From the sequence record MF360958.1: a stretch of DNA of 64,000 bases, one strand, 5' to 3'. Below are positions 1-64,000 of this stretch, in pieces. The notes below the pieces were generated by a model, which was given only the letters and a program-made list of their open reading frames with translations, was not told where the DNA came from and made no database searches. Positions within the stretch are counted from its first letter, which is position 1; each line of letters opens with the position of its first letter. The translations under genes were made by a program, and so were the position numbers.

Positions 1-41
1 AAATCGTAGGTTATATTACCAACAAAATAATAAATATTATT

Positions 42-1004
42 ATGAAATACTATACTGTTTATAAAATAAAAAATAAAATCAATGATAAAATTTATATAGG
101 TTGTCATAAGACTGAAAATCTCGATGATAACTATATGGGATCTGGTATATATTTACGAAGGGCCATAGACAAATATGGTATAGATAATTTTGAAAAACGC
201 ATTATGTTTGTATATGACAATCCATATGATATGTTTTCAAAGGAGGCAGAAATAGTTACCGAGAGCTTTGTAGAAAGAAAAGATAATTATAATTTAAAAA
301 TTGGAGGCATGGGTGGATTTGATTATATAAACAGAAATAAATTAGGATTAATTGGATTTTGGAATTATTGGAATAATTTAACCAGTGAACAATTAGAACG
401 ACATATTCAATTATCAAGACAGGGAGGATTTAAAACATTAAAAGATAGAACAGGCTTGTTTTCAAAAAAATCTATTGAAAATAGAATTTCATCTATTAGA
501 AAAAATAATGAAAATTGGACTTTTGGCGGAATGAAGCATTCCAAAAAAAGTAAAGAAAAAATGTCTAATAGTGCTAAAAAACGTTTGAAAGATCCTATGA
601 AACATTCTCAATATGGCACTATGTGGATCTATTCATTAGATGAAAAACGTGCTAAAAAAATAAAAAGAACAGATAATATACCTAATAATTGTATTGTCGG
701 ACGTAAACCTAAAAAACAAAATAACCATAATAAAAATCCTAAATGTAAAACATGTAGTAATACAACTAGCACATTTAGATCGAGGTATTGTGAAAATTGT
801 AAAAAACTTAGAAATTATCAAAGAAAAGGATATAATAAAATAGATTTTATATCTAGAAAGCATAATATAATTGAAGGAAGTGTATCAAAAAATAAAGATT
901 TTATTAAAGAATGTATTTCTAACAATATTCCAAAAAATAATATTTTAAAATTTTTAAATTGTAATAATTCAGGAGGAAATTATAATATTATTAAAAATTT
1001 ATAA
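42..1004 (+). CDS. GIY-YIG (Seg-like) free-standing homing endonuclease with NUMOD3 motif and C-terminal Cys cluster
   Basis: N-terminal YTVYKIKNKINDKIYIG, YMGSG and YNLKIGG motifs; NUMOD3-like KHSKKSKEKMS; CxxC...CxxC near the C-terminus. Confidence 0.9.
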   Translation: MKYYTVYKIKNKINDKIYIGCHKTENLDDNYMGSGIYLRRAIDKYGIDNFEKRIMFVYDNPYDMFSKEAEIVTESFVERKDNYNLKIGGMGGFDYINRNKLGLIGFWNYWNNLTSEQLERHIQLSRQGGFKTLKDRTGLFSKKSIENRISSIRKNNENWTFGGMKHSKKSKEKMSNSAKKRLKDPMKHSQYGTMWIYSLDEKRAKKIKRTDNIPNNCIVGRKPKKQNNHNKNPKCKTCSNTTSTFRSRYCENCKKLRNYQRKGYNKIDFISRKHNIIEGSVSKNKDFIKECISNNIPKNNILKFLNCNNSGGNYNIIKNL

Positions 1005-1040
1005 TTTAATATAAAAACCACGATAATTAAATTATAAATA

Positions 1041-1295
1041 TTAACAAAGTTTATCTTTGATTGATTTAATACAAAGAAGTTCTATCTTAGCTTTACTAAT
1101 GCGTACACATTTTTCATAAATTTCTTCTTCGGTTAAACTATAACCTGAAGTTAAATTTTCCGGTTCTAAATCTTTTTCAATCAATTCAGAAAGTTTATCG
1201 CATTCTTCCTTGTTAGGAATATATGAAAATTCTGGCTCATCAAGAAGATCTCTCGCAATGTTCTTCTTAGTAATATATCGTTCAAGATATGTCAT
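1041..1295 (-). CDS. hypothetical protein
   Basis: 84-aa ORF with AAGGA RBS; no recognisable motif. Confidence 0.6.
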   Translation of the reverse strand: MTYLERYITKKNIARDLLDEPEFSYIPNKEECDKLSELIEKDLEPENLTSGYSLTEEEIYEKCVRISKAKIELLCIKSIKDKLC

Positions 1296-1384
1296 ACAAA
1301 TTTCCTTAGCCTTTTAATGAAAAATTTATTGAAATATGAAATCTATTTTGCTATAATATAATTATTGTTAAGGAGGTATAGAAA

Positions 1385-1603
1385 ATGTCTGTTGTAAAAG
1401 TACGTAATACTCAAAAATTTCAAAGATGGTTTAAGAAAAACACACCTACTGCCTCAAAAATTATCAATTATGATTACAAAAATAACATTCAGTATGTTAT
1501 CATTGACCTGAATTATTATGGAACAAGCATGGGAAATGAAATTGAAGCTTCTAAAAAAATTAGAACAATTGTTTCTGATTTTAAAGGTAAAAAAGTAAAA
1601 TAA
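1385..1603 (+). CDS. hypothetical protein
   Basis: AAGGAGG RBS and upstream TATAAT. Confidence 0.7.
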   Translation: MSVVKVRNTQKFQRWFKKNTPTASKIINYDYKNNIQYVIIDLNYYGTSMGNEIEASKKIRTIVSDFKGKKVK

Positions 1604-1631
1604 CATTTAATTATTAATCAAGGGGTTAAAT

Positions 1632-2015
1632 ATGTCATATCTTATTATTACTAGTATGTTGTGTCTTATTGTTAGTAATATCTTGCTGATTATAGCGATT
1701 ATTAGATTAAATGATAATAAAAAGAATGTGGATACTTTTACTTTTACACATACTTGTACACAACATCCCGTAATAGTTACGGATAAAGATGGAAATGTAT
1801 ATTTCGAAAAACATAATAATACAATAACTAAAGTTGATCCAGATGGATACGAAATTTGGTCTTATGATGGACACACAAATAGAGTTCGAAACATAGAGAT
1901 AGATCAATTCGGTAATGTGTATAGTGTGAGTGATGATGAAACTATTCGTAAAGTAGATTCATGTGGAAATGAACTATGGACCTATATAGTGAGAAATATC
2001 AATTCGCCAGAATGA
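1632..2015 (+). CDS. membrane-anchored protein with about two beta-propeller blades homologous to the C-terminal repeats of the 3456-aa tail protein
   Basis: Hydrophobic N-terminal helix; KVDPDGYEIWSYDGHTNRV..IDQFGNVYSVSDDETIRKVD matches KIDSRGNEVWKFTGHTDYV..VDASGYIYSGSDDETVRNLD. Confidence 0.75.
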   Translation: MSYLIITSMLCLIVSNILLIIAIIRLNDNKKNVDTFTFTHTCTQHPVIVTDKDGNVYFEKHNNTITKVDPDGYEIWSYDGHTNRVRNIEIDQFGNVYSVSDDETIRKVDSCGNELWTYIVRNINSPE

Positions 2016-2055
2016 ATTGTATTAATTTAAAGTAAAATCAGCCGAGGTTATAGTT

Positions 2056-2433
2056 ATGTCTTTTATTGATGAAGTAAAACAAATTGTAGGGAAGTGTTCT
2101 TATAAGCCCGGATGGGAAATTATGGTTAAAGAGCATGAAACTCGTGGTGTTTATATTCAACTGCATAACACTCAGGGTATGTGTTCTATCACAAGTGAAC
2201 ATCAACCATGGGTAAGTGGTAAGCGTTATCTCAGTGAATTTATGTGCCGCCAAGAAATTGTTGGAGTAGTATTTGCACTTATTAAAGATGCTGAGCTTCA
2301 TGAAATTCATGAATGGTTTCGTTATAAAGGACGTAGTATTTATAATCCTCATCTCGATCCTGACAAACTTGCCGAAGTAGCAAGTAAAAAGGAATCGTTT
2401 GTAACACGAGATGATTCCATGACAAATGCGTAA
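2056..2433 (+). CDS. phage hypothetical protein
   Basis: GAGG RBS; YKPGW...HEIHEWFRYKG pattern typical of a phage family. Confidence 0.7.
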   Translation: MSFIDEVKQIVGKCSYKPGWEIMVKEHETRGVYIQLHNTQGMCSITSEHQPWVSGKRYLSEFMCRQEIVGVVFALIKDAELHEIHEWFRYKGRSIYNPHLDPDKLAEVASKKESFVTRDDSMTNA

Positions 2434-2468
2434 CAATTGAAATATAACTAGTTTTTTGGGAGAAAAAC

Positions 2469-2786
2469 ATGGCTGAGAAATTTAATTCTGAAAAAGATGT
2501 ACACACTGAACACTGTTGTATCCAACATGGATGTAAGTATTGTGATGATGATTGTCCTGTTGTAAACGGTATAAAGACACAAAGTTTTGAATGTGAAGAC
2601 TGCGACCACGATTCGGATTTTGCTTATGAACAAGCTATTGATTTTGCTATCGAACTTGATAATAAAGAAGGTATAGAATTTTTGAAAAGTCTCCGATCTG
2701 AAGATTTTTCTGTTGTTAAATCACGATATCCTTCTTTCTCACAAAAGCTAGGATCTTCGTTTTTTAATAATGAATGGAAATATTGA
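2469..2786 (+). CDS. hypothetical Cys-rich protein
   Basis: HTEHCCIQHGCKYCDDDCPV cluster; GGAGA RBS. Confidence 0.7.
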   Translation: MAEKFNSEKDVHTEHCCIQHGCKYCDDDCPVVNGIKTQSFECEDCDHDSDFAYEQAIDFAIELDNKEGIEFLKSLRSEDFSVVKSRYPSFSQKLGSSFFNNEWKY

Positions 2787-2834
2787 AATAAAATTTATAT
2801 TTTGTTATAATTACATTATTGTTTTAAAGGAGAT

Positions 2835-3185
2835 ATGAATATGGTTAAAATGCAAATTAGTGGTTGTTATCATTATGTAATTTTCTATGTTACAAACAAA
2901 GAAGAAAATCGAATTGATGCTGTGATTTACGGATTCGATAATGCAACTGATATGCGTGAAGATCAATGCAGTGATGAACAAAAACTGAAAATGCTTCGAG
3001 ATTTGAAAGTTGATCCCGAGTACTTTTTCCAGTATGATTGTGATAATGGTGAAATGAGTATTCATAATTATAATCATGTTCGTGGCAACACCGTTTTGAA
3101 AAGTAGGGAGCATGTTCGGTATTTTTCTGAGATGCTTGAAGACTGCTACGATGAATTTGTTGAGATTCATGAAAATAATTTTTAG
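2835..3185 (+). CDS. hypothetical protein
   Basis: AAGGAG RBS, phage-like codon usage. Confidence 0.7.
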   Translation: MNMVKMQISGCYHYVIFYVTNKEENRIDAVIYGFDNATDMREDQCSDEQKLKMLRDLKVDPEYFFQYDCDNGEMSIHNYNHVRGNTVLKSREHVRYFSEMLEDCYDEFVEIHENNF

Positions 3186-3194
3186 GAGAATAAA

Positions 3195-3392
3195 ATGAGA
3201 AAATTAGCCCCAACAACAGGCGCAATTAGAACTGTGAAACGTTTTCAATTTTTACCCAAAACGTTACCTACTCGTATGTATAATGACAGCCATAGGGCAT
3301 ACTACACACGTTATCTAGAATTCGTTAAAGTAAAACAAAAATGTTTTAATATTAAAGATGGTTGGGAAGATGATAAATGGTATGATGTATAA
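3195..3392 (+). CDS. hypothetical protein; 3' half duplicated at 4127-4210
   Basis: AGGAG RBS; the duplicate keeps the same frame and stop. Confidence 0.65.
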   Translation: MRKLAPTTGAIRTVKRFQFLPKTLPTRMYNDSHRAYYTRYLEFVKVKQKCFNIKDGWEDDKWYDV

Positions 3393-3601
3393 GGTATTGC
3401 TATAGAGTATCTAAGTTTAATACCTACATTGATTATTTTTCTATTATCAGCTTATTTCTTTTATTTACAAGAGAAGAGCCTGACACATGATGATTCAATT
3501 CATTTCTTGTCTTGGGTACATCTACGATATTATTTGTGTTAGGATGGATATCATTATTTTGTGCATCCTTACTTTTGATTTTATTATAAGAGGAAAAATA
3601 A

Positions 3602-4105
3602 ATGAAAGATAAAAAAACTGGAATGGGAAGTCACCAATCAGCACATATGAAAACTGATGAATGGTTAACCCCTCCTTAAATTATTGAAAGTTTAGGCGAA
3701 TTTGACCTAGACCCTTGTAGCCCCGGAGATAGAAGACCGTGGGATATGGCAAAAAATCATTATGGACTTCCTGAAAAGGATGGACTTGTAGAACCTTGGT
3801 TTGGTAGAGTATGGTGCAATCCGCCGTATGGCAGGGATACTATCAAATGGATGAATAAATTATGCGAACATGGAAATGGAATAGCTCTGATTTTTGCCAG
3901 AACAGAAACATCCATGTTTTTTGATACTGTTTGGGATAAAGCCGATGCAGTTTTCTTTTTTAGAGGAAGACTTTATTTTAGAGACATTTTTGGTAATAAA
4001 GCTAAAGCTAATGCGGGAGCACCTTCCTGTTTAGTTGCATATGGAAATAATAATGTTTTATCTTTAGAAAAAAGCAATTTAGATGGAAAATTAATTTTAT
4101 TATAA
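3602..4105 (+). pseudogene. phage N6-adenine DNA methyltransferase (Dam-like) interrupted by an in-frame TAA at 3677-3679
   Basis: ATG 3602 frame reads TDEWLTPP*IIESLGEFDLDPC and continues into the VWCNPPYG catalytic motif and ARTET. Confidence 0.85.
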
Positions 4106-4413
4106 GAGGAAAAAATTTACATTATACGATTTCTTGAATTCGTTAAAGTAAAACAGAAATGTTTTAATACTAAAGATGATTGGGAAGACATTCAATGGGC
4201 TGATGTTTAAGGTGGTATTATGAAATATTTAATATTCTTACCACTAATACTTATCTTCTTGATAAGCTATTATTTTTTAAAGAAATGCAAACAAAGTACA
4301 TCAACGTATAAAGCTGTGAATAATATAGGACATGCAACTATCGTTTTCGTCCTTGGATTATTGTATTTTGTTTGCTGTATATTGCTAGTATTAGGTTAAT
4401 AAGGGGATTATTT

Positions 4414-4833
4414 ATGTATGTCAATTTTGAAGATTTAAATGATCATATTGGGCAAGTTGTTTATATGAACAATAAGCCCGAAGAAATTTATGAAATTGTA
4501 TCAGTTAACGAAGTCGTTAATGATATTAAAGTTATTTTTAATATTAGCAATAAACAAAGTCATAACACTCTAAGCTCTAATTTTCATCTCAAAGACTTTA
4601 ACAGTCTTATCCAAAACACCGAAGATGATCTTGAACATTATAAAAATCTGAAAAAAATGTTTACAGGGTGGCATGTTGATCTTTTAGATACTTATATTTA
4701 TACATATATTAATACAGAAGTTTTAGGATTTGAAAAAAATAAAACTGAAAATGGAAGTGATGAACCTATTCCTCAAATTACAAAAGAATCTTTCATTAAT
4801 AAATTTAAAGATATTATAAAATGGTGGAAGTAA
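4414..4833 (+). CDS. hypothetical protein
   Basis: Start moved to MYVNFED, downstream of AAGGGG RBS. Confidence 0.6.
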   Translation: MYVNFEDLNDHIGQVVYMNNKPEEIYEIVSVNEVVNDIKVIFNISNKQSHNTLSSNFHLKDFNSLIQNTEDDLEHYKNLKKMFTGWHVDLLDTYIYTYINTEVLGFEKNKTENGSDEPIPQITKESFINKFKDIIKWWK

Positions 4834-4913
4834 ATATGGACTTTATTACTTTTATTCAATGTATTAATATTTTAGATGGTCTTATTTTCGGATTTTTAAC
4901 TTTTGAAACCCTA

Positions 4914-4942
4914 TTGACATTAACTTAATAATATATTATCAT
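4914..4942 (+). promoter_or_regulatory. sigma70-type promoter upstream of the 278-nt tRNA-like RNA
   Basis: TTGACA(4914-4919)-N17-TATCAT(4937-4942). Confidence 0.7.
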
Positions 4943-5011
4943 GTTTATATGTTGTGGCATGGCGGGTAAGCCCTCAAGATACTTTTAAATGCTTGGAAAC
5001 CGCCTTATAAT

Positions 5012-5289
5012 CTGCTAGTAATGCTCAAAGCGAAAGGGATAGTTTAAAACACTCTCATACTAATATGATCGTGGAAGAAAAATGGTAACATAAAGCAACG
5101 ACCATGTTTAGGGTATCACCCCGCCGACCAGAGCGTATCTGGCAGGCTTTATGGTGACATTGGACTGAAGTGATCAGAATGTGTGATGAAGATTCAAATT
5201 TGAACGAGTAGCGTGGTAGAGCTTGCGCGACACCCTAAACATGGTCTTTTACGCGCAGGTTGATGGTTCGAGTCCATCCTAGCAGGCCA
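5012..5289 (+). ncRNA. 278-nt tRNA-scaffolded ncRNA with ~190-nt D-loop insertion and 22-nt anticodon-position loop
   Basis: Acceptor CTGCTAG(5012-5018)/CTAGCAG(5279-5285)+G+CCA; T-arm GATGG-TTCGAGT-CCATC; D-stem GCTC(5023-5026)/GAGC(5219-5222); stem GCGCG/CGCGC; variable loop AGGTT. Confidence 0.8.
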
Positions 5290-5309
5290 AATTTATTATG
5301 GAGTGATTT

Positions 5310-5672
5310 ATGATAATATTTTTTATTATTTTATTACTGTGTATATTAGTTGCACTGGTTGTAAAAAAGAACAATAAAAAAAGTGAAGTTCTTTTAGATT
5401 GTAGTAATGAAAAATGCCAATGGAATAATAATCAACCATGCCCTTATAAACTAACTAGATGTGATGATGGTAATAATGGATATAGAAGAAAAGTAGAAGG
5501 AATAAACGAATGTTGCAAAACTAGACAAACTAGAGTTAAAATGGCTAAGATAATTTTAGATAACAAAATAGAGACTAGAGGCACACAGATAATTAAAAAT
5601 TCTAAACAAGTATTCGAAAGACATAAACAAGATTATCCAGAAGAACATAAATTTCTATTTGGATTAAAATAA
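5310..5672 (+). CDS. hypothetical protein with N-terminal membrane anchor and Cys motifs
   Basis: Hydrophobic first ~18 aa; GGAG RBS. Confidence 0.65.
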   Translation: MIIFFIILLLCILVALVVKKNNKKSEVLLDCSNEKCQWNNNQPCPYKLTRCDDGNNGYRRKVEGINECCKTRQTRVKMAKIILDNKIETRGTQIIKNSKQVFERHKQDYPEEHKFLFGLK

Positions 5673-6123
5673 ATTTGACTATTAAGAATCGAACCTTCAT
5701 ACTGTATAGAACAAATAGGACTTAATTATGAAAGTAGTTTTCACAATATTAACACTCTTCCTGTTCTTTTTTGGAATGAGTATGTTTGGATTCTATGTTG
5801 AATATGACTCATTTGCAGCCATTGATGCTCAGCATTTTGTTCAATCCTGTCTTATAGCTGTAGTGGGTCTTTTATTTTCATGGCTAGTAAGTGCTATATT
5901 TTAAAACTATAATTAGGATATAAATATGTCAGATGTATTAACAATTTTTTGTTTCGGAGACTCCATGACAGCAACTGAATGGTCTATAAATAATGTTAAT
6001 AAAGGGGAATTTATTAGTTCAATATTTATATCATTTGTAGCAACTTGTTTTGTCTGGGAAACACTGTTAGAAGATTATTCTAAATACGTTGATAAAGATT
6101 AAAAAATCAACATCAAAAAATTC

Positions 6124-6160
6124 TTGACAATTGAGCATTTTTTCAGTAACATTATAAATA
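6124..6160 (+). promoter_or_regulatory. tandem sigma70 and T4-late-like promoter of the leader/tRNA operon
   Basis: TTGACA(6124-6129)-N17-TAACAT(6147-6152), followed by TATAAATA(6153-6160). Confidence 0.75.
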
Positions 6161-6196
6161 AGATAAACAAACGAATTAAACATTAAGGTAATTATT

Positions 6197-6283
6197 ATGC
6201 GTACTAACACAACAGTTAATCAGTATCAACTACAACAACTACCACTGGTTCTCTATCCCTATAATGGAGGGAAGGGCTGTTGA
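6197..6283 (+). CDS. attenuator leader peptide MRTNTTVNQYQLQQLPLVLYPYNGGKGC (28 aa; below the ORF-track cutoff)
   Basis: AAGGT RBS 7 nt upstream of ATG; control codons CAG TAT CAA CTA CAA CAA CTA CCA CTG GTT CTC TAT CCC TAT; the 3' end encodes attenuator segments 1 and 2. Confidence 0.85.
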   Translation: MRTNTTVNQYQLQQLPLVLYPYNGGKGC

Positions 6284-6345
6284 CGTGCGTGTAATATAAA
6301 CATGCAACGAATTCAAAAAGCCCTTCCAATTGGAAGGGCTTTTTT
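6251..6345 (+). promoter_or_regulatory. transcription attenuator: protector 1:2, antiterminator 2:3, terminator 3:4
   Basis: 1:2 CTCT-a-TCCCT(6251-6260)/AGGGAAGGG(6268-6276); 2:3 GGAAGGGCT(6270-6278)/AGCCCTTCC(6319-6327); 3:4 AAAAAGCCCTTCCA/TGGAAGGGCTTTTT plus U-run. Confidence 0.85.
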
Positions 6346-6365
6346 ATTGGGTTTTAGAAAATTTC

Positions 6366-6450
6366 GGGGATGTGGTGGAATTGGGATACACGGTTGCCTT
6401 AGAAGTAACTGCCTTCGGGCTTGGGAGTTCGAGTCTCCCCATCCCCACCA
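6366..6450 (+). tRNA. tRNA-Leu(TAG)
   Basis: GGGGATG/CATCCCC acceptor, GTTGC-CTTAGAA-GTAAC anticodon arm, long variable arm, encoded CCA. Confidence 0.95.
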
Positions 6451-6490
6451 AAACAATTGAGAAAGAAAGAAGTATAGAGAAATAAAGAAA

Positions 6491-7018
6491 ATGATAAAAG
6501 AAGAAGAAATTTGGAAAGATGTTGATGATTATCCAGAATATTTTATGATCAGTTCTTTTGGTAGAGTATGGTCGAAAAGAACTAATAAAATATTAAAGCA
6601 AACAATTGGAAAAACAGGTTATCCAGTAATATCTTCTAAAATAGGTGGTAGAAAAGGTAAATCAATTTGTAAAAAAGTTCATCGTTGGGTTGCTAATGCA
6701 TTTATAGATAATTTAAACAATAGATCCTGTGTTAATCATATCGATGGGAATAAAACGAATAATTATTGGAAAAATCTTGAATGGTGTACGTACAGTGAGA
6801 ACACAAAACATGCTTATAAGAACAATTTAATTGAAGCCAAATGTGGCGAAGAACATTCTTCATCAGTTTTAAGTTTAGATTTTATTAAACAGATAGAAAA
6901 TGAATACGTGCCATATTCTAAAACAAATGGATTAAGAGCTTTAGCAAGAAAATATAATGTAAAACATAATACATTATCAAATGCCTTAAACAATGTGAGT
7001 AAATATTACGGGAAGTAG
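6491..7018 (+). CDS. NUMOD4-HNH free-standing homing endonuclease inside the tRNA operon
   Basis: EIWKDV..Y.ISSFGRV NUMOD4; VHRWVA.AFI..VNHIDGNKTNN..NLEW HNH; last codons overlap tRNA-Pro. Confidence 0.92.
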   Translation: MIKEEEIWKDVDDYPEYFMISSFGRVWSKRTNKILKQTIGKTGYPVISSKIGGRKGKSICKKVHRWVANAFIDNLNNRSCVNHIDGNKTNNYWKNLEWCTYSENTKHAYKNNLIEAKCGEEHSSSVLSLDFIKQIENEYVPYSKTNGLRALARKYNVKHNTLSNALNNVSKYYGK

Positions 7019-7084
7019 CTCAAGTGGGAGAGCACGCGGTTTGGGACCGCGAGGTTGGGGGATCGTGACCCTCCTTCCCGACCA
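7009..7084 (+). tRNA. tRNA-Pro(TGG)
   Basis: CGGGAAG/CTTCCCG acceptor, CGCGG-TTTGGGA-CCGCG, CCA; atypical T-loop ATCGTGA. Confidence 0.92.
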
Positions 7085-7098
7085 GACATGTAAGTAGT

Positions 7099-7176
7099 AG
7101 CTGACTGAAGGGAATTGGTATACCTTTCTGATCGAGAGTCAGAAGCGTCCCGGTTCAAGTCCGGGGTCAGCTACCA
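7099..7176 (+). tRNA. atypical tRNA with anticodon GAG (Leu decoding), C33 and short variable loop
   Basis: AGCTGAC/GTCAGCT acceptor +A+CCA; AAGG/CCTT D-stem; TCTGA-TCGAGAG-TCAGA; CCCGG-TTCAAGT-CCGGG. Confidence 0.75.
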
Positions 7177-7190
7177 ACATTTAGGAAAAT

Positions 7191-7276
7191 GGAGCGGCTG
7201 GGCACACTAGGGGAGCCCATCGGACTGTAAATTCGACGCGAAAGCTGTATAGGTTCGACTCCTATCCGCTCCACCA
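7191..7276 (+). tRNA. tRNA-Tyr(GTA)
   Basis: GGAGCGG/CCGCTCC acceptor, TCGGA-CTGTAAA-TTCGA, variable arm, CCA. Confidence 0.93.
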
Positions 7277-7317
7277 TTTTTTAATAGCATTATTGTTAAT
7301 AATGCTATTGCAGAGTT

Positions 7318-7472
7318 TAGGATGTAGCTGACATTGGTATAGGCGCATGGGTGGTTGACCATGTTGAGGATTACGCAACGGTAACAGGTTAGTGGCAATA
7401 TACTAGTTAAGTTGGCATTGATACTACCAATACGCGCCTCACTTGTGGGTTCGATTCCCACCATCCTAACCA
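7318..7472 (+). ncRNA. 155-nt tRNA-like RNA with 8-nt anticodon loop and ~80-nt variable region
   Basis: TAGGATG/CATCCTA+A+CCA; T-arm GTGGG-TTCGATT-CCCAC; CATGG-GTGGTTGA-CCATG; TGAGG(7365-7369)/CCTCA(7437-7441) closes the insertion. Confidence 0.75.
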
Positions 7473-7537
7473 AACATTATAGAGGTAAAATATGAAATAC
7501 CATATGGAAGAATGGGAAACAGGTTCTAAAGAATAAT

Positions 7538-7614
7538 AGGGGAGTCGCCAAGTGGTCTAAGGCGCTAGGTTTTGATCTTAGTATGCGGAAGTTCGAATCT
7601 TCCCTCCCCTGCCA
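7538..7614 (+). tRNA. tRNA-Gln(TTG)
   Basis: AGGGGAG/CTCCCCT+G+CCA; CTAGG-TTTTGAT-CTTAG. Confidence 0.93.
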
Positions 7615-7617
7615 AAC

Positions 7618-7645
7618 AAAGCCCTCTCAATTGAGAGGGCTTTTT
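7618..7645 (+). terminator. intrinsic terminator ending the tRNA operon
   Basis: AAAGCCCTCTCAATTGAGAGGGCTTTTT perfect palindrome plus U-run. Confidence 0.9.
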
Positions 7646-7732
7646 ATATTGTCTCAAAGTATATATGATTGAGGGGTTGTTTTAAATATTATTTCTTGAT
7701 ATAATAGTAATTAGTTAAAAGGAGATATAGTT

Positions 7733-7981
7733 ATGAAATCAATTTATACAGTAATGTGGGTAGAGAATGAAGGGCTGCGTTTTCCTAATGTGTATCATCA
7801 AGTATATGTATATGCAGATGATCATAAGGATGCTCTTAGGAGATTTAATAAAAACCTAAGAGATGGTAATAAACAATGTCTTACAGTATCCAGTAAACCA
7901 CTGCCGGAAAAATTTTCTGATCTTCCTTTGGGGATCGCTGTTACAAAGATTGAAGTGTTGGATTATCCGGGTGTTGAATAA
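7733..7981 (+). CDS. hypothetical protein
   Basis: AAGGAGATATAGTTATG RBS module shared with 26981 and 27520. Confidence 0.7.
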   Translation: MKSIYTVMWVENEGLRFPNVYHQVYVYADDHKDALRRFNKNLRDGNKQCLTVSSKPLPEKFSDLPLGIAVTKIEVLDYPGVE

Positions 7982-8259
7982 CTATTCATTATAATTTGCG
8001 AGGAAATTAATATGCGGTATTTAGCGTTTTTTATTACTAATATTGCAACAATTGTTCTATCATTGATGTTAATTAGTATCGTTGGAGATACTATTATCAA
8101 TGTATTGTTTGTTGTATTAGTGTCAAGTTTGATCACACCATTAGTAGGGAAATATTTATTGGAATATTTTTATTTTAAAGGACTATGAGAAATAGTGTAT
8201 TATATTGAGAAATATATTTTTAAATATTATAACTGTTCATAGAAATTGTGGAGAAAAAT

Positions 8260-8652
8260 ATGTCTCACAGAAGTGATGATGAAAAAATCAAAGATTACAT
8301 TAATCAAATCAATAACAAATGGTACAAAACAGAGAAAAAAGAAAATATGAAGGAACAAAAAGAAAACATCAGAGAAGGTGTTATTGTTGCTTGGATTTGT
8401 ATTATTGTTATTGCAATTTTAAGCTTGACGAGTTATTTGATTCTTGAAGATTGTGCGGATGGACAACTCATTATTGGTAATGGCTGTAAAATGTCTGACA
8501 ATTATGGCGAAGCATTTACTATAGCAATGTTGATGTCTATAGTTATTTGGATTGGTATTCTCATTGCATTATTTTATCTAAAGCTACTTTTTATTAATAC
8601 ACCAAGGCTTATAATTTGTAAAATTAAAGAAAAACGTCTTGACAAACGCTAA
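8260..8652 (+). CDS. hypothetical membrane protein (two TM helices)
   Basis: Start moved to ATG 8260 after GGAGA; two hydrophobic stretches. Confidence 0.6.
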   Translation: MSHRSDDEKIKDYINQINNKWYKTEKKENMKEQKENIREGVIVAWICIIVIAILSLTSYLILEDCADGQLIIGNGCKMSDNYGEAFTIAMLMSIVIWIGILIALFYLKLLFINTPRLIICKIKEKRLDKR

Positions 8653-8689
8653 GGATATGTGACATACTATATATCCTTAGTCATGGGGT

Positions 8690-8816
8690 ATCTACTAAAG
8701 CTTTGTGCAGTGGATCAAGTGGGCTTGAGGACAGACATTGTGTCTGTCAAACGGTTCGATTCCGGGGCGCTGTAATCAATTGTGTAGTTAAGAGACAAGG
8801 CAAAGCTTTAGTAGAT
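8690..8816 (+). ncRNA. structured ncRNA: cloverleaf-like domain with T-loop on a 16-bp terminal stem
   Basis: ATCTACTAAAGCTTTG/CAAAGCTTTAGTAGAT perfect IR; inner stems TGCAGTG/CGCTGTA, TCAAG/CTTGA, GACAGACA/TGTCTGTC, CGG-TTCGATT-CCG; TTGACA promoter at 8639. Confidence 0.65.
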
Positions 8817-8831
8817 TATTTTTAAACAATG

Positions 8832-8973
8832 GGCTGTAGCTGCGGAATCTTTAATTGATAGCGTGATGTGAGTTAAAGATTATGGCCAAAGCGAGACTGT
8901 CAGTATTATTTCCTAATCACGCCTCTAGGTTTAATACTGACGGTTGAGGGGTTCGAATCCTCTACAGCCGCCA
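8832..8973 (+). ncRNA. 142-nt tRNA-like RNA with two long hairpins whose loops are complementary
   Basis: GGCTGTAG/CTACAGCC+G+CCA; TTCGAAT T-loop; AATCTTTAA/TTAAAGATT and CTGTCAGTATTA/TAATACTGACGG hairpins; loop GCGTGAT(8861-8867) complementary to ATCACGC(8916-8922). Confidence 0.75.
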
Positions 8974-9016
8974 AATTTTAAATAACGCTGATAAACTCTT
9001 ATTAAAAGGTATATGT

Positions 9017-10108
9017 ATGTCACAACTTAAAACATCGTTTTCTGATCTTGATACTATTGTTAAAGTTATTCAATATGATGAAGATAGTGTTACTGACTAT
9101 CTGAAACCAGCGGTATATTCAGTAGATTACAACTTGCTAGATGGATTTTTCCTTAATAAGCATAGTTCTCATTTTGAACAACCAGATAAAGTGTACGGGA
9201 AAATTCATCGTCGCGTTGGAAAAATTATTCATTCATATAGCAACAGCGAAAGTTCTTTTGGTGTTTTACTGAGTGGGTCAAAAGGTTCAGGAAAAACAAT
9301 GACCTCTTGTATTACAGCCAATCGCTGTATTCATGAACTAGGTCTTCCTATTATTTTGGTACAAAATGAATTTAATGCTTTTGAACTTTCTTCTTTTATT
9401 CAAAAGCTTGGCGAAGTCGTTGTATTTTTTGATGAATTTGGCAAAAACTTTAAAAATGAAGATGGAAATCAAAATGGTCTTTTAACACTATTTGATGGTA
9501 CTGGTTCCGATAAGCGTCTAGTTATTCTCACGGAAAATAATGTTTGGGATATTAATAACTTCATGCTAGAACGGCCCGGAAGAATTCACTATCATTTTCG
9601 TCATGATAAACTTGATGAAGAAATGGTTCGAGAATATTGTTCTGATTATGATATTCCTGAAAATAAAATTGAACAAATTTGTCTTCTTCGTGAATCATCA
9701 ATGGATTTTTCTTTTGATACACTGCAAGCGGTCGTTACTGAATACTTAAAATATCCTGATGATATCTTTTCACTTGTAGAAGATTTGAATATCGAACAAC
9801 CTATTTCTATGTCTCAAAAAATGTTGGAAATTACAGAAATTACTGATCAGCAAGGAAATTCAAGAACACTATGGAATAAACGTCATAAAACAAACAATGT
9901 TGTTTTTCCAGAAGGATTTTCTGAGACAGAACTTTTTGTCAATGATGTTGATGAACAAGATTGGAGAATTGTCTTATTAGATTGCGGATCTATCGTAAAA
10001 CGAGAAGGTAATAACTACGTATTCCATACATCATTTGATAATGATCAAACAGAACATTTAGTTATTAAAGGTAGATACTATCAAGATAATTTTAAAAAAT
10101 CGTTTTAA
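9017..10108 (+). CDS. AAA+ family ATPase
   Basis: Walker A GSKGSGKT, Walker B VVVFFDE, ERPGR arginine finger. Confidence 0.88.
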   Translation: MSQLKTSFSDLDTIVKVIQYDEDSVTDYLKPAVYSVDYNLLDGFFLNKHSSHFEQPDKVYGKIHRRVGKIIHSYSNSESSFGVLLSGSKGSGKTMTSCITANRCIHELGLPIILVQNEFNAFELSSFIQKLGEVVVFFDEFGKNFKNEDGNQNGLLTLFDGTGSDKRLVILTENNVWDINNFMLERPGRIHYHFRHDKLDEEMVREYCSDYDIPENKIEQICLLRESSMDFSFDTLQAVVTEYLKYPDDIFSLVEDLNIEQPISMSQKMLEITEITDQQGNSRTLWNKRHKTNNVVFPEGFSETELFVNDVDEQDWRIVLLDCGSIVKREGNNYVFHTSFDNDQTEHLVIKGRYYQDNFKKSF

Positions 10109-10117
10109 TCATGCAAA

Positions 10118-10248
10118 GTTCGGGTAGCTTAAAAGGGTGCAATCGGTTTAGATGAGATCCATGGTATCATTTATTCTTGATTACATCGACAAAGCGGACA
10201 GGACATAGGCCCCCTGTCATGGTGGTTCGAATCCATCCCCGAGCACCA
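10118..10248 (+). ncRNA. 131-nt tRNA-like RNA lacking a canonical anticodon loop
   Basis: GTTCGGG/CCCGAGC+A+CCA; GGTGG-TTCGAAT-CCATC; hairpin GACAGG/CCTGTC before the T-arm. Confidence 0.7.
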
Positions 10249-10261
10249 TACAATAGAACGA

Positions 10262-10377
10262 GTCGCCAGATAGTTTCGGTGCTTACGATTCTGGCTTTGG
10301 CGGGCACAAGCCTACGCGACAACAGCACCCTTCGCATTAACCTTGGAGTATAGATGCGAGGCCGGAGGAAACCCCTC
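10262..10377 (+). ncRNA. GC-rich pseudoknotted RNA element following the tRNA-like RNA
   Basis: GTCG/CGAC, CCAGA/TCTGG, GGC/GCC, loop GGTGCT(10278-10283) with AGCACC(10324-10329), TCGCAT/ATGCGA, GAGG/CCTC. Confidence 0.5.
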
Positions 10378-11119
10378 ATAAACCACTATCAATCATAATA
10401 TCTCCATAGACTGCTAAAAATTGATTATCAAACCACACTTCTTTATGATCTTTAATATTATATTTAAAATTTGAAGTAGAAGTTAAATCAAATTTTGTAG
10501 GAGTGAAGTTTGTTTTTATAAAATTATAAAGACCGTCATTGATAATCGTATCCTTAATATTTTCAATTTCTGGAAAACTTTTTATTAAATTTTCTCTAAC
10601 ATTAGTTTGTTTATTATCAAATTTTTTCACGGTATTAACTAAATCTTTATATGTTTCAAAACCTTCAAAACTTTTGCCTAACATTTCTGATAATTCTTCT
10701 AAAAGATCAATATAAGTATTGAGATCTTTCATAGGTAAATCAAAAGATGCGTTATGCCATATATCACGTTTAGGGCATACGCCGATTTTCGAACCGTTTT
10801 TAGGAAATACTGTATAAACCGTCCCAAAGTTTCGAGCATAATCAGGATTGGTTGTACAAATAACACTCCTATCTGGATATTCTTCCCACCATGGCGCTTC
10901 ATTAATAATTAAATTATAAAAATTAGCGGTATTTCTGGAAATACGGCCTTCTAATGGATTCATTATTTTAAAATTATCAGGTTCATTATCTCCAAAACCT
11001 TTGTATATACCATACCCTTTTTTATACTGCGCATATGCTTCTGAAAAATCATTTTCCAAAAGCTCTTTTAATTTATCAATATTATCGCTTTCATTAAGTA
11101 TTAAATCTTGTATTTTCAT
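10376..11119 (-). CDS. putative virion-packaged ART-fold-like protein (paralog family)
   Basis: Start moved to MKIQDLILNES; YKG..R...DRSVICTT..YARNFG.VY.VFPKNGSKIGVCP..DIW shared with 22759, 16749 and 56252. Confidence 0.6.
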   Translation of the reverse strand: MKIQDLILNESDNIDKLKELLENDFSEAYAQYKKGYGIYKGFGDNEPDNFKIMNPLEGRISRNTANFYNLIINEAPWWEEYPDRSVICTTNPDYARNFGTVYTVFPKNGSKIGVCPKRDIWHNASFDLPMKDLNTYIDLLEELSEMLGKSFEGFETYKDLVNTVKKFDNKQTNVRENLIKSFPEIENIKDTIINDGLYNFIKTNFTPTKFDLTSTSNFKYNIKDHKEVWFDNQFLAVYGDIMIDSGL

Positions 11120-11204
11120 AATATTACCTAATCTTTTAAAATATTTATCTAAAATTTTCATTGACATATATTACTAAATTACGATATAATTATATTAATT
11201 AGTA

Positions 11205-11951
11205 ATGAGGTATATTGTTATGAATCGTAAGCTTTGGGATGTTAATGAATTCAATAAAATCAATCTTCCAGAAATTGTAGGAGAAGTTGAAAATAAAACA
11301 GAATTTGACACCCATCGTGGTACTCGCGTTCTTGATATGCCGGTGAAAATGATCGGTACAGATGTGCGTATCCCTGATTTTGTTCATGAAAGTTTTTCTG
11401 AAATCGTTCATAAAGCAATTGCCCATGAACAAAGTAAATATGGTGATATTTCAGATCATTATGTGTATATCACTATTGATCAAAAATACGTTTATGAAGG
11501 TAAAACGGGTCGCCGTCCCGGTGCTCATTCTGATGGTTATATTGAACGGGATAATCGTCAAATCGACATTACCGAAGATTCCTATGATGTTGTCAGTCAA
11601 GAAGAAGGTGAAGTGTCACATACGTACATCGTAACCAATAAATTTCCTACGGAATTTTTTGCGGTTCCGTTTCCTCTGGATAATACAGACTGTGAATCAT
11701 CTCTCAAAACATTTGATGAAATTGCAGATAATGCTTATCCTATTAAATATCCTTTATACACAATTTTGAAGCTCGATCCTTACGTGGTACACCGTTCATC
11801 AATTGCAGATGAAGATTCATATCGAACCTTTATGAAAGTGAGTATTTCAAAGAAACAATACCGTCGAAAAGGTAATACTATTAATCCACTGTTCAATTAC
11901 GATTGGACGATGAAAGAACGAGAAAATAATTCAAGAAATCATCCATGGTAA
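11205..11951 (+). CDS. putative 2OG-Fe(II) oxygenase-fold protein
   Basis: RPGAHSDG (HxD), distal VVHRS, then RTFMKVSIS. Confidence 0.6.
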   Translation: MRYIVMNRKLWDVNEFNKINLPEIVGEVENKTEFDTHRGTRVLDMPVKMIGTDVRIPDFVHESFSEIVHKAIAHEQSKYGDISDHYVYITIDQKYVYEGKTGRRPGAHSDGYIERDNRQIDITEDSYDVVSQEEGEVSHTYIVTNKFPTEFFAVPFPLDNTDCESSLKTFDEIADNAYPIKYPLYTILKLDPYVVHRSSIADEDSYRTFMKVSISKKQYRRKGNTINPLFNYDWTMKERENNSRNHPW

Positions 11952-12015
11952 TTAAAAATATTGATTTATTTTTAGTGGGTGTGATATAATATCATTATTA
12001 ATTAGGAGTAGTATT

Positions 12016-12210
12016 ATGAAGCGCGAAATCATTGAATACGACCGTCATTGCTGTGGGTGTTGTCCCGGTCATGATCGTTTTCCTAATGGTACCTATAAGA
12101 ACCGACGCAGCAAGAAGCAGCGAGCTAAAGACAAGAAGCGGGAACATAAAGTTGCTCGTGGTTTTGTTAAGCGTAATGTTGCTAAAGAAGCTCAAAACTA
12201 TTATACTTAG
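12016..12210 (+). CDS. small basic hypothetical protein
   Basis: AGGAG RBS; CCGCCPGH motif, Lys/Arg rich. Confidence 0.7.
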   Translation: MKREIIEYDRHCCGCCPGHDRFPNGTYKNRRSKKQRAKDKKREHKVARGFVKRNVAKEAQNYYT

Positions 12211-12240
12211 GTATAGATTTATACTCTAAAGGATACCTAA

Positions 12241-12720
12241 TATGATTGAAATCGATACAACAAAAAATAGTATTATTTAAAAAATATTATCACCAAGCCA
12301 GCGTAACAAAATTAAATGCGATCCTATGGTTAATGGTTGTCATTTCACTATGATGATTGTTTCCAGTTTGTTTTGGACAATTTTTTTATTTTCTTTCCTC
12401 GGAAGTATAGCATTAGGTTTTACTTATGTATTTTTAGTACCATATTTTTTATGCTATAGACTTTTACTTAGGTATTCAAATCTTTACTAAATTAATTATT
12501 GATGACGGATTTGTTGAAATAGGATATCTAATTAATGGTTTAACTGGCTTGTATTATATTCTATCTTATGTATTAAAATAGTTATTGGAACTTAATGGTT
12601 TAATTGATAATAAAAAAACTAAAAAACCAACTAGATTTAATATGTTGAAAGAATATATTAATGATCGTAAGCAGAAGATTTGTCCAGTAGTTAAATTTAA
12701 ATTTGAAGATGATGATTAGG
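12241..12720 (+). pseudogene. degraded membrane-protein gene remnant
   Basis: ATG after AAGGA, early in-frame TAA, hydrophobic segments in shifting frames, internal TAG, plausible C-terminus KQKICPVVKFKFEDDD*. Confidence 0.45.
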
Positions 12721-12730
12721 AGAAGTTGTT

Positions 12731-12967
12731 ATGAATATTAGTGAAAATGAACGTGAATTTATTATTGATTTCCTTCAAGATCAAAACTATCTTTTGATCC
12801 AAGATGAAGAACAATTCAATCGTATGTTCCCTAAAGGAAAAAAAGGTGAATATTGCCCTGAACCTTCTGATAACCCAGATCAATATCCTTGTATGGCTAA
12901 ACCAATTAAGACAGAATATAATTCATATCATAATGATGAATATATTATGGAATTCATTTATATTTAA
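12731..12967 (+). CDS. hypothetical protein
   Basis: AGGAG RBS. Confidence 0.65.
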   Translation: MNISENEREFIIDFLQDQNYLLIQDEEQFNRMFPKGKKGEYCPEPSDNPDQYPCMAKPIKTEYNSYHNDEYIMEFIYI

Positions 12968-13412
12968 AAGGGTATAATATAATGGCCGAAAATAATCAAT
13001 CTTCAACAAAATCAGAACAGAATAAAATTATAGAAGCCATTAGTGTAAATTTCAATAATATAGAAAAAGACAAGGAAAAAATTAGAAAGCGTAATATACA
13101 AGAATCTAAATTGAATTTTACAGAACGGTAAAAGAAACATTTTAAATAATTCTATGGCTCTTGAATATCACAGAATCATAATGTAAACTGAGTGTATTGT
13201 ATTATTCATTAGAATAAACAATATGAGTTTGTATATTAAAACCAATTATTAGGAGAAACGTTATGTGTAATAAAGACGGTCTAGACGAACTTCTTTCTAA
13301 AGAAAGCAAAGAATCTCAAGAGCGTATTCATCAAAAAAGTGAAGACATTCTTGAAGATATTCGCAACAACAGTGAAGACGAAACTGACTCACAATAATTA
13401 ATAGGCGACTAT

Positions 13413-13787
13413 ATGTTTGATTTTAGAGCATGGACTGGTAAAGATATGGTTAAAGTCATATCTATGTCTTTCAATCATAACGGTGATAAAGACAAAGTTC
13501 TAATCAACGATGAGTACGTTATTGACCAAAGTGATATCATGGCCGCTTCTGATCATACTAATCGTCACGATCAAGTAATTTATGATGGTGATATCGTCAA
13601 CATGGTTGAAAAAGACTATACATTAGGTGGGTATCCTGAAACAAAGATGCGTAATGTACGAGTCGATGTTTTCAAAAAATCTAATATTGATGGATTTATG
13701 CTAGGCGGTCCCGATGGTCCTATTGAATATATAGATTTTGAAATCGTTGGAAACATTTACGAAAATCCCGAAATTAACGTTTCATAA
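13413..13787 (+). CDS. YopX family protein
   Basis: N-terminal FRAW, IYDGDIV, C-terminal EIVGNIYENPE. Confidence 0.85.
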   Translation: MFDFRAWTGKDMVKVISMSFNHNGDKDKVLINDEYVIDQSDIMAASDHTNRHDQVIYDGDIVNMVEKDYTLGGYPETKMRNVRVDVFKKSNIDGFMLGGPDGPIEYIDFEIVGNIYENPEINVS

Positions 13788-13807
13788 TCAAAAATGGAGA
13801 TATCAAT

Positions 13808-14107
13808 ATGGCGGTAAGAACTTTAAATCGTGGAATGGATTATTCAGATATTAACGATGATATGTTTATTTACGAATCTTTTAATCCAAAAAAGATTTAT
13901 AAATTTGTAGATTGGGATTATTCAAACGTAACAGATCCATCTGATGATATGGATATGTTTAGTAATCTCCGGGTTAAAGTTATTGATGAAAATGGTAATC
14001 AAGTTTCATTGAGCACCCGAAATATGAAAATTTTTAATGATCTTGTTGAAGATCATCGAAGAAAATATGAAAATCATTTAAAGAAAATGCAGAGCTTTGG
14101 AGAATGA
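13808..14107 (+). CDS. hypothetical protein
   Basis: GGAG RBS. Confidence 0.65.
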   Translation: MAVRTLNRGMDYSDINDDMFIYESFNPKKIYKFVDWDYSNVTDPSDDMDMFSNLRVKVIDENGNQVSLSTRNMKIFNDLVEDHRRKYENHLKKMQSFGE

Positions 14108-14556
14108 GCAATAAAGAACGTTTTATTAATCTAGAATTACTAGAATGGGAGTATGCGCCTGATTCTCGTATACCAGTAAGTTGTACAATTAAAGGGATTT
14201 ACCTCCTTCGTTTTCTAGAGTATATTGAATCAAAGTATAACATAAAAACTAATTATCTTTCAGGACCAGTAGCGCATATCCTGAATGTAGGATTGGTAAC
14301 ATGTCAATCTCATTATGAAACTGTTTATATTGATGATACTAATACTATTAACCAATATCATTTAGTAAATATTACAGACTTTTTCAGTGATAAATTAATT
14401 GAAACAATGTATTCATCCTTATGGTTATTGGAATTATATATAACACAACAACAATGTAACCAATTTTATATTAATAAAATAGATGTAGTGTTTGATGATA
14501 ACGCAATTATAGGACAGCTTGAAATTAAGATTCGCTATAGTGTCTATTATATTTAA
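14104..14556 (+). CDS. hypothetical protein
   Basis: ATGA overlap with the upstream stop. Confidence 0.6.
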   Translation: MSNKERFINLELLEWEYAPDSRIPVSCTIKGIYLLRFLEYIESKYNIKTNYLSGPVAHILNVGLVTCQSHYETVYIDDTNTINQYHLVNITDFFSDKLIETMYSSLWLLELYITQQQCNQFYINKIDVVFDDNAIIGQLEIKIRYSVYYI

Positions 14557-14616
14557 TGTTGAATTCTTACTATAATTTTGATACACTATATTTAGTAATG
14601 ATCAGGAGCACATAGT

Positions 14617-14898
14617 ATGAGTGAAGAAATGACCCTTCGTGATTGGATCAACCTTAAAAGTCCCGACTATCTTGCCGAAAATGATGGGTTTTCAGAAAAA
14701 ATTCTTTCTCTCAAAGTAGATAAAGAATATCGTAGCCATGAAAGTATGCCATTTCCTCAAACCAAATTTCTTTATCGCTATGTTCATATTTGGGTTCTTT
14801 TTGAAGATGGTAGCGCAGTAGGTTTGAACGAATCTCCACGGAGTGGACATTCTATGCCTCGTCTTGGAAAAAAGACAGTTAGTAAAAAACTTCCTTAA
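14617..14898 (+). CDS. hypothetical protein
   Basis: AGGAG RBS. Confidence 0.7.
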   Translation: MSEEMTLRDWINLKSPDYLAENDGFSEKILSLKVDKEYRSHESMPFPQTKFLYRYVHIWVLFEDGSAVGLNESPRSGHSMPRLGKKTVSKKLP

Positions 14899-14913
14899 AA
14901 ATTTGGACATTAT

Positions 14914-15624
14914 ATGTTAATGACTTTAGAAGACTTCAAATATATTTTTGAAAATCGCAATATAAAAATTGTCTATAGAGATAAAGACCATTCTATGCGA
15001 TTATATAAAGGTGATTATTGTTTTCCCCATGCTATCATACCATATAATGTATATCATTTTTGTGAACACAGTATTGATGTTTTTGCACGATTCTGGAAAA
15101 ATAATACTGTAACTAAATGGGAACAAATTGATATTAATCCCACCAAAGATAGTATTGAACATTATTTGAATACTACTAAAAATATTATTCATCTAAAATT
15201 AGAAATTCCACAACATCAATTTATTATTAGAATATTGCATTATATTTTTGAAGAACAATATAAAAAAAATATCAAAATGAGTCTATTTCATAATAAATTG
15301 ATGGAAGGCGAAAAAAGTTTGAAATTCTATAATGTAATTATTTTAAAATGTCACGATCCCGATTGGGAGCTTAGAAAACATCTACAAAGTTATAACTGTT
15401 TTAAAGATAAATTTACTTCTGACAGTAGGTCTATAGATGTGATATTATGGAGTGATGAAAATGGAGTATTTTCTAATGATGTTAAAGATTGGAAAAAATT
15501 AAAATTATTAATATTACAAAATCGTGAAACTATAAAACAAATAAAACTTAGTACTCCATCTGATATGAATCGTAATCAATTTGTAAGTTTTATTAACTGT
15601 TTAATGTATCTAAAAGACATGTAG
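14914..15624 (+). CDS. hypothetical protein, tandem paralog of 15631-16359
   Basis: MTLEDFKYIFEN...LWSDENGVFSNDVKDWKKLKL. Confidence 0.7.
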   Translation: MLMTLEDFKYIFENRNIKIVYRDKDHSMRLYKGDYCFPHAIIPYNVYHFCEHSIDVFARFWKNNTVTKWEQIDINPTKDSIEHYLNTTKNIIHLKLEIPQHQFIIRILHYIFEEQYKKNIKMSLFHNKLMEGEKSLKFYNVIILKCHDPDWELRKHLQSYNCFKDKFTSDSRSIDVILWSDENGVFSNDVKDWKKLKLLILQNRETIKQIKLSTPSDMNRNQFVSFINCLMYLKDM

Positions 15625-15630
15625 GAAATT

Positions 15631-16359
15631 ATGATTACACTCAAAGATTTTAAATATATTTTCGAAAATGATTTTATTATCGTAAAACAACGTTTTATTG
15701 ATAAATCGATACGTTTAGGTGAAAAACATTATGTAAGTTCTGGAAAAGTTTCATCTCAAGTTGTTTGTAATAATATTGCTAATAGTGTTGTTCTTTATGC
15801 AAAATACCACGATCATAATGGACTGAGCGGATGGGCCGAATTAAATATTAATCCTGATAAAGATTCAATTGAAAATTTTATAGAAAATACTGAGAAACTT
15901 TATGGTTTAAAAGTAGAATTACCTTTTCAACTTGATCTTCAGAAAATGCTTTATTATACGTTTAGACAAGATTATTATGACTGTCAATGTACAACGTATT
16001 ATCAAGATAATGCCTATTTTAATCTTCGTGAATGCCAAAAAGTTGTAAAAGGTTTTGATAATCATATTAGTCTATTTTTTAATAATAATAAATCTATTAT
16101 TGAACAACTTGAAAATAATGAACAGTTTAAAAATCATTATATAGAGATTTCTACCGGGTTAGAATTTGTATTATGGTCAGACAAACATGGAGCTTTTTCT
16201 AATGATGCTAAAGATTGGAGAAAGTTAAAACTATTTTTATTTGAAGACTTATCTCATAAGATGATTGGCCTTTCTTATAAACACAGTCATAGTTCGCCAT
16301 GGAATCGAGGAACATTTATTGATTTCATTGATGCATTAGAATTATTAGGGCAAATTTAA
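15631..16359 (+). CDS. hypothetical protein, tandem paralog of 14914-15624
   Basis: ITLKDFKYIFEN...LWSDKHGAFSNDAKDWRKLKL. Confidence 0.7.
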   Translation: MITLKDFKYIFENDFIIVKQRFIDKSIRLGEKHYVSSGKVSSQVVCNNIANSVVLYAKYHDHNGLSGWAELNINPDKDSIENFIENTEKLYGLKVELPFQLDLQKMLYYTFRQDYYDCQCTTYYQDNAYFNLRECQKVVKGFDNHISLFFNNNKSIIEQLENNEQFKNHYIEISTGLEFVLWSDKHGAFSNDAKDWRKLKLFLFEDLSHKMIGLSYKHSHSSPWNRGTFIDFIDALELLGQI

Positions 16360-16371
16360 GAGAATTATAAT

Positions 16372-16707
16372 ATGAAATTTTTTAATGAAACATACCAATA
16401 TCATGATATCGAACCTTGTGAAAAACATCCTGCTTACGAGGTTATATTTAAACCTCATGCTACGTGTGAACAATGTTTTGATATTTGGAGAAAACGCTGC
16501 ATCGATGAACTTGATTATAGGGCAATGGCGTATAAAGCCGCTGAAAATAAAGCTATTTCTTCTGACTTTTTTGATAAAGGATTTGTATTATATTGGAATC
16601 GATCAGGGGAATGCGTATGTATTTCTTTATCATGTCATAATTTCTGGTTCACAATCAATCAAGTTGAACAATTACATTTTGGTGAATCGTTTGTTTTTAC
16701 AACATAA
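16372..16707 (+). CDS. hypothetical protein with Cys/His motif
   Basis: CEKHP...CEQC. Confidence 0.65.
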   Translation: MKFFNETYQYHDIEPCEKHPAYEVIFKPHATCEQCFDIWRKRCIDELDYRAMAYKAAENKAISSDFFDKGFVLYWNRSGECVCISLSCHNFWFTINQVEQLHFGESFVFTT

Positions 16708-16712
16708 TATTT

Positions 16713-16720
16713 TATAAATA
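16713..16720 (+). promoter_or_regulatory. T4-late-like promoter
   Basis: TATAAATA 29 nt upstream of the ATG of a putative virion protein. Confidence 0.6.
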
Positions 16721-16748
16721 ATAGTAATAATAGAGGATAAGACTAATT

Positions 16749-17663
16749 ATGAAAATTAATGAACTTTTAAATGAATCATCTAATCAATATTCAGATGAAA
16801 AACTCTTTGAAATAATTTTAAATAGTAAATTCTATAACGATAATAAACATATTTTGGATTATGATTTTGCGCTGTTTCGAGGTATAGATGGAGAAGTTGA
16901 TACAAACACTATTCATAATTTTAAATTTCGCAGTAAACCCACAGATAGTAGTATATTAATACATGATATTGTTAATGAATTAAGTGAAGAACAGCTAGGT
17001 TTAGAAATTCGAAATCTTATGTTTGGTACAACCGATGCTACAGTAGCAGATGGATATGGAACCGTTCGTAATGTTTTTCCTATTGGAAATTATGAATTGT
17101 ATTATCATCCAGACGTAGGAGATTTTCTAACGGTTATAGCTAATGAAGATCGTCTTTATAGTGTTATCATAGAAGGTAATGATGATAATTTTTCGCATAG
17201 TATGCAAGATGAATTTGAACTGTTAATAGATAACGTAAATGATAATGATCAACAAACATTATCATCATGGTTTAAAGATACCAATATTGATCACATCAAG
17301 ACATATATTTCAGAAATTGTTGGCTTTACTATTGACTTAAATCGCGAACAACTTCATGAAAAAGCTCTTAAAATGGCAGAACGCTATATACAAGATAGTC
17401 TACTGCCAACTTATAATTTTGATGATGAACGAGAAGTAGCTAAAATCATAAGACATCTTTTTAAATTTGGTATAGATTTAATCATAGAATTTCTCGAAGA
17501 TAATATGAGAGGGTATATTGATGAAATAAACGAAGCAAATGACCTATCTGATACTACTATGGGTGGTGACGGTCATGAGATCATGATTTATTGTGAACAA
17601 TTTATCTTACTATCTACTGAACAATATGATGAATTTTTAAATAACTATCATAACGCTAATTAA
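16749..17663 (+). CDS. putative virion-packaged ART-fold-like protein (paralog family)
   Basis: MKINELLNES leader; LFRGI..R..P.D..EIRNLMFGTT..VADGYG.V..VFP. Confidence 0.6.
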   Translation: MKINELLNESSNQYSDEKLFEIILNSKFYNDNKHILDYDFALFRGIDGEVDTNTIHNFKFRSKPTDSSILIHDIVNELSEEQLGLEIRNLMFGTTDATVADGYGTVRNVFPIGNYELYYHPDVGDFLTVIANEDRLYSVIIEGNDDNFSHSMQDEFELLIDNVNDNDQQTLSSWFKDTNIDHIKTYISEIVGFTIDLNREQLHEKALKMAERYIQDSLLPTYNFDDEREVAKIIRHLFKFGIDLIIEFLEDNMRGYIDEINEANDLSDTTMGGDGHEIMIYCEQFILLSTEQYDEFLNNYHNAN

Positions 17664-17684
17664 TTATAAAACAATGGTGATAAT

Positions 17685-17927
17685 ATGAAATACATTGGTG
17701 CTGTTCTTCCTACAGTTATTCTTTATTTTGTGATAGTAGCTATACCTATATCCACTGTATCAATTTCAATCTATATGTTTTTTATAGGTAAAACTGCTAT
17801 GGATATTTTAATGTTTTTGGTCACAACAACATTTTCATTATGGTTTTTATTATTTTTTACATTACTATCAATTTATACTGTTAATTCTATCAAAGAACAT
17901 AGAAAAAAATGTAAAAAATTTAAGTAA
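17685..17927 (+). CDS. small membrane protein
   Basis: Two hydrophobic helices with a basic tail. Confidence 0.6.
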   Translation: MKYIGAVLPTVILYFVIVAIPISTVSISIYMFFIGKTAMDILMFLVTTTFSLWFLLFFTLLSIYTVNSIKEHRKKCKKFK

Positions 17928-17956
17928 TACATTTCCATACCTTTCAATGAAACTCC

Positions 17957-17964
17957 TATAAATA
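17957..17964 (+). promoter_or_regulatory. T4-late-like promoter
   Basis: TATAAATA upstream of the AGGAG RBS of 17989. Confidence 0.6.
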
Positions 17965-17988
17965 ATTAAAATTATAGGAGTTTTTTAT

Positions 17989-19107
17989 ATGCTTATTAAT
18001 GAAATCATCACCCATGGTAAAGGACCATTCATAGTTTATTTTCGAGGGGATTCTTGGCAATTTGAAGATGAAAGCGAAGAATTTGACTTTGAAAATAACG
18101 AATCTCATAGAAAATTTAAAGAAAAATTAGAACCTTATATTCAGCAAATGGTTGACGAGAAATTTGAATTTGAAGAAGGTAGAAATCTAGATGATATCTT
18201 AGGTGAACTTGAAGAAAGCTCAGAAATCATAGCTGGTACTATTGATGGGAATAGTTTTGAACTGTCACCCATAATAGGACTTAACTTTCGTCATTCTACT
18301 GCTAATAAAAATCTTCTTAAAATAATGGAAGAATACAATGTTGATAGAGTGGTTGCATATTATACACAATTTGATGAAACCGGGGAAGAAATGGAACAAG
18401 TTATTGAACATGGAAAGGAAGAATTTCTTGAACCATTAGAAAATAAAACGTTTTATCACGGTACAGAATTTAGTTCTTTACAAGAAATATTAAATAAGGG
18501 ATTAATGGCTGATGTGAATAAAACAAATTTTGATAATATTCATCACGAAGATGCTGTATTCATCACTATAAATTATGAGAAAGCAACATTCCACGCTATT
18601 CATGCAGCACAAAAAAATCCAGATACATTGCCCATTATTATTGAATTTGAAATACCTGATGTGAGTAAGCTTGTGTTAGATTATGATATTGCAATTGAGT
18701 TATATGGTAAAGAACATCCATTGACAATGAGTCTTAATTATGATGAAATAAATGAAATGGCTACCGGTAATATTGGTGCTGAAATATATAATGGTATACG
18801 TCATGGTATGAATAGTAATTATATAGATCAAATTACCGATAAATCTTCTCTAAACACAAAATTGGGAGTGTTTGGCTACAAAGGCCGCATAGCTGCTTCT
18901 AAAATTAAAAATATTCATATTGATAGAGAAGGAATAGATGCATGGGTTAAAGCTGATGAAGTCGGAATGGATTTGAAAGAAATTGGATATGATATGATGA
19001 ATTTCGTTAAAGATGCTGAAAGATTAAAACCTAAAGAAGTTCAATTAGCTATTGATAATGCTAGAGAAGATCTAGAAAGTGAAATGGAAGATGAAGACGA
19101 CGATTAA
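17989..19107 (+). CDS. putative virion protein with H-type ADP-ribosyltransferase/Tpt1-like domain
   Basis: MLINEII leader; FYHGT...ILNKGL...VFIT....A..HA...IIIEF. Confidence 0.65.
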   Translation: MLINEIITHGKGPFIVYFRGDSWQFEDESEEFDFENNESHRKFKEKLEPYIQQMVDEKFEFEEGRNLDDILGELEESSEIIAGTIDGNSFELSPIIGLNFRHSTANKNLLKIMEEYNVDRVVAYYTQFDETGEEMEQVIEHGKEEFLEPLENKTFYHGTEFSSLQEILNKGLMADVNKTNFDNIHHEDAVFITINYEKATFHAIHAAQKNPDTLPIIIEFEIPDVSKLVLDYDIAIELYGKEHPLTMSLNYDEINEMATGNIGAEIYNGIRHGMNSNYIDQITDKSSLNTKLGVFGYKGRIAASKIKNIHIDREGIDAWVKADEVGMDLKEIGYDMMNFVKDAERLKPKEVQLAIDNAREDLESEMEDEDDD

Positions 19108-19154
19108 TCATTGACGTAAACCTAGATGTGCTATACCATATAATAGTTATTTAC

Positions 19155-19230
19155 CTCGGGTTGGCAGAGTGGCTAATGCGCGGGACTGCAAATCTCGTTT
19201 TCGCCGGTTCGATTCCGGCACCCGAGTCCA
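19155..19230 (+). tRNA. tRNA-Cys(GCA)
   Basis: CTCGGGT/ACCCGAG, U73, CCA; CGGGA-CTGCAAA-TCTCG; promoter TTGACG(19111)-N17-TACCAT. Confidence 0.93.
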
Positions 19231-19245
19231 AATTAGGAAAAGGTT

Positions 19246-19650
19246 ATGCAATATGTTTTAAACGTCATCATGAACGAAAACCGAGATCGGGTTCTTCTTA
19301 TTCGAAAAAACCGCCCTAAATGGCAAAAAGGCAAATACAATTTTGTCGGTGGTAAAGTAGAAGATAATGAAAATGAATTTGAAGCTGTTATTCGTGAAAC
19401 AAAAGAAGAATGCGATCTCTATATCTATCCTCAACTTATTGGTACGATAAAAAGTAACGATTTTACAGTGTATGTGTATCGTTCTATTATTAATAACCTT
19501 TACGATGTTCAACAACAAACAGATGAATCTCTGGCTATCTTTAATGAAGATTCATGGGATTCTTTAAGAAAGTTAGGTGTTGAGAATGTTTCAGAAATTT
19601 TAGAGATTTGTGCTAAACAAAAACCTCAGTATTTTATTTTTAACTATTGA
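19246..19650 (+). CDS. Nudix hydrolase
   Basis: Nudix box GGKVEDNENEFEAVIRETKEE. Confidence 0.9.
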   Translation: MQYVLNVIMNENRDRVLLIRKNRPKWQKGKYNFVGGKVEDNENEFEAVIRETKEECDLYIYPQLIGTIKSNDFTVYVYRSIINNLYDVQQQTDESLAIFNEDSWDSLRKLGVENVSEILEICAKQKPQYFIFNY

Positions 19651-19709
19651 CAACTGTAATTATTTTTTGATATAATACTTCACGTAATGATCAATAAGAG
19701 GATTCATTA

Positions 19710-19910
19710 ATGAGTATTAAACAAGGCGACCAAATAGTTCTGAACAAGTGTGAAGATGCACAGGTTTACGATGTGAAAAGTGTTGAGGGTTTTAACCTCA
19801 CCGTTAATTACACAACCGAAAAAGGCACTGTCACAAAAGATCAAGTAATCGATGAGTGCATGGTTGCTGGTAAAATCGTTAAAGGTAAGGTAAAATATCT
19901 GAAAAAGTAA
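19710..19910 (+). CDS. hypothetical protein
   Basis: GAGG RBS; TTGACA-N18-TATAAT promoter at 19647-19676. Confidence 0.7.
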   Translation: MSIKQGDQIVLNKCEDAQVYDVKSVEGFNLTVNYTTEKGTVTKDQVIDECMVAGKIVKGKVKYLKK

Positions 19911-19915
19911 AGTAA

Positions 19916-20069
19916 TACCAAACAGCCAGATACCCTAAGATGTGATCCATCTAGCCCGAAACTGGTGATGTGTCCTATAAAAAGTATGCTTAATAGGGTT
20001 GAAATGGACACTAATTCAACTACAGGACTCGCAGGGTGGGTGGATATTCAACAACCCTGCACATTTTTT
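19916..20069 (+). ncRNA. structured intergenic RNA ending in a terminator-like hairpin
   Basis: CCAG/CTGG, AGATG/CATCT, GTGTCC/GGACAC, GTTGAA/TTCAAC, ACCCTA/TAGGGT; GCAGGGT/ACCCTGC followed by ACATTTTTT. Confidence 0.5.
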
Positions 20070-20097
20070 AAACTTTCTTAAACAATTTGAGAAAATT

Positions 20098-20736
20098 ATG
20101 TCTAAAAACTTTATTTCCATTTTTAATGCTAATTTTCCTGATGCTGAATATAATAGTTTATTTGTGTTTGGATCACGGGTTTATGGAAACACAACTGGAC
20201 TTTCAGACATTGATTACATCGTGATTAGTGATAATATGTCTTCAGCAAATATTCATGATTATATCAATGTTTCCTGTTATACGAATGAACAATTTAATAA
20301 ACTTATTCAGGATCATGAAATTACAGCTTTGGAAGTTTTATCACTATCTTTAAATAATGACTGCGAGAACTATTACGATGGCGATGTTCCTGAATTTTAC
20401 ATTGATCTATCAACATTGCGTTCTTCCATATCATCAAAAGCAAGCAATTCATTTGTAAAAGCTAAGAAAAAATTAACAGTAGATAAAGACTATGATTTTT
20501 ATTGCTCAATGAAATCACTTTTTCATGCAATTCGAATTTATGACTTTGGTAAGCAACTTGCCGAATACGGTTATATTCACAATTTTGAAAGTTGCAATGA
20601 TATTTTCTATAATATTCAACGAGATTATAATAGTTGTATTAATACCGAACAAATTTTAAAAGTAATTGACAATGTATATAAACCTACGTATAATCAATAC
20701 GCATCAGAATTCAGAAAAGTATGTCCAAAAGAATAA
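20098..20736 (+). CDS. Pol-beta-superfamily nucleotidyltransferase
   Basis: Start moved to ATG 20098; FGSRVYG...SDIDY motif; C-terminal KSLFHAIRI. Confidence 0.8.
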   Translation: MSKNFISIFNANFPDAEYNSLFVFGSRVYGNTTGLSDIDYIVISDNMSSANIHDYINVSCYTNEQFNKLIQDHEITALEVLSLSLNNDCENYYDGDVPEFYIDLSTLRSSISSKASNSFVKAKKKLTVDKDYDFYCSMKSLFHAIRIYDFGKQLAEYGYIHNFESCNDIFYNIQRDYNSCINTEQILKVIDNVYKPTYNQYASEFRKVCPKE

Positions 20737-21014
20737 ATTATGAGCAATCTTAAAAACAGAATTAATAAATTAAACAGGCGTAAGCAAAAAAACGCCAGCG
20801 GTTGAATAAAAAATATAACAAACTCATTGACAAACTTGAGAATCAATGTAAAAATCATAAATATGGAAAATAGAAAACACGACCCGATAATTTCATGGTA
20901 GATTTCAAACAAGTGTTTATGGTAATCTTATTCTATTTCAAAAATGTAAAGTTTGTAGTAAAGTGGAAGAATACGTTCCTAACCTAGAGAAGAAAAGGTA
21001 AATAAAGAATAGAC

Positions 21015-21090
21015 GGGCCTGTAGCTCAGCGGTAAGAGCAGAACCCTCATAAGGTTTTGGTCACTGGTTCGAATCCAGTCAGGCCCACCA
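21015..21090 (+). tRNA. tRNA with CAT anticodon, most likely Ile2 (lysidine type); elongator Met not excluded
   Basis: GGGCCTG/CAGGCCC+A+CCA; GAACC-CTCATAA-GGTTT; G1-C72 rules out initiator; C4/C5 and TGGTC resemble Ile2. Confidence 0.85.
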
Positions 21091-21111
21091 GTTTCAAAAA
21101 GGTAAAAAACT

Positions 21112-21390
21112 ATGGCAGTAAAGCCCGAAGAAGTTAATCGTTAAATAAAAATCAACAATAATCTTTAGACAGTATTGAAAGTCGGTTAAATTTTAAATTA
21201 AAGAACCAACCTCGAAGGGATAAAGACGATTACGTTCGTGAAAGTATTTTTAGTTTTGAGTTAAATATTGATCAGATACATTATAGATGAACTTAAAAGG
21301 TTATATTTAAAAGCTGGTTGGGCTTATGTCCATATTGAAAAAAAAACAGAACTATACAATCAGTTGAAGTAACGTTAAAAAGGTGGTAAC
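21112..21390 (+). pseudogene. degraded gene remnant between two tRNAs
   Basis: AAGG RBS and MAVKPEEVNR*, then plausible peptides SLDSIESRLNF and IIDELKRLYLKAGW in shifted frames. Confidence 0.45.
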
Positions 21391-21403
21391 ATATAAACTT
21401 ATT

Positions 21404-21486
21404 CTCCCGTGCCCCAACACTGGCCTTCTAAGCCAGTCCTTAACGTTGGAAGGAGGTATGAGGTTCGATTCCTCCACGGGAGGCCA
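21404..21486 (+). tRNA. D-armless tRNA-Arg(TCT)-like RNA with 8/4 acceptor/T fold
   Basis: CTCCCGTG/CACGGGAG+G+CCA; GAGG-TTCGATT-CCTC; CTGGC-CTTCTAA-GCCAG; variable hairpin TCCTT/AAGGA; only ~8 nt where the D-arm should be. Confidence 0.75.
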
Positions 21487-21509
21487 ATTATATTACACTT
21501 GAGGTTGTT

Positions 21510-21743
21510 ATGGGTAAAGATGTAGAACCAACCGAAGAAGATCTGAGAACCGCACGTCATGGTGTAATGTTACAGTTACGTAATCATTGTGAAGCATTTA
21601 AAGAATTGACAAATGGTGATCTTGATCAAGCATTGGATATGCTTGGTGAAATGGGATTAAATAATTTCATTGAAAATCAAGTTCAGGTAATTGCTAGTGA
21701 AAGGGCATACAGCAGATTCCTACATAGTTGTATAAAACCGTAA
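21510..21743 (+). CDS. hypothetical protein
   Basis: GAGG RBS. Confidence 0.65.
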   Translation: MGKDVEPTEEDLRTARHGVMLQLRNHCEAFKELTNGDLDQALDMLGEMGLNNFIENQVQVIASERAYSRFLHSCIKP

Positions 21744-21790
21744 ACTAAACTTAAAATTTATTTAAAAAACATTTAAAGGAGAATATTATA

Positions 21791-22201
21791 ATGTTCCCAA
21801 ATAGTCTAAACAAAACTCCTAGTGTTGAAACAGAAAAGATTAAAGGTTATTTCCTCGATGATGAACGCGAACCAGAACATGTTCGTTGGAAAAGTTATCC
21901 CAATAATGTAGAGTGGGAAATCTTCAGAAATGGTGATGATTTTCTGGAAGCTCTCTACAACAATGAACAACCTGATCTCATCTCACTTGATTATGAACTT
22001 CACCGTATTCCTATGGTTAATGGGTGGAATGGTGTAACGGTTCTTGAGAAAATTCTTGAATATTATAAGCAACAAGGTTGGAGCATTCGTTACACTATGT
22101 GGATCATTCATTCACGTGCTAAAGGCAGTGATAAAGAAATGCAACGTATGATCAGCGTAGCGCGTCGAGAACAAATGAAAGATGAACAAAACAACGAATA
22201 G
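21791..22201 (+). CDS. cyclic-phosphate-processing receiver-like domain protein
   Basis: FLDDER.P, ISLDYEL, NG.TVL and IHS motifs. Confidence 0.7.
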   Translation: MFPNSLNKTPSVETEKIKGYFLDDEREPEHVRWKSYPNNVEWEIFRNGDDFLEALYNNEQPDLISLDYELHRIPMVNGWNGVTVLEKILEYYKQQGWSIRYTMWIIHSRAKGSDKEMQRMISVARREQMKDEQNNE

Positions 22202-22209
22202 GATATACT

Positions 22210-22467
22210 ATGTCTTTTACTAACAAAATTTTAAATTATGTGAAAGAAAAGGTCACGTTGTTTAATGTTGTTGATGTGATCATCAGTGTATTTTTATTGG
22301 GAGTTATCAGCTATCATATTTTCAAAATCAGCGGATCTTTTGAATCAGTAGCTATTATTTTACTAGTTGCTATGGTATATGGAGCACATTGCCGTAATAT
22401 GATATGGATGAAATACGGTTACAATCCTGCCAAAACAGATAAAGTGGCTAATAATGAAAACGGTTAA
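22210..22467 (+). CDS. small membrane protein
   Basis: Two hydrophobic helices. Confidence 0.6.
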   Translation: MSFTNKILNYVKEKVTLFNVVDVIISVFLLGVISYHIFKISGSFESVAIILLVAMVYGAHCRNMIWMKYGYNPAKTDKVANNENG

Positions 22468-22774
22468 TATTCTTGAAGATCATGACCACATTGATCCACA
22501 TGACTATATGCGTCCTCTCACACTTCTTCCTATCAGTCCTAGTTCGGGTATTATCGATGTTGAATCATATTCCGAATTTAGTTCTACCCCAATGAATAAT
22601 ATTCGTTGGATTAAGGTAAAAGATTATTTTGGAAAATGTCATTGGGGTAAAACGGTTCAACAAATTCATAAAGAATTCTCTGAAATGTATTATAGTTATA
22701 ATATCAATATGAAATTTGAATTTATTCGTGGGGATATTCCTTCTGAGAATGTTTGGACTCAATCATCTCCATAA
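22454..22774 (+). CDS. hypothetical protein
   Basis: Coupled to the upstream ORF; phage-like codon usage. Confidence 0.65.
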   Translation: MKTVNILEDHDHIDPHDYMRPLTLLPISPSSGIIDVESYSEFSSTPMNNIRWIKVKDYFGKCHWGKTVQQIHKEFSEMYYSYNINMKFEFIRGDIPSENVWTQSSP

Positions 22775-23694
22775 TTTCGTTCGTAATATTCTTTAATAAT
22801 ATCGTATGCTTCAAATGTCATCAGTATACAAGGCTGATCAATCCAACATTCTAAAGGTTCATCATTTTGAATAGCGGTTTTATAATCTAAAACTTGGAAA
22901 TTTTCTGGTTCAAACAACTCATCAAACGATTTAATAAATCCATTATTTAAAATATATCGTACATGAGTTGGCATCATTGCTTCGCGTCTAAGAATAATAT
23001 ATTCATAAATTGAATATTGAAATTGGCTTACAATATAGCTATCCACATCTTTATTTTTATAAAATTCTGGATTATTTTTTATATGGTTTAACAATTCATC
23101 ATATTGTTCTAATGTTTTTCTTGTTTCCGAATAACTCATTCCATGTTTTAAAGTTTGTATTTTTATACCCGATAATGTTGAAAATACTCTAAGGTTCTCA
23201 ACAATATTTCTTTGGACATCATCATAAAACATGTTTAATGGCATTGATTCATCAATCATATCATTGATTTTTACAAAACTATCATATATATCACTTTCAG
23301 GGCATAATCCTATTTTCGAACCGTTCTTAGGAATAACCACACATGTTTCTCCACGGCGATCCGATATATCTTCAGCATTGGTTGAACAAATAACATTTCT
23401 TTTAGGAAATTCTGACCAATCAGGATGATTATTAATCCAAAGATTGTGAATATTTAATAAAGCGTAAGCAGCTTTACGTTCCGAATCTGCATTTTTAAAC
23501 GCAACAGCTACTTCATATACAACTTCAGCATCTGCTCTGAATATAGCATGTTGTAAATTGTTGTTTCTAACAATATTCCATGCTTCTGAAAAATCCGAAT
23601 TTAATTTTTCACAAACATCACTCAAAAAATCTTGCGAAAATTCTGTGTCATTATAAACATCAGTATGTTCTTTTAATAATTGAGATATGCGCAT
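22759..23694 (-). CDS. putative virion-packaged ART-fold-like protein (paralog family)
   Basis: MRISQLLKE leader; IFRA..R..KRNVICST...VIPKNGSKIGLCP..DIY; CATAAATA box at 23722-23729. Confidence 0.6.
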   Translation of the reverse strand: MRISQLLKEHTDVYNDTEFSQDFLSDVCEKLNSDFSEAWNIVRNNNLQHAIFRADAEVVYEVAVAFKNADSERKAAYALLNIHNLWINNHPDWSEFPKRNVICSTNAEDISDRRGETCVVIPKNGSKIGLCPESDIYDSFVKINDMIDESMPLNMFYDDVQRNIVENLRVFSTLSGIKIQTLKHGMSYSETRKTLEQYDELLNHIKNNPEFYKNKDVDSYIVSQFQYSIYEYIILRREAMMPTHVRYILNNGFIKSFDELFEPENFQVLDYKTAIQNDEPLECWIDQPCILMTFEAYDIIKEYYERNYGDD

Positions 23695-23761
23695 TATAAC
23701 ATTCCTCTTTAACTATGTTTGTATTTATGGTACACTTAAAGCAAGTTAGAGAGGTACAATT

Positions 23762-24053
23762 ATGGAAGGTTATCTTGGAGAATTTGATGTAACAGATCAC
23801 CGAGATACATCAAAAGACACTATTATCAAAGAAATGATTCTGACATTTGGTGGTATTGATGGGGGCACATCATAAAGATTGGTTACTTGATCAAATAGCT
23901 CGTATTGTTAATAATGCACCAATTACTATTGTTGAAGCCCGGTGGAGCAATGGACATTGTGAGGATCGTATTCGTATTGGGACTTGTGATGAATATAATC
24001 AATGGGTAGAATATGTAAAAGATGGCGAAGACGGTCCTGAGATTCCGCCATGA
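23762..24053 (+). pseudogene. frameshifted phage gene (GGIDGAHHKDW family)
   Basis: G5 run at 23861-23865; removing one G joins TFGGIDG to AHHKDWLLDQIAR. Confidence 0.65.
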
Positions 24054-24150
24054 ATAATATTGACATTACCAAATAAAGATGTTTAAATGTGAATAATAAG
24101 GCATTGGGAATAGCGAAGTAACTAATAATCATACTACTTTTCTATTCCAA

Positions 24151-24224
24151 GTCATGGATAAGTTAATGGGAGTTAGGTTCGCTACCAACTCGAAGGTTCA
24201 ATTCCTTCAAACTGATTCCATGGC
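24151..24224 (+). ncRNA. small T-arm-containing structured RNA
   Basis: GTCATGGA/TCCATGGC closing stem; GAGTT-a-GGT/ACC-AACTC hairpin; GAAGG-TTCAATT-CCTTC. Confidence 0.55.
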
Positions 24225-24264
24225 GATTTAACAACAATGAGTAGTTAATTATAATGCTATTCAT

Positions 24265-24436
24265 TAACGATAACGGAGGCGGTCAGAACCGGATACGGGA
24301 CCAATGGGAGTTAAGCTTCGAATTGCCGTTACTTGTGATATCCCATAGACTTCTCCATACAATCAATGATTAAGAGTTCAAATCCCTAAGACGGCTTCAA
24401 GCTGTATTGGTATCAGCGGTTGATTGATTATCGTTA
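24265..24436 (+). ncRNA. ~170-nt multi-pseudoknot structured RNA
   Basis: TAACGATAA/TTATCGTTA closing stem; AGCTT-GAA-GCCGT / ACGGC-TTC-AAGCT helix; crossing ATGGGA/TCCCAT; TATAAT at 24250. Confidence 0.55.
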
Positions 24437-24454
24437 CTTATTAAGAGAGTAAAT

Positions 24455-24586
24455 ATGAAAAAAATTATATGTTTTTTAATTGGACACAAGCTAAAAGTTG
24501 ATAAAATTGTAAGATCAAAAGATAGCAAACCAATAGTTTATAAATCATGTGAGCGGTGTTCATTTGATAATTATCGAGATCGTTAA
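24455..24586 (+). CDS. small putative Zn-binding protein (C..GH...CxxC)
   Basis: 43 aa: ICFLIGHK...SCERC. Confidence 0.55.
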   Translation: MKKIICFLIGHKLKVDKIVRSKDSKPIVYKSCERCSFDNYRDR

Positions 24587-24607
24587 TATTATAAAAAGGG
24601 AAATATT

Positions 24608-24778
24608 ATGAATTGGAAATTAAGAAATCTTATAAAATCTTGTAACTCTGATCAAACAGAAATTAATGGTCAATGGGTTCCTGCTCGACCAATGCGTGTT
24701 AAGCGTTTCAATATTAAAGGGGCATGGGATGTCCTTAGAGGAAAAGCAGATGCAGTTTATTGGCCCGGAGGTCAATAA
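24608..24778 (+). CDS. small phage protein
   Basis: 56 aa MNWKLRNLIK...GQWVPARP...AWDVLRGKADAVYW; AAGGG RBS. Confidence 0.6.
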   Translation: MNWKLRNLIKSCNSDQTEINGQWVPARPMRVKRFNIKGAWDVLRGKADAVYWPGGQ

Positions 24779-24855
24779 AAGTTAAAAGCTATGAATCACC
24801 AAAAATAACACAAAAAATCAAGAAATCCATATTTTCTTTCCATGGATTATAAACA

Positions 24856-25053
24856 ATGATTAATACATTCAAATGCAACAGTAATGAATGGATTCATAAT
24901 AAAAAATACAATTCATGGCGTCATCGAACAAAACGCAAAATTATCTTTAATCCTATACTACGTTTTGTTCAAGGTTATCCTTTTAATAAACGTCCTTTTA
25001 TTATCGCAAGTATTTGTGATAATAAAAATGGTAGACCTTTTCATACTGGTTAA
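24856..25053 (+). CDS. hypothetical protein
   Basis: ORF track; plausible composition. Confidence 0.5.
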   Translation: MINTFKCNSNEWIHNKKYNSWRHRTKRKIIFNPILRFVQGYPFNKRPFIIASICDNKNGRPFHTG

Positions 25054-25148
25054 TATGTTTTCATGAGAGTTCAACATTTTTAAAATGCAACCTTTACATT
25101 TAATACATAATTCGTTATAATATAGATATATTAATTAAGGAGATTGTC

Positions 25149-25352
25149 ATGGGTAAAACACATCAGATTGATTATCAAAAAGCATTTGATCACGCAAAGC
25201 ATGATGTTTTCAGTGATGCCGAATGTGCGGTTCTTCGCCTTCCTAAAATCTATAAAAGGAAATACAAAGAACTTAGTGAACGCAATAACATCTCCGACGA
25301 AGTTAAACAAGGCTATATGGATGGTATTGATTCGGCTTTTTATGAACTTTAA
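25149..25352 (+). CDS. hypothetical protein
   Basis: AAGGAG RBS. Confidence 0.65.
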   Translation: MGKTHQIDYQKAFDHAKHDVFSDAECAVLRLPKIYKRKYKELSERNNISDEVKQGYMDGIDSAFYEL

Positions 25353-25383
25353 CTCAACCATCAAATAATTATAGGTTACTAAT

Positions 25384-26199
25384 ATGCGTGTAAAAATGAA
25401 TGAGTTGGGTGACCAACTTAAAACTATCGAACATCAAAATTCGGAAACATTATCTTAAATGTTTCCAATCTACGCACGTCTTGATGGTAAGTCTTTTAGT
25501 AAATTCACTAAAGGAATGAAAAAACCTTTTGATGATTCGTTCTACGAAATGATGCATGAGGTTACAAAAGTTCTTATTGAAGAAACTGATGCCAAACTTG
25601 GTTATTTCCAAAGTGATGAAATCAGTCTTTATTGGGATAATAAGAAAACATCTCAAGAAGACATGATGTTTAAAGGTCGAAAAGAAAAATGGGTTGGTGA
25701 ACTTTCTTCACTAGCAACATCCGTGATCACACAACAATGTATGGAAAAATTTCCTGATAGGGTTCATCATCTACCTAGATTTGATTGTCGTGTCATGAAC
25801 GTTTTAGATGATGTTGGTGCAAAATTTTTCCTTTGGCGGCAATTGGATTGTATTAAAAATTCGATATCAGTAATTTCTTCGTCACAGTTTTCACATAAAA
25901 AACTTCAAAATGTATCTACGAAGAAGCGCCGTGAAATGCTTCATAACATTGGCGATCCATGGGAAAAATATCCGGGTGCTTATCGTCTTGGAACATTTAT
26001 GACTAAAGTTAAAAGACTCATGGAAATTGATAAAAGTCATATTCCTATAGAATATCATCATAAAGTTCCAGATGAAGCCATTAGAAATGTTATTGAGTCA
26101 TACGTGTATCCTTATCTTCAGAATATTGATAATGTTGCAGATGTTCTTAATCACGAACGTATGAAACAATATAACATTGAAAAAATTGAAAATATCTAG
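25384..26199 (+). CDS. thg1: tRNA(His) guanylyltransferase Thg1-like 3'-5' polymerase; in-frame TAA at 25456-25458 separates the conserved N-terminus
   Basis: LGDQLKTIE in frame upstream of TAA; IYARLDGKSFSKFT, YFQSDEISL and FDCR motifs; intact from ATG 25459. Confidence 0.85.
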
Positions 26200-26260
26200 T
26201 TCGTATAAGTAGTTGACAAAGCTTCTCATATTTTGTTATACTTCTTTCCACAATAGAGAG

Positions 26261-26387
26261 AACATTCCAGAGGACTTTACAAGATGGCGGAACATCTTTA
26301 AATAACTCCGCACGATCTGGATTGGTGGCACGAGGGTAAGGGGGTTACCACCAAAATTTCCTTACCAATAAAGTCCTCTGGAATGTT
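26261..26387 (+). ncRNA. stand-alone sRNA with 19-bp terminal stem and H-type pseudoknot
   Basis: AACATTCCAGAGGACTTTA/TAAAGTCCTCTGGAATGTT; AAGATG/CATCTT; TTGGTGG/CCACCAA crossed by GGTAAGG/CCTTACC; upstream TTGACA...TATACT. Confidence 0.65.
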
Positions 26388-26430
26388 TTCTTACCGTTCT
26401 TAAATCTTCTAATATAAAGGTTGTGTAATA

Positions 26431-26775
26431 ATGTCGGAACAAGTTAAAGAAGAAGCTCATACTAAATTTGAAACTTGTGAGCAAAAAGGTCATCATCTTA
26501 ATAAAGTTGAATGTTGGGTCAATGGTACTCATTATTCTGGCACAATTCAGTGTGGTGTTTGTGGTACTAAGTTGAAATATGATTATAGTTTCCCTGTAGA
26601 TCCTACTTATAATCTACAAAAAGTTTATAAAGTAAAGACTAATGGATACTGGTATAATGTTCATTATGATGACTTAGTTTTTACTTTTGAACAAGAAAAT
26701 GAACAGGATGATGAAGAAATACAACAAAGAATACCAACATTTTTCGAAAAGCTTAAAGACAAATTTAAAAGGTAG
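26431..26775 (+). CDS. hypothetical protein with CxxC motif
   Basis: CEQKGH...CGVCG. Confidence 0.65.
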   Translation: MSEQVKEEAHTKFETCEQKGHHLNKVECWVNGTHYSGTIQCGVCGTKLKYDYSFPVDPTYNLQKVYKVKTNGYWYNVHYDDLVFTFEQENEQDDEEIQQRIPTFFEKLKDKFKR

Positions 26776-26939
26776 ATGATTATGGATTTTTGGACACTGT
26801 TAGCAATTATCAATATCACCAGTGGAATAATTCTTGGGTTTCTAACTTTTCGAGACAGAGATTGGTTAGGATTTATGTTATGCGGTGTTTTAGTAATTGG
26901 CCAAACTCTAAGTATGATTTATTGACAGAATAAATTTAA

Positions 26940-26986
26940 TTATTGTATAATATATGAAATAGTTAATAGGAGATATAGTTATGAAA
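26940..26986 (+). repeat. 47-nt promoter(-10)+RBS+ATG module, exact copy at 27479-27525
   Basis: TTATTGTATAATATATGAAATAGTTAATAGGAGATATAGTTATGAAA in both places, each preceded by TTGACA. Confidence 0.85.
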
Positions 26987-27457
26987 TATTCCCCAACTGT
27001 CGTAAATTGGTATCAAAAAGACCATTATTGGTTTGAAAAGAACGGTGGCGGGCTTGGTAATGGTGTTAATCCTTCTGATCATAAAGATGATGAAGGATAT
27101 GATGAATATGGATTCGATGAAAATGGTAAAGATCGAGAGAATCTTACTGAAGAAAATTATCATGATAGACTATCATTTTACTATGATATTATTTCTTCTG
27201 AAGTTTACGATTCTTTTGAAAATTACAAACAATATATTGAAAGAAAAAAAGAAATTTCTGAAATTGACGTAGGCGATCTTGTAGAACTTGTATGCAATGG
27301 CATTCGTCTATATGTGATCGAACTGCGTGATAATGGAACAGTTGCATCTCTTGGTTATTGTTCTCCATCAGATCAACTTCTTATGGATAAAGCAGATTTT
27401 GACATGACACAATACGTTCATTCGGTAGGCATTGGACATTTGAAAAAAGTACAATAA
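26981..27457 (+). CDS. hypothetical protein with DxxGYDxYGFDxNGxD motif
   Basis: DDEGYDEYGFDENGKDR. Confidence 0.7.
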   Translation: MKYSPTVVNWYQKDHYWFEKNGGGLGNGVNPSDHKDDEGYDEYGFDENGKDRENLTEENYHDRLSFYYDIISSEVYDSFENYKQYIERKKEISEIDVGDLVELVCNGIRLYVIELRDNGTVASLGYCSPSDQLLMDKADFDMTQYVHSVGIGHLKKVQ

Positions 27458-27519
27458 TTATTGACAAAATAGATTTATTTATTGTATAATATATGAAATA
27501 GTTAATAGGAGATATAGTT

Positions 27520-27915
27520 ATGAAAGGCTAAATGATTTTTACAGAAGAAGGTAAGAAAGCATATCCCTATATTGTTTATGACACAAAAGAAAAATGTGAA
27601 AATACAATCAAGGGATTAAAAGAAATAGATTCTGAAACATACTCAAATTAAACAGCAGAATACGTGGAGAAATAATTATGTCTGTCGAAGTAAATGTTGA
27701 AGATTACGAAACTCGTAGTGAGGGTGTTGATGAAGCTACAGTAACCGAGAGAGCTACTATTACGGAAGATTCCCGTATTGGATTCAGCCAGCTATGACGG
27801 TGGCCGCGTATCAGTTACTGTAGACGGTGTAGAAGTTTACAATTGCCCTTGTCATAGTCATGATATCTCGGTGTCAGTAAGCAACAGTCGCGACTATAAT
27901 CTAGGAGTTCGGTAA
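27520..27915 (+). pseudogene. two stop- or frameshift-interrupted small genes
   Basis: MKG*MIFTEE...YSN*TAEYVEK* (TAA at 27529 and 27649); a second gene from ATG 27678 needs two frame changes to stay open. Confidence 0.5.
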
Positions 27916-28001
27916 TAGAGCAATATAGAACGAAAATTGAAAAAACAAAAACGTTTTATACAATTCTTGAAGATAATACTGTAAAATTCGGAGAATAATA
28001 T

Positions 28002-28331
28002 ATGGGTCAAGGTGCTGAAGATGCAGATAATGCTGTAGTATCAGTTGTTAACGAAGATATTGAGGATTTGGAAAAAGCAATTTTCCAATTGGGAGAAGTT
28101 CTAAAAAATCTTGAATACTCTAAAGTATATAATAAAAAAGAGTGTAACGTTGGTGATAAGATCAAATGTGCCAATTGTAGTAAGACTGTGAATAAGAAAA
28201 GTTATCAACAAGTATTCTGTTCAAGTCCAAAATCTGGACGAAAGAATTGCAAGGATGTTTACTGGAACCGTGTTCGAGGAATTAAAGAAAAAATCCAAGA
28301 ACTTGAGGAAGAAAAAAACGAACTATTCTGA
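28002..28331 (+). CDS. hypothetical Zn-finger-like protein
   Basis: CANC...FC...CKDVYWN. Confidence 0.65.
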   Translation: MGQGAEDADNAVVSVVNEDIEDLEKAIFQLGEVLKNLEYSKVYNKKECNVGDKIKCANCSKTVNKKSYQQVFCSSPKSGRKNCKDVYWNRVRGIKEKIQELEEEKNELF

Positions 28332-28341
28332 AGATTAAAAT

Positions 28342-28707
28342 ATGAGCCAAATTAACATCAATATCACACAGTGTAAAACTATTAATTCAGCACTAGAGAC
28401 TGTTATTGGAAACGGCATTGATCCAAAATTAAGTTACTCAAACACACATGGTTTCGTGTTGGATCTAGATTTTGGAACAAAAGCATATGTTTATATTATG
28501 CTCCATGATGAAGGGTCAGACGAAAATGGAGTAATAACAGTTGATCGTTACGGTAGTAAAGAGTATGTCAAAAACCTTGAGGATCTTTTAGAGCTATTTA
28601 AAGACAATTTTTCCTCAAAGGAATTCGGTAACAAAGATTGGATTGATCTTTGCATAGCAAACGGTGTGATGGAAAAACACGTCGAAGAAGTGGTTACTTA
28701 TAAATAA
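28342..28707 (+). CDS. hypothetical protein
   Basis: ORF track; phage-like codon usage. Confidence 0.7.
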   Translation: MSQININITQCKTINSALETVIGNGIDPKLSYSNTHGFVLDLDFGTKAYVYIMLHDEGSDENGVITVDRYGSKEYVKNLEDLLELFKDNFSSKEFGNKDWIDLCIANGVMEKHVEEVVTYK

Positions 28708-28720
28708 CCACTATAAAAAA

Positions 28721-29206
28721 TTATTTAACCGTGGAATCGACTGTGAAAATTCTAACAGGTAAATCAAAATGTTCCACGGTTTTTCTTGCCCTTTCTACAT
28801 ATTCCTTTTCTAGATCCGAATCTTGATCTACTATTAAAGCACAAACAGGAGCTTCACCTGTGAGTCGTGAGTAGTGCAAGGATTGACCTATACATTCATA
28901 CCACTTCCTAGCATAATCAAACTCTATGGCTTCTGTGGACGTATGACAATCAATTCTTGTTCCATCTTCCATAACATTTTCAATTTCATATTCAGATGAC
29001 ACAATAGGACAGTAATGATCTACATAATCAGTTTCTGTATAATCATCTGATGCAAAAACTTGTGCCGAAAATAGTACAGCGCTTAATATCACAATACCAA
29101 GCAATATTGCATTTACATATTCCACGAACACTTCACGCTCACCATCTCTTTTCAATCCAATAAGATCCATAAAGTTACTTAAGATTTTATTATAAACTTT
29201 TCTCAT
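28721..29206 (-). CDS. signal/TM-bearing protein with PD-(D/E)xK-like domain
   Basis: Hydrophobic segment ending AQVFA; DGTRIDC...AIEFD...KWYECIGQSLHY. Confidence 0.55.
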   Translation of the reverse strand: MRKVYNKILSNFMDLIGLKRDGEREVFVEYVNAILLGIVILSAVLFSAQVFASDDYTETDYVDHYCPIVSSEYEIENVMEDGTRIDCHTSTEAIEFDYARKWYECIGQSLHYSRLTGEAPVCALIVDQDSDLEKEYVERARKTVEHFDLPVRIFTVDSTVK

Positions 29207-29455
29207 ATTCTATTCCTTTTCATTATGTCTTATATTTATACATTACAAATTGACACTTTCAATAGATAGATTAATATATTCATTAACGTTTAGTTTTATC
29301 TACTAGGACTCATCTATAAATATAATGACCTATTTAAAATAAACATATCTTCTATATAAATGTTCTTTACGAAACGTAATATTTTGATAGTATACTACTA
29401 TCAACCAATGAGCTATTAACATTTAATAAAACTATACATAACGAGGTAACAACAT

Positions 29456-30739
29456 ATGACAGATTCAGAAGACAGTAATATTGAAAAAGCACACCCACCA
29501 AGACAAGTAATAAAGCGCAATGGTGATGTTATAGATTTCAATCCTGAAAAAATCACAAATGCTATTACAAAAGCCATGAACCGCTTAGAAGAAGAACATC
29601 GAACCGATCCCAATCATATCACCAATCAAGTTATTGACTCTTTTATTGATGATGAAGATGACGTGGTTGATGTGGATACTATTCATAAACTTGTTGAAAA
29701 TACTCTAATGGATAACAAATGTTATGAAATAGCAAGAAGCTATATCACGTATCGTGAAAATCATAAACCTAATATCTTTCGTGAGCGAATTTTCTATAAG
29801 CCATTTGAATATCCTGAACTTTCACAATTTGTAGATGCTATCGAACAATCTTATTGGATTGTAACTGAATTCAATTTCACATCTGATATTAATGATTACA
29901 AAACAAATCTTACTATTGAGGAAAAAGAATGTATTCGTCGTAGTATGCTTGCCATTTCTCAAATTGAAGTAGCAGTTAAAGAATTTTGGGGAAAGATTGG
30001 TGATAAGTTTCCTAAACCCGAGATTCAGGAAGTTGGTGCAACAATCGCTGAGAACGAAGTGCGTCATAGTCGAGCATACAGTCATCTTTTAGAGTTACTA
30101 GGTCTTAACAATGAATTTGAACACGTGTTTAAAATTCCATCCATTAATAAACGTATTGATGTTACACAACGGGCGCTAAAAGATAAAAATTGTTCTGATA
30201 AAGATTTCATTAGAAGCCTTGTACTATTTTCAATTATTGTTGAAAACGTAAGTCTATTTTCACAATTTCTTATTATTTCGACAATCAACAAAGAAAAAGC
30301 GGCTCTTAAAGGCATGACCAATGTTGTGTCGGCAACTTCTCTTGAAGAAGATTTGCATTTCAAATTTGGTGCTGCGCTTATTAACACAATACGTAAAGAA
30401 CATCCTGAAATGTTCGATGATGAACTTGATAAAATTGTTCGCGAAACTGTTGAACAATCCTATGAAGCTGAAAAAGAAATCATTCATTGGATCTTCGATC
30501 AGGGTGAACTTGACTATCTTTCAATAGATGATGTTATTGAATATATCAAAAATCGTTACAATCGTGGTATGAAAGAATGCGGGTTTAATCCTCTATTCCC
30601 TGTTAACGATAACAAATTAGAAAAAACAAAATGGTTTGATATTCAAAATACTGTAACCATGCATACCGATTTCTTTGATAAGCGCCCGGTTAATTATTCT
30701 AAGTTTTCCAGTAGCTTTGATGAAGACAGTCTGTTTTAA
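29456..30739 (+). CDS. nrdB: ribonucleotide reductase small subunit with N-terminal ATP-cone
   Basis: VIKRNGD..F...KI..AI.KA ATP-cone; ferritin-like ENEVRHSRAY and DEDLH-type EEDLH motifs. Confidence 0.92.
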   Translation: MTDSEDSNIEKAHPPRQVIKRNGDVIDFNPEKITNAITKAMNRLEEEHRTDPNHITNQVIDSFIDDEDDVVDVDTIHKLVENTLMDNKCYEIARSYITYRENHKPNIFRERIFYKPFEYPELSQFVDAIEQSYWIVTEFNFTSDINDYKTNLTIEEKECIRRSMLAISQIEVAVKEFWGKIGDKFPKPEIQEVGATIAENEVRHSRAYSHLLELLGLNNEFEHVFKIPSINKRIDVTQRALKDKNCSDKDFIRSLVLFSIIVENVSLFSQFLIISTINKEKAALKGMTNVVSATSLEEDLHFKFGAALINTIRKEHPEMFDDELDKIVRETVEQSYEAEKEIIHWIFDQGELDYLSIDDVIEYIKNRYNRGMKECGFNPLFPVNDNKLEKTKWFDIQNTVTMHTDFFDKRPVNYSKFSSSFDEDSLF

Positions 30740-30799
30740 AATTAATAATGTAAGTAAGTAAAAATAAAAATTAATATAAAAATAAGGAGAAATAAGTAT

Positions 30800-33469
30800 A
30801 TGGCATTTGAATGGCTAACACAAAATTCAAGAAATTTTCTTTCTGCGGGATACCTTACCGGAGATGAAACAGCAGAACAGCGTATTTGGGATATCGCTGT
30901 TAATGCTGAAAACATTCTCAACATCGATGGTTTTGCAGAAAAATTCTATGACTATATGAGTCGTGGGTGGATTTCACTATCAACACCAGTATGGACAAAC
31001 TTTGGTAAAGAAAGAGGAATGCCGATCAGTTGCTTTGGATCATACATTGGTGATTCTATTTCTGAAATTTCCTATGCATCTTCTGAAGTTGCTCTCATGA
31101 GTAAACTTGGTGGTGGGACATCTGGTTATTTTGGAGATATTAGAGGGCGCGGTTCTGATATCAGTGATAATGGTTACACATCAGGTTCTGTCCATTTTAT
31201 GGAACTCTTTCAATCAGTAACTGATGTGGTATCACAAGGTTCTGCTCGTAGGGGTAGAATGGCAACATATCTTCCTCTACGTCATTATGACGCAAATGAA
31301 TTTCTTGATATAGGCACAGAGGGGCATCCTGTTCAAAGCATGACAACAGGCGTCACAGTGGACGATGAATGGTTTAAAGATATGATGGACGGTAATTCTG
31401 AAAAACGCCAACTTTGGGCTAAAACACTTCGCCGTCGAAGCGAAGTAGGCTTTCCCTATATTATGTTTGAAGACAATATGAATCGTAACCGTCCTCAAGT
31501 TTATAAAGATAAACAAATGAGGATTAAAAACAGTAATCTATGCGTTGCACCTGAAACAAAGATTCTTACAGATGCAGGCTATCAAACTATCGAAGAACTT
31601 GATGGTCAAAAAGTAAATGTGTGGAACGGTCACGAATTCTCTGAAACAACAGTTTATAAAACCGGTTCTGATCAAAAACTATTAAAAGTAGTTACGGATT
31701 CGGGTTTTGAACTCGAATGTACTCCTTATCATAAGTTTTATGTTATGGATGGCTATAAAAACGTAACTATGAAACGGGCTCATGAGCTTGAAGCTGGTGA
31801 TAAGCTTATTAAACATAATCTCCCTATCATCGAAGGTGAAAATGAACTCGAACATGCATACGCAAACGGATTTTACAGCGGGGATGGTTGTGATACAAAA
31901 CAAGGAAAGCGCATTTATCTTTATGGTGAAAAGAGAAAACTAAAAGATTCATTTGGTGATATTTTCAAGAACTGGAAAGTACAAGATGATTTTGATCGTG
32001 AATATGGACATAGTGATGTTTTACAAGACAAATATTTTGTGCCAGTAGAAAATTATACTGTAAAGTCTAAACTTAATTGGTTAGCTGGATACTGTGATGC
32101 TGACGCTACTGTTACTACAGTAGATGGAAAATCACAGACACTTCAGATTTGTTCAATTGAAAAACAATTTTTAAAAGACATACAAATGATGCTTCAAACA
32201 ATTGGTATCAAAAGTAAACTAACAAAAAACCAAGAATCCAGATATGAAAATATGCCTAAGAATGATGGTAGCGGAGAAAAAGCATTATATCTTAGACAAT
32301 CTACATATAGACTTCTGTTTGGAAGATCTGAAATTAATAAAATGATTGATATGGGTTTTGCTCCTAATCGTATTAATTTTAACGACCATATTCCAAATCG
32401 TGATGCTACGAGATTTGTAAAAGTTGCTAATGTCCATGATGAAGGGCGTTATGATGACACATACTGTTTTGAAGAACCGAAACGTGGTATGGGTATGTTT
32501 AATGGTATTTTAACAGGACAATGTTCCGAAATAGCATTACCAGTTAACGAGATGGAATCGTTTGTTTGTGTACTGTCTTCAATCAATCTTAAACATTATG
32601 ATGAATGGAAACACACAGACCTTGTTGAAACTATGATTTATTTCCTCGATGCTACTATTACTGAGTTTCTACAAAAATTAGAATCTCGTAAAAATTCTGA
32701 AAACCATCAAGATCGTTTAACTTTTGACTTTATGGAACGTGCTTATAATTTTGCAAAAAACCATCGTGCTCTCGGGCTTGGTGTGCTAGGTTGGCATAGC
32801 TATCTTCAAAGTAATATGATCAGTTTCGCTTCTCAAGAAGCTATGGAAAAGACGGATGAAATCTTTTCTCTAATGGATGAAAAGTCTCTAAAAGCAACCA
32901 AGGAACTTGCTGAAAAATATGGAGAACCAAGTGTTCTTAAAGGTTACGGCCAGCGTAATACGACACGTCTTGCAATTGCTCCTACAACTTCTTCGGCGTT
33001 TATTCTTGGTCAAGTTAGCCAAAGCATTGAACCATTAATGAGTAATTATTACATTAAAGATCTTGCAAAACTTAAAGCTGAAATTAAAAATCCATATCTT
33101 AAAGCAATTCTCAAAGAGCGTGGATATGATAATGCAGAAGTTTGGGATTCAATTGCTGAAAAAGATGGTAGTGTGCAACATCTAACTCATATACTTTTTG
33201 AACATGAGCGTGATGTGTTTAGAACATTCCGTGAAATTGATATGTATGCCATTATTAATCAAGCAGCAATACGTCAAGAGTATCTTGATCAAACACAATC
33301 ACTGAATTTGATGATCGATAATAACTATAGTCCAAAAGATATTAATGCTCTAATGATTCATGCTTGGGAAATGGGAATTTGTACATTATACTATCAACAT
33401 AGTGTAAACGCTGCACAAGAATTTTCCAGAAAAGAAACGGCTTCAAACTGCGTTTCTTGCGAGGCATAA
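30800..33469 (+). CDS. nrdA: ribonucleotide reductase large subunit without ATP-cone, interrupted by an intein
   Basis: STP..NFG, ISCF, SNLC|SE active site, LAIAPT, C-terminal CVSCE. Confidence 0.93.
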   Translation: MAFEWLTQNSRNFLSAGYLTGDETAEQRIWDIAVNAENILNIDGFAEKFYDYMSRGWISLSTPVWTNFGKERGMPISCFGSYIGDSISEISYASSEVALMSKLGGGTSGYFGDIRGRGSDISDNGYTSGSVHFMELFQSVTDVVSQGSARRGRMATYLPLRHYDANEFLDIGTEGHPVQSMTTGVTVDDEWFKDMMDGNSEKRQLWAKTLRRRSEVGFPYIMFEDNMNRNRPQVYKDKQMRIKNSNLCVAPETKILTDAGYQTIEELDGQKVNVWNGHEFSETTVYKTGSDQKLLKVVTDSGFELECTPYHKFYVMDGYKNVTMKRAHELEAGDKLIKHNLPIIEGENELEHAYANGFYSGDGCDTKQGKRIYLYGEKRKLKDSFGDIFKNWKVQDDFDREYGHSDVLQDKYFVPVENYTVKSKLNWLAGYCDADATVTTVDGKSQTLQICSIEKQFLKDIQMMLQTIGIKSKLTKNQESRYENMPKNDGSGEKALYLRQSTYRLLFGRSEINKMIDMGFAPNRINFNDHIPNRDATRFVKVANVHDEGRYDDTYCFEEPKRGMGMFNGILTGQCSEIALPVNEMESFVCVLSSINLKHYDEWKHTDLVETMIYFLDATITEFLQKLESRKNSENHQDRLTFDFMERAYNFAKNHRALGLGVLGWHSYLQSNMISFASQEAMEKTDEIFSLMDEKSLKATKELAEKYGEPSVLKGYGQRNTTRLAIAPTTSSAFILGQVSQSIEPLMSNYYIKDLAKLKAEIKNPYLKAILKERGYDNAEVWDSIAEKDGSVQHLTHILFEHERDVFRTFREIDMYAIINQAAIRQEYLDQTQSLNLMIDNNYSPKDINALMIHAWEMGICTLYYQHSVNAAQEFSRKETASNCVSCEA
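31541..32521 (+). mobile_element. 327-aa LAGLIDADG intein in NrdA, ending in Gln
   Basis: Begins CVAPETKILT after SNL; ends GILTGQ before catalytic C+1 (CSEIALP); GFYSGDG and LAGYCDADA blocks. Confidence 0.92.
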
Positions 33470-33479
33470 GGAGATTATT

Positions 33480-33704
33480 ATGAATTTTGTAATATATGGC
33501 AGTACGGTTTGTCCGTACTGCAAAAAAGCAGTAAATCTCATTGATCGTGAAGGACATACCTACGATTATGTTAATATTCAAAAAAACGATCAGGCCCGAG
33601 AATACATTAAAGAAGAACTTTCGTTACGAACGGTTCCTCAAGTGTTCTTAAATGGTGAAAGGATTGGTGGTTATGATGATCTTGTCAATTTTCTACAGGA
33701 ATAA
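33480..33704 (+). CDS. grx: glutaredoxin
   Basis: CPYC, TVPQVF, IGGYDDL. Confidence 0.93.
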   Translation: MNFVIYGSTVCPYCKKAVNLIDREGHTYDYVNIQKNDQAREYIKEELSLRTVPQVFLNGERIGGYDDLVNFLQE

Positions 33705-33706
33705 TT

Positions 33707-33736
33707 AAAAAGCGGTTTAAAAGCCGCTTTTTTTTA
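33707..33736 (+). terminator. intrinsic terminator after the nrdB-nrdA-grx operon
   Basis: AAAAAGCGG/CCGCTTTTT plus U-run. Confidence 0.85.
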
Positions 33737-33787
33737 TATAATGCCATATGATACTATACAAAAAATTATCTATTAAAGGTATTATAT

Positions 33788-34420
33788 ATGGTATTAATTT
33801 ATATTGGAATCACAGGCGCGATTCTAGGTTGCGTTGCTCTTGGATTTATTATGCTTACTCTTATTGATGGTACATTTGATAACTATCAAAATAACATCAA
33901 AACCCGAAAGCAACTTTTAGAAGAACGTAAACAAAGATTGATAGAACGCTCTGATGACAGTTTAAAACATCACAGTGGAAGCATATCAGATGCTGAATAT
34001 ATAACTTATGATATGCTTAAAGGTATTATTGGTGGATTTTTCCCACGATCTGAAAAAACAAGACAAAACTTAACTGAATTAATCCGCACCTATGTGTTTA
34101 TTGATATCGATAGTGGTTATCCTTTTGATAAAATGAAACAAGTACGATTTAAAAATCCTTTCATTATTAATGATGATGAAAAGATTGATCTTATAAGATC
34201 ACATTATAAACAATCATTTATTGAATTACTGCTTTATGGTTTTCAACAACAACCTTCTGAATATCTTAAAAAACAAGTTAATAAATTGAAACTTACTATT
34301 GGTTTGCCCGAGCAAGATTATTATGTAGAATCTGAACAGTATATGCAAGAGATAGAACTTAATGAGGAACAGTTCAATAAAGTCTATAAAATAAACAAAA
34401 AGTTTCTAGGTGAATTATAA
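33788..34420 (+). CDS. membrane-anchored hypothetical protein (NKLKL paralog family)
   Basis: N-terminal TM; PSEYLKKQVNKLKLTI. Confidence 0.65.
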   Translation: MVLIYIGITGAILGCVALGFIMLTLIDGTFDNYQNNIKTRKQLLEERKQRLIERSDDSLKHHSGSISDAEYITYDMLKGIIGGFFPRSEKTRQNLTELIRTYVFIDIDSGYPFDKMKQVRFKNPFIINDDEKIDLIRSHYKQSFIELLLYGFQQQPSEYLKKQVNKLKLTIGLPEQDYYVESEQYMQEIELNEEQFNKVYKINKKFLGEL

Positions 34421-34677
34421 TGAAATCCAAACCTTCAGAACAATATTTAAAGAAATCAATACATCATGTTACCATGATCACAATATGGTTTGCTATAACT
34501 TTTAAATTATGTTTAATATTATTACTTTGGGGATATTTTGGAGAATGGTCAATAGTAATGTCTAATTTAACATTGGTTTCATCTTTTTGTTTTTTCTTAC
34601 TATTATGCTATGCTAATGGGATAGGAATTGTTAATTATATGTATTTGACATTGACGAGCTTAGGTTATGATGTATGA
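34420..34677 (+). CDS. small membrane protein
   Basis: Coupled start; hydrophobic. Confidence 0.55.
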   Translation: MKSKPSEQYLKKSIHHVTMITIWFAITFKLCLILLLWGYFGEWSIVMSNLTLVSSFCFFLLLCYANGIGIVNYMYLTLTSLGYDV

Positions 34678-35123
34678 ATTTAACAGATATTGATATACAA
34701 CAACTAATGTTATGGATTCTTATTGCTGTATTAATTATAGCTAATTTAGCATTTACATTATATTGTTTGGTTAAATTAGATAAAACCTTTACGGCTCAAA
34801 AATATCATTTTTTAGAATTAGATATTAACCTATTAAGAAATTATAACACATTTAATTATGAGATGATCAGACTTGCATTCTATAATGGCAGTGATCATCA
34901 TTTACGTGAAATTCAGAACATAGTGAGTATTGATAAACGAGGAAATGAACGAAAGAAAAATCCTTTTCGAAAAATGAAAGATGATGATAAACTAGCTATT
35001 ATTCGTCGTATGAGAAGTGAATGGTTGACTAACTACATACTCTATAGATGCAATGATAAACCATCAGATTATCTTCAAAAAGAAGTTAATAAATTAAAAC
35101 TAAAGATAACCTTTAATGATTGA
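34674..35123 (+). CDS. membrane-anchored hypothetical protein (NKLKL paralog family)
   Basis: TM; KNPF...DDDK..II; PSDYLQKEVNKLKLKI. Confidence 0.65.
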   Translation: MNLTDIDIQQLMLWILIAVLIIANLAFTLYCLVKLDKTFTAQKYHFLELDINLLRNYNTFNYEMIRLAFYNGSDHHLREIQNIVSIDKRGNERKKNPFRKMKDDDKLAIIRRMRSEWLTNYILYRCNDKPSDYLQKEVNKLKLKITFND

Positions 35124-35479
35124 GAGCTATTATGGCAAATTATAATCCTGATCCTCAATGCAGTAATGATTTTGAACATCATACTAAAAAAGTGATGTCT
35201 AGTCTTACAGTTGAAGAACAAAAACATTGTATATCAGATAATTGGATTAATTATTTTATGATTAATGAACCTTGTGAAGAAGTTATATATCACTTTGTGG
35301 GACAATGTGAAATAGGCATTCAAACAATTGCTTATCCAGATAATGAAATGATTAAACATGCATTAGACCATAACTGGACTAAAAATGTGTACAATTGGGT
35401 TATAAATCATTATACTATTGATGATGACCTTCAGCGTTTTATTAATAAACTAAAAATTTCAAAAGGACCACCTTGTTAA
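35120..35479 (+). CDS. hypothetical protein
   Basis: Ends FINKLKISKG, weakly like the upstream paralogs. Confidence 0.6.
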   Translation: MRAIMANYNPDPQCSNDFEHHTKKVMSSLTVEEQKHCISDNWINYFMINEPCEEVIYHFVGQCEIGIQTIAYPDNEMIKHALDHNWTKNVYNWVINHYTIDDDLQRFINKLKISKGPPC

Positions 35480-35632
35480 GTTAAGTTCAGTTCAATTTAT
35501 TTTTAAAATTAAAATCATGGGTTAGGCTCAAAACCTAACCCGTACATAATATTACACAGTAAAGTTTAGTAGTGTTTAGCAAGAAGCGCCTATCCTCACC
35601 TTCGTTCGGACTCAATCGGCGCTTGATAGCGA

Positions 35633-36373
35633 TCACGTGATCAGTGTTAAGCAGGGACGCCAACCATAATAAGAATTGGAATAAGACGAGGTATCGGCAT
35701 CGAAGTAGGACAAGGAAGTGTGACCACGGCCAACACGTCTTAAAGTATTGTAACTAGGTGTTTCTTGACACCATGTACGTCTACCATCTCCACTACCCAC
35801 TACAATATCACTATCTGTATAATTTGCCCAATTATTGCCTTCTTGGTTAGTAGGTGTATCTTGATGAATACGATAAATTAGGTCATTCCATTCAGAACCT
35901 ACAGCTTCGGTTGGGTCATATCTTGAATTACTAGTTCCATCAGCAGCCCCTGAATCATACTCCCAACTGGTAGGATCATTACTAGCACCTTTTAGCAAAC
36001 GTACCTTAAAATTATAGCCTGATTTAGCTACCTCCGCATCATTCTCTCCACCATAGACCGCATCTACTGCATCAATATCATCCCAAGATAAATCATATCT
36101 ATAAGGTTTCTTAGCTACGTATAGGATATCTCCCTTATAAGCAAATTTTAGCCATGGTTCATTATCCCATTGAGCCGTTCCTGCTGTGAGATTGATTTCA
36201 CTAGCTAATTCAGGTCCAGTGAAAAGTTCGGAAGCTAGGACTTCTCCAAAAAATCCTGCTTGCATATCACCAGCTATCAGTTCAGTAGGGCCAATGCCTA
36301 GCTCAACTGAAGGGCTTGCTTTCTTTACTTTGGATTGGCCAGTTTGTTTTACATTATTCCACTTAATACTCAT
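35633..36373 (-). CDS. C-type-lectin-fold (Mtd/FGE-like) virion protein, candidate DGR target
   Basis: Start moved to MSIKWNN after AGGAGA; WLKF...LYVAKKP..LSWD, EWNDL, RRVGRG...GWRPCL C-terminus; TATAAATA at 36418-36425. Confidence 0.75.
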   Translation of the reverse strand: MSIKWNNVKQTGQSKVKKASPSVELGIGPTELIAGDMQAGFFGEVLASELFTGPELASEINLTAGTAQWDNEPWLKFAYKGDILYVAKKPYRYDLSWDDIDAVDAVYGGENDAEVAKSGYNFKVRLLKGASNDPTSWEYDSGAADGTSNSRYDPTEAVGSEWNDLIYRIHQDTPTNQEGNNWANYTDSDIVVGSGDGRRTWCQETPSYNTLRRVGRGHTSLSYFDADTSSYSNSYYGWRPCLTLIT

Positions 36374-36468
36374 TATAACTTTTCTCCTATAATATTCTTT
36401 AGTAATTATTCTAATAGTATTTATATAATTCATTCTCATAAATACTTAAAAATGATGGAGAAACGTAC

Positions 36469-38415
36469 ATGCCTTCTATGCGAGATTATATAAATCTTAT
36501 TGATTCATACTCAAAAAATCAAATACTATTAGAATCTTATAAAGACGCTCGTAAATCATTTCTAGATATAGAAAATGATGAAGCTGTAGTAGATGATTAC
36601 CTAAATCGCTTCAAAAATCTTTCCAAACAAAATAAAATCTCTGGACAAAATAAAGATATATCATACTGGATTAAACAAGGTTGGGAAGACTTTAAACAGT
36701 TTGTTGATGAGGCTGAAAAACAATATACAAAAACTCAAGTCAAAAAGCGTAAAGCTCATGATACATCCGATTCTATAACACTCATTTCAGGTAGTGAAGA
36801 TTCCAACATTGAAATCGTTGCTGTACCTTTAACAAAAAACGCAAGCTGTTTCTATGGTAAGGACACACAATGGTGTACTTCTGTTGTGAGTGAAGATAAT
36901 AGATTTGGTCACTATGTTGGATCAGGAAGTATTCTTGTTTATATTATAACAAAAGATGACAAAAAATATGCTCTAGTTTATGATATTATCAACAATAATA
37001 TTGAAGAACTTCGTAATTCTGAAGACAATCTCGTTAATTCTAATAAAGTTGAATCTAATACAGGTATTGAACCTGAATTGATTGTTAAACAACTTAAAAA
37101 ATATATGAATACGTTAGAAAAGGTTTCTAAAAAATATCGTACTACTGACGCCTATACGGCTTATCGTTATGCTAAGAAAACTGGAAAACGTTTTGAAGAA
37201 GGTGAGGATGTGATTTCTGAAGACACGATGATTTCATACTTTTATGCTAAAAACATTCTTAAAGATCGTTTTTATAAAGCAGAACTTAAAATGGGTCGTG
37301 GACAATTCGATGATGATACAGACGAGGTAAACAAATATATAACACGTTATATAGAAGAATTTCAACATAGCGGTGAACGCCTTAAACCTCTCGAAAATTA
37401 TATATTCTCTGTACAGACTAGTACCTCGCTAAAAGGCACGTATATTCAAAGACTCGATGGCGAGTCTATTGATGAAAACGAAGAATATATAATCGATCTT
37501 CTTCATAACGAAGAAAAAATGTCTTATACAAAGACTTTCTATTTATATCTTAATAATATCATAGAATCTAATTATTATGTTGAAAAACTTGAAAACTTTC
37601 TAAGTAAAATCAACGAGGCAGATTTAAAACCTATAATTGATTTACTGTCTGATATAAAAATCAATCCAAAAGCTACGACTGTTATATATAACTACATGAT
37701 TGAACATCATTCTGAATTTGTGAAAAATATGTCTAATGTTCAATTACTTAGAGCACTAGTAGAGTCGGAATATAAAGGGTCTATGAAAAAACTTCTAGAT
37801 TATATTGATTATGATCAAATATTTGAATCTGATAATATTGTTACAACCTTGCTTAGTCGGTTTATAAAAAATAATGGTTCAAAAGCAATTAAAGATCTTA
37901 AAAAATATATGAATGATGAAGATTGGATTTCATGGTTTAAAAAATCACCCATCTTTGAACATAGAAATATGCTTCAATTTATAGATGCGGATTTTCCTGT
38001 CAATGAAATCATTAGAAAAATTATAAACATAGAACGACAAAATAATAGAAATAATGTTCTAGAAGATTTTAATCCGTCCCAAGATGTTATTAATAAGATC
38101 AATGATGAAGTTCGTGATCTAATGATTGAACATAACGGTAAACTTATTAATCTTTTCGATGTGGATAATATTGATGAAGAATTGATGAATAAGAGCTTAG
38201 AAACTTATCCATACAATATTAAACATATAGATAATCCTACGGAACAGCAAATTGCTAAAGCTTTAAAGGGTGCTTTTGATTTGGATATCGAGTTTGAATT
38301 AAGAGAACACTTGGATAACATTTATATGACACTCATAAAGACTATTAATAATAATCATTCATTATCTAAGTATTATCGTTTTCTAGAAAATGAACTTGAA
38401 AAAGAACTGGAATAA
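36469..38415 (+). CDS. putative internal virion protein
   Basis: MRDYINLIDS..ILLES leader; ASCFYGKDTQWCT motif; CATAAATA at 36437. Confidence 0.6.
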   Translation: MPSMRDYINLIDSYSKNQILLESYKDARKSFLDIENDEAVVDDYLNRFKNLSKQNKISGQNKDISYWIKQGWEDFKQFVDEAEKQYTKTQVKKRKAHDTSDSITLISGSEDSNIEIVAVPLTKNASCFYGKDTQWCTSVVSEDNRFGHYVGSGSILVYIITKDDKKYALVYDIINNNIEELRNSEDNLVNSNKVESNTGIEPELIVKQLKKYMNTLEKVSKKYRTTDAYTAYRYAKKTGKRFEEGEDVISEDTMISYFYAKNILKDRFYKAELKMGRGQFDDDTDEVNKYITRYIEEFQHSGERLKPLENYIFSVQTSTSLKGTYIQRLDGESIDENEEYIIDLLHNEEKMSYTKTFYLYLNNIIESNYYVEKLENFLSKINEADLKPIIDLLSDIKINPKATTVIYNYMIEHHSEFVKNMSNVQLLRALVESEYKGSMKKLLDYIDYDQIFESDNIVTTLLSRFIKNNGSKAIKDLKKYMNDEDWISWFKKSPIFEHRNMLQFIDADFPVNEIIRKIINIERQNNRNNVLEDFNPSQDVINKINDEVRDLMIEHNGKLINLFDVDNIDEELMNKSLETYPYNIKHIDNPTEQQIAKALKGAFDLDIEFELREHLDNIYMTLIKTINNNHSLSKYYRFLENELEKELE

Positions 38416-38426
38416 TCCAGTTCCTT

Positions 38427-38927
38427 TTATTTTCCATCATGACATAATTGTTTAAATGATTCATTATTATCTTCAAAGAAGATATCATAATCAAAAAATA
38501 CCCAACCTTTATATTTTAAACCACGAGTAACATCATATTTAGGATTGTTTTCAACACAAATATACTTGCCTTTACGATTAATCTTTATAACAATAATATT
38601 AATATCATTCTTATCAGCTGGCTCTAAACATTGTTCAATCCATGTGTCAAGTAAAGGACAAGCATTACTGAATAATTGATGAAAATTAAACTCTTTATAA
38701 AACTTACATTCCATGTTCATAAATCCAAATACATCAGGAGGGGTAACGTCGCCTTTATGTGAACGTGTCTGTGTTTCTGTTAATGTGTCCTTTCGATAAG
38801 CATTAGCACCACCAACAAATGCTCCCGAACCAATTGTACGAACAAATGTTTCTCCATACCGTTGCGTTAAATCTTTTGCAATATCACGTTCTAAACTGCT
38901 TCCTTTTGATTTTTGTTTACTTGGCAT
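38427..38927 (-). CDS. Holliday junction resolvase (archaeal Hjc / T5 D14-like)
   Basis: SKQKSKGSSLERDIA, GD, MECKFYK. Confidence 0.8.
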   Translation of the reverse strand: MPSKQKSKGSSLERDIAKDLTQRYGETFVRTIGSGAFVGGANAYRKDTLTETQTRSHKGDVTPPDVFGFMNMECKFYKEFNFHQLFSNACPLLDTWIEQCLEPADKNDINIIVIKINRKGKYICVENNPKYDVTRGLKYKGWVFFDYDIFFEDNNESFKQLCHDGK

Positions 38928-38974
38928 ATGTTTTATCCTCTTATATGTCTTTATTGTATTTATAGTTTATACAA

Positions 38975-39072
38975 CCCCCTTGAAAAAATTTTAATAAGAA
39001 CCTATATAAAACAATGAAAGGTGATCAATGATACCTTTCATAACAATGATTTATTAACTGCCTAATAGGAGG
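38975..39072 (+). promoter_or_regulatory. sigma32-like promoter plus ROSE-like RNA thermometer of hsp20
   Basis: CCCCCTTGAAA(38975-38985)-N15-CCTATATA; 5' UTR hairpin GAAAGGT/ACCTTTC; CT-G(bulge)-CCT paired with SD AGGAG. Confidence 0.6.
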
Positions 39073-39079
39073 ATAAATT

Positions 39080-39601
39080 ATGAAAAGTATGTTTCCAACT
39101 AATACACGTCCAACACTTTTTGATGAACTATTCAATTTAAACACAAGTGGTTTTTTTGAAAACAGTCCTATGACTACATCATTACTTAGTAATGAAAATG
39201 ATAATTTTCCACCAGTGGATATAACCAGTCTTGATAATAATAATAACTATTATATACGTCTTTCTGTAGCTGGTTATAATAAAGATGAAATTGATATTTC
39301 AATTAATGAAAATAATCAATATGCAAAAGTGAAAAGTTTAACAGTTGAAGCGTCTAAAACAGTTGATGAGAATGGTGAAAAAATAAGCTCTAACGATAAA
39401 GATTGGAATGAACATATTAATAATAAAGATGTAAAATTCTTTAAGAGGGGAATTGCCAATAGAAACTTTACACAAAATTTTATGATTAGTAAAGATGATG
39501 AAGTTGAAAATTGTAAGCTTGATAATGGTATCCTTCTGATAAAGATGAAACGTACTATTCCAGAAAATAAAGATAATGTTAAACGTATTGAAATATCGTA
39601 A
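39080..39601 (+). CDS. hsp20: small heat shock protein (Hsp20/IbpA family)
   Basis: FPPVDI, VAGYNKDEI, RGIA.RNF...F, LDNGILLI, C-terminal RIEI. Confidence 0.93.
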   Translation: MKSMFPTNTRPTLFDELFNLNTSGFFENSPMTTSLLSNENDNFPPVDITSLDNNNNYYIRLSVAGYNKDEIDISINENNQYAKVKSLTVEASKTVDENGEKISSNDKDWNEHINNKDVKFFKRGIANRNFTQNFMISKDDEVENCKLDNGILLIKMKRTIPENKDNVKRIEIS

Positions 39602-39612
39602 TAAATATTAAC

Positions 39613-39640
39613 AAAAAGGGAGCTTATAGCTCCCTTTTTT
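39613..39640 (+). terminator. intrinsic terminator
   Basis: AAAAAGGGAGCT/AGCTCCCTTTTT. Confidence 0.85.
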
Positions 39641-39697
39641 TATGTTTATGGAAAACATAAATAATAGTAATTATATATTCATAGGAGTTAAAGATAT

Positions 39698-42600
39698 ATG
39701 GCAGATTTAAATCGGGGAACTACCATAGGCGGTAAAAAGATTATTCATCAAGGAATTGCTGACCAACATTTTCATCATATAGATAATATAATTGACATAG
39801 GTTCAGCAGCATATACAGATACTGGTAAAGGTGGCGGTTTATATGCGGATACTATTAGTGGTAAACACTATAGTGATTTAAAAAATGATTTTATAGAATT
39901 ATCAGAAAACAATTCTATAAAATCGTTAATATTAAACGATAATCCTAATGAAAATGATGATGCCGTTAATCTTGATTATTTAGAAGAATTAAGTAATAAG
40001 TATAATACATCATCAATGCTTAATTTGACATTTATCGGGGATTTAACAAATACTATTCAATATACTATTCATAATAATCATGAATTTACATTAGAACGTT
40101 TAAATATAATGGTTAAAGGTAAAGGTTATATTGTTAAAAAATCTGATTATAATATTCTTAATGTAGAACCACGATTTAAAGATAATAATAAAATACATAT
40201 ATTTTTAAGTTTTAATAAATCTAATGAAGAATGGTCATATAAATTCTCTACAGAATTACATGATAATAGTTCAGATTTTATTTACATTGGTACTATAATT
40301 ACTAATAATAATGGTATAAATGATATAAACTTTATCACTGATGATCAAAGAATAGGTTTTGATCATTATTTAATTAATAATGATCAAAAACCATATAGTT
40401 TAATAACAGCAAACTCAGATGGAAAAATTGATTCAAAATATTATCCTTCCAATCATAGTGCAAAAACTACTATAAAAGGACCAGATAAACTATTAGTAGG
40501 TAGAATAAACCTTTATGAAGTAACAAATTATAATAATTTTTCTGGATACTATACAAATATCTCCAAAGGACATAGTTATATGGATGGAGATGTTATACAA
40601 GTTAAAGCTCCTGATAATCTCAATGCTCAAAATATAATCCTATATATTACAAGAGATTCATATACAGTAGAATATGAACTCGGTATAAAACAGGGTTACG
40701 ATGAAATACTATTAGATGGTCCTGATCCTGTTAAATCAGATAATACCTATGAATACACTATAAAAAATTATAATCCTCATATACTTTATAGTGTATCATC
40801 CGATTTGGGTAATGTTCGTATTGAAAATGATAAAGTCATATTAGAAACACCTGATGAAAAAAATACTGAACACGATACTATTACTATTACTATTACAGAT
40901 GGCTGGGTGACCACGGATCTTACTGTAGATTATCTTTATGATGAAATTATATTAAACGGTCCCAATCCGGTTAGATCTAATAATACCTATGAATATACCA
41001 TAGAAAATTATGATTCTAAAAAAACTTATCAAGTATCTTCAAATATTGGAAATGTTTCTGTAAGTGGTGATAAAGTTATATTAAAAACAACAGATAATTA
41101 TACAAAAGATCAAACATTAACAATCAATATAAATGATGGTAGAATATTCTCAGAACATAAAATTGATTACTTATATAATAAGATTATATTGGATGGTCCA
41201 AAAACATTACATCCCGGACAAACTTATAATTATAAAATAGATAATTATTTTTCAGGAAAGAACTATAGTGTAACGACAAATAAAGGAAGCGCATCTATAA
41301 ATGGCGATAATTTAACATTAAATTTATCTAATGTTAAATCAGAAGGCACCGTCAAACTTACAATAACAGACGGCACTATAATTTCTAATTATAATAGTAT
41401 ATCTTCTGATTATAATTTTGAAGTGAAAACAATTGATTATGATGAAATATTATTAGATGGTCCTGATCCTGTCGAATCAGGTAATACTTATGAATACACA
41501 ATTACCAACTATGCATCAATTAAAGATTATAATGCATCAAGCGATTTAGGCCAAGCTTCTGTAAACGGTGATAAAGTCATATTAAAAACACCCGGTAGTA
41601 ATGATTACGAACAAGATTTAACTATAAGTATAAACGATGGAGATGTATTCTCCAATCATAAAGTTACGTATCTTTATGATCGTATCCTATTAGATGGTCC
41701 CGATCCTGTACAAACAGGAGGAAGTTATCAATATACAATAACGAATTATGTTTCAAATAAAAACTATACAGCTACTAGTGATAAAGGTAATGTTTCTGTT
41801 AGTGGTGATAGTTTAACATTAGATTTATCTAATGTTAATTCTACAGGCGAAGTAACAATTACAGTTTCTGATGGACGTATTTCTACCCCACATACATTTA
41901 CTATTTCAAACAAATCCATAGAGTTAGATAGTAATTTATATATTGCAGATGGTTCAATAGTAAAACGTTTAGATAGTGATGCCCAAGAATTATGGTCCTA
42001 TAATACAACAACTCATGTACACGATATAGCAGTAGATGATGAAGGAAGTGTATATACAGCTAATAAAAAGGCAGTTACAAAAATTGACAAAAATGGTAAT
42101 AAGATGTGGACTAATGATGATTTTTTTCAAGACGTATATGGTATTGACGTAGATTCAAATAAAAATGTTTATGCAGGTGGTGGTTCTACTAGTGGATATC
42201 CAGAAGACATGAAATTACATAAAATAAATCCATCTGGAGGAACAATTTGGAAGGTACAATATGATGATCGCCCAATAGAAAGTGTTAGTATTGATCCTAC
42301 AGATGATAATAAAATTTATACATGTAATTATAATGATCACTTGTTCAGAATAGATTCAAATGGAAGTAAAATATGGGAAGATAATAACGTAGGCTGGGGG
42401 CGTTTCGCAAAAGTTGATAATAGTGGAAACATATATTTAAGTGGTGCAGGTGGAATACAAAAATTTAATAGTAATGGAGATACACTTTGGGAATGGTATC
42501 CTAGTCAGATATATGACTTAGATTTTGATGAAAATAACAATGTTTATTTAGGATATACAGATCAGAACCAATTTTCTGATTCCACATATAATCTCGCAAA

Positions 42601-42814
42601 ATTGGGCCCTAATGGAAATATTATATGGGAAAATCTAAAAAAAGATATAAGCTTTGGAGATCCGATAATAGCTACTTCAGTAAGTAAAAGCGGCAATACT
42701 ATATGGTTTACAAGAGAAGATGATTATTTGAAATCTGCGGATTCTAATGGTGATTTGAATTTTTCAACGTCACATAGTACAAATTACCGTTGCCTTATTT
42801 TATTTAAAAAATAG
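39698..42814 (+). CDS. tail fibre/adhesin with about six 80-aa Ig-like repeats and a C-terminal beta-propeller
   Basis: MADLNRGTTIGG..I.H tail-fibre-type N-terminus; ILLDGP.PV...Y.YTI.NY repeats; D..G...W blades. Confidence 0.75.
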   Translation: MADLNRGTTIGGKKIIHQGIADQHFHHIDNIIDIGSAAYTDTGKGGGLYADTISGKHYSDLKNDFIELSENNSIKSLILNDNPNENDDAVNLDYLEELSNKYNTSSMLNLTFIGDLTNTIQYTIHNNHEFTLERLNIMVKGKGYIVKKSDYNILNVEPRFKDNNKIHIFLSFNKSNEEWSYKFSTELHDNSSDFIYIGTIITNNNGINDINFITDDQRIGFDHYLINNDQKPYSLITANSDGKIDSKYYPSNHSAKTTIKGPDKLLVGRINLYEVTNYNNFSGYYTNISKGHSYMDGDVIQVKAPDNLNAQNIILYITRDSYTVEYELGIKQGYDEILLDGPDPVKSDNTYEYTIKNYNPHILYSVSSDLGNVRIENDKVILETPDEKNTEHDTITITITDGWVTTDLTVDYLYDEIILNGPNPVRSNNTYEYTIENYDSKKTYQVSSNIGNVSVSGDKVILKTTDNYTKDQTLTININDGRIFSEHKIDYLYNKIILDGPKTLHPGQTYNYKIDNYFSGKNYSVTTNKGSASINGDNLTLNLSNVKSEGTVKLTITDGTIISNYNSISSDYNFEVKTIDYDEILLDGPDPVESGNTYEYTITNYASIKDYNASSDLGQASVNGDKVILKTPGSNDYEQDLTISINDGDVFSNHKVTYLYDRILLDGPDPVQTGGSYQYTITNYVSNKNYTATSDKGNVSVSGDSLTLDLSNVNSTGEVTITVSDGRISTPHTFTISNKSIELDSNLYIADGSIVKRLDSDAQELWSYNTTTHVHDIAVDDEGSVYTANKKAVTKIDKNGNKMWTNDDFFQDVYGIDVDSNKNVYAGGGSTSGYPEDMKLHKINPSGGTIWKVQYDDRPIESVSIDPTDDNKIYTCNYNDHLFRIDSNGSKIWEDNNVGWGRFAKVDNSGNIYLSGAGGIQKFNSNGDTLWEWYPSQIYDLDFDENNNVYLGYTDQNQFSDSTYNLAKLGPNGNIIWENLKKDISFGDPIIATSVSKSGNTIWFTREDDYLKSADSNGDLNFSTSHSTNYRCLILFKK

Positions 42815-42875
42815 TATTTACTAATTTTTTGTACAATGATATAATACTTTCAGTTAATATTATTAGGAGATTATC

Positions 42876-43139
42876 ATGGAACTTCTTAATGCTGCAAACT
42901 TTGGAACACTAAGCCAATTTATTATATTCATATATTGTTTTATGTTTTTATTATTATTGTTTATGAAAGAACAATTTTATATGGCATTTGAAATAGAAAC
43001 ACAACAAAATATAAACTATAATAGATTTATTAAAGCATATATCATATTTTTTATATTTTCTCCTATTATAATCATAGCGTTTACTATTTCAAATCTTTAT
43101 TATATGTTTCATATTGTTCTTTTTGGATATGAACCTTAG
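42876..43139 (+). CDS. small membrane protein
   Basis: AGGAG RBS; two hydrophobic helices. Confidence 0.6.
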   Translation: MELLNAANFGTLSQFIIFIYCFMFLLLLFMKEQFYMAFEIETQQNINYNRFIKAYIIFFIFSPIIIIAFTISNLYYMFHIVLFGYEP

Positions 43140-43304
43140 CTTTATTTAATAAAAATGGTGATAGGAATGATTCTTATTTGTTACATTCAGTTACAAAAAA
43201 TGATTTTGAAATGATTGCATAAATCGAAAAAATTTTATAAGATAATAATTGTTGTCGAGGCGAAAAGCCAAGCAAGTAAACCAAACTAATTAGGAGAAAT
43301 TGTT

Positions 43305-43634
43305 ATGAGTGAACAAACACAAATCCAAGAGCAAGAAACAGAACAAACAGAAACTCAAATGGAAACTACTGAAACTACGTCGGTACAACATAAAGGTAAT
43401 CCGGGCCGTCCTCTTAGCGAAGGGGCTCAAAAAGCCCAAGATGAAGCGATCAATCTGGCTGAAGCAGGGGAGCGATTTACAGCAGATCAAATTCAGGAAG
43501 CAAGTGGTGCTTCTAAAGCTGTAGTGCGAAATCGTCTAAATGTGCTTGTGAAACAAGGTGTTCTTCAACAGTCCAAAGGAGAACAGCGTAAAGAAAGCCG
43601 TGGTCGTCCAAGCAGTGTTTTTGAAAAAGCATAA
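43305..43634 (+). CDS. winged-helix DNA-binding protein with GRP (AT-hook-like) motifs
   Basis: FTADQIQEASGASKAVVRNRLNVLVKQGVL HTH; NPGRP and RGRPS. Confidence 0.7.
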   Translation: MSEQTQIQEQETEQTETQMETTETTSVQHKGNPGRPLSEGAQKAQDEAINLAEAGERFTADQIQEASGASKAVVRNRLNVLVKQGVLQQSKGEQRKESRGRPSSVFEKA

Positions 43635-43659
43635 AAAATTTTGAATAAAGATGGAATCT

Positions 43660-43690
43660 AAAAAGGGCTACCATCTGGTAGCCCTTTTTT
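43660..43690. terminator. bidirectional intrinsic terminator between convergent genes
   Basis: AAAAAGGGCTACCA/TGGTAGCCCTTTTT. Confidence 0.85.
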
Positions 43691-44018
43691 ATGGTTCATA
43701 AAAATAATGTATGTCTTCTTCAGGATTGTATAAAACATATACATCATTTTTTTTATTGTATATAAGTACAGAATTATCATCTAAAGAAGGAACATAATTT
43801 AATAATTTATCTGCATAATCTATTAAGTTTTTGCTTTTATCATTTAATGCTTCTTCTATATCAGTTTCATCTATGATTCCTAAATCTTCAATTGATAAAA
43901 GTTGACCATGGCAATATTCCATTGTATCTTCGTCAAAACTATCAACACAATTTCCTACATAATAATATTTATTTTCAGCATTTTCTATTAGTTGTTTATA
44001 ATGTTTTATATTATTCAT
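43689..44018 (-). CDS. small acidic protein with virion-type leader
   Basis: MNNIKHYKQLIENAE...YVGNCVDSFD. Confidence 0.6.
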   Translation of the reverse strand: MNNIKHYKQLIENAENKYYYVGNCVDSFDEDTMEYCHGQLLSIEDLGIIDETDIEEALNDKSKNLIDYADKLLNYVPSLDDNSVLIYNKKNDVYVLYNPEEDIHYFYEP

Positions 44019-44021
44019 TTG

Positions 44022-47000
44022 TTAACTCCAAAATCCTGCACCAACAGTTCCGGGATCTACAGCAACACCACGAATTCTATTACTAGTTGTAAAGCTCCAT
44101 ACCTCGTGACCCGAGCTGTCAATCCTACGTAAAACTCTCTGATCACCATGATTACCACCACCATACACGTTACCATCTTGGTCTACCGCTACGCTTTTAA
44201 CTGCATCATCATATCCAGTAAATTTCCATACATCATTGCCTGAGCTATCAATCTTACGTATACCTTCATCTCGACTACCAGTATAAACATTACCATTTTG
44301 ATCTACCGCTATACTATTATGAACATATGCATCACCACTCCTACTCCATATTAAATTTCCTGAACTATCAAACTTGCTTGCAAGCTCTTCAACAGAAGTG
44401 CTATATACATTACCATCTTGATCTACCGCTACGCTTCGAATAGGATTATCCTCGGGGTTATTAACCCATACTTCATTTCCATTACTATCTATTTTACGTA
44501 GAGTGTTATCAGATGAACCACTATAAACATTGCCATCTTGATCTACCGCTACACTTATAACATCATCAGTATGTCCAGTAAATTTCCATACCTCATTACC
44601 TGAACTATCAAGCTTACGTACAGTGTCATCAGCAGAACCACTATAAACATTGCCATCTTGATCTACCGCTACACTTATAACACCAAAAACAGTACTACTA
44701 TGTCCGGTAAATTTCCATACCTCATTGCCTGAACTATCAATCTTACGTACAGTGCTGTCCTCACCAGCACTGTATACGTTACCATCTTGGTCTACCGCTA
44801 CGCTTTCAACTTCATCAGTATGTCCGGTAAATTTCCATACCTCATTACCTCTACTATCAATCTTTCGTACAGTGTCATCAGAAGAACCACTATAAACATT
44901 CCAAATATAATTTAATGGTTCGTTAACAGTATAACTATAATCACAAGAAACACTGCCATCTGTTATTGTTATATTAGCGGTGGCTGATGAACTAACATTG
45001 GTTAAATCTAATGTAACTGTATTACCATTTACTGACACAGTACCTAAATCAGTAGTTGCGGTGTATGTTTTATTTGAATCATAATTACTAATTGTATAAT
45101 CATATATATTACCTGCAAGTATTGGATTAGAACCTTCTAATAATATATCATTCCAAAACCCTGCTCCAATTGCTCCGGGATCTACTGCAATATCATAAGC
45201 CGTATTTGTAAATCGCGTGAATGACCATAATTCATTACCTGAACTATCTAACTTGCGTACAGTTTCATCAGTAGAACCACTGTATACGTTACCATCTTGG
45301 TCTACCGCTACACCAACAACATAATCCGTATGTCCGGTAAATTTCCATACCTCATTACCTGAACTATCAAGCTTACGTAAGGTGTAATCATGATTATTAC
45401 TCGAACTACCACTACAACTATATACATTTCCATTTTGGTCTACCGATACACCATTAACATGATTAGTATGTCCAGTAAATTTCCATATCTCATTACCTGA
45501 ACTATCAAGATTACGTACAGTCTCGTCATCACTACCACTATATATGTAACCTGAAGCATCTACCGCTACACTATTAACATAATCCGTATGCCCGGTAAAT
45601 TTCCATACCTCATTACCTCTACTATCAATCTTACGTACAATGTTATCATATTCAGCAGTGTATACGTTACCATTTTGGTCAACCGCTACGTCATAAGCAA
45701 CATTAATACTCAATGACCATAGTTCTCTACCCGAGCTATCTATTTTATAAACACGGGTTGAGTCACTACAATACACCCAGCCATTTAAGTCTACCGCTAC
45801 CGCATGAACACGACCTAGATCCCTATCGTTTTTAACCCATACTTCATTACCTGAGCTATCAATCTTACGTACTGTATTATCAAGACCGCCACTATATACG
45901 TTTCCATGTTGGTCTACTGCTACACTATAAACAGCACCATCCTGATCATTGCTATGTCCAGTGTTATGTCCAGTAAATGACCATACTTCATTACCTGAGC
46001 TATCAATCTTACGTACTGTATTATCAAGACCAGCAACATATATGTTGCCACTACTACCTTCACCTGAGCCACCATCTATTTCTTCAACAGTATAAATATA
46101 ATCTGATGATACAGTCCCATCAGTTATCGTCACATTAGCAGTTTCTGCTGAATCAACATTACTTAAATCCAACGTTAAAATATTACCATCAACAGTAACA
46201 GTTCCTATATCAGTACTTGCACTGTAAGATTTACTTGAATCAAAATTCGTTATTGTGTATTGATAGGTATCGCCTATCTGTATCGGATCAGGCCCATCTA
46301 ATAATATATCATCATATAAATAAGTAACATTTTTGCTACCACTTATTTGCTCATTATTAATACTAATAGTAATTGTTTTTTCTGTATCATTACTTTCAGG
46401 AGTTTCTAAAGTTACAATATCATCACTAATTGAAACAGTTCCTATGTCAGTTGATACATTGTAATTTTTACTAGAATCATAATTAGTAATTGTATATTGA
46501 TAGGTATTATTAGATTCTACCTGCTCAGGTCCATCTAAATCAATATAGCTGTTTACTACAATAATAGGTGAAAATGATATAACATCATTTAATACTGTAG
46601 ATTTCCAAATGACATTTCCATTTGTGCTTATTTTATAAATTTTTTCCTCTAATGCATTGCTTATTATCAAATTATCTTGAGAATCTATATCATAATCATG
46701 ATAAGAAGGAATTTCACTATTACTCCATAATCTATTATCATTTGAATCATATCTCATTATATAAGGTGCATTGGGCGTCCCCCACTGATCTTTTTCCACC
46801 AATAGATAATAATTATCTTGCGAATCTATTTTTATATAAGGTGCTTTATCATAAATATCTTCAAAATTTTCAGACCATAATATAGTACTACCATCTATAC
46901 TAATTTTTTGAAGAACAATATTATTAGTAGTTGTAAAATTATCAAATGTAGCATATACATTTCCAACAGAATCTACATCAAATCCATTAATAGTGTGATT

Positions 47001-50000
47001 GGATTTTTGATAAGACCATACTTCATTAAGATTACTATCAAACTTTCTTATTATATCTTCATATTGTGTTCCGCCACCTTCTGGAAATCCACCTCTTTCT
47101 AAAATATAATAAGAACCATCAGGACTTAATTTAAAATCTATGAATTGACTATTATCAGAATTATTATCATGAGTTATTTCCCATACTTTATCTAGATTGC
47201 TGTCTAATTTAACGATCTGATTAATTGTATCATTACTAGAATTGGTATATTCGTGATTTATATAAAAATTGTTGTTATTATCAACCATGGTTACATTAAT
47301 AGAATTCATATTAGTTCCGAATTCTGAAACTTTATAATATTGCTTCAACGTTACAAATTGATGATTTTTATCAATTATTTCAATATTATTATTATTAGTT
47401 GAAGAATGATCAAATATATAAACATTCCCTTCGTTATCAGCAGTTATATTATCTGATGAGTAATGGGGTTTATAATGCCATAATAACTCCCCGTTGCTAT
47501 TAAGCCGTACTATACTTTCATAATTATCAGTAAATACATATACATTATCTAATATATTTCCATAATCCAATATATAATTAATCATATTAAGATAAAATCT
47601 ATTTACTTTATCACCATCATCTACAGTTAAATTAATTATAGCACTACTGTTTAATCCTGTTAAATCTACTGATATCGTATCATTATTTATTGAGACATTT
47701 CCTATATCAGTTGATACATTATAATTTTTACTAGAGTCATAATTTGAAATAGTAAATTCATATATATTATCTGGTTCCAGAATTTCAGGACCATTAAGTA
47801 TTATATTATTTTCTTCGTAAAAATAATCAGTTTTTATATTATTCGGAGCATCATTATCATTTAATTTAAAGCTTATTAATTCTTCACCATTACTATTATA
47901 TTTTTTAATATAAAGATAATCATCAAAATCTTGGAAATATAAATTATTAAAATCATCAGAAGTTAAATGTCTTATACTTTCATTAGTTATTTGTTTCTTC
48001 CATATTTGTTGACCATTTGAATCTATTTTATGAATATCATTATAATCACCAATATAAATATTTTGATCATTATCTATGGTTCCACTATAATATGATATTT
48101 CAGTATTACCAACATTTTCAGTATATGCAGTCCAAATAATTTCACCATCAGGATTAAATTTAGTGATATGATGTCTAGAAAATATATAAATATTTCCTTT
48201 CTTATCTGTTTCAAGATATTCTGGATAACTATTTTCTTCAACTCCGTCAACAGTTACATGACGTTCTACAGTAGAATCATAAATTCTAAAAAGATTTTTA
48301 TCAAATTTAATAAACACATATTCATTATTAAGTTGGTATATATTTTCACCTTCATCTACATATAAATTTCTATCAGTATGAGGTGTTAATACAGAATTGG
48401 CGACATTTCCTGAATTATCAACTTTATAAAGATGATATAAATTATCATTATTTTTATCTTCACCAATCATGTAATTATAATTTCCATCCCGAGAGCAGGC
48501 AATTGTTCTTTCAAAATTTTGTACTATATCAGAAAAATCATTATTGCTAATAATTGTTCCAAAACTATTTAAAATTATTAGATGATTATTATCTGTCAAT
48601 ATATGAACTTTACCTTTATAATCAATATCAAAATCCTTTATAAATGCAGAATTTGGAATGGAATTATGCCATATTGGTTCTAAATTCTCATCAAGTTTAT
48701 ATATTGCACCACTATAATCAACATAAATATTACCATTATAATTTGGTTTTTTGGTAACAGTATAAGTATAATCTGATGATACAGTCTCATCAGTTATCGT
48801 CACATTAGCAGTTCCTGCTGAATCAACATTACTTAAATCCAACGTTAAAATATCACCATCAATAGTAACAGTTCCTATATCAGTACTTGCACTATAAGAT
48901 TTACTTGAATCAAAATTCGTTATTGTGTATTGATAGCTATCGCCTATCTGTATGGGATCAGGCCCATCTAGTAATATATCATCATATAAATAAGTAACAT
49001 CTTTACTACTACTTACATGTTCATCATTAATACTAATAATAATTGTTTTTTCTGTATCATTACTTTCAGGAGTTTCTAATGTAACTGTGTTATCACTAAT
49101 TGAAACAGTTCCTATATCAGTTGATACATTGTAATTTTTACTTGAATCATAATTAGTAATTGTGTATTGATAGGTATTATTAGATTCTACCTGCTCAGGT
49201 CCATCTAGTAATATATCATCATATAAATAAGTAACATCTTTATTGCTGCTAACTTGTCCATCATTAATATTAATAGTAATTATTTTATTGCTATTATTGC
49301 TATCAGGTGTTTCTAATGTAACTGTGTCATCACTAATTGAAACAGTTCCTATATCAGTACTTACACTATAAGATTTACTAGAATCATAATTAGTAATTGT
49401 GTATTGATAGGTATTATTAGATTCTACCTGCTCAGGTCCATCTAATGCTATACTATCATATAGATACGTTACATTTTTGCTACCACTTAATTGCTCATTA
49501 TTAATACTAATAGTAATTGTTTTTTCTGTATCATTACTTTCAGGAGTTTCTAATGTAACTGTGTTATCACTAATTGAAACAGTTCCTATATCAGTTGATA
49601 CATTGTAATTTTTACTTGAATCATAATTAGTAATTGTGTATTGATAGGTATTATTAGATTCTACCTGCTCAGGCCCATCTAATGCTATACTATCATATAA
49701 ATAATCTACACTAATATTAGAAGAAACAGTTCCATCATCAATACTAATAGTTATAGAATCATATGTTATATTATTAATATCAGGTGTTTCTAAAGTTACA
49801 ATATCACCATCAATAGTAACATTTCCTATATCAGTTGATACATTGTAATTTTTACTTGAATCATAATTAGTAATTGTGTACTGATAGGTATTATTAGATT
49901 CGACTTGCTCAGGTCCATCTAGTAATATATCATCATATAAATAAGTAACATCTTTACTACTACTTACATGTTCATCATTAATACTAATAATAATTGTTTT

Positions 50001-53000
50001 ATTCATATCATTGCTTTCAGGTGTTTCTAATATAACTGTATCATTAGTAATTGAAACAGTTCCTATATCAGTACTTACATTGTAATTTTTACTAGAGTCA
50101 TAATTAGTGATTGTGTATTGATAGGTATTATTAGATTCTACCTGTTCAGGTCCATCTAGTAATATATCATCATATAAATAAGTAACATCTTTACTACTAC
50201 TTACATGTTCATCATTAATACTAATAATAATTGTTTTTTCTGTATCATTACTATTAGGTGTTTCTAAAGTTACAATATCATTAGTAATTGAAATAGTTCC
50301 TATATCAGTTGATACATTGTAATTTTTACTAGAATCATAATTAGTAATTGTATATTGATAGCTATTATTAGATTCTACCTGCTCAGGTCCATCTAGTAAT
50401 ATATCATCATAAGGATATGTTATATTAACATCCGTGAAAACTTCACCATCATCAATACTAATTGTTATAATTTTATTGCTATTATTGTTATCTGGTGTTT
50501 CTAATGTAACTGTATCATTAGTAATTGAAATAGTTCCAATATCAGTTGATACATTGTAATTTTTACTAGAATCATAATTAGTAATTGTGTACTGATAGGT
50601 ATTATTAGATTCTACCTGTTCAGGTCCATCTAATTTTATATCATCGTAAAGATATCTAATATCATAATCACTAAATATATTCCCATCATCAATACTAATA
50701 GTAATTGTTTTTTCTGTGTTATTGCTATTGGGTGTTTTTAATGTAACAATATCATCACTAATTGAAACGGTTCCTAAATTAGATGAAACGTTATAATTTT
50801 TAGAAGATTTATAATTTTCTATAATATATTCATAATTTTTGTTAGATTTTACTGAACTTGGTCCATCTAACAATATTACATCAAATAAAAAATCCATAAC
50901 GTAATCAGTTGTAACAGTACTATCAGTTATAGATACCGTTAATACTTCATTAAAAGCATTAGATTCTGGCGTTTCTAGTGTGATTTTTTTACCATCTATA
51001 GAGACATCCCCTAGATCAGATGAAACATTGTAATCTTTAAAAGGATCATAATTAATAATATAAAGTTTATAAGTATTAGATGTTTCTATAACTTCTGGAC
51101 CATCTATTAATATCTCATCATAAACGTATCTACTTGTATGATCTGTATATGCTACATCATTATTAACTGTTATGGTTGCAGTTCTTTCACTTCTATTATC
51201 TTCAGGTGTTTGTAAAGTAATTGTATCCCCTTCTATAGAAACACTTCCTGTATCACTTGTTACATTATAGCTTTTTTCTGGATCATAATTAGTAATTTTG
51301 TATTCATATGTGTTATTAGATTTTATTATTTCAGGACCATCTAACTCTATTACATTATATGTAGATGTGAGAAATGGACATATAGGTCTTGTTTCATTAT
51401 TATCCCCAATAATAACACCCGCACAATAAATATTACCTTCTTTATCCTGAGCAAATGTAGAATATGTTCCATTAGAAATTGTTTGAATAAACGGGATATC
51501 AGAAGACATATCACATTGACTATAATCATTATTACCGAAACAATGAACAATTCCATCTGATGTTAATGCTACAATATGATACGAACATCCCATTGATGAA
51601 ATTTGAACAACATTATCGATGTCTTTTACTTGTTTAATATTAGATGTATTATTTTCTGCACCCCAAATTTCAACTTTACCATTTGTACGTAATGCAGCAC
51701 TAAAATCATTTCCTGCACAAACTTGTATTATATCTTTAAAATCTTCAGGAACATTACATTCACCGTGGTTATTCTTCCCCCAGCATTTAATAGAACCGTT
51801 TGACAATAATACAATATTATGTCCAGAACCACTATCAATTTGTACTATATTTCCTAAATTTTGTGGTATGATAGTTTGTCCCCAACTATTATCACCCCAT
51901 GCATACAGTGTTCTATCTGATAATAATGCTAAACTATGAAAATCACCGGTGGAAATCATTATGACTGGTTTTGATAATACACTAGGCTGAGAAGCTTGAC
52001 TTAGATTATTTTGTCCACGTCCTTTAACTGAGTTGTTATCAATAACAAGAAAATGATATTTACTGGAAGCAATTTGTGAAACATTTTGAGTTTGAATAGG
52101 TTCATATTCTTTCCATTGACTTGTTTGAGCATACCATCCCCAATATTTAACCTCATTTTCCGTGAGCGAACTAATAGCAAATTCTATTGTACTTGTAATA
52201 TGATTGGGTATGCCTCTGAATACTAAATTTAAATCTTCAACATCTTCTATATTATCTTTTCCTATTAAATAGTGTTCTTTTATTAATTCAGCATCAATAA
52301 ATTTATCATAGAAAACTAACTCATCGAAATAAAAAGATGAATTGTTTCCCGAAGAGGTATTAATTGTTAATGTATGATCTAAAAATCGATTTGCCCAATT
52401 TACACCACAAATTTCTAATGATAGCTCACCATTAACATAACATTGAAATAAACGTAATTCACTTATCTTAATAACAATATGATTCCAAGCATCAAATTCA
52501 AATTCTTCAATAGGTAAAATTAAATCATTAACATTTTCTCCATTTTGATTATTTTCAAATATTTTAATAAAAATTAAATTATCATCTTGATAATCTTTAA
52601 TAACTCTGATAAACCATTGATCATCATTACTCTTAAATTCCATAATTATATGAGAATCATCATTAGAACCATCATAATGAATCCAAAATTCAATTGAACC
52701 ATTATCCCATTTATATACAGGAGGAAATTCATTTAAATACGTACTACTATTATTGTCGTAATAAACACCAAAACCTTCTAAACCAGAACGTGCAATATTT
52801 ACACCACTTTCATGGTTTAATTTAACATCATTAATTTCATCAATAGCTTTGGTTCCTCTATTTTCTTGAAAACGCCAATAGTAACTTGGTTCATCATATA
52901 AAATACGTTCTTGATATGTTTTATCCCATTCGGTATTTTCATTTACATCACTACTATAATCAGGAATTTTCTGAATAACACCCCAAGGTAAATAATTATC

Positions 53001-54392
53001 ATCATTTATGACAAAATTTCCTATAGTATTAATACGTGCCCAACCATTATCATTAAATAATGAAGTTGCAGGATGTAGGCTTATATTTTCGATGTAATTA
53101 CTAAAAGAATGTGCAATGATAAGTTGCTTATCAATATAAATTTCAATATCATAAGTATTAAAATTAAGAAATATGCTTACTACTGATTGATTGTTAAGAT
53201 CATACGATTGTCCCGTGCTTATTTTTTTATAATTCCGATTAATAGCAATATATAATATCCATTCTTCATCTTCACGATATACTGCTAAAGAATTTTCAGA
53301 ACAAGGGAAGCTTGAACCTAATTTAGTATAATTACTAGCTTTTTTATCAGCTAAACCAAAACCTATACTATCATTATTTTTTTCACCATAATAATAAATA
53401 TCAAATTGATATCTTCCCGAATTATTATTTCTATATCCTAAAGAGTTATTCCATATATTTTCAGGAGATGATTTTTTATAATAAACAGTGTCATTATAAT
53501 AAGTTTGCGTTTCAAATCTTAGATATCCAGAAGAAATTTCAGGGAACCATCCACCTAATGAAGGTAACGTTTTACAAACTTCATTTTGATTCTTAATTTG
53601 TTCGGTATCTAACTTATAATCATAAAAAGCAATCTCATCAAAACCATATGGATTATTATTTGTACTATACCCAAATGCTAATTTCAAAGGTTTGTTATTG
53701 GTAGGTACTTGTGTTGTTATTATTTTTTCAAAGTATAATTCACCATCATAATAAATGTTTAACGTACTATTCTCAAAAGTTATTATAAATTGTTGGAAAA
53801 CTGAGAGTTCAATATTATTAATTACAAATCTATCTTGATATAATGGTTCAGGAATAGTATTATCGCTATTGATTGTTTGAGAATCCCATATATTAAATTT
53901 TAATAGAAAGTCATAATTTTTTGTATTACCGTTGAATATTTGCTCGCATTCTATAGAAAATTGGTTTATATTTATATTTGTAGGTTCTCTTAAACCAAAA
54001 TCAGAATCATCATTACCAAAACTTAATATTTTGTTTTCGTTATCAAATGGTTTATACCAAAATTGTATACTAAATCCATTCGGGTAATCTAATAATGATC
54101 TATTTAAATCTGCTAAAAACGCATTATTTTCATTTCCAATAATTCCAGTTATGGCAGATGAAGAAACCAAACCATCAATAATATCAAAAGAATAATTTAA
54201 AGATGTATCATATATTTTAAATTTTGATCTATTAAAAAATCCATCAATTGGATCATCAATTATATTTTCAAAATACCAATATTCATATGGTTTTGCGTTT
54301 ATAATCTGACGATGACAATTGTTATTAGTATCAATACGTTTTTTCCGTATATTAGTTAATATATCTACGCCATTATAATTTTTATAGCCCAT
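44022..54392 (-). CDS. 3456-aa giant tail/adhesin: LamG, SPRY, LamG, RCC1 repeats, about 15 Ig-like 80-aa repeats interleaved with four beta-propeller blocks
   Basis: FSIQFWY..FDEIAFY; GRYQFDI..IGFGLA; WRFQE..GSIEFW..WNHIV; STGDFHSLAL..AWGDN..GQ; LDGPEQVESNNTYQYTITNYD; FTGHTD.V..VAVD. Confidence 0.8.
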   Translation of the reverse strand: MGYKNYNGVDILTNIRKKRIDTNNNCHRQIINAKPYEYWYFENIIDDPIDGFFNRSKFKIYDTSLNYSFDIIDGLVSSSAITGIIGNENNAFLADLNRSLLDYPNGFSIQFWYKPFDNENKILSFGNDDSDFGLREPTNININQFSIECEQIFNGNTKNYDFLLKFNIWDSQTINSDNTIPEPLYQDRFVINNIELSVFQQFIITFENSTLNIYYDGELYFEKIITTQVPTNNKPLKLAFGYSTNNNPYGFDEIAFYDYKLDTEQIKNQNEVCKTLPSLGGWFPEISSGYLRFETQTYYNDTVYYKKSSPENIWNNSLGYRNNNSGRYQFDIYYYGEKNNDSIGFGLADKKASNYTKLGSSFPCSENSLAVYREDEEWILYIAINRNYKKISTGQSYDLNNQSVVSIFLNFNTYDIEIYIDKQLIIAHSFSNYIENISLHPATSLFNDNGWARINTIGNFVINDDNYLPWGVIQKIPDYSSDVNENTEWDKTYQERILYDEPSYYWRFQENRGTKAIDEINDVKLNHESGVNIARSGLEGFGVYYDNNSSTYLNEFPPVYKWDNGSIEFWIHYDGSNDDSHIIMEFKSNDDQWFIRVIKDYQDDNLIFIKIFENNQNGENVNDLILPIEEFEFDAWNHIVIKISELRLFQCYVNGELSLEICGVNWANRFLDHTLTINTSSGNNSSFYFDELVFYDKFIDAELIKEHYLIGKDNIEDVEDLNLVFRGIPNHITSTIEFAISSLTENEVKYWGWYAQTSQWKEYEPIQTQNVSQIASSKYHFLVIDNNSVKGRGQNNLSQASQPSVLSKPVIMISTGDFHSLALLSDRTLYAWGDNSWGQTIIPQNLGNIVQIDSGSGHNIVLLSNGSIKCWGKNNHGECNVPEDFKDIIQVCAGNDFSAALRTNGKVEIWGAENNTSNIKQVKDIDNVVQISSMGCSYHIVALTSDGIVHCFGNNDYSQCDMSSDIPFIQTISNGTYSTFAQDKEGNIYCAGVIIGDNNETRPICPFLTSTYNVIELDGPEIIKSNNTYEYKITNYDPEKSYNVTSDTGSVSIEGDTITLQTPEDNRSERTATITVNNDVAYTDHTSRYVYDEILIDGPEVIETSNTYKLYIINYDPFKDYNVSSDLGDVSIDGKKITLETPESNAFNEVLTVSITDSTVTTDYVMDFLFDVILLDGPSSVKSNKNYEYIIENYKSSKNYNVSSNLGTVSISDDIVTLKTPNSNNTEKTITISIDDGNIFSDYDIRYLYDDIKLDGPEQVESNNTYQYTITNYDSSKNYNVSTDIGTISITNDTVTLETPDNNNSNKIITISIDDGEVFTDVNITYPYDDILLDGPEQVESNNSYQYTITNYDSSKNYNVSTDIGTISITNDIVTLETPNSNDTEKTIIISINDEHVSSSKDVTYLYDDILLDGPEQVESNNTYQYTITNYDSSKNYNVSTDIGTVSITNDTVILETPESNDMNKTIIISINDEHVSSSKDVTYLYDDILLDGPEQVESNNTYQYTITNYDSSKNYNVSTDIGNVTIDGDIVTLETPDINNITYDSITISIDDGTVSSNISVDYLYDSIALDGPEQVESNNTYQYTITNYDSSKNYNVSTDIGTVSISDNTVTLETPESNDTEKTITISINNEQLSGSKNVTYLYDSIALDGPEQVESNNTYQYTITNYDSSKSYSVSTDIGTVSISDDTVTLETPDSNNSNKIITININDGQVSSNKDVTYLYDDILLDGPEQVESNNTYQYTITNYDSSKNYNVSTDIGTVSISDNTVTLETPESNDTEKTIIISINDEHVSSSKDVTYLYDDILLDGPDPIQIGDSYQYTITNFDSSKSYSASTDIGTVTIDGDILTLDLSNVDSAGTANVTITDETVSSDYTYTVTKKPNYNGNIYVDYSGAIYKLDENLEPIWHNSIPNSAFIKDFDIDYKGKVHILTDNNHLIILNSFGTIISNNDFSDIVQNFERTIACSRDGNYNYMIGEDKNNDNLYHLYKVDNSGNVANSVLTPHTDRNLYVDEGENIYQLNNEYVFIKFDKNLFRIYDSTVERHVTVDGVEENSYPEYLETDKKGNIYIFSRHHITKFNPDGEIIWTAYTENVGNTEISYYSGTIDNDQNIYIGDYNDIHKIDSNGQQIWKKQITNESIRHLTSDDFNNLYFQDFDDYLYIKKYNSNGEELISFKLNDNDAPNNIKTDYFYEENNIILNGPEILEPDNIYEFTISNYDSSKNYNVSTDIGNVSINNDTISVDLTGLNSSAIINLTVDDGDKVNRFYLNMINYILDYGNILDNVYVFTDNYESIVRLNSNGELLWHYKPHYSSDNITADNEGNVYIFDHSSTNNNNIEIIDKNHQFVTLKQYYKVSEFGTNMNSINVTMVDNNNNFYINHEYTNSSNDTINQIVKLDSNLDKVWEITHDNNSDNSQFIDFKLSPDGSYYILERGGFPEGGGTQYEDIIRKFDSNLNEVWSYQKSNHTINGFDVDSVGNVYATFDNFTTTNNIVLQKISIDGSTILWSENFEDIYDKAPYIKIDSQDNYYLLVEKDQWGTPNAPYIMRYDSNDNRLWSNSEIPSYHDYDIDSQDNLIISNALEEKIYKISTNGNVIWKSTVLNDVISFSPIIVVNSYIDLDGPEQVESNNTYQYTITNYDSSKNYNVSTDIGTVSISDDIVTLETPESNDTEKTITISINNEQISGSKNVTYLYDDILLDGPDPIQIGDTYQYTITNFDSSKSYSASTDIGTVTVDGNILTLDLSNVDSAETANVTITDGTVSSDYIYTVEEIDGGSGEGSSGNIYVAGLDNTVRKIDSSGNEVWSFTGHNTGHSNDQDGAVYSVAVDQHGNVYSGGLDNTVRKIDSSGNEVWVKNDRDLGRVHAVAVDLNGWVYCSDSTRVYKIDSSGRELWSLSINVAYDVAVDQNGNVYTAEYDNIVRKIDSRGNEVWKFTGHTDYVNSVAVDASGYIYSGSDDETVRNLDSSGNEIWKFTGHTNHVNGVSVDQNGNVYSCSGSSSNNHDYTLRKLDSSGNEVWKFTGHTDYVVGVAVDQDGNVYSGSTDETVRKLDSSGNELWSFTRFTNTAYDIAVDPGAIGAGFWNDILLEGSNPILAGNIYDYTISNYDSNKTYTATTDLGTVSVNGNTVTLDLTNVSSSATANITITDGSVSCDYSYTVNEPLNYIWNVYSGSSDDTVRKIDSRGNEVWKFTGHTDEVESVAVDQDGNVYSAGEDSTVRKIDSSGNEVWKFTGHSSTVFGVISVAVDQDGNVYSGSADDTVRKLDSSGNEVWKFTGHTDDVISVAVDQDGNVYSGSSDNTLRKIDSNGNEVWVNNPEDNPIRSVAVDQDGNVYSTSVEELASKFDSSGNLIWSRSGDAYVHNSIAVDQNGNVYTGSRDEGIRKIDSSGNDVWKFTGYDDAVKSVAVDQDGNVYGGGNHGDQRVLRRIDSSGHEVWSFTTSNRIRGVAVDPGTVGAGFWS
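48960..51350 (-). repeat. coding tandem repeat, 240-nt unit
   Basis: CCATCTA(G/A)TAA-type anchors recur at 240-nt spacing (about 48963, 49201, 49441, 49681, 49921, 50161, 50401, 50641). Confidence 0.85.
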
Positions 54393-54790
54393 TATAGCAC
54401 CCAGTGTTTTTTGTAATGTTTATGAGAATTATCTTTATTTTTATAATTTAGAAATTCTATTTCATCAATAATAAAATATTCTTTTGATACTTCATAAAAT
54501 TCAATACCTTCTATAGAAGGATTATATAAAGCGATCTTATATACATTTTCCTCATCTTCTAATAATTTTGCTTTTACAAATCGTTGATTATAACATCTTA
54601 ATGCTGAGATACAGTCACAATTATTTTTAATATTTGGTATCATAATATCCCTAATGCATGAAAGATGTTCAAACATTTTGTAATAATTTACATATTTATA
54701 ATTATTATGATTTGTATATTCCATCGTTTTACTAGCAGGTATTAATTTTTTATCAGCACAGTCATATTGATCATTCATAATTTTCTCCAT
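54392..54790 (-). CDS. hypothetical protein coupled to the giant tail gene
   Basis: Stop overlaps the giant gene start. Confidence 0.55.
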   Translation of the reverse strand: MEKIMNDQYDCADKKLIPASKTMEYTNHNNYKYVNYYKMFEHLSCIRDIMIPNIKNNCDCISALRCYNQRFVKAKLLEDEENVYKIALYNPSIEGIEFYEVSKEYFIIDEIEFLNYKNKDNSHKHYKKHWVL

Positions 54791-54792
54791 TT

Positions 54793-56193
54793 TTACAATT
54801 CTTTAAATACATACCAACCTTTTCGACCGGGAAATTTTCTTTTTCCGATATCATAAACTTGTGCAATTTTTTTAATCAATGAAATGGTTATTCGAGGCGG
54901 CAATTTTCTAAATAAAAATGTATCAAAATTAAAGTCATTTTCTTCCATTGTCTCAATAACATTAAGTTTATTTGGCTCTGGTCTTTTAATAAATTGCTCA
55001 ATCAAATCATTAATAAATAATTTATCATAATTAGAAAAATATCTAAGAACTGGCATAATTATACCTTTAGAACGTGCATATTCACGCATTCTTGGATAAT
55101 ATTTATCCACAGTTTCAATAATTTCTTCTCTTTGTTCATCAACAATTTTTAATTGTTTTCGAATTCCGGTCATGAACATATCGCGATTTTGGGGTTCCCA
55201 ATCAGAAACAGAAACTTGCATTGATGCATAATGCTTTGCAACATCTTTGGCAACATCATCGAATGTATCTTCTACATCAGAGCTATGTATTAATGTACCA
55301 AAAGGAGTTTTCATTTCCACAACATGGTACACTTTGTCTGTATTATCTTCATCTTTTTGACTAAATGCTTCGGTAATTTCAATTTGTATACCTTCTACTG
55401 TCCAATAAAAAAATTTTAAAAACATCACATAAGGTTCATCTTTATTAAGTTTCGTTCCAATAGCATGTGATATTTTTATAGCTAATTTTTGAATTTCATA
55501 TTTGTCGCGATAATAAGGAAGTTTATTATTATTATTAGTATTTTCACTACTATATTCTTCAATATCATATTTGTCATATTCACGAAATCCATTATTTTGA
55601 ACAATTATACCAATACTTGGATATGATTTACTTAAAATTGCATGAGAAGGTTTTTTCGATAAATCACATACTGCTGAATATCCCATATTCATAATACGTT
55701 CTGTTACATATGAAGAAGCTATATTACCATCTTCTATTTGGCCCTTATTAACTTTTGACCAAAGAAGTTTATAAAAAATAAATGCATAGAATTGGGATGT
55801 GGATAATTTAAATGATTGTTGTTTAATGTTCATATATTCTTCTATGGTCTCATCATTTATATTTAACTGTTGTGCAAGTTGTCTAATATGATTATATCGA
55901 ATATTAGACATATTAATAATCTTTCCAGAAATCTTAACAACAAAAAGATACCGATTATTAGAATACTCACTAAATTCTCCCGGATTATTAATAATATATG
56001 ACAATGGAAACACTACCATACCACTAGGTAAATTTGAAAAATCATTATTATCTTTATATTTTAAATGGGTATCATTTGAAAAATAAACAAATAGCGAATT
56101 ATCATAAATATCACTATAATCAAGTAAAAATTGATGAAAATTTTCACTGTAAATATCTTTAATATTTGATTCTATAAGATTTGTTAAACGCAT
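54793..56193 (-). CDS. putative internal virion protein
   Basis: Start moved to MRLTNLIES; LPSGMVVFPLSY motif; TATAAATA at 56216-56223. Confidence 0.65.
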   Translation of the reverse strand: MRLTNLIESNIKDIYSENFHQFLLDYSDIYDNSLFVYFSNDTHLKYKDNNDFSNLPSGMVVFPLSYIINNPGEFSEYSNNRYLFVVKISGKIINMSNIRYNHIRQLAQQLNINDETIEEYMNIKQQSFKLSTSQFYAFIFYKLLWSKVNKGQIEDGNIASSYVTERIMNMGYSAVCDLSKKPSHAILSKSYPSIGIIVQNNGFREYDKYDIEEYSSENTNNNNKLPYYRDKYEIQKLAIKISHAIGTKLNKDEPYVMFLKFFYWTVEGIQIEITEAFSQKDEDNTDKVYHVVEMKTPFGTLIHSSDVEDTFDDVAKDVAKHYASMQVSVSDWEPQNRDMFMTGIRKQLKIVDEQREEIIETVDKYYPRMREYARSKGIIMPVLRYFSNYDKLFINDLIEQFIKRPEPNKLNVIETMEENDFNFDTFLFRKLPPRITISLIKKIAQVYDIGKRKFPGRKGWYVFKEL

Positions 56194-56251
56194 AATATAA
56201 TCTATCCTTTTATTATATTTATAAAATTCACTGATAAAGGTTACTATCATA

Positions 56252-56911
56252 ATGTCAATCGAAAATCCTCCTGAAGAAAAAATTATAACAAACTGTTCAA
56301 AATATTTAAAATTACTAGAATACATGCATTCTCAAGGTATTAAAAAACCATTGCTTCGAGGTGATTCAAATGCTTATACAGAATTAACAAAGCGAAATGT
56401 AGACACACGTAAACCTAGCTTAACCCCAGAAAATATTTTCAATATAACAGACAAATGGTTTGAAGATAATTTTGGAGTTAGAGCTAGAAGTCAATCTATT
56501 TTCGCAACAACTTCAACACAACAAGCTAGTGAATATGGTCATATACATTATATATTTCCAATAAAAAAATTTAATATAATACATTCTAATAAAATAGATG
56601 ATTTGTATGCACATTTAGGAGAAAGGGCTATATCAGAAAAAATTAATTCATTATATGGAAATATTAACGTTCCAAAAAAATATAAAAATATCGCACAATA
56701 TTATGAAGAAAATTATCCAAAATATTTTGAAAATGCTATCCGAGCAATGCTCGATACTTTTGAATATAAAAAGAATGATTATGCCAATGCTTTCAATTCA
56801 GGGAATGAAATAATGATAATAACAAAAACATTCTATATTGTTGAAAAACAACAATGGGTCAACGAATTTTTTGAAGAATTTATTTATGGTCGAGATATAT
56901 ACGGAGTATAA
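56252..56911 (+). CDS. ART-fold-like paralog family member
   Basis: LLRG...RKP...FGVRARSQSIFATT..QASEYG..YIFP......DDLY. Confidence 0.6.
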   Translation: MSIENPPEEKIITNCSKYLKLLEYMHSQGIKKPLLRGDSNAYTELTKRNVDTRKPSLTPENIFNITDKWFEDNFGVRARSQSIFATTSTQQASEYGHIHYIFPIKKFNIIHSNKIDDLYAHLGERAISEKINSLYGNINVPKKYKNIAQYYEENYPKYFENAIRAMLDTFEYKKNDYANAFNSGNEIMIITKTFYIVEKQQWVNEFFEEFIYGRDIYGV

Positions 56912-56979
56912 TAAACTTAATGTTTATAAATGTATTCGTAAAGTTTAAATAATTGTAGAGACAATACAATGGGAAATAT

Positions 56980-57552
56980 ATGTCACTGGATAATGAAGAC
57001 CGTAAATTACTAGAAGAATTAATAGAGTCTAGAAACAATACTCATAAAAAGGATAAAAGTTTAAAAAGCCTTTTTGATAATAAACAAAATCCCGGATTTT
57101 TATCTTTAAAGGGATTATTTTCTGTAATTATAAGTGTAATAGGAGGTATTGTATTAGCAACCACATGGTGGTTAAATATTAATAATAATATAAACTCTTT
57201 TAATGAAAGGATCGATGCACAAAAGAATGAAGTGCAAACAATAAGAAAAGATTTAAATAGTCTCATTAAAGAACATAATAAAGAAATAAATGAACTAAAA
57301 GATAAAATTGTTAACATCGAGCATAAATTAAAAGAATTTAAAAATACTGTTAAGAATGATAAACATTTTTTTAATATAATAAATGAACGCGTTATTAATA
57401 GTATTAAAAAAGATATTGATAAATTAAAAAAAGATATAGAAAATATAACACAAAATACAATAGAATCGGAGTTGACTCGAAAAGAAATAAGTTATCGAAT
57501 CGAAAAATTAGACAAGCGAATTAATAAACTAGAAAATTTTAAAAAAGAATAA
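56980..57552 (+). CDS. single-TM coiled-coil protein
   Basis: Hydrophobic LFSVIISVIGGIVLATTWWL followed by heptads. Confidence 0.65.
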   Translation: MSLDNEDRKLLEELIESRNNTHKKDKSLKSLFDNKQNPGFLSLKGLFSVIISVIGGIVLATTWWLNINNNINSFNERIDAQKNEVQTIRKDLNSLIKEHNKEINELKDKIVNIEHKLKEFKNTVKNDKHFFNIINERVINSIKKDIDKLKKDIENITQNTIESELTRKEISYRIEKLDKRINKLENFKKE

Positions 57553-57585
57553 ATAATTATAACAATTAATAATGGAGAAAATATT

Positions 57586-58233
57586 ATGTCAAGTGTATAT
57601 GATAAATATGGAGTCCCTACAGCGGATGGTGCGCTAGAGGCTCCAATTCAACCAAAACTTTCTTATCGCTTTAAAGTTGCTTTTGTAGGGTTCGGCGGTC
57701 TTACAGATACTTTTGGTCTTACAAAAAATGTTGTAAGTGCAGCTATTCCAAATTTTGAACAAGAACCACAAGAGATTGATTCATATGTATCACGTTACTA
57801 TGTATTTGGAAAACATACTTTTGGTACATTTAATGTTACATTACGTAATGATGCGAACAACACAGTAGCTAATATTGTTCAAGCACAGCTTGACTCACAA
57901 CACAACGCATTTGAACAATCAAATGCTCCAAACGCAGGTGCCGTTAAATTTAACACTAAAATTTTAATGCTTGACGGTTCCAATGGAGAAGATGTTCAAA
58001 TTCTTGAAGGATGGCACATGACCGGTTGCTGGCTATCAAGTGTTGAATGGGGAGAATTAAACTATAGTGAAGGTTCGCCTGTACAAATTAGTTTAACTAT
58101 TCGTCCAGATAATTCATTCCATATTGTGGATCAAGAACTAATGGGTGATGAAGAATCTGTATCCTTTACAAATTCTACAGCAGCAACAGAAGGAACTGAA
58201 ATATCTTCAACTGGTAATACATCAGCGGTATAA
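57586..58233 (+). CDS. tail tube protein (T4 gp19-like)
   Basis: QPKLSYRFKVAF, GKHTFGTF.VTLR.D, LEGW..GCW...WGELNYSEG.PVQISLTIRPDN. Confidence 0.8.
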   Translation: MSSVYDKYGVPTADGALEAPIQPKLSYRFKVAFVGFGGLTDTFGLTKNVVSAAIPNFEQEPQEIDSYVSRYYVFGKHTFGTFNVTLRNDANNTVANIVQAQLDSQHNAFEQSNAPNAGAVKFNTKILMLDGSNGEDVQILEGWHMTGCWLSSVEWGELNYSEGSPVQISLTIRPDNSFHIVDQELMGDEESVSFTNSTAATEGTEISSTGNTSAV

Positions 58234-58251
58234 CTAATTTAGGAGTTATTT

Positions 58252-59034
58252 ATGGCGCTATATTCTAAGTTTGGTGTCCCAGTTGATTATAATACTGGTC
58301 GTGATGTTGCACTACAACCCAAACAAAAATTCAAATTTAGGGTTCGTTTTATAAACTTTGGGGGGCTGGAATCAGCCTCCTATGGTTTTGATGCGTCCCA
58401 ACAACTTATTCGTGTACAACGACCTACCGTAAACTTTGAATCTACTAATATAGGAACATATTCTGGTAACATTAAAGTATTCAATAAACCTACCTTTGAT
58501 CCTATTAATATCACATTTCGTGATGATGTTGCTAACACTTTAGGAAAGGCAGCATGGTCACAAATGCAGAAACAATTTGACTTTAATAATGGTCGTTATG
58601 CAATATCTGCCGGTGCTGCAAAATTCACAACAATTATTGAAACATTAGACGGCCAAAACGAAATACGAGCTATAGATTCGTTTGTTTTAGAAAATTGTTT
58701 TATCGCAACTATGGATTATGACGAATTGGATTATTCTTCAGGTGAAATGTCTACTGTGAGTATAGGTGTTGAATACGATTATATTGGTTCTTATAAAAGC
58801 GAGTCTGATGGTATTAATGATCCTGATTATCTATTATGGTATGTTACATCCAATGCTACTAGTTCTTCAACTGCTATGGATGTTTCCAGTGGAAATAGCA
58901 GTGAATTATTTGAAAATCCTGAATCACAATCACAATCACAATCACAATCACAAGGAATTTTTAATGATTTATCTAATAACCCTGCCTTCCCTGATACAAA
59001 CAATCCACCTGATATAACTAATTTTGGGATATAA
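58252..59034 (+). CDS. tail tube-like paralog
   Basis: QPKQKFKFRVRF, NKPTFDPINITFRDD, LENCFI...YDELDYS. Confidence 0.75.
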   Translation: MALYSKFGVPVDYNTGRDVALQPKQKFKFRVRFINFGGLESASYGFDASQQLIRVQRPTVNFESTNIGTYSGNIKVFNKPTFDPINITFRDDVANTLGKAAWSQMQKQFDFNNGRYAISAGAAKFTTIIETLDGQNEIRAIDSFVLENCFIATMDYDELDYSSGEMSTVSIGVEYDYIGSYKSESDGINDPDYLLWYVTSNATSSSTAMDVSSGNSSELFENPESQSQSQSQSQGIFNDLSNNPAFPDTNNPPDITNFGI

Positions 59035-59088
59035 TTATATCCCAATTAGTTCTGAAATCATAAATAATTATAAATAAAAGGTTAATTT

Positions 59089-59868
59089 ATGAGCTACAGT
59101 AAGATTAATAAATATGGTGTTCCTATTTCACAAGAACGAGATATAAGACAGGGCTTACAACAACCTAAATTTTCTAATCGTTTTAGAGCACGTTTTCAAA
59201 ATTTAGGTCAAGTAATTATGAATACTGATGATGATACATCATCTAATGAATTGTCTAATGATATTTTAACAGGTTCAGTAGAATCATTTACTAAACCTAC
59301 ATTTACTTTTGAAAAACAAACATCTAAAGGATTTATTTCAACTGCTAATTATTCTGGTCGTCCAAGTTTTGATGATTTTACAATTGTTATACGTGATGAA
59401 ATCACAAATACCGTTATCGGGAAAATTTATAATCAATTAAAAATGCAAACTTATAAATACCAACCTGTCACATCTCCCGATGGAGAAAATTTAATTAAAT
59501 CAAAATTCCTAGGCATATCAACAAAATTTGATGTTCATATTGATATTATGGATGGACATACTAATCATACTGCTATAGAAATATGGTCATTTTATGGTTG
59601 TCAAATAACATCATTAAGCAATACTGAAAACAGTTATGAAGATTCTCAAAGCATTACAAAATTAAATTTAACTTGTTCATTTGACTATGTTGATGTTCAT
59701 CAACCATCACGTAAACAATTTGCTTCAAGCTATGAGTATGAAGAAGATAAAACTAATGCACAATTTAATTCTACAAGTAACTCAGAAAATAATGAAAATA
59801 ATGAAGAAAATAATTCCAATACAATTAATAAGTATGCTAATGAATTGTTTGATGGGAATATTTTTTAA
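59089..59868 (+). CDS. tail tube-like paralog
   Basis: QPKFSNRFRARF, GRPSFDDFTIVIRDE, WSFYGCQI...FD; TATAAATA at 59069. Confidence 0.75.
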   Translation: MSYSKINKYGVPISQERDIRQGLQQPKFSNRFRARFQNLGQVIMNTDDDTSSNELSNDILTGSVESFTKPTFTFEKQTSKGFISTANYSGRPSFDDFTIVIRDEITNTVIGKIYNQLKMQTYKYQPVTSPDGENLIKSKFLGISTKFDVHIDIMDGHTNHTAIEIWSFYGCQITSLSNTENSYEDSQSITKLNLTCSFDYVDVHQPSRKQFASSYEYEEDKTNAQFNSTSNSENNENNEENNSNTINKYANELFDGNIF

Positions 59869-59883
59869 AGGAGAATATAATTT

Positions 59884-61110
59884 ATGAGTTTCTTACCCGG
59901 TTCCTTAGATAATGATCAAATAGCACAAACAGGCGGAAATCTTTTTAGTGGGATTCCTAAAGCCAGTGAAGATTTAGCTTTTTCACGAGCAGATGGACCT
60001 ATTGAAGAAGCTCTTGCTTCTGTTGGATCATTTGGTGTTAACCAAATTATTGATTCAATGTTTCAGAATGAAGGTAAAAATGTAATACCTCCACAATATT
60101 CAGGAGAAACTGATATTGAAATAAAAGAAAAAGACTTTTGGGATACATATAGTTTTGCAAATAGCAAATTTTTTAACGAAACATTACTAGATAATAATGT
60201 TCGTTATCATAAAAATCATCCAATGACAAAAAGTTTATTCTTGATAGATTTTGAATTTAATCAAGCTATTGCAAACGATCCGCGTTTACAAAATACATAT
60301 CCTAAATCAATGGCATTTAATTTAAAAAATATGACAATGCCTAAAGCAACAATCAGTACGCAAAAAATTCCTTCTTATAATATAGACAAAATTATTACAC
60401 AAAAAATTGATTATGAACCTATAAGCTGTAGCTTTGGCGATATATACACTGCATACAAACCTGATAATAGCTTAGTTTCAATGCTTGACTTTTTTCAGCA
60501 ATACATGAGCTATTACTTTAATGATTTTGTTGCTGATGATCAAAATTTACATTATGGTTATGCAAGTGGAAGAGAATTCAAACAATTTATTGATAACATT
60601 TCCATCTATTTCTTTTGGGCTGATGGTTGCCGAAAGATACGTTTACGTAATCCTATGATCACAAGCATTGCTTATGAAGATCTTGATTATGAAAATGATG
60701 AACAAATGAAACTTAATATGGATATATCTTATGAATATATTGATATGCATAATCTTAATATAAGTTTTGATGAATTTATAAATTCAGCAGGAAGTCTTCT
60801 TAACGAAGTTAAAAATAATGTTAAGTCATCAAATTTAGACAACCCTTATTTCAACGATGAACGCCTTGAAAGTGGAGTAAGTTTTGAAGATGATCAGCGT
60901 AGTCAAAACCTAGATAATCCTGCTGCACAATCATTAATAAGATTAGCAGAGATAGGAGAATTAGATATTACCGAAGATCTGATTAATTCTGAAAATCCTT
61001 TATTACAAACAGTAGGAACAAACGTTCAAAATGAAGGAACAAATATTATTTCAGGCGCAACCGAAACAGGGTTTTCAGAAATAGGTGATGCAACAAACGG
61101 GTTATTATAA
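59884..61110 (+). CDS. baseplate/tail-tube initiator-like protein (gp48/gp54-like)
   Basis: MPKATISTQ..YN...QKIDYEPI...F.D, NPMITSI..EDLDY; adjacent to the tube genes. Confidence 0.6.
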   Translation: MSFLPGSLDNDQIAQTGGNLFSGIPKASEDLAFSRADGPIEEALASVGSFGVNQIIDSMFQNEGKNVIPPQYSGETDIEIKEKDFWDTYSFANSKFFNETLLDNNVRYHKNHPMTKSLFLIDFEFNQAIANDPRLQNTYPKSMAFNLKNMTMPKATISTQKIPSYNIDKIITQKIDYEPISCSFGDIYTAYKPDNSLVSMLDFFQQYMSYYFNDFVADDQNLHYGYASGREFKQFIDNISIYFFWADGCRKIRLRNPMITSIAYEDLDYENDEQMKLNMDISYEYIDMHNLNISFDEFINSAGSLLNEVKNNVKSSNLDNPYFNDERLESGVSFEDDQRSQNLDNPAAQSLIRLAEIGELDITEDLINSENPLLQTVGTNVQNEGTNIISGATETGFSEIGDATNGLL

Positions 61111-61111
61111 T

Positions 61112-61393
61112 ATGAAACAAAATGAACAATATTTTGACCAAATTAAAACAAAACTTATTAATCTAGGATATGATTCTACTGATATTGATGAAAAAGTTAC
61201 CGCAATAATTCAGTATGCTAATCGTAATGATTTAAATGCTATTAAAATCATGGAATCAGGATTTGATTTTGAAAATCTTGATTCAACTATCGTAGGGTTA
61301 CTTAATTATTATAGAGAACCGACATCTTATATTACTAAACGGATTAAAGAGGTGCCTACTTCAAAATTTGTAAGGAGAAATATAATTGAGTAA
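61112..61393 (+). CDS. hypothetical structural-module protein
   Basis: Start moved to ATG 61112; coupled to both neighbours. Confidence 0.6.
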   Translation: MKQNEQYFDQIKTKLINLGYDSTDIDEKVTAIIQYANRNDLNAIKIMESGFDFENLDSTIVGLLNYYREPTSYITKRIKEVPTSKFVRRNIIE

Positions 61394-61856
61394 GGTTCAC
61401 TGGAAATCCGGTCGTTATATTCCAAATAATAAAGAAAAGTACATAGGTCGTGAATTTCCTACTTATAGGAGTTCTTGGGAACATAAGTTTTGTCAATTTT
61501 GTGATGAACATCCTAATATAGCGTTTTGGGCATGTGAAGCTATTGCTATTCCTTATAAACATCCATTTACAAAACAAACTAAAAATTATGTACCAGATTT
61601 TTTTGTAATATACCGAGATAACAAAGGTCGTAAGAAATCGGAACTTGTGGAAATAAAGCCTCTTCAAGAATCTATACCTCGTTTAGCTAAAGGTAAAAAA
61701 CAAAAAGAGGCTGTTATTATTAATCAAGCCAAATGGGAAGCTGCACGTGTTTACTGTAAGAAGAATAATATTAATTTTCGAATTATATCAGAAAATCACA
61801 TTTTTAGTAAAACAAAACACAGTAAGAATGTTAAAAATCGTAAAAAGAAACGCTAA
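61386..61856 (+). CDS. head completion nuclease (T4 gp4 / TnsA-like)
   Basis: G.Y.P.N..KY.G, YRSSWE..F...CD, Y.PDF, VEIKP, NQAKW.AA. Confidence 0.9.
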   Translation: MSKVHWKSGRYIPNNKEKYIGREFPTYRSSWEHKFCQFCDEHPNIAFWACEAIAIPYKHPFTKQTKNYVPDFFVIYRDNKGRKKSELVEIKPLQESIPRLAKGKKQKEAVIINQAKWEAARVYCKKNNINFRIISENHIFSKTKHSKNVKNRKKKR

Positions 61857-61860
61857 TACG

Positions 61861-62715
61861 CTATTCGATATTTAATTGTTTTTTGACTTCATTAGCACTT
61901 GTACTCTTAAATGTTCCCAAATTTGTGTTTATTTTAATAATAGGATATAAATCTTCATCATAATTTTGACTTGCAAAATAATCAGTAATATCGAAATTAA
62001 TTACCTCACATATCTTCGTGTACTTACTAATATGAAAACTGTTTTTTGCAGTTGTAATTACATTACAAGCAAAATAGATAGTCATAAATTCCATCATTCC
62101 ATATTTGTAAAATACACTCATAATTAGTGCAATATATATATAGTAGAATAATTTATAACTTTTTGTTCTATATTTTAAGAGTTCGGGATAGCCCCGTACA
62201 ATATAGTTAAGGGCTTGTGTTTTTTGAATATTGTTTAATTCACCATCGTACTTTTCTGTTTTACCACCTAAAATATATTTTCCAATATCACCATCACAGT
62301 TGTTATATAATTCGTTTTGAAATTTACTTAATTTTAACCATTTTTCCATAATCAAATATGGCACTAACAAACTTATTAACGTTCCAACAACTACCATAGT
62401 CATAAAAATTTGTGGATAGTAAACAACCATAACCAGTCCAATAATAACACTTATAATATCAATATTGCCTATTGTAGAAGCAATATCAAACATTCCTAAA
62501 GTTTTTCTGGCATTCTTAGACGTATTTTTAAAACCATTTCCTTCAAAGAACCATTTGTTTGCGGCATATGGATAGTATACTATGTACTTAGCTTCATTAC
62601 TTACTGCTGAATCTTTTCTTACTACATTTCTGGAAAATTTGCTTAAAAAAGAACTATACTTCATCCGTTCTTTTAAATTACCATTCTTCAATTGTTCGTT
62701 ATCAATATCTGACAT
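61861..62715 (-). CDS. multi-TM membrane protein
   Basis: Several hydrophobic helices. Confidence 0.6.
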   Translation of the reverse strand: MSDIDNEQLKNGNLKERMKYSSFLSKFSRNVVRKDSAVSNEAKYIVYYPYAANKWFFEGNGFKNTSKNARKTLGMFDIASTIGNIDIISVIIGLVMVVYYPQIFMTMVVVGTLISLLVPYLIMEKWLKLSKFQNELYNNCDGDIGKYILGGKTEKYDGELNNIQKTQALNYIVRGYPELLKYRTKSYKLFYYIYIALIMSVFYKYGMMEFMTIYFACNVITTAKNSFHISKYTKICEVINFDITDYFASQNYDEDLYPIIKINTNLGTFKSTSANEVKKQLNIE

Positions 62716-62726
62716 AATTACTACCT

Positions 62727-63524
62727 TTAAAAAATTTCATTAGGATTTTCTTCGATTTCGTAGAAACGTGTTAAATCAATATATTCACTACGAGATTTTT
62801 CATACCTATTAATATGATTAGATATAAAATCATCATCTAATTCTTTTAAATGTCTATCACTCATAAATCGATATAGTTCACCTTTATCCAGTTTTTGATT
62901 AACTTGTTTTCTCAAAATGTCCTGACGAATTTTGAGATCTTCAATCATATCCTTTATAGATTTTTTATCATACATATCATCTTTTATATCCAACATTATC
63001 TGATAATGATTATCAGAAAAGTTGTTAGAATACTCTCCACCTTGAATAAGATGTTCTGCGGTTATAATGCCTCGGTAAGCATGTAAAAGCCGTTTGTTAT
63101 CTTTCTGTGAAAATTTAAGATCTCTTTTTGCAAGACCGATATAAGCTTTAATTGTACTGTAATTATAAAACTCTTTACGAATATTATAAAGATATTCAAT
63201 TGAACTTCCAATCATTTGTTCTGAATCATGAATAAGTTCAAAGAAGTATGTTTGCTCACCATTAAGAAGATTTCTAACAAAATTTCTGATGTTCACATAA
63301 TTACGGTCTTCATCAATGTCTTCAAGACTACGTTTATATTGATAATTAAATGAACATGTTAAAAAACTATTAAGCTCATTTTTAAAAATATTATACAATA
63401 CAAGATAATCTTTATCAGAATTCGCATTATCCAAACCAAACAAATATGAACCTATTTCAAATTGCTCAATTTTGTTATCTTCTAACTGATTAAAAATTTT
63501 TGTTGATTCTGTTTGTATATTCAT
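62727..63524 (-). CDS. Pol-beta-superfamily nucleotidyltransferase
   Basis: IGSYLFG..NANSDKDY, KAYIGLA, KRLLHAYR. Confidence 0.8.
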   Translation of the reverse strand: MNIQTESTKIFNQLEDNKIEQFEIGSYLFGLDNANSDKDYLVLYNIFKNELNSFLTCSFNYQYKRSLEDIDEDRNYVNIRNFVRNLLNGEQTYFFELIHDSEQMIGSSIEYLYNIRKEFYNYSTIKAYIGLAKRDLKFSQKDNKRLLHAYRGIITAEHLIQGGEYSNNFSDNHYQIMLDIKDDMYDKKSIKDMIEDLKIRQDILRKQVNQKLDKGELYRFMSDRHLKELDDDFISNHINRYEKSRSEYIDLTRFYEIEENPNEIF

Positions 63525-63563
63525 AATATATACTCATTTAAAAATCGATGTGAGCATTATTGC

Positions 63564-63983
63564 TCACATCATAAATTTGAGGTTGAGTTTCTTAATACTA
63601 GACTTCATCATTTTAGTATCATTTTTAGCATTATGATTCCATCCAAGATAAACTACTTGTTTAACCATGTTATTAACATCTGTCTGTTCTTGATTATAAT
63701 CAATCATATCATGAGCATCTGTGAAACCACCTTCACAATATGAACTCCAATCGCGACCTTCTTCACCAAGATATTGATTGATTGAAATAGAAAGACGTTG
63801 AACATGTTTTTTGCTATAAATATGAATTTCTTCTACTTCATCCCATTTACGTTTAAACTGGCACTTTTTTGAGAAAAGGAATCCCGTTGCACTCCCCTCA
63901 GCATTAAATCGAATAGAACGCTCATATTCATCATCTTCATCGTAATAATGTAGAATACTCGATTCAAGAACTTCATATTCCAT
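63564..63983 (-). CDS. hypothetical protein
   Basis: ORF track; plausible composition. Confidence 0.55.
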   Translation of the reverse strand: MEYEVLESSILHYYDEDDEYERSIRFNAEGSATGFLFSKKCQFKRKWDEVEEIHIYSKKHVQRLSISINQYLGEEGRDWSSYCEGGFTDAHDMIDYNQEQTDVNNMVKQVVYLGWNHNAKNDTKMMKSSIKKLNLKFMM

Positions 63984-64000
63984 ATCATAGTTTTCTTCAA

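What the first reader, a model, noticed from the sequence alone, without database searches (positions are those of the whole stretch)
7318..7472. 155-nt tRNA-like member of the attenuated operon with an 8-nt loop and ~80-nt variable domain
SEEN: normal acceptor, Leu-like D region and T-arm; anticodon stem CATGG/CCATG with loop GTGGTTGA, which contains GGT (Thr) and GTT (Asn) triplets. The insertion is closed by TGAGG/CCTCA and contains TACCAAT and GCGCCT, complementary to D-region ATTGGTA and AGGCGC, allowing an alternative fold. The leader codons not matched by canonical tRNAs are mostly Thr and Asn (ACT AAC ACA ACA GTT AAT). INFERENCE (weak): it may be a functional or processed Thr/Asn decoder, or a mimic co-induced with the tRNAs.
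Basis: partly seen in the sequence, partly recalled or inferred. Interest (0 to 1): 0.65.

Follow-up and report, generated by a model that had tools for sequence, protein, structure and literature searches.

The report
Giant-armed tRNA-like gene in phage
A 440-kb salt-lake phage carries, inside one of its tRNA operons, a 155-base gene that keeps every arm of a leucine-type tRNA but has an 8-base anticodon loop and an 81-base side arm; it is real and kept in related phages, but it is probably a tRNA look-alike rather than a normal decoder, and its job is untested.

Summary
The window is Salicola phage SCTP-2 (MF360958.1, 310001-374000). Bases 7318-7472 fold into a complete cloverleaf with no mismatch in any stem (one G-U in the D stem). 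It has an encoded A-CCA end, a Leu-type D arm, an 8-nt anticodon loop and an 81-nt variable region that forms one long irregular hairpin.

Its closest paralogue is the operon's own tRNA-Leu(UAG). Default ARAGORN and Rfam's tRNA model both miss it. The intron model from ARAGORN -i, Gly(ACC), needs mismatched stems and a shifted D arm, so I reject it.

Contigs from three metagenome runs carry the whole element at about 89-96% identity and near-constant length. In one run the similarity stops at the gene's edges. I could not retrieve which bases differ, so there is no covariation test.

The D-region/insert complementarity is within chance (P about 0.07) and the two pairings cross.

My best reading, at about 0.4, is a matured, stable, tRNA-Leu-derived mimic comparable to T4 RNAC/RNAD. 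A Thr/Asn or four-base decoder, a spliced pre-tRNA and a decaying gene all remain possible. The scan had already noted sibling long tRNA-like genes in this phage.

The parts
7318..7472 (+). Whole 155-nt tRNA-like gene
   Evidence: Kept at full length in relatives from three sequencing runs.
7318..7324 (+). Acceptor stem, 5' strand (UAGGAUG); U at -1
   Evidence: Seven Watson-Crick pairs with 7462-7468.
7327..7344 (+). D arm: 3-bp stem (GCU/GGC) and 12-nt Leu-type loop with A14, G18, G19
   Evidence: The same D loop and register occur in an ordinary class II tRNA of an IMG/VR phage (L003:2109-2191).
7346..7363 (+). Anticodon-position arm: 5-bp perfect stem and 8-nt loop GUGGUUGA (7351-7358)
   Evidence: ARAGORN reads it as a 4-base anticodon 'ggtt' in 374 trial versions with a shortened variable region.
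7364..7444 (+). 81-nt variable region: one long irregular hairpin with helices 7365-69/7437-41, 7374-76/7434-36, 7380-83/7425-28, 7388-94/7416-22 and 7396-99/7411-14
   Evidence: No second copy in the 440-kb genome. No Rfam family matches it.
7445..7461 (+). T arm (GUGGG, loop UUCGAUU, CCCAC)
7462..7472 (+). Acceptor stem 3' strand, discriminator A7469, encoded CCA
7283..7309 (+). A+U-rich 11-bp spacer hairpin just upstream; possible processing signal
   Evidence: Read directly from the sequence. In run X2 the unaligned sequence at this place forms a different hairpin (loose end).
6124..6344 (+). Operon start: promoter-like site (6124-6152), 28-codon leader ORF (6198-6284), terminator-like hairpin (6315-6344)
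   Evidence: Codons 9-22 of the leader are 13/14 Gln, Tyr, Leu or Pro, the tRNAs of this operon (read; tRNAs).
7618..7643 (+). Terminator-like hairpin that ends the operon after tRNA-Gln

Best explanation
The element is a tRNA-Leu-derived, tRNA-shaped stable RNA that does not serve as an ordinary decoder.

Proposed course of events:
1. It is transcribed with Leu(UAG), Pro, 'Leu(GAG)', Tyr and Gln whenever the leader attenuator is read through.
2. Its upper half is intact: a 7-bp acceptor stem stacked on a 5-bp T stem, with U at -1, A73 and an encoded CCA. This makes it a normal substrate for RNase P and 3' trimming.
3. A 155-nt RNA ending in CCA should therefore accumulate. It may be charged, most likely by LeuRS, which in E. 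coli reads A73 and the D/T-loop architecture rather than the anticodon.
4. The 8-nt loop lacks a normal 32/37 context, so it cannot read triplets efficiently.
5. The RNA would then act as a mimic. Its tRNA body engages a tRNA-binding factor, such as a host tRNA-cleaving or tRNA-modifying defence enzyme or a synthetase. The 81-nt arm sticks out from the core as an extra binding platform.

Shown here: the fold, the operon context, the descent from a Leu-type tRNA, and retention in relatives.
Inferred: processing, stability, charging, and the decoy role together with its target.
For: - Every cloverleaf stem is intact, the universal tertiary nucleotides are present (U8, A14, G18G19, G53, U54U55C56, A58, C61), and CCA is encoded.
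- The cloverleaf is within 0.2 kcal/mol of the minimum free energy.
- The gene lies inside a promoter-to-terminator unit with five tRNAs.
- The nearest paralogue is the operon's tRNA-Leu(UAG).
- The D-arm register is confirmed by an ordinary class II tRNA with the same D loop.
- Contigs from three independent runs keep the whole element: X1 has 9 differences and 0 gaps over 7271-7512; X2 has 17 differences and 2 gaps over 7301-7474; X3 covers 7033-7447.
- In X2 the similarity of at least 80% begins 17 nt before the gene and ends 2 nt after it, and no DNA form skips the insert.
- The same phage holds at least four more over-long tRNA-like genes with acceptor, T arm and CCA, so this is a class, not an accident.
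- T4 provides a precedent. RNAC (139 nt) and RNAD (119 nt) lie in its tRNA cluster beside a homing endonuclease, RNAC has a tRNA T arm, they are expressed, and their function is unknown (PMC3014915, PMC9697503).
- The anticodon loop departs from every decoding rule: 8 nt, G32, and no purine at 37 next to GGU (U37); beside GUU position 37 is G, a purine but not the A that ANN-reading tRNAs carry.
Against: - There is no expression, end-mapping or charging data. No RNA run holds the sequence.
- I could not see where the relatives differ, so there is no covariation test and no proof of selection on the insert.
- No partner protein was identified.
- The higher-depth population in run X1 has no copy of 7199-7450 at 80% identity or better (depth 22 against about 105-123 on the flanks; loose end at 7451). 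The element is therefore dispensable for at least some relatives.
- A tRNA carrying a roughly 100-nt aptamer in its variable loop still works on E. coli ribosomes (PMC5397188), so the long arm alone does not rule out decoding.
Confidence: 0.4

Rival explanations
1. It is a working decoder. As a class II tRNA with an enlarged loop, it reads ACY through GGU, AAY through GUU, or a four-base word (AACC or ACCN) that causes +1 frameshifting.
For: - The anticodon stem is perfect and U33 sits in place before GGU.
- ARAGORN calls the loop a 'ggtt' anticodon once the arm is shortened.
- The leader has ACU, AAC and AAU codons that no canonical tRNA of the operon reads.
- Natural and mutant tRNAs with 8-nt loops do decode: yeast mitochondrial tRNA-Thr1 (PMC3113583) and SufJ, a GGU-type Thr tRNA that reads ACCN (PMC4238358).
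- A large variable-loop insert is tolerated by ribosomes (PMC5397188).
Against: - By textbook E. coli rules the identity marks fit Leu or Tyr (class II, A73, U1-A72), not Thr or Asn. Decoding would put the wrong amino acid at Thr or Asn codons.
- G32, and U or G at position 37, are atypical for readers of ANN codons.
- The phage already has Thr(UGU) and an Asn(GUU) gene.
- The match between loop triplets and leftover leader codons was found after the fact. About a fifth of all codons are 'leftover', so the match is weak.
Confidence: 0.2
2. It is a relic: a duplicate tRNA-Leu gene disabled by a 1-nt gain in the anticodon loop and an insertion of about 65-70 nt in the variable arm. It is still transcribed and trimmed but serves no purpose.
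For: - Both departures are the kind that kill a decoder.
- Rfam's tRNA model finds only the T arm.
- The main population in run X1 lacks a recognisable copy of 7199-7450.
- Divergence in X2 (about 11%) is no lower than over the neighbouring tRNA-Gln stretch (about 14%).
- The whole-molecule fold energy is not unusual (z = -0.68).
Against: - None of the 25 pairs in the cloverleaf stems and arm base is a mismatch (one is a G-U wobble in the D stem), and CCA is kept.
- Length is conserved in three runs, and in X2 the similarity ends at the gene's edges.
- The insert folds into one well-defined hairpin: minimum-energy and centroid structures coincide, z = -1.85.
- Several other elaborate tRNA-like genes are maintained in the same genome.
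Confidence: 0.2
3. It is a pre-tRNA whose extra bases are cut out and the halves rejoined, as proposed for the 45-nt insert in this phage's tRNA-Asn and the 'enigmatic introns' of Lak megaphage tRNAs.
For: - ARAGORN -i calls it tRNA-Gly(ACC) with a 74-nt intron at 32/33, and calls two other interrupted tRNAs in the phage.
- The phage encodes an Rnl1-type RNA ligase and two other RNA ligases of family PF09414.
- Introns in phage tRNAs have been reported (PMC6784885).
Against: - The intron model needs an anticodon stem with an A-C mismatch and a G-U, and a D stem with a G-G. It also shifts the D arm away from the register seen in the L003 tRNA.
- It is 5 kcal/mol worse than the cloverleaf (-40.5 against -45.7).
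- A scan of 1380 single deletions gave no clean canonical tRNA. Most outcomes kept the 8-nt loop.
- The insert sits in the variable arm, where it does not block folding.
- There is no bulge-helix-bulge motif, no splicing endonuclease, no RtcB, and no group I or ribozyme match.
Confidence: 0.1

Closest known systems
Phage T4 RNAC (species 1, 139 nt) and RNAD (species 2, 119 nt)
   Same: Over-long stable RNAs encoded inside a phage tRNA cluster that also holds a homing endonuclease. RNAC carries a tRNA T arm near its 3' end. Their function is unknown (PMC3014915, PMC9697503).
   Different: No sequence similarity beyond the T loop. RNAC has lost a recognisable D arm and anticodon arm and has a weak acceptor stem. 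The SCTP-2 element keeps the complete cloverleaf and an encoded CCA.
Bacterial class II tRNA-Leu
   Same: A 3-bp D stem, a D loop containing AUUGGUA, A73, and a variable arm emerging between the anticodon and T arms. The nearest paralogue is SCTP-2 tRNA-Leu(UAG).
   Different: The variable region is 81 nt, against about 10-24 nt in known class II tRNAs (my knowledge). The loop has 8 nt and no Leu anticodon. The first pair is U1-A72.
tRNAs with 8-nt anticodon loops: +1 frameshift suppressors (SufJ, SufB2) and yeast mitochondrial tRNA-Thr1
   Same: One extra base in the anticodon loop on an otherwise normal anticodon stem. SufJ also carries GGU (PMC4238358, PMC3113583).
   Different: In those tRNAs the body matches the amino acid they insert, and the variable loop is normal. 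Here the body is Leu-like and nothing shows decoding.
'Enigmatic' introns in Lak megaphage tRNAs, and the interrupted tRNA-Asn of SCTP-2
   Same: Extra tens of bases inside tRNA genes of very large phages, with no known removal mechanism (PMC6784885).
   Different: Those inserts lie in the anticodon loop, and removing them restores a canonical tRNA. Here the insert lies in the variable arm and the loop is still abnormal without it.
Engineered V-Spinach tRNA
   Same: A large structured RNA grafted into the variable loop of a tRNA that still folds, is charged and enters the ribosome (PMC5397188).
   Different: Man-made. Its anticodon loop is normal.
tmRNA and bacterial YrlA (Y RNA-like) tRNA mimics
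   Same: They use a tRNA-like upper half to recruit tRNA enzymes.
   Different: ARAGORN finds no tmRNA, there is no G3-U70 pair, and the phage has no Ro/TROVE gene. Unlike those RNAs, the element keeps its D and anticodon arms.

Membership tests
Canonical elongator tRNA (Rfam RF00005) | Four-arm cloverleaf with 7-bp acceptor stem, 5-bp T stem and the conserved tertiary nucleotides | tested here: met
   all stems pair. U8, A14, G18G19, G53, U54U55C56, A58 and C61 are present.
Canonical elongator tRNA (Rfam RF00005) | 7-nt anticodon loop with pyrimidine 32, U33 and purine 37 | tested here: not met
   The loop is 8 nt, GUGGUUGA. ARAGORN reads a 4-base anticodon.
Canonical elongator tRNA (Rfam RF00005) | Reaches the family's covariance-model score | tested here: not met
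   At E up to 10, only local T-arm matches were found in 7280-7500. There was no hit in the 17.5-kb scan or the whole-genome scan.
Class II tRNA-Leu | Long variable arm, 3-bp D stem with Leu-type D loop, A73 | tested here: met
   The arm is about four times longer than any I know of.
Class II tRNA-Leu | Leu anticodon (NAG or NAA) and charging by LeuRS | tested here: not met
   No NAG or NAA triplet sits in anticodon position. Charging cannot be tested with these tools.
Intron-containing tRNA (protein-spliced or group I) | Removing one stretch yields a canonical tRNA | tested here: not met
   The best model (ARAGORN -i, Gly-ACC) has mismatched D and anticodon stems and scores -40.5 against -45.7 kcal/mol. 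A scan of 1380 deletions gave no clean solution.
Intron-containing tRNA (protein-spliced or group I) | Splicing machinery or a self-splicing fold | tested here: not met
   No tRNA splicing endonuclease and no RtcB. No Rfam intron or ribozyme match. RNA ligases are present, but they are common in jumbo phages (PMC7824862).
tmRNA | tRNA-Ala-like end with G3-U70, a tag reading frame, detection by ARAGORN or Rfam | tested here: not met
   The pair is G3-C70. ARAGORN -m finds none. Rfam tmRNA matches only the 17-nt T arm.
T4 RNAC/RNAD-type stable RNA of phage tRNA clusters | Encoded within and co-oriented with a phage tRNA cluster; longer than a tRNA; has a tRNA-like 3' part | tested here: met
T4 RNAC/RNAD-type stable RNA of phage tRNA clusters | Sequence or structural homology to RNAC or RNAD; stable accumulation in infected cells | tested here: not met
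   No similarity beyond the T loop. Accumulation cannot be tested here. This is an analogy, not membership.
+1 frameshift-suppressor-type tRNA | 8-nt anticodon loop on a normal anticodon stem | tested here: met
+1 frameshift-suppressor-type tRNA | Reads a four-base codon on the ribosome | not testable with these tools
   Needs a reporter assay.

The most novel reading that the evidence does not exclude
The element is a natural, phage-made adaptor with two overlapping anticodons in one 8-nt loop (GGU and GUU, or the four-base GGUU). It is charged through a Leu-type body and tethered or regulated through its 81-nt arm. The phage would switch it on through the codon-sensing leader to recode or frameshift at ACY, AAY or AACC sites.
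Probability: 0.06. Interest if true: 0.9.

Novelty: new variant of a known kind. Interest (0 to 1): 0.55.

Why it matters
Phage tRNA clusters have been known for 50 years to hold extra stable RNAs of unknown function (T4 RNAC and RNAD). Huge phages also carry unexplained interrupted tRNAs. This element sits between a true tRNA and those remodelled RNAs: the full cloverleaf is retained, with an altered decoding loop and, as far as I know, the longest variable arm seen in a natural tRNA-shaped gene.

It lies in an operon that appears to be switched on when its own tRNAs run short. That placement gives a concrete way to ask whether such RNAs act as decoys against tRNA-targeting bacterial defences, as unusual decoders, or as scaffolds. 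If the RNA is stable and charged, it would also be a natural precedent for tRNA-aptamer fusions.

Tried and rejected
1. Retrieving homologues for a covariation test.
- Exact and degenerate patterns found only one unrelated class II tRNA with the same D loop (L003). I scanned IMG/VR, JGI metagenomes and GTDB genomes. The three hits were chance matches.
- blastn of the phage collection found only T-arm matches.
- Protein routes also failed. A spurious antisense ORF had no hit. The neighbouring 82-aa ORF matched only itself. AAA ATPase homologues are at most 53% identical, and their contigs hold no homologue of the element.

2. The ARAGORN intron model, Gly(ACC). Rejected: it needs mismatched stems, a shifted D arm and a worse energy.

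3. A mobile mini-element as the source of the insert. Rejected: there is no second copy in the genome.

4. The D-region/insert alternative fold. It is not beyond chance, and the two pairings cross.

5. tmRNA, a Ro/Y-RNA partner, or a ribozyme. No support. The PF11443 search rang in no control genome, so it carries no information.

6. Motifs shared with the sibling long tRNA-like genes. There is one 9-mer shared with 5012-5289, with about 0.08 expected by chance (my own estimate from the two sequence lengths), so not convincing.

7. Pairing of the insert with the leader RNA. A global duplex calculation gave p = 0.018, but for an unrealistic 90-nt duplex, so I discard it.

Full report
**Identity of the DNA.** The window is bases 310001-374000 of Salicola phage SCTP-2 (MF360958.1), a 440-kb jumbo phage from an Italian solar saltern. 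The deposited record annotates no RNA genes in the stretches I looked at. An Rfam scan of the whole record finds 27 tRNA matches at E ≤ 1, 23 of them above the gathering score, between about 296 and 331 kb and near 404 kb.

**The observation.** I read 7318-7472 directly and laid out the helices by script.
- Acceptor stem: 7318-7324 with 7462-7468, 7 Watson-Crick pairs, with U at -1, discriminator A and an encoded CCA.
- U8 and A9 follow the acceptor strand.
- D arm: a 3-bp stem (7327-29/7342-44) and a 12-nt loop with A14 and G18G19.
- Position 26 is G.
- Anticodon arm: a perfect 5-bp stem (7346-50/7359-63) closing an 8-nt loop, GUGGUUGA.
- Variable region: 81 nt (7364-7444).
- T arm: standard, at 7445-7461.

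With these helices enforced the molecule folds at -45.7 kcal/mol, against -45.9 for the unconstrained optimum. The variable region alone forms one long, irregular hairpin of five helices. Its energy is -20.2 kcal/mol, the minimum-energy and centroid structures coincide, z = -1.85, and 11 of 200 shuffles fold as well.

Default ARAGORN misses the gene. Rfam's tRNA model matches only the T arm.

**The alternative fold.** The two motifs complementary to the D region exist (7425-31 and 7434-39). A 7-nt complement appears in 6.8% of dinucleotide shuffles of the insert, and the duplex energy is unremarkable (p = 0.16). The two pairings cross one another, so they cannot make one helix. I treat this part of the observation as unsupported.

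That model has three problems:
- It shifts the D stem by one base and gives it a G-G pair.
- It gives the anticodon stem an A-C mismatch and a G-U pair.
- It is about 5 kcal/mol worse.

It also has U1-A72 and A73. I then deleted every stretch of 55-94 nt from the gene (1380 variants) and ran ARAGORN. Of 458 calls, 374 were 'tRNA-???(ggtt)', meaning the same cloverleaf with the 8-nt loop, and no deletion gave a clean canonical tRNA.

**Origin.** With the arm interior removed, the closest of the phage's tRNAs is tRNA-Leu(UAG) at 6366-6450, the first gene of the same operon. The best match in the T4 tRNA region is to T4 tRNA-Leu. The insert has no second copy in the genome and matches no Rfam family.

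**Context.** A promoter-like site (6124-6152), a 28-codon leader ORF and a terminator-like hairpin (6315-6344) precede the operon. The gene order is Leu(UAG), an HNH/NUMOD4 homing endonuclease, Pro, an odd 'Leu(GAG)', Tyr, an A+U-rich hairpin, the element, a 14-codon mini-ORF and Gln. A second terminator closes the unit at 7618-7643. In the leader, 13 of codons 9-22 are Gln, Tyr, Leu or Pro.

**Relatives.** No RNA run holds the sequence. Contigs from three runs in three studies do carry diverged copies:
- X1 covers 7271-7512 with 9 differences and no gap.
- X2 covers 7301-7474 with 17 differences and 2 gaps.
- X3 covers 7033-7447 with 33 differences and 18 gaps.

No contig skips the insert. 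In X2 the alignable stretch starts 17 nt before the gene and ends 2 nt after it, so the gene is better kept than its spacers. The neighbours are mosaic: in X1 the HNH gene and Pro tRNA, and separately the Tyr tRNA, are replaced by other sequence. The higher-depth population in X1 has no copy of 7199-7450 at 80% identity or better, so some relatives do without the element. All other routes to homologues failed (see Tried and rejected).

**A class of such genes.** The same phage has several other unusual tRNA-like genes:
- A tRNA-Asn with a 45-nt insert in the anticodon loop (record 298729-298850).
- Over-long genes with acceptor stem, T arm and CCA at window 5012-5289, 8831-8975 and 10118-10248.
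- An 8/9-bp-acceptor Arg(UCU)-like gene at 21403-21486.

Earlier notes of this scan describe these siblings. I reproduced their existence but not their follow-up claims.

**Enzymes.** The phage encodes an Rnl1-type RNA ligase and two PF09414 RNA ligases. It has no RtcB, no tRNA splicing endonuclease and no TROVE protein. Such ligases are usual in jumbo phages as tRNA repair enzymes (PMC7824862), so they do not argue specifically for splicing.

**Interpretation.** The upper half of the molecule is everything RNase P, 3' trimming and CCA maintenance need, so a stable 155-nt RNA is the expected product (inference from established tRNA processing). The class II frame with A73 suggests Leu, or less likely Tyr. 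It lacks the ThrRS and AsnRS marks known from E. coli (my knowledge). The 8-nt loop, with G32 and no A37 beside GGU or GUU, argues against ordinary triplet reading.

The long arm alone does not exclude ribosome use, because a tRNA with a Spinach aptamer in its variable loop supports translation in E. coli (PMC5397188). Eight-base loops can also decode (PMC4238358, PMC3113583).

Weighing these points, my estimates are:
- Stable tRNA mimic of the T4 RNAC/RNAD kind (function unknown; PMC3014915, PMC9697503): about 0.4.
- Unusual decoder: about 0.2.
- Decaying duplicate: about 0.2.
- Spliced precursor: about 0.1.

The decoy role and any target are inference only.

**Novelty.** Over-long RNAs in phage tRNA clusters and odd phage tRNAs are known (T4; PMC6784885; PMC5389517). 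I found no description of a complete cloverleaf combined with an 8-nt loop and an 81-nt variable arm. I rate it a new variant of a known kind.

Noticed in passing
window 7493-7537: A 14-codon mini-ORF (MKYHMEEWETGSKE) with a good ribosome-binding site lies between the element and tRNA-Gln. Its stop codon abuts the tRNA. The run X2 relative keeps the binding site and the MKY start although the flank is otherwise diverged (loose end).
   Followed up: partly
window 7099-7176: The gene ARAGORN calls tRNA-Leu(GAG) is irregular. It has no base 26, C instead of U at position 33, and a class I length. Rfam's tRNA model does not find it. Its D loop and the string GTAGCTGAC are shared with the 155-nt element.
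   Followed up: partly
window 6491-7018: An HNH/NUMOD4 homing endonuclease gene sits between tRNA genes. A relative in run X1 lacks it: 6452-7080 is replaced by 90 other bases. This parallels segB in the T4 tRNA cluster.
   Followed up: partly
window 6198-6344: In the leader ORF, codons 9-22 are 13/14 Gln, Tyr, Leu or Pro, the tRNAs of the operon. A strong terminator follows, and Rfam gives weak Thr- and Phe-leader-like matches. This is a candidate attenuator for tRNA genes, already noted by the scan.
   Followed up: partly
window 21403-21486: A tRNA-like gene with an 8-9-bp acceptor stem, a short T stem, a loop with UCU (Arg) and an encoded CCA. It gives a weak tRNA-Sec match of 31.5 bits. 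It resembles the 8/4 or 9/3 'allo-tRNA' shapes described in PMC5389517.
   Followed up: no
window 8684-8815: An RNA-like element whose two ends form a helix of about 17 bp around an inner T-arm-like hairpin. The shape recalls YrlA, but the phage has no TROVE gene.
   Followed up: partly
window 8831-8975, 9017-10108, 10118-10248; L006:7804-9575; L005; L010; L013; L015: An AAA ATPase gene is flanked by long tRNA-like genes in SCTP-2. Its 45-53% identical homologues sit in Marinobacter or Vreelandella prophage-like contigs and metagenome phages. Those also lie next to gene-free gaps holding T-arm motifs or tRNAs, sometimes near ArfA-like or RF-1-domain genes.
   Followed up: partly
L003:1417-2262 (IMGVR_UViG_3300013121_000027): In an unrelated 231-kb phage, a tRNA gene appears split by about 800 bp. 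The intervening stretch holds a reverse-strand ORF that I did not scan (possibly a homing endonuclease) and a complete class II-shaped tRNA with a UUG (Gln) anticodon, U1-A72 and A73.
   Followed up: no
window 19999-20736: An ORF with a Pol-beta-type nucleotidyltransferase domain lies between tRNA-Cys and tRNA-Met. It may be the RNA-ligase-associated RlaP type described for jumbo phages (PMC7824862).
   Followed up: no

What the first reader, a model, noticed from the sequence alone, without database searches (positions are those of the whole stretch)
8832..8973. tRNA-like RNA in which D- and anticodon-position hairpins form a 7-bp kissing loop
SEEN: 8-bp acceptor GGCTGTAG/CTACAGCC with G73-CCA and a TTCGAAT loop. 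Two long hairpins (9 bp and 12 bp) replace the D and anticodon arms, and their loops carry GCGTGAT and ATCACGC, exact complements. There is no anticodon-sized loop. KNOWN: 8-bp acceptors with G73 occur in tRNA-Sec and allo-tRNAs. INFERENCE: a compact, locked tRNA mimic rather than a decoding tRNA.
Basis: partly seen in the sequence, partly recalled or inferred. Interest (0 to 1): 0.7.

Follow-up and report, generated by a model that had tools for sequence, protein, structure and literature searches.

The report
Kissing-locked tRNA-shaped phage RNA
A giant salt-lake phage encodes a 142-base RNA that keeps a tRNA's top half but swaps the decoding half for two long arms whose tips pair; a distant relative keeps that pairing with different letters, so the fold is real although its function is unknown.

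Summary
The window is Salicola phage SCTP-2 (440 kb). At 8832-8973, in an unannotated gap 43 nt upstream of an AAA ATPase gene, lies a four-way-junction RNA. It has an acceptor stem, a canonical T arm, G73-CCA, and two arms of about 21-22 layers. The arm tips carry GCGUGAU and AUCACGC.

ARAGORN and Rfam do not call it. It folds far better than shuffles (z = -5.4).

Evidence that the fold is real:
- Metagenomic relatives about 12% diverged keep the fold, with two compensatory pairs, and leave both heptamers untouched.
- A covariance model of this one sequence finds one full-length homolog (31 bits, E about 2.5e-6), next to a homologous ATPase gene in a Marinobacter integrated element. There the loops read GUGCACA and UGUGCAC: five of seven kissing pairs changed on both sides and still pair.
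- T4 "species 1 RNA" (rnaC, function unknown since 1975) has the same layout. I find a covarying 6-bp loop-loop helix in it.

The tRNA-Sec/allo-tRNA analogy is not: the acceptor/T stack is 11 bp, not 12-13. What the RNA does remains inference, most likely a processed stable decoy or partner RNA.

The parts
8639..8668 (+). Sigma-70-like promoter: TTGACA, 18-nt spacer, CATACT preceded by TG. It is placed to drive the upstream structured RNA, the finding and possibly gp384.
   Evidence: 10 of 12 matches, TG present. A TTGACA at the same distance is kept in the otherwise divergent upstream flank of metagenomic relative X4 (table 7). No terminator-like site lies between here and gp384. Function as a promoter is inferred.
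8684..8830 (+). Upstream companion RNA ('RNA1'). A 16-bp terminal stem (8690-8705 with 8801-8816) encloses a tRNA-like core with a GGUUCGAUUCC T loop. It is context, not part of the finding proper.
   Evidence: z = -3.6. Weak tRNA-Sec match at 15 bits.
8832..8973 (+). The tRNA-shaped RNA gene as a whole, 142 nt.
   Evidence: Self-hit of model R2 at 175.9 bits. Lies in the gap between annotated CDS 383 and 384 of MF360958.1.
8832..8838 (+). Acceptor 5' strand GGCUGU(A). It pairs with 8964-8969 (6 bp). A8838-U8963 is a possible seventh pair.
   Evidence: Three of 6 pairs are compensatory against the homolog.
8839..8892 (+). Arm 1, in the D-arm position. Base GCU/AGC and GC/GC, then an 11-12 bp A/U-rich stem, tip pairs 8858-60 with 8867-69, and a 6-nt loop.
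   Evidence: In relative X4, U8841-A8890 becomes C-G and U8850-A8877 becomes A-U, and the tip pairs are kept through one-sided changes.
8861..8867 (+). Kissing sequence 1, GCGUGAU. GCGUGA is the whole terminal loop of arm 1.
   Evidence: Unchanged in all metagenomic relatives. Replaced by GUGCACA in the homolog.
8893..8894 (+). Two-base GA linker between the arms. GA is also the linker in the homolog.
8895..8945 (+). Arm 2, in the anticodon or variable-arm position. A 14-bp stem, a UUU/UU internal loop, a 4-bp stem and a 10-nt loop.
   Evidence: U8904-A8936 and U8907-A8933 become U.G in three runs, which is tolerated only in + strand RNA. Five of 14 pairs are compensatory against the homolog.
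8916..8922 (+). Kissing sequence 2, AUCACGC, at the 5' side of the arm 2 loop.
   Evidence: Unchanged in all relatives. Aligns column for column with UGUGCAC of the homolog.
8947..8963 (+). T arm: AGGGG, UUCGAAU, CCUCU (canonical T-loop register).
   Evidence: The homolog has AGGGG-UUCAAUU-CCCCU. The X2 change G8946A breaks the shifted register but not this one.
8964..8973 (+). Acceptor 3' strand ACAGCC, discriminator G8970, and encoded CCA.
   Evidence: CAGCCGCCAAATT is kept in relative X4 (table 7). Every T-arm element in the window is followed by N73-CCA.
9017..10108 (+). gp384, a classical-clade AAA ATPase (phrog_2376), 43 nt downstream on the same strand. A 53%-identical homolog lies next to the RNA's homolog.

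Best explanation
This is a gene for a non-decoding, tRNA-shaped small RNA.

What it keeps and what it replaces. It keeps the 'top half' of a tRNA: the acceptor stem, the T arm with a canonical T loop, the discriminator and CCA. It replaces the D arm and anticodon arm with two arms of equal length, about 21-22 layers each. Their terminal loops form a 6-7 bp Watson-Crick kissing helix (8861-8867 with 8916-8922). That helix ties the arms side by side into a closed, compact body.

Shown:
- the four-way fold;
- its conservation by compensatory change;
- conservation of the loop-loop complementarity through sequence change in a homolog;
- its position next to, and on the same strand as, a phrog_2376 AAA ATPase gene in both genomes.

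Inferred:
- It is transcribed from the promoter at 8639-8668 together with the upstream structured RNA.
- It is released like a tRNA. RNase P would cut before G8832, and 3' trimming would stop at the encoded CCA. The acceptor/T minihelix is the known minimal substrate of those enzymes.
- It accumulates as a stable RNA that the ribosome cannot use.
- It acts in trans as a mimic or decoy for proteins that recognise the tRNA top half, or as a partner of the adjacent ATPase. Its release would at the same time define the 5' end of the gp384 message.

Its closest functional analogue is T4 species 1 RNA (RNA C).
For: Structure:
- MFE -53.9 kcal/mol, z = -5.36.
- The canonical-T-loop version is nearly isoenergetic at -52.1.

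Not a decoder:
- No ARAGORN or Rfam call.
- The loops are 6 and 10 nt.

Selection on the fold:
- Relative X4 differs at 15 of 125 positions but breaks only 2 pairs, against 6.4 expected (P about 0.012).
- It includes two double compensatory changes, and its MFE is -53.6.

Kissing helix:
- Exact 7-mer complement, chance 0.4-1.7%.
- The loops are accessible, and the duplex energy is -9 to -10.7 kcal/mol.
- Both heptamers are invariant in four metagenomic runs.
- The homolog L151:5194-5336 is found by the single-sequence CM at 31.4 bits, E 2.5e-6. Canonical tRNAs score 21 bits or less across about 1 Mb.
- Twelve of 49 nested pairs are compensatory.
- The homolog's loops carry GUGCACA and UGUGCAC at the aligned positions, so 5 of 7 kissing pairs are changed on both sides. 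My estimate of the targeted chance is about 5 x 4^-7 = 3e-4.
- The kissing segments start 21-22 nt into each arm in both RNAs.

Analogy:
- The T4 rnaC family has the same order of elements. Its 6-bp loop-loop helix is 100% paired in 16 sequences, with two independent compensatory changes.

Context:
- The element sits in a tRNA island.
- ATPase homologs recur beside tRNAs.
Against: - No expression data exist. No RNA run was shown to hold the region.
- Only one homolog was found, so the kissing covariation rests on one pairwise comparison. Its arm 1 upper part could not be aligned base for base, and alignment A6 is fitted to the model.
- GUGCAC in the homolog is a palindrome. It could also mediate dimerisation or be a protein site.
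- The acceptor/T stack is 11 bp rather than 12, and the acceptor end is plastic in one relative (X2: T8830G plus a CA insertion after 8968). This is odd for an RNA that must be handled like a tRNA.
- A dominant haplotype in run X2 deletes 8761-8960, so the RNA is dispensable at least there.
- The homolog encodes no CCA.
- The function (decoy or partner) is untested. T4 RNA C, the analogue, has no known function (PMC3014915, PMC9697503, PMC12685909).
Confidence: 0.72

Rival explanations
1. It is mainly a cis-acting processing or stability element of the gp384 mRNA (tRNA 'punctuation'). The tRNA-like fold exists to recruit RNase P or 3' processing, so that the ATPase message gets a defined 5' end. 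The excised RNA itself has no job.
For: - It lies 43 nt upstream of the gp384 start on the same strand, with no terminator in between.
- In other genomes, homologous ATPase genes are preceded at 24-45 nt by ordinary tRNAs or tRNA-like elements, or followed closely by them (L152, L156, L157, L401).
- Fourteen of 57 ATPase loci have same-strand tRNAs within 2.5 kb.
- The X2 deletion haplotype keeps a T loop plus the acceptor 3' end in front of the gene.
Against: - A plain tRNA or minihelix would be enough for punctuation. It does not explain two 20-layer arms or a kissing helix maintained by covariation.
- In the Marinobacter element the homolog lies downstream of the ATPase gene, not in its leader.
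- This reading is not exclusive of the best explanation.
Confidence: 0.25
2. It is a chargeable tRNA-like RNA. A synthetase (SerRS, or TrpRS given the nearest relatives) aminoacylates it through acceptor and G73 identity. It then delivers or sequesters an amino acid or EF-Tu outside normal decoding.
For: - It has G1-C72, G2-C71, G73 and an encoded CCA.
- Arm 2 abuts the T stem, where a class II variable arm sits.
- The 3' 23 nt are identical to a phage tRNA-Trp, and similar 3' ends occur in tRNA-Trp and tRNA-Ser genes.
Against: - There is no anticodon, which is the major Trp identity element, and no D arm or elbow.
- The stack is 11 bp.
- The homolog has discriminator U and no CCA, so the acceptor identity is not conserved.
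- The acceptor end varies in relative X2.
- Identity rules are cited from general knowledge and were not tested here.
Confidence: 0.1
3. The complementary loops act between molecules rather than within one. They would serve dimerisation or pairing with another RNA (antisense-type regulator), not an intramolecular lock.
For: - In the homolog both loops carry the palindrome GUGCAC. A related island RNA (L152:1984-2078) also shows GUGCAC in a loop.
- Loop 1 of one molecule could pair with loop 2 of another.
Against: - In the finding the two heptamers are not palindromic.
- Their only nearby complement is each other. Other copies in the 64-kb window are far away and few.
- Equal arm lengths in both homologs fit an intramolecular contact.
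- An intramolecular partner has a large effective-concentration advantage (inference).
Confidence: 0.1
4. It is a decaying tRNA pseudogene that picked up hairpin insertions and has no function. The loop match would then be coincidence.
For: - The window holds several aberrant tRNA-like genes.
- A natural deletion of the element dominates in one metagenome.
- The 3' end resembles tRNA-Trp.
Against: - The compensatory substitutions and the low number of broken pairs in a 12%-diverged relative argue against it (P about 0.012).
- A full-length homolog in a bacterium of another order has 12 compensatory nested pairs and re-matched loops.
- z = -5.4.
- The CCA and the promoter -35 are conserved.
Confidence: 0.05

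Closest known systems
Bacteriophage T4 species 1 RNA (RNA C, rnaC; AF158101 70908-71046)
   Same: - About 140 nt (139 against 142), encoded in the phage tRNA region just after another small structured RNA (rnaD there, 'RNA1' here).
- Same order of elements: acceptor stem, then a long arm abutting it, then a second hairpin, then a canonical T arm, then the acceptor 3' strand.
- No anticodon arm.
- The tips of the two arms are complementary. In T4, UUGACG pairs with the whole 6-nt loop CGUCAA. This is 100% paired in 16 family members, with two independent compensatory changes.
- Neither RNA is in Rfam.
- Function unknown (PMC3014915, PMC9697503, PMC12685909).
   Different: - No detectable sequence homology. 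The rnaC model scores the finding at 4.1 bits (E about 10), and the finding's model scores rnaC at 11.6 bits.
- In T4 the arms are unequal (about 34 nt against 10 nt to the kissing site) and are separated by a 9-nt linker. Here the arms are equal with a 2-nt linker.
- T4 has a 7+5 stack with tandem U.U and no encoded CCA. Here the stack is 11 bp with an encoded CCA.
- There is no AAA ATPase neighbour in T4.
Canonical tRNA (Rfam RF00005), in particular phage tRNA-Trp
   Same: - T arm and T loop GGUUCGAAUCC, acceptor helix, G73, CCA, and a location in a tRNA island.
- The 3' 23 nt are identical to a tRNA-Trp of a viral contig.
   Different: - No D arm, no 7-nt anticodon loop, 142 nt long, and an 11-bp acceptor/T stack.
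- Not detected by ARAGORN or RF00005.
tRNA-Sec and allo-tRNAs (8/5, 9/4, 8/4, 9/3; PMC5389517)
   Same: G73, and eight consecutive complementary bases at the two ends.
   Different: - Those tRNAs have a 12- or 13-bp acceptor/T branch, an anticodon arm and a D arm.
- Here the eighth pair would leave a 3-bp T stem and also competes with arm 1.
- There is no RF01852 hit on 8832-8973.
- A different element in the window (21404-21487) does look 8/4.
Bacterial Y RNA-like YrlA, tmRNA tRNA-like domain, and other tRNA mimics
   Same: RNAs that keep a T arm and acceptor-like module for recognition by tRNA enzymes while the rest of the molecule does something else.
   Different: - YrlA is closed at the acceptor end and carries a Ro-binding stem.
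- tmRNA has a tag reading frame and pseudoknots.
- Neither feature is present here, and there is no Rfam or ARAGORN tmRNA hit.
- Whether the phage encodes a Ro/TROVE protein was not checked.
Loop-loop ('kissing') tertiary locks of multi-helix junction RNAs (purine riboswitch P2-P3, ColE1 RNA I/II, HIV-1 DIS). Recalled from general knowledge.
   Same: Two hairpin loops pair by Watson-Crick bases. In junction RNAs this holds two helices side by side. The homolog's palindromic GUGCAC recalls the DIS.
   Different: Those are unrelated RNAs. A 6-7 bp lock between the two arms of a tRNA-shaped four-way junction was not found in my literature searches.

Membership tests
Canonical tRNA (RF00005) | Cloverleaf recognised by tRNA detectors | tested here: not met
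   ARAGORN finds 7 tRNAs in the window, none at 8832-8973. There is no RF00005 hit even at E up to 10.
Canonical tRNA (RF00005) | T arm with a G53-UUCRANN-C61 loop, acceptor helix, N73-CCA | tested here: met
   AGGGG-UUCGAAU-CCUCU at 8947-8963, ACAGCC-G-CCA at 8964-8973.
Canonical tRNA (RF00005) | D arm and anticodon arm with a 7-nt loop | tested here: not met
   They are replaced by arms of 54 and 51 nt with loops of 6 and 10 nt.
Canonical tRNA (RF00005) | 12-bp acceptor/T coaxial stack (7+5) | tested here: inconclusive
   The stack is 11 bp with the canonical T loop (6+5 or 7+4). It reaches 12 only with a T loop shifted by one base. The X2 change G8946A argues against the shifted register.
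tRNA-Sec / allo-tRNA | 8- or 9-bp acceptor with a 12-13 bp branch, plus an anticodon arm | tested here: not met
   The eighth pair G8839-C8962 clashes with the T stem and arm 1. There is no RF01852 hit on the element and no anticodon loop.
T4 RNA C (species 1 RNA) family | Sequence/structure homology to the rnaC covariance model | tested here: not met
   Model R1, built from 16 rnaC sequences, scores 8834-8968 at 4.1 bits, E about 10. The reverse test gives 11.6 bits, E 0.33.
T4 RNA C (species 1 RNA) family | Architecture: about 140 nt, acceptor + long arm + second arm + T arm, in a phage tRNA region, with the arm tips complementary | tested here: met
   for T4. for the finding.
New family: finding + L151:5194-5336 | Significant full-length match to the finding's covariance model | tested here: met
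   31.4 bits, E 2.5e-6, model positions 1-142. Background tRNAs score 21 bits or less.
New family: finding + L151:5194-5336 | Loop-loop complementarity kept through sequence change | tested here: met
   GCGUGAU/AUCACGC against GUGCACA/UGUGCAC: 5 of 7 pairs changed on both sides. This rests on one homolog only.
New family: finding + L151:5194-5336 | Adjacent to, and on the same strand as, a phrog_2376 AAA ATPase gene | tested here: met
   43 nt upstream of gp384. The homolog lies 116 nt downstream of P0002, which is 53% identical.
tmRNA | tRNA-like domain plus a tag reading frame and pseudoknots | tested here: not met
   No ARAGORN tmRNA call. The only match is an 8-bit hit to the T arm alone.
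YrlA / bacterial Y RNA | Ro(Rsr)-binding terminal stem with a closed tRNA-like module, and an rsr gene nearby | not tested
   No Rfam hit. The element has open, CCA-ended termini. The phage genome was not searched for a TROVE protein.
Stable, tRNA-like processed RNA | Expressed as a discrete RNA, cut by RNase P, CCA end present in vivo | not testable with these tools
   No RNA run was shown to hold the region.

The most novel reading that the evidence does not exclude
Phages and integrated elements carry an unrecognised class of tRNA-shaped RNAs. In this class the decoding limb is replaced by two arms locked by a covarying kissing helix. The class includes the 50-year-old orphan T4 RNA C. The RNAs would work as structured decoys or adaptors that present only the tRNA top half, for example to tRNA-directed host immunity or to the neighbouring AAA ATPase.
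Probability: 0.25. Interest if true: 0.85.

Novelty: new variant of a known kind. Interest (0 to 1): 0.66.

Why it matters
Phage tRNA islands are usually read as codon-usage or anti-nuclease supplies. Their odd members are ignored because detectors skip them, and this GenBank record annotates none of them.

Here one such member turns out to be a selected, non-decoding fold with a defined tertiary lock. The same design principle shows up, with covariation, in T4 RNA C. That RNA has been abundant and unexplained since 1975.

This gives a concrete structural hypothesis and simple mutants (loop swaps) for an old open question in a model phage. It also links a tRNA mimic to a widespread phage ATPase family (phrog_2376) that recurrently sits beside tRNAs.

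Tried and rejected
1. Rfam at gathering and at E up to 10, and ARAGORN: nothing on the element.
2. blastn of the region against 50,697 phage records: only the source genome plus T-arm matches to ordinary tRNAs. The two best unannotated hits (Aeromonas Aswh_1, Acinetobacter Ab3) are plain tRNA-Trp and tRNA-Arg.
3. Exact and gapped DNA patterns:
   - Viral contigs gave no family member. They returned only tRNAs, unrelated mini tRNA-like elements or nothing; the hits number about what chance predicts, and none passed the fold filter.
   - Metagenome contigs also gave no family member. The 120 hits are tandem tRNAs.
4. gp384 as a single-protein anchor in viral contigs: nothing.
5. gp384-family alignment as an anchor: 44 loci. 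None holds a relative of the RNA, by a fold descriptor or by the CM.
6. T4 rnaC CM on the window: not significant. Homology to rnaC is rejected and only the analogy is kept.
7. The octamer GUGAUGUG shared between the finding and L151x in a MAFFT alignment looks coincidental.
8. L158:4168-4278 (20.7 bits, E 0.0015) has a poor acceptor and only a 5-nt loop match, so it is not counted.
9. blastn of L151x against phages and plasmids: nothing.
10. Forcing the two heptamers into a nested helix costs 17 kcal/mol (-36.8 against -53.9), so an alternative secondary structure is rejected.
11. Archaeal-type bulge-helix-bulge introns in the arms: considered by eye and rejected, because the arms lack two 3-nt bulges 4 bp apart.
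12. PADLOC: gp383, gp384 and the ORF at 10376-11167 (minus strand) match no defence model.

Full report
WHERE WE ARE. The window is 100% identical to Salicola phage SCTP-2, MF360958.1, a 440-kb jumbo myovirus from an Italian saltern. Window coordinate = record coordinate - 310000. The finding (8832-8973) lies in a 364-nt gap between CDS 383 and CDS 384. The record annotates no RNA genes here, although ARAGORN finds seven tRNAs in the window, five of them between 6366 and 7614. A sigma-70-like promoter (TTGACA, 18 nt, TG-CATACT) sits at 8639-8668. No terminator-like site lies between it and gp384.

THE OBSERVATION. The minimum-energy fold is a four-way junction:
- acceptor 8832-8838 with 8963-8969;
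- arm 1 at 8839-8892;
- a GA linker;
- arm 2 at 8895-8945;
- the T arm;
- G8970-CCA.

The energy is -53.9 kcal/mol, z = -5.36, and none of 200 shuffles folds as well. A version with the canonical T loop (AGGGG/UUCGAAU/CCUCU) and a 6-bp acceptor is nearly as good at -52.1.

C8962 belongs to the T stem in either register, and G8839 closes arm 1. The acceptor/T stack is therefore 11 bp, or 12 only with a shifted, non-canonical T loop. This removes the resemblance to tRNA-Sec and allo-tRNAs (PMC5389517).

Loop 1 is GCGUGA closed by A8860-U8867. Loop 2 is AUCACGCCUC. The heptamers GCGUGAU and AUCACGC are exact complements, and the complementarity does not extend further.

Chance estimates and accessibility:
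- A Watson-Crick run of 7 or more between two such loops arises in 0.4-1.7% of random or shuffled loops.
- All loop bases except U8867 are unpaired in the ensemble, and the duplex is worth -9 to -10.7 kcal/mol.
- Forcing the two heptamers into an ordinary nested helix costs 17 kcal/mol.

No tRNA detector and no Rfam family matches the element, even at E = 10.

NATURAL VARIANTS. Public metagenome runs, three labelled soil metagenome and the rest unlabelled, hold relatives. Laying their contigs on 8560-9100 gave three partial haplotypes.

The most diverged is X4, with 15 listed differences in 125 nt. Its changes fall as follows:
- U8841-A8890 becomes C-G, and U8850-A8877 becomes A-U. Both are compensatory.
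- A-U becomes G.U at 8846. U-A becomes U.G at 8933 and 8936. These changes are tolerated only if the + strand is the RNA.
- The three tip pairs of arm 1 are kept through one-sided changes.
- Other changes fall in bulges and in the linker.
- Two pairs break (8843, 8873).

Re-folding X4 gives the same architecture at -53.6 kcal/mol. Random placement of 15 substitutions breaks 6.4 pairs on average, and P(2 or fewer) is about 0.012.

Both heptamers, and all of 8894-8932, are unchanged in every run. On its own this is weak evidence (P about 0.15). The -35 hexamer and CAGCCGCCAAATT are also kept in X4's otherwise divergent flanks.

Two observations point the other way. X2 has a lengthened acceptor end (T8830G plus CA inserted after 8968). 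X2 also has a dominant haplotype (depth 123 against 21) that deletes 8761-8960. So the RNA can be lost in nature.

A TRUE HOMOLOG. Pattern scans of viral and metagenomic contigs and blastn gave no relatives. I therefore used the neighbour as an anchor.

gp384 is a classical-clade AAA ATPase, phrog_2376. Its homologs (45-53% identity) lie in phages and integrated elements. Looking at their contigs showed two things.

First, the gene often sits among tRNAs, or directly after or before one (L156, L157, L401, L152). Fourteen of 57 loci have same-strand tRNAs within 2.5 kb.

Second, in Marinobacter shengliensis (L151, an island with a P4-type integrase) a 141-nt element lies 116 nt downstream of the ATPase gene. 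It has the finding's exact layout: acceptor, A, arm 1, GA, arm 2, G, AGGGG-UUCAAUU-CCCCU, acceptor.

A covariance model built from the finding alone (R2) hits this element over its full length at 31.4 bits, E 2.5e-6. Ordinary tRNAs score 21 bits or less. That includes 120 loci chosen for sharing the finding's acceptor and T-loop strings.

In the model-guided alignment 95% of cells pair, and 12 of 49 pairs are changed on both sides. These are 3 of 6 in the acceptor, 2 of 3 in helix 2 and 1 in helix 3 at the base of arm 1, 5 of 14 in the arm 2 stem, and 1 in the arm 2 tip stem. The caveat is that this alignment is fitted to the model.

The decisive point is the loops. The arm 2 loop heptamer AUCACGC aligns column for column with UGUGCAC. 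The terminal loop of arm 1 carries GUGCACA in place of GCGUGAU. So all seven kissing pairs are again Watson-Crick. Two are unchanged G-C pairs, and five are changed on both sides.

Given a diverged loop 2, the chance that an 11-nt loop 1 holds its exact 7-mer complement is about 5 x 4^-7 = 3e-4 (my estimate). In both RNAs the kissing segments begin 21-22 nt into each arm. Equal arm lengths are what an intramolecular lock requires. The homolog has discriminator U and no encoded CCA.

THE T4 PARALLEL. T4 encodes two small stable RNAs at the end of its tRNA cluster, rnaD and rnaC. Their roles are still unknown (PMC3014915; PMC9697503; PMC12685909). rnaC (139 nt) folds into the same order of elements.

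I collected 16 distinct family members. Their consensus four-way structure has 24 of 41 covarying pairs.

The tip of arm 1 (UUGACG) is complementary to the entire 6-nt loop of arm 2 (CGUCAA). The six pairs are intact in all 16 sequences, with two independent compensatory changes. A-U becomes G-C in one clade, and C-G becomes U-A in another.

Rfam has no rnaC family. My literature searches found no description of this contact.

The rnaC model does not recognise the finding (4.1 bits), nor the reverse (11.6 bits). I therefore treat T4 RNA C as the closest analogue and not as a family member. Its arms are also unequal, so the geometry differs.

WHAT IT MOST LIKELY IS AND DOES.

Shown: a conserved, non-decoding, tRNA-shaped RNA whose two long arms are tied by a loop-loop helix, genetically linked to a phrog_2376 ATPase.

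Inferred from established knowledge of tRNA processing (the acceptor/T minihelix is the recognised substrate of RNase P and the CCA enzyme): it is co-transcribed with the upstream RNA1 from the 8639 promoter, cut out like a tRNA, and accumulates as a stable RNA that cannot enter decoding.

The function beyond that is a guess. The options are a decoy or adaptor that presents only the tRNA top half, a partner of the ATPase, and, as a by-product, punctuation of the gp384 message.

Four rivals are weighed in their own section: pure punctuation, a chargeable RNA, intermolecular pairing, and a pseudogene. The pseudogene reading is the only one the data clearly disfavour.

LIMITS.
- No expression data.
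- One homolog only.
- Only 64 of 440 kb of the phage was examined.
- E-values from the shortened calibration are rough.
- No 3D modelling was done.

Noticed in passing
8684-8830 (+): A second structured RNA lies directly upstream of the finding. A 16-bp terminal stem (8690-8705 with 8801-8816) encloses a tRNA-like core with a T loop GGUUCGAUUCC and an 8-bp hairpin with a 3-nt loop. z = -3.6, with a weak 15-bit tRNA-Sec match. The layout recalls Y-RNA-like YrlA or a processing stem. Two X4 differences (8699, 8700) would break the long stem if the two X4 contigs come from the same genome.
   Followed up: partly
7318-7472 (+); 10118-10248 (+); 21404-21487 (+); about 5100-5287 (+); about 24196 (+): At least five more T-arm + N73-CCA elements are missed by ARAGORN and Rfam. 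One has an ~80-nt variable region and an 8-nt 'anticodon' loop. One has a D stem enclosing ~57 nt and starts 10 nt after the gp384 stop. One is an 8/4, D-armless element with anticodon loop CUUCUAA. One has a 15-bp long-range stem. Every T-arm element in the window ends in N73-CCA.
   Followed up: partly
6491-7018 (+): An HNH/NUMOD4 homing-endonuclease ORF sits inside the tRNA cluster, much as segB does in T4. Its annotated 3' end overlaps tRNA-Pro (7009-7084). The GenBank record annotates no tRNAs in this region.
   Followed up: no
8761-8960, seen in run X2: The dominant haplotype (depth about 123 against 21) joins 8760 to 8961 through CCCA. This removes the 3' half of RNA1 and nearly all of the finding. 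It is probably recombination between the two T loops, and it recalls the frequent tRNA-region deletions of T4.
   Followed up: partly
T4, L003:1408-1546 (-), and alignment A2: The T4 RNA C family has a covarying 6-bp loop-loop helix (alignment columns 42-47 with 99-104). It also has an acceptor stem with tandem U.U that becomes U-A/C-G in the Yersinia phage fHe-Yen9-01 lineage. I found neither described in the literature searched.
   Followed up: yes
L151:5367-5499, L152:4095-4218, L154:5141-5273: A conserved RNA of about 125-133 nt with two GGUUCGAUUCC hairpins (CUGGYGAGUGUA...GGCUUAG.ACC..AGGUUCGAUUCCU..CGCCAGUG) lies downstream of the ATPase gene in three different elements. It is not in Rfam.
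   Followed up: no
L151:1954-4001 and L152:1283-2109; L151 about 3900-3980 and L325:85-160: L151 and L152 share large conserved structured non-coding regions upstream of the ATPase gene, with shared motifs such as AUCGGAGAG...CUCUCCGAUGAAACCAGCAGA. A ~75-nt element GACCGGC...GCCGGUC-ACC sits right before the start codon in L151 and L325. L152:1984-2078 is a 95-nt tRNA-like RNA with a weak tmRNA hit (22 bits).
   Followed up: no
L152:3271-3507 and 4678-4890: The island that carries an ATPase homolog also carries an Acb2/Tad1-hairpin (anti-CBASS/Thoeris sponge-like) ORF, a small RF-1-domain ORF and a P4-type integrase. It looks like an accessory or counter-defence neighbourhood.
   Followed up: no
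Viral contigs L206-L324: Eighty-one of 122 matches to TGAGGGGTTCNANTCCNCT are not called as tRNAs. Many are mini tRNA-like elements (short acceptor + one hairpin + T arm), for example AGGUGAGCUGACAAGGCAGCGUGAGGGGUUCGAUUCCCCUCACACCUA, recurring at gene ends.
   Followed up: no
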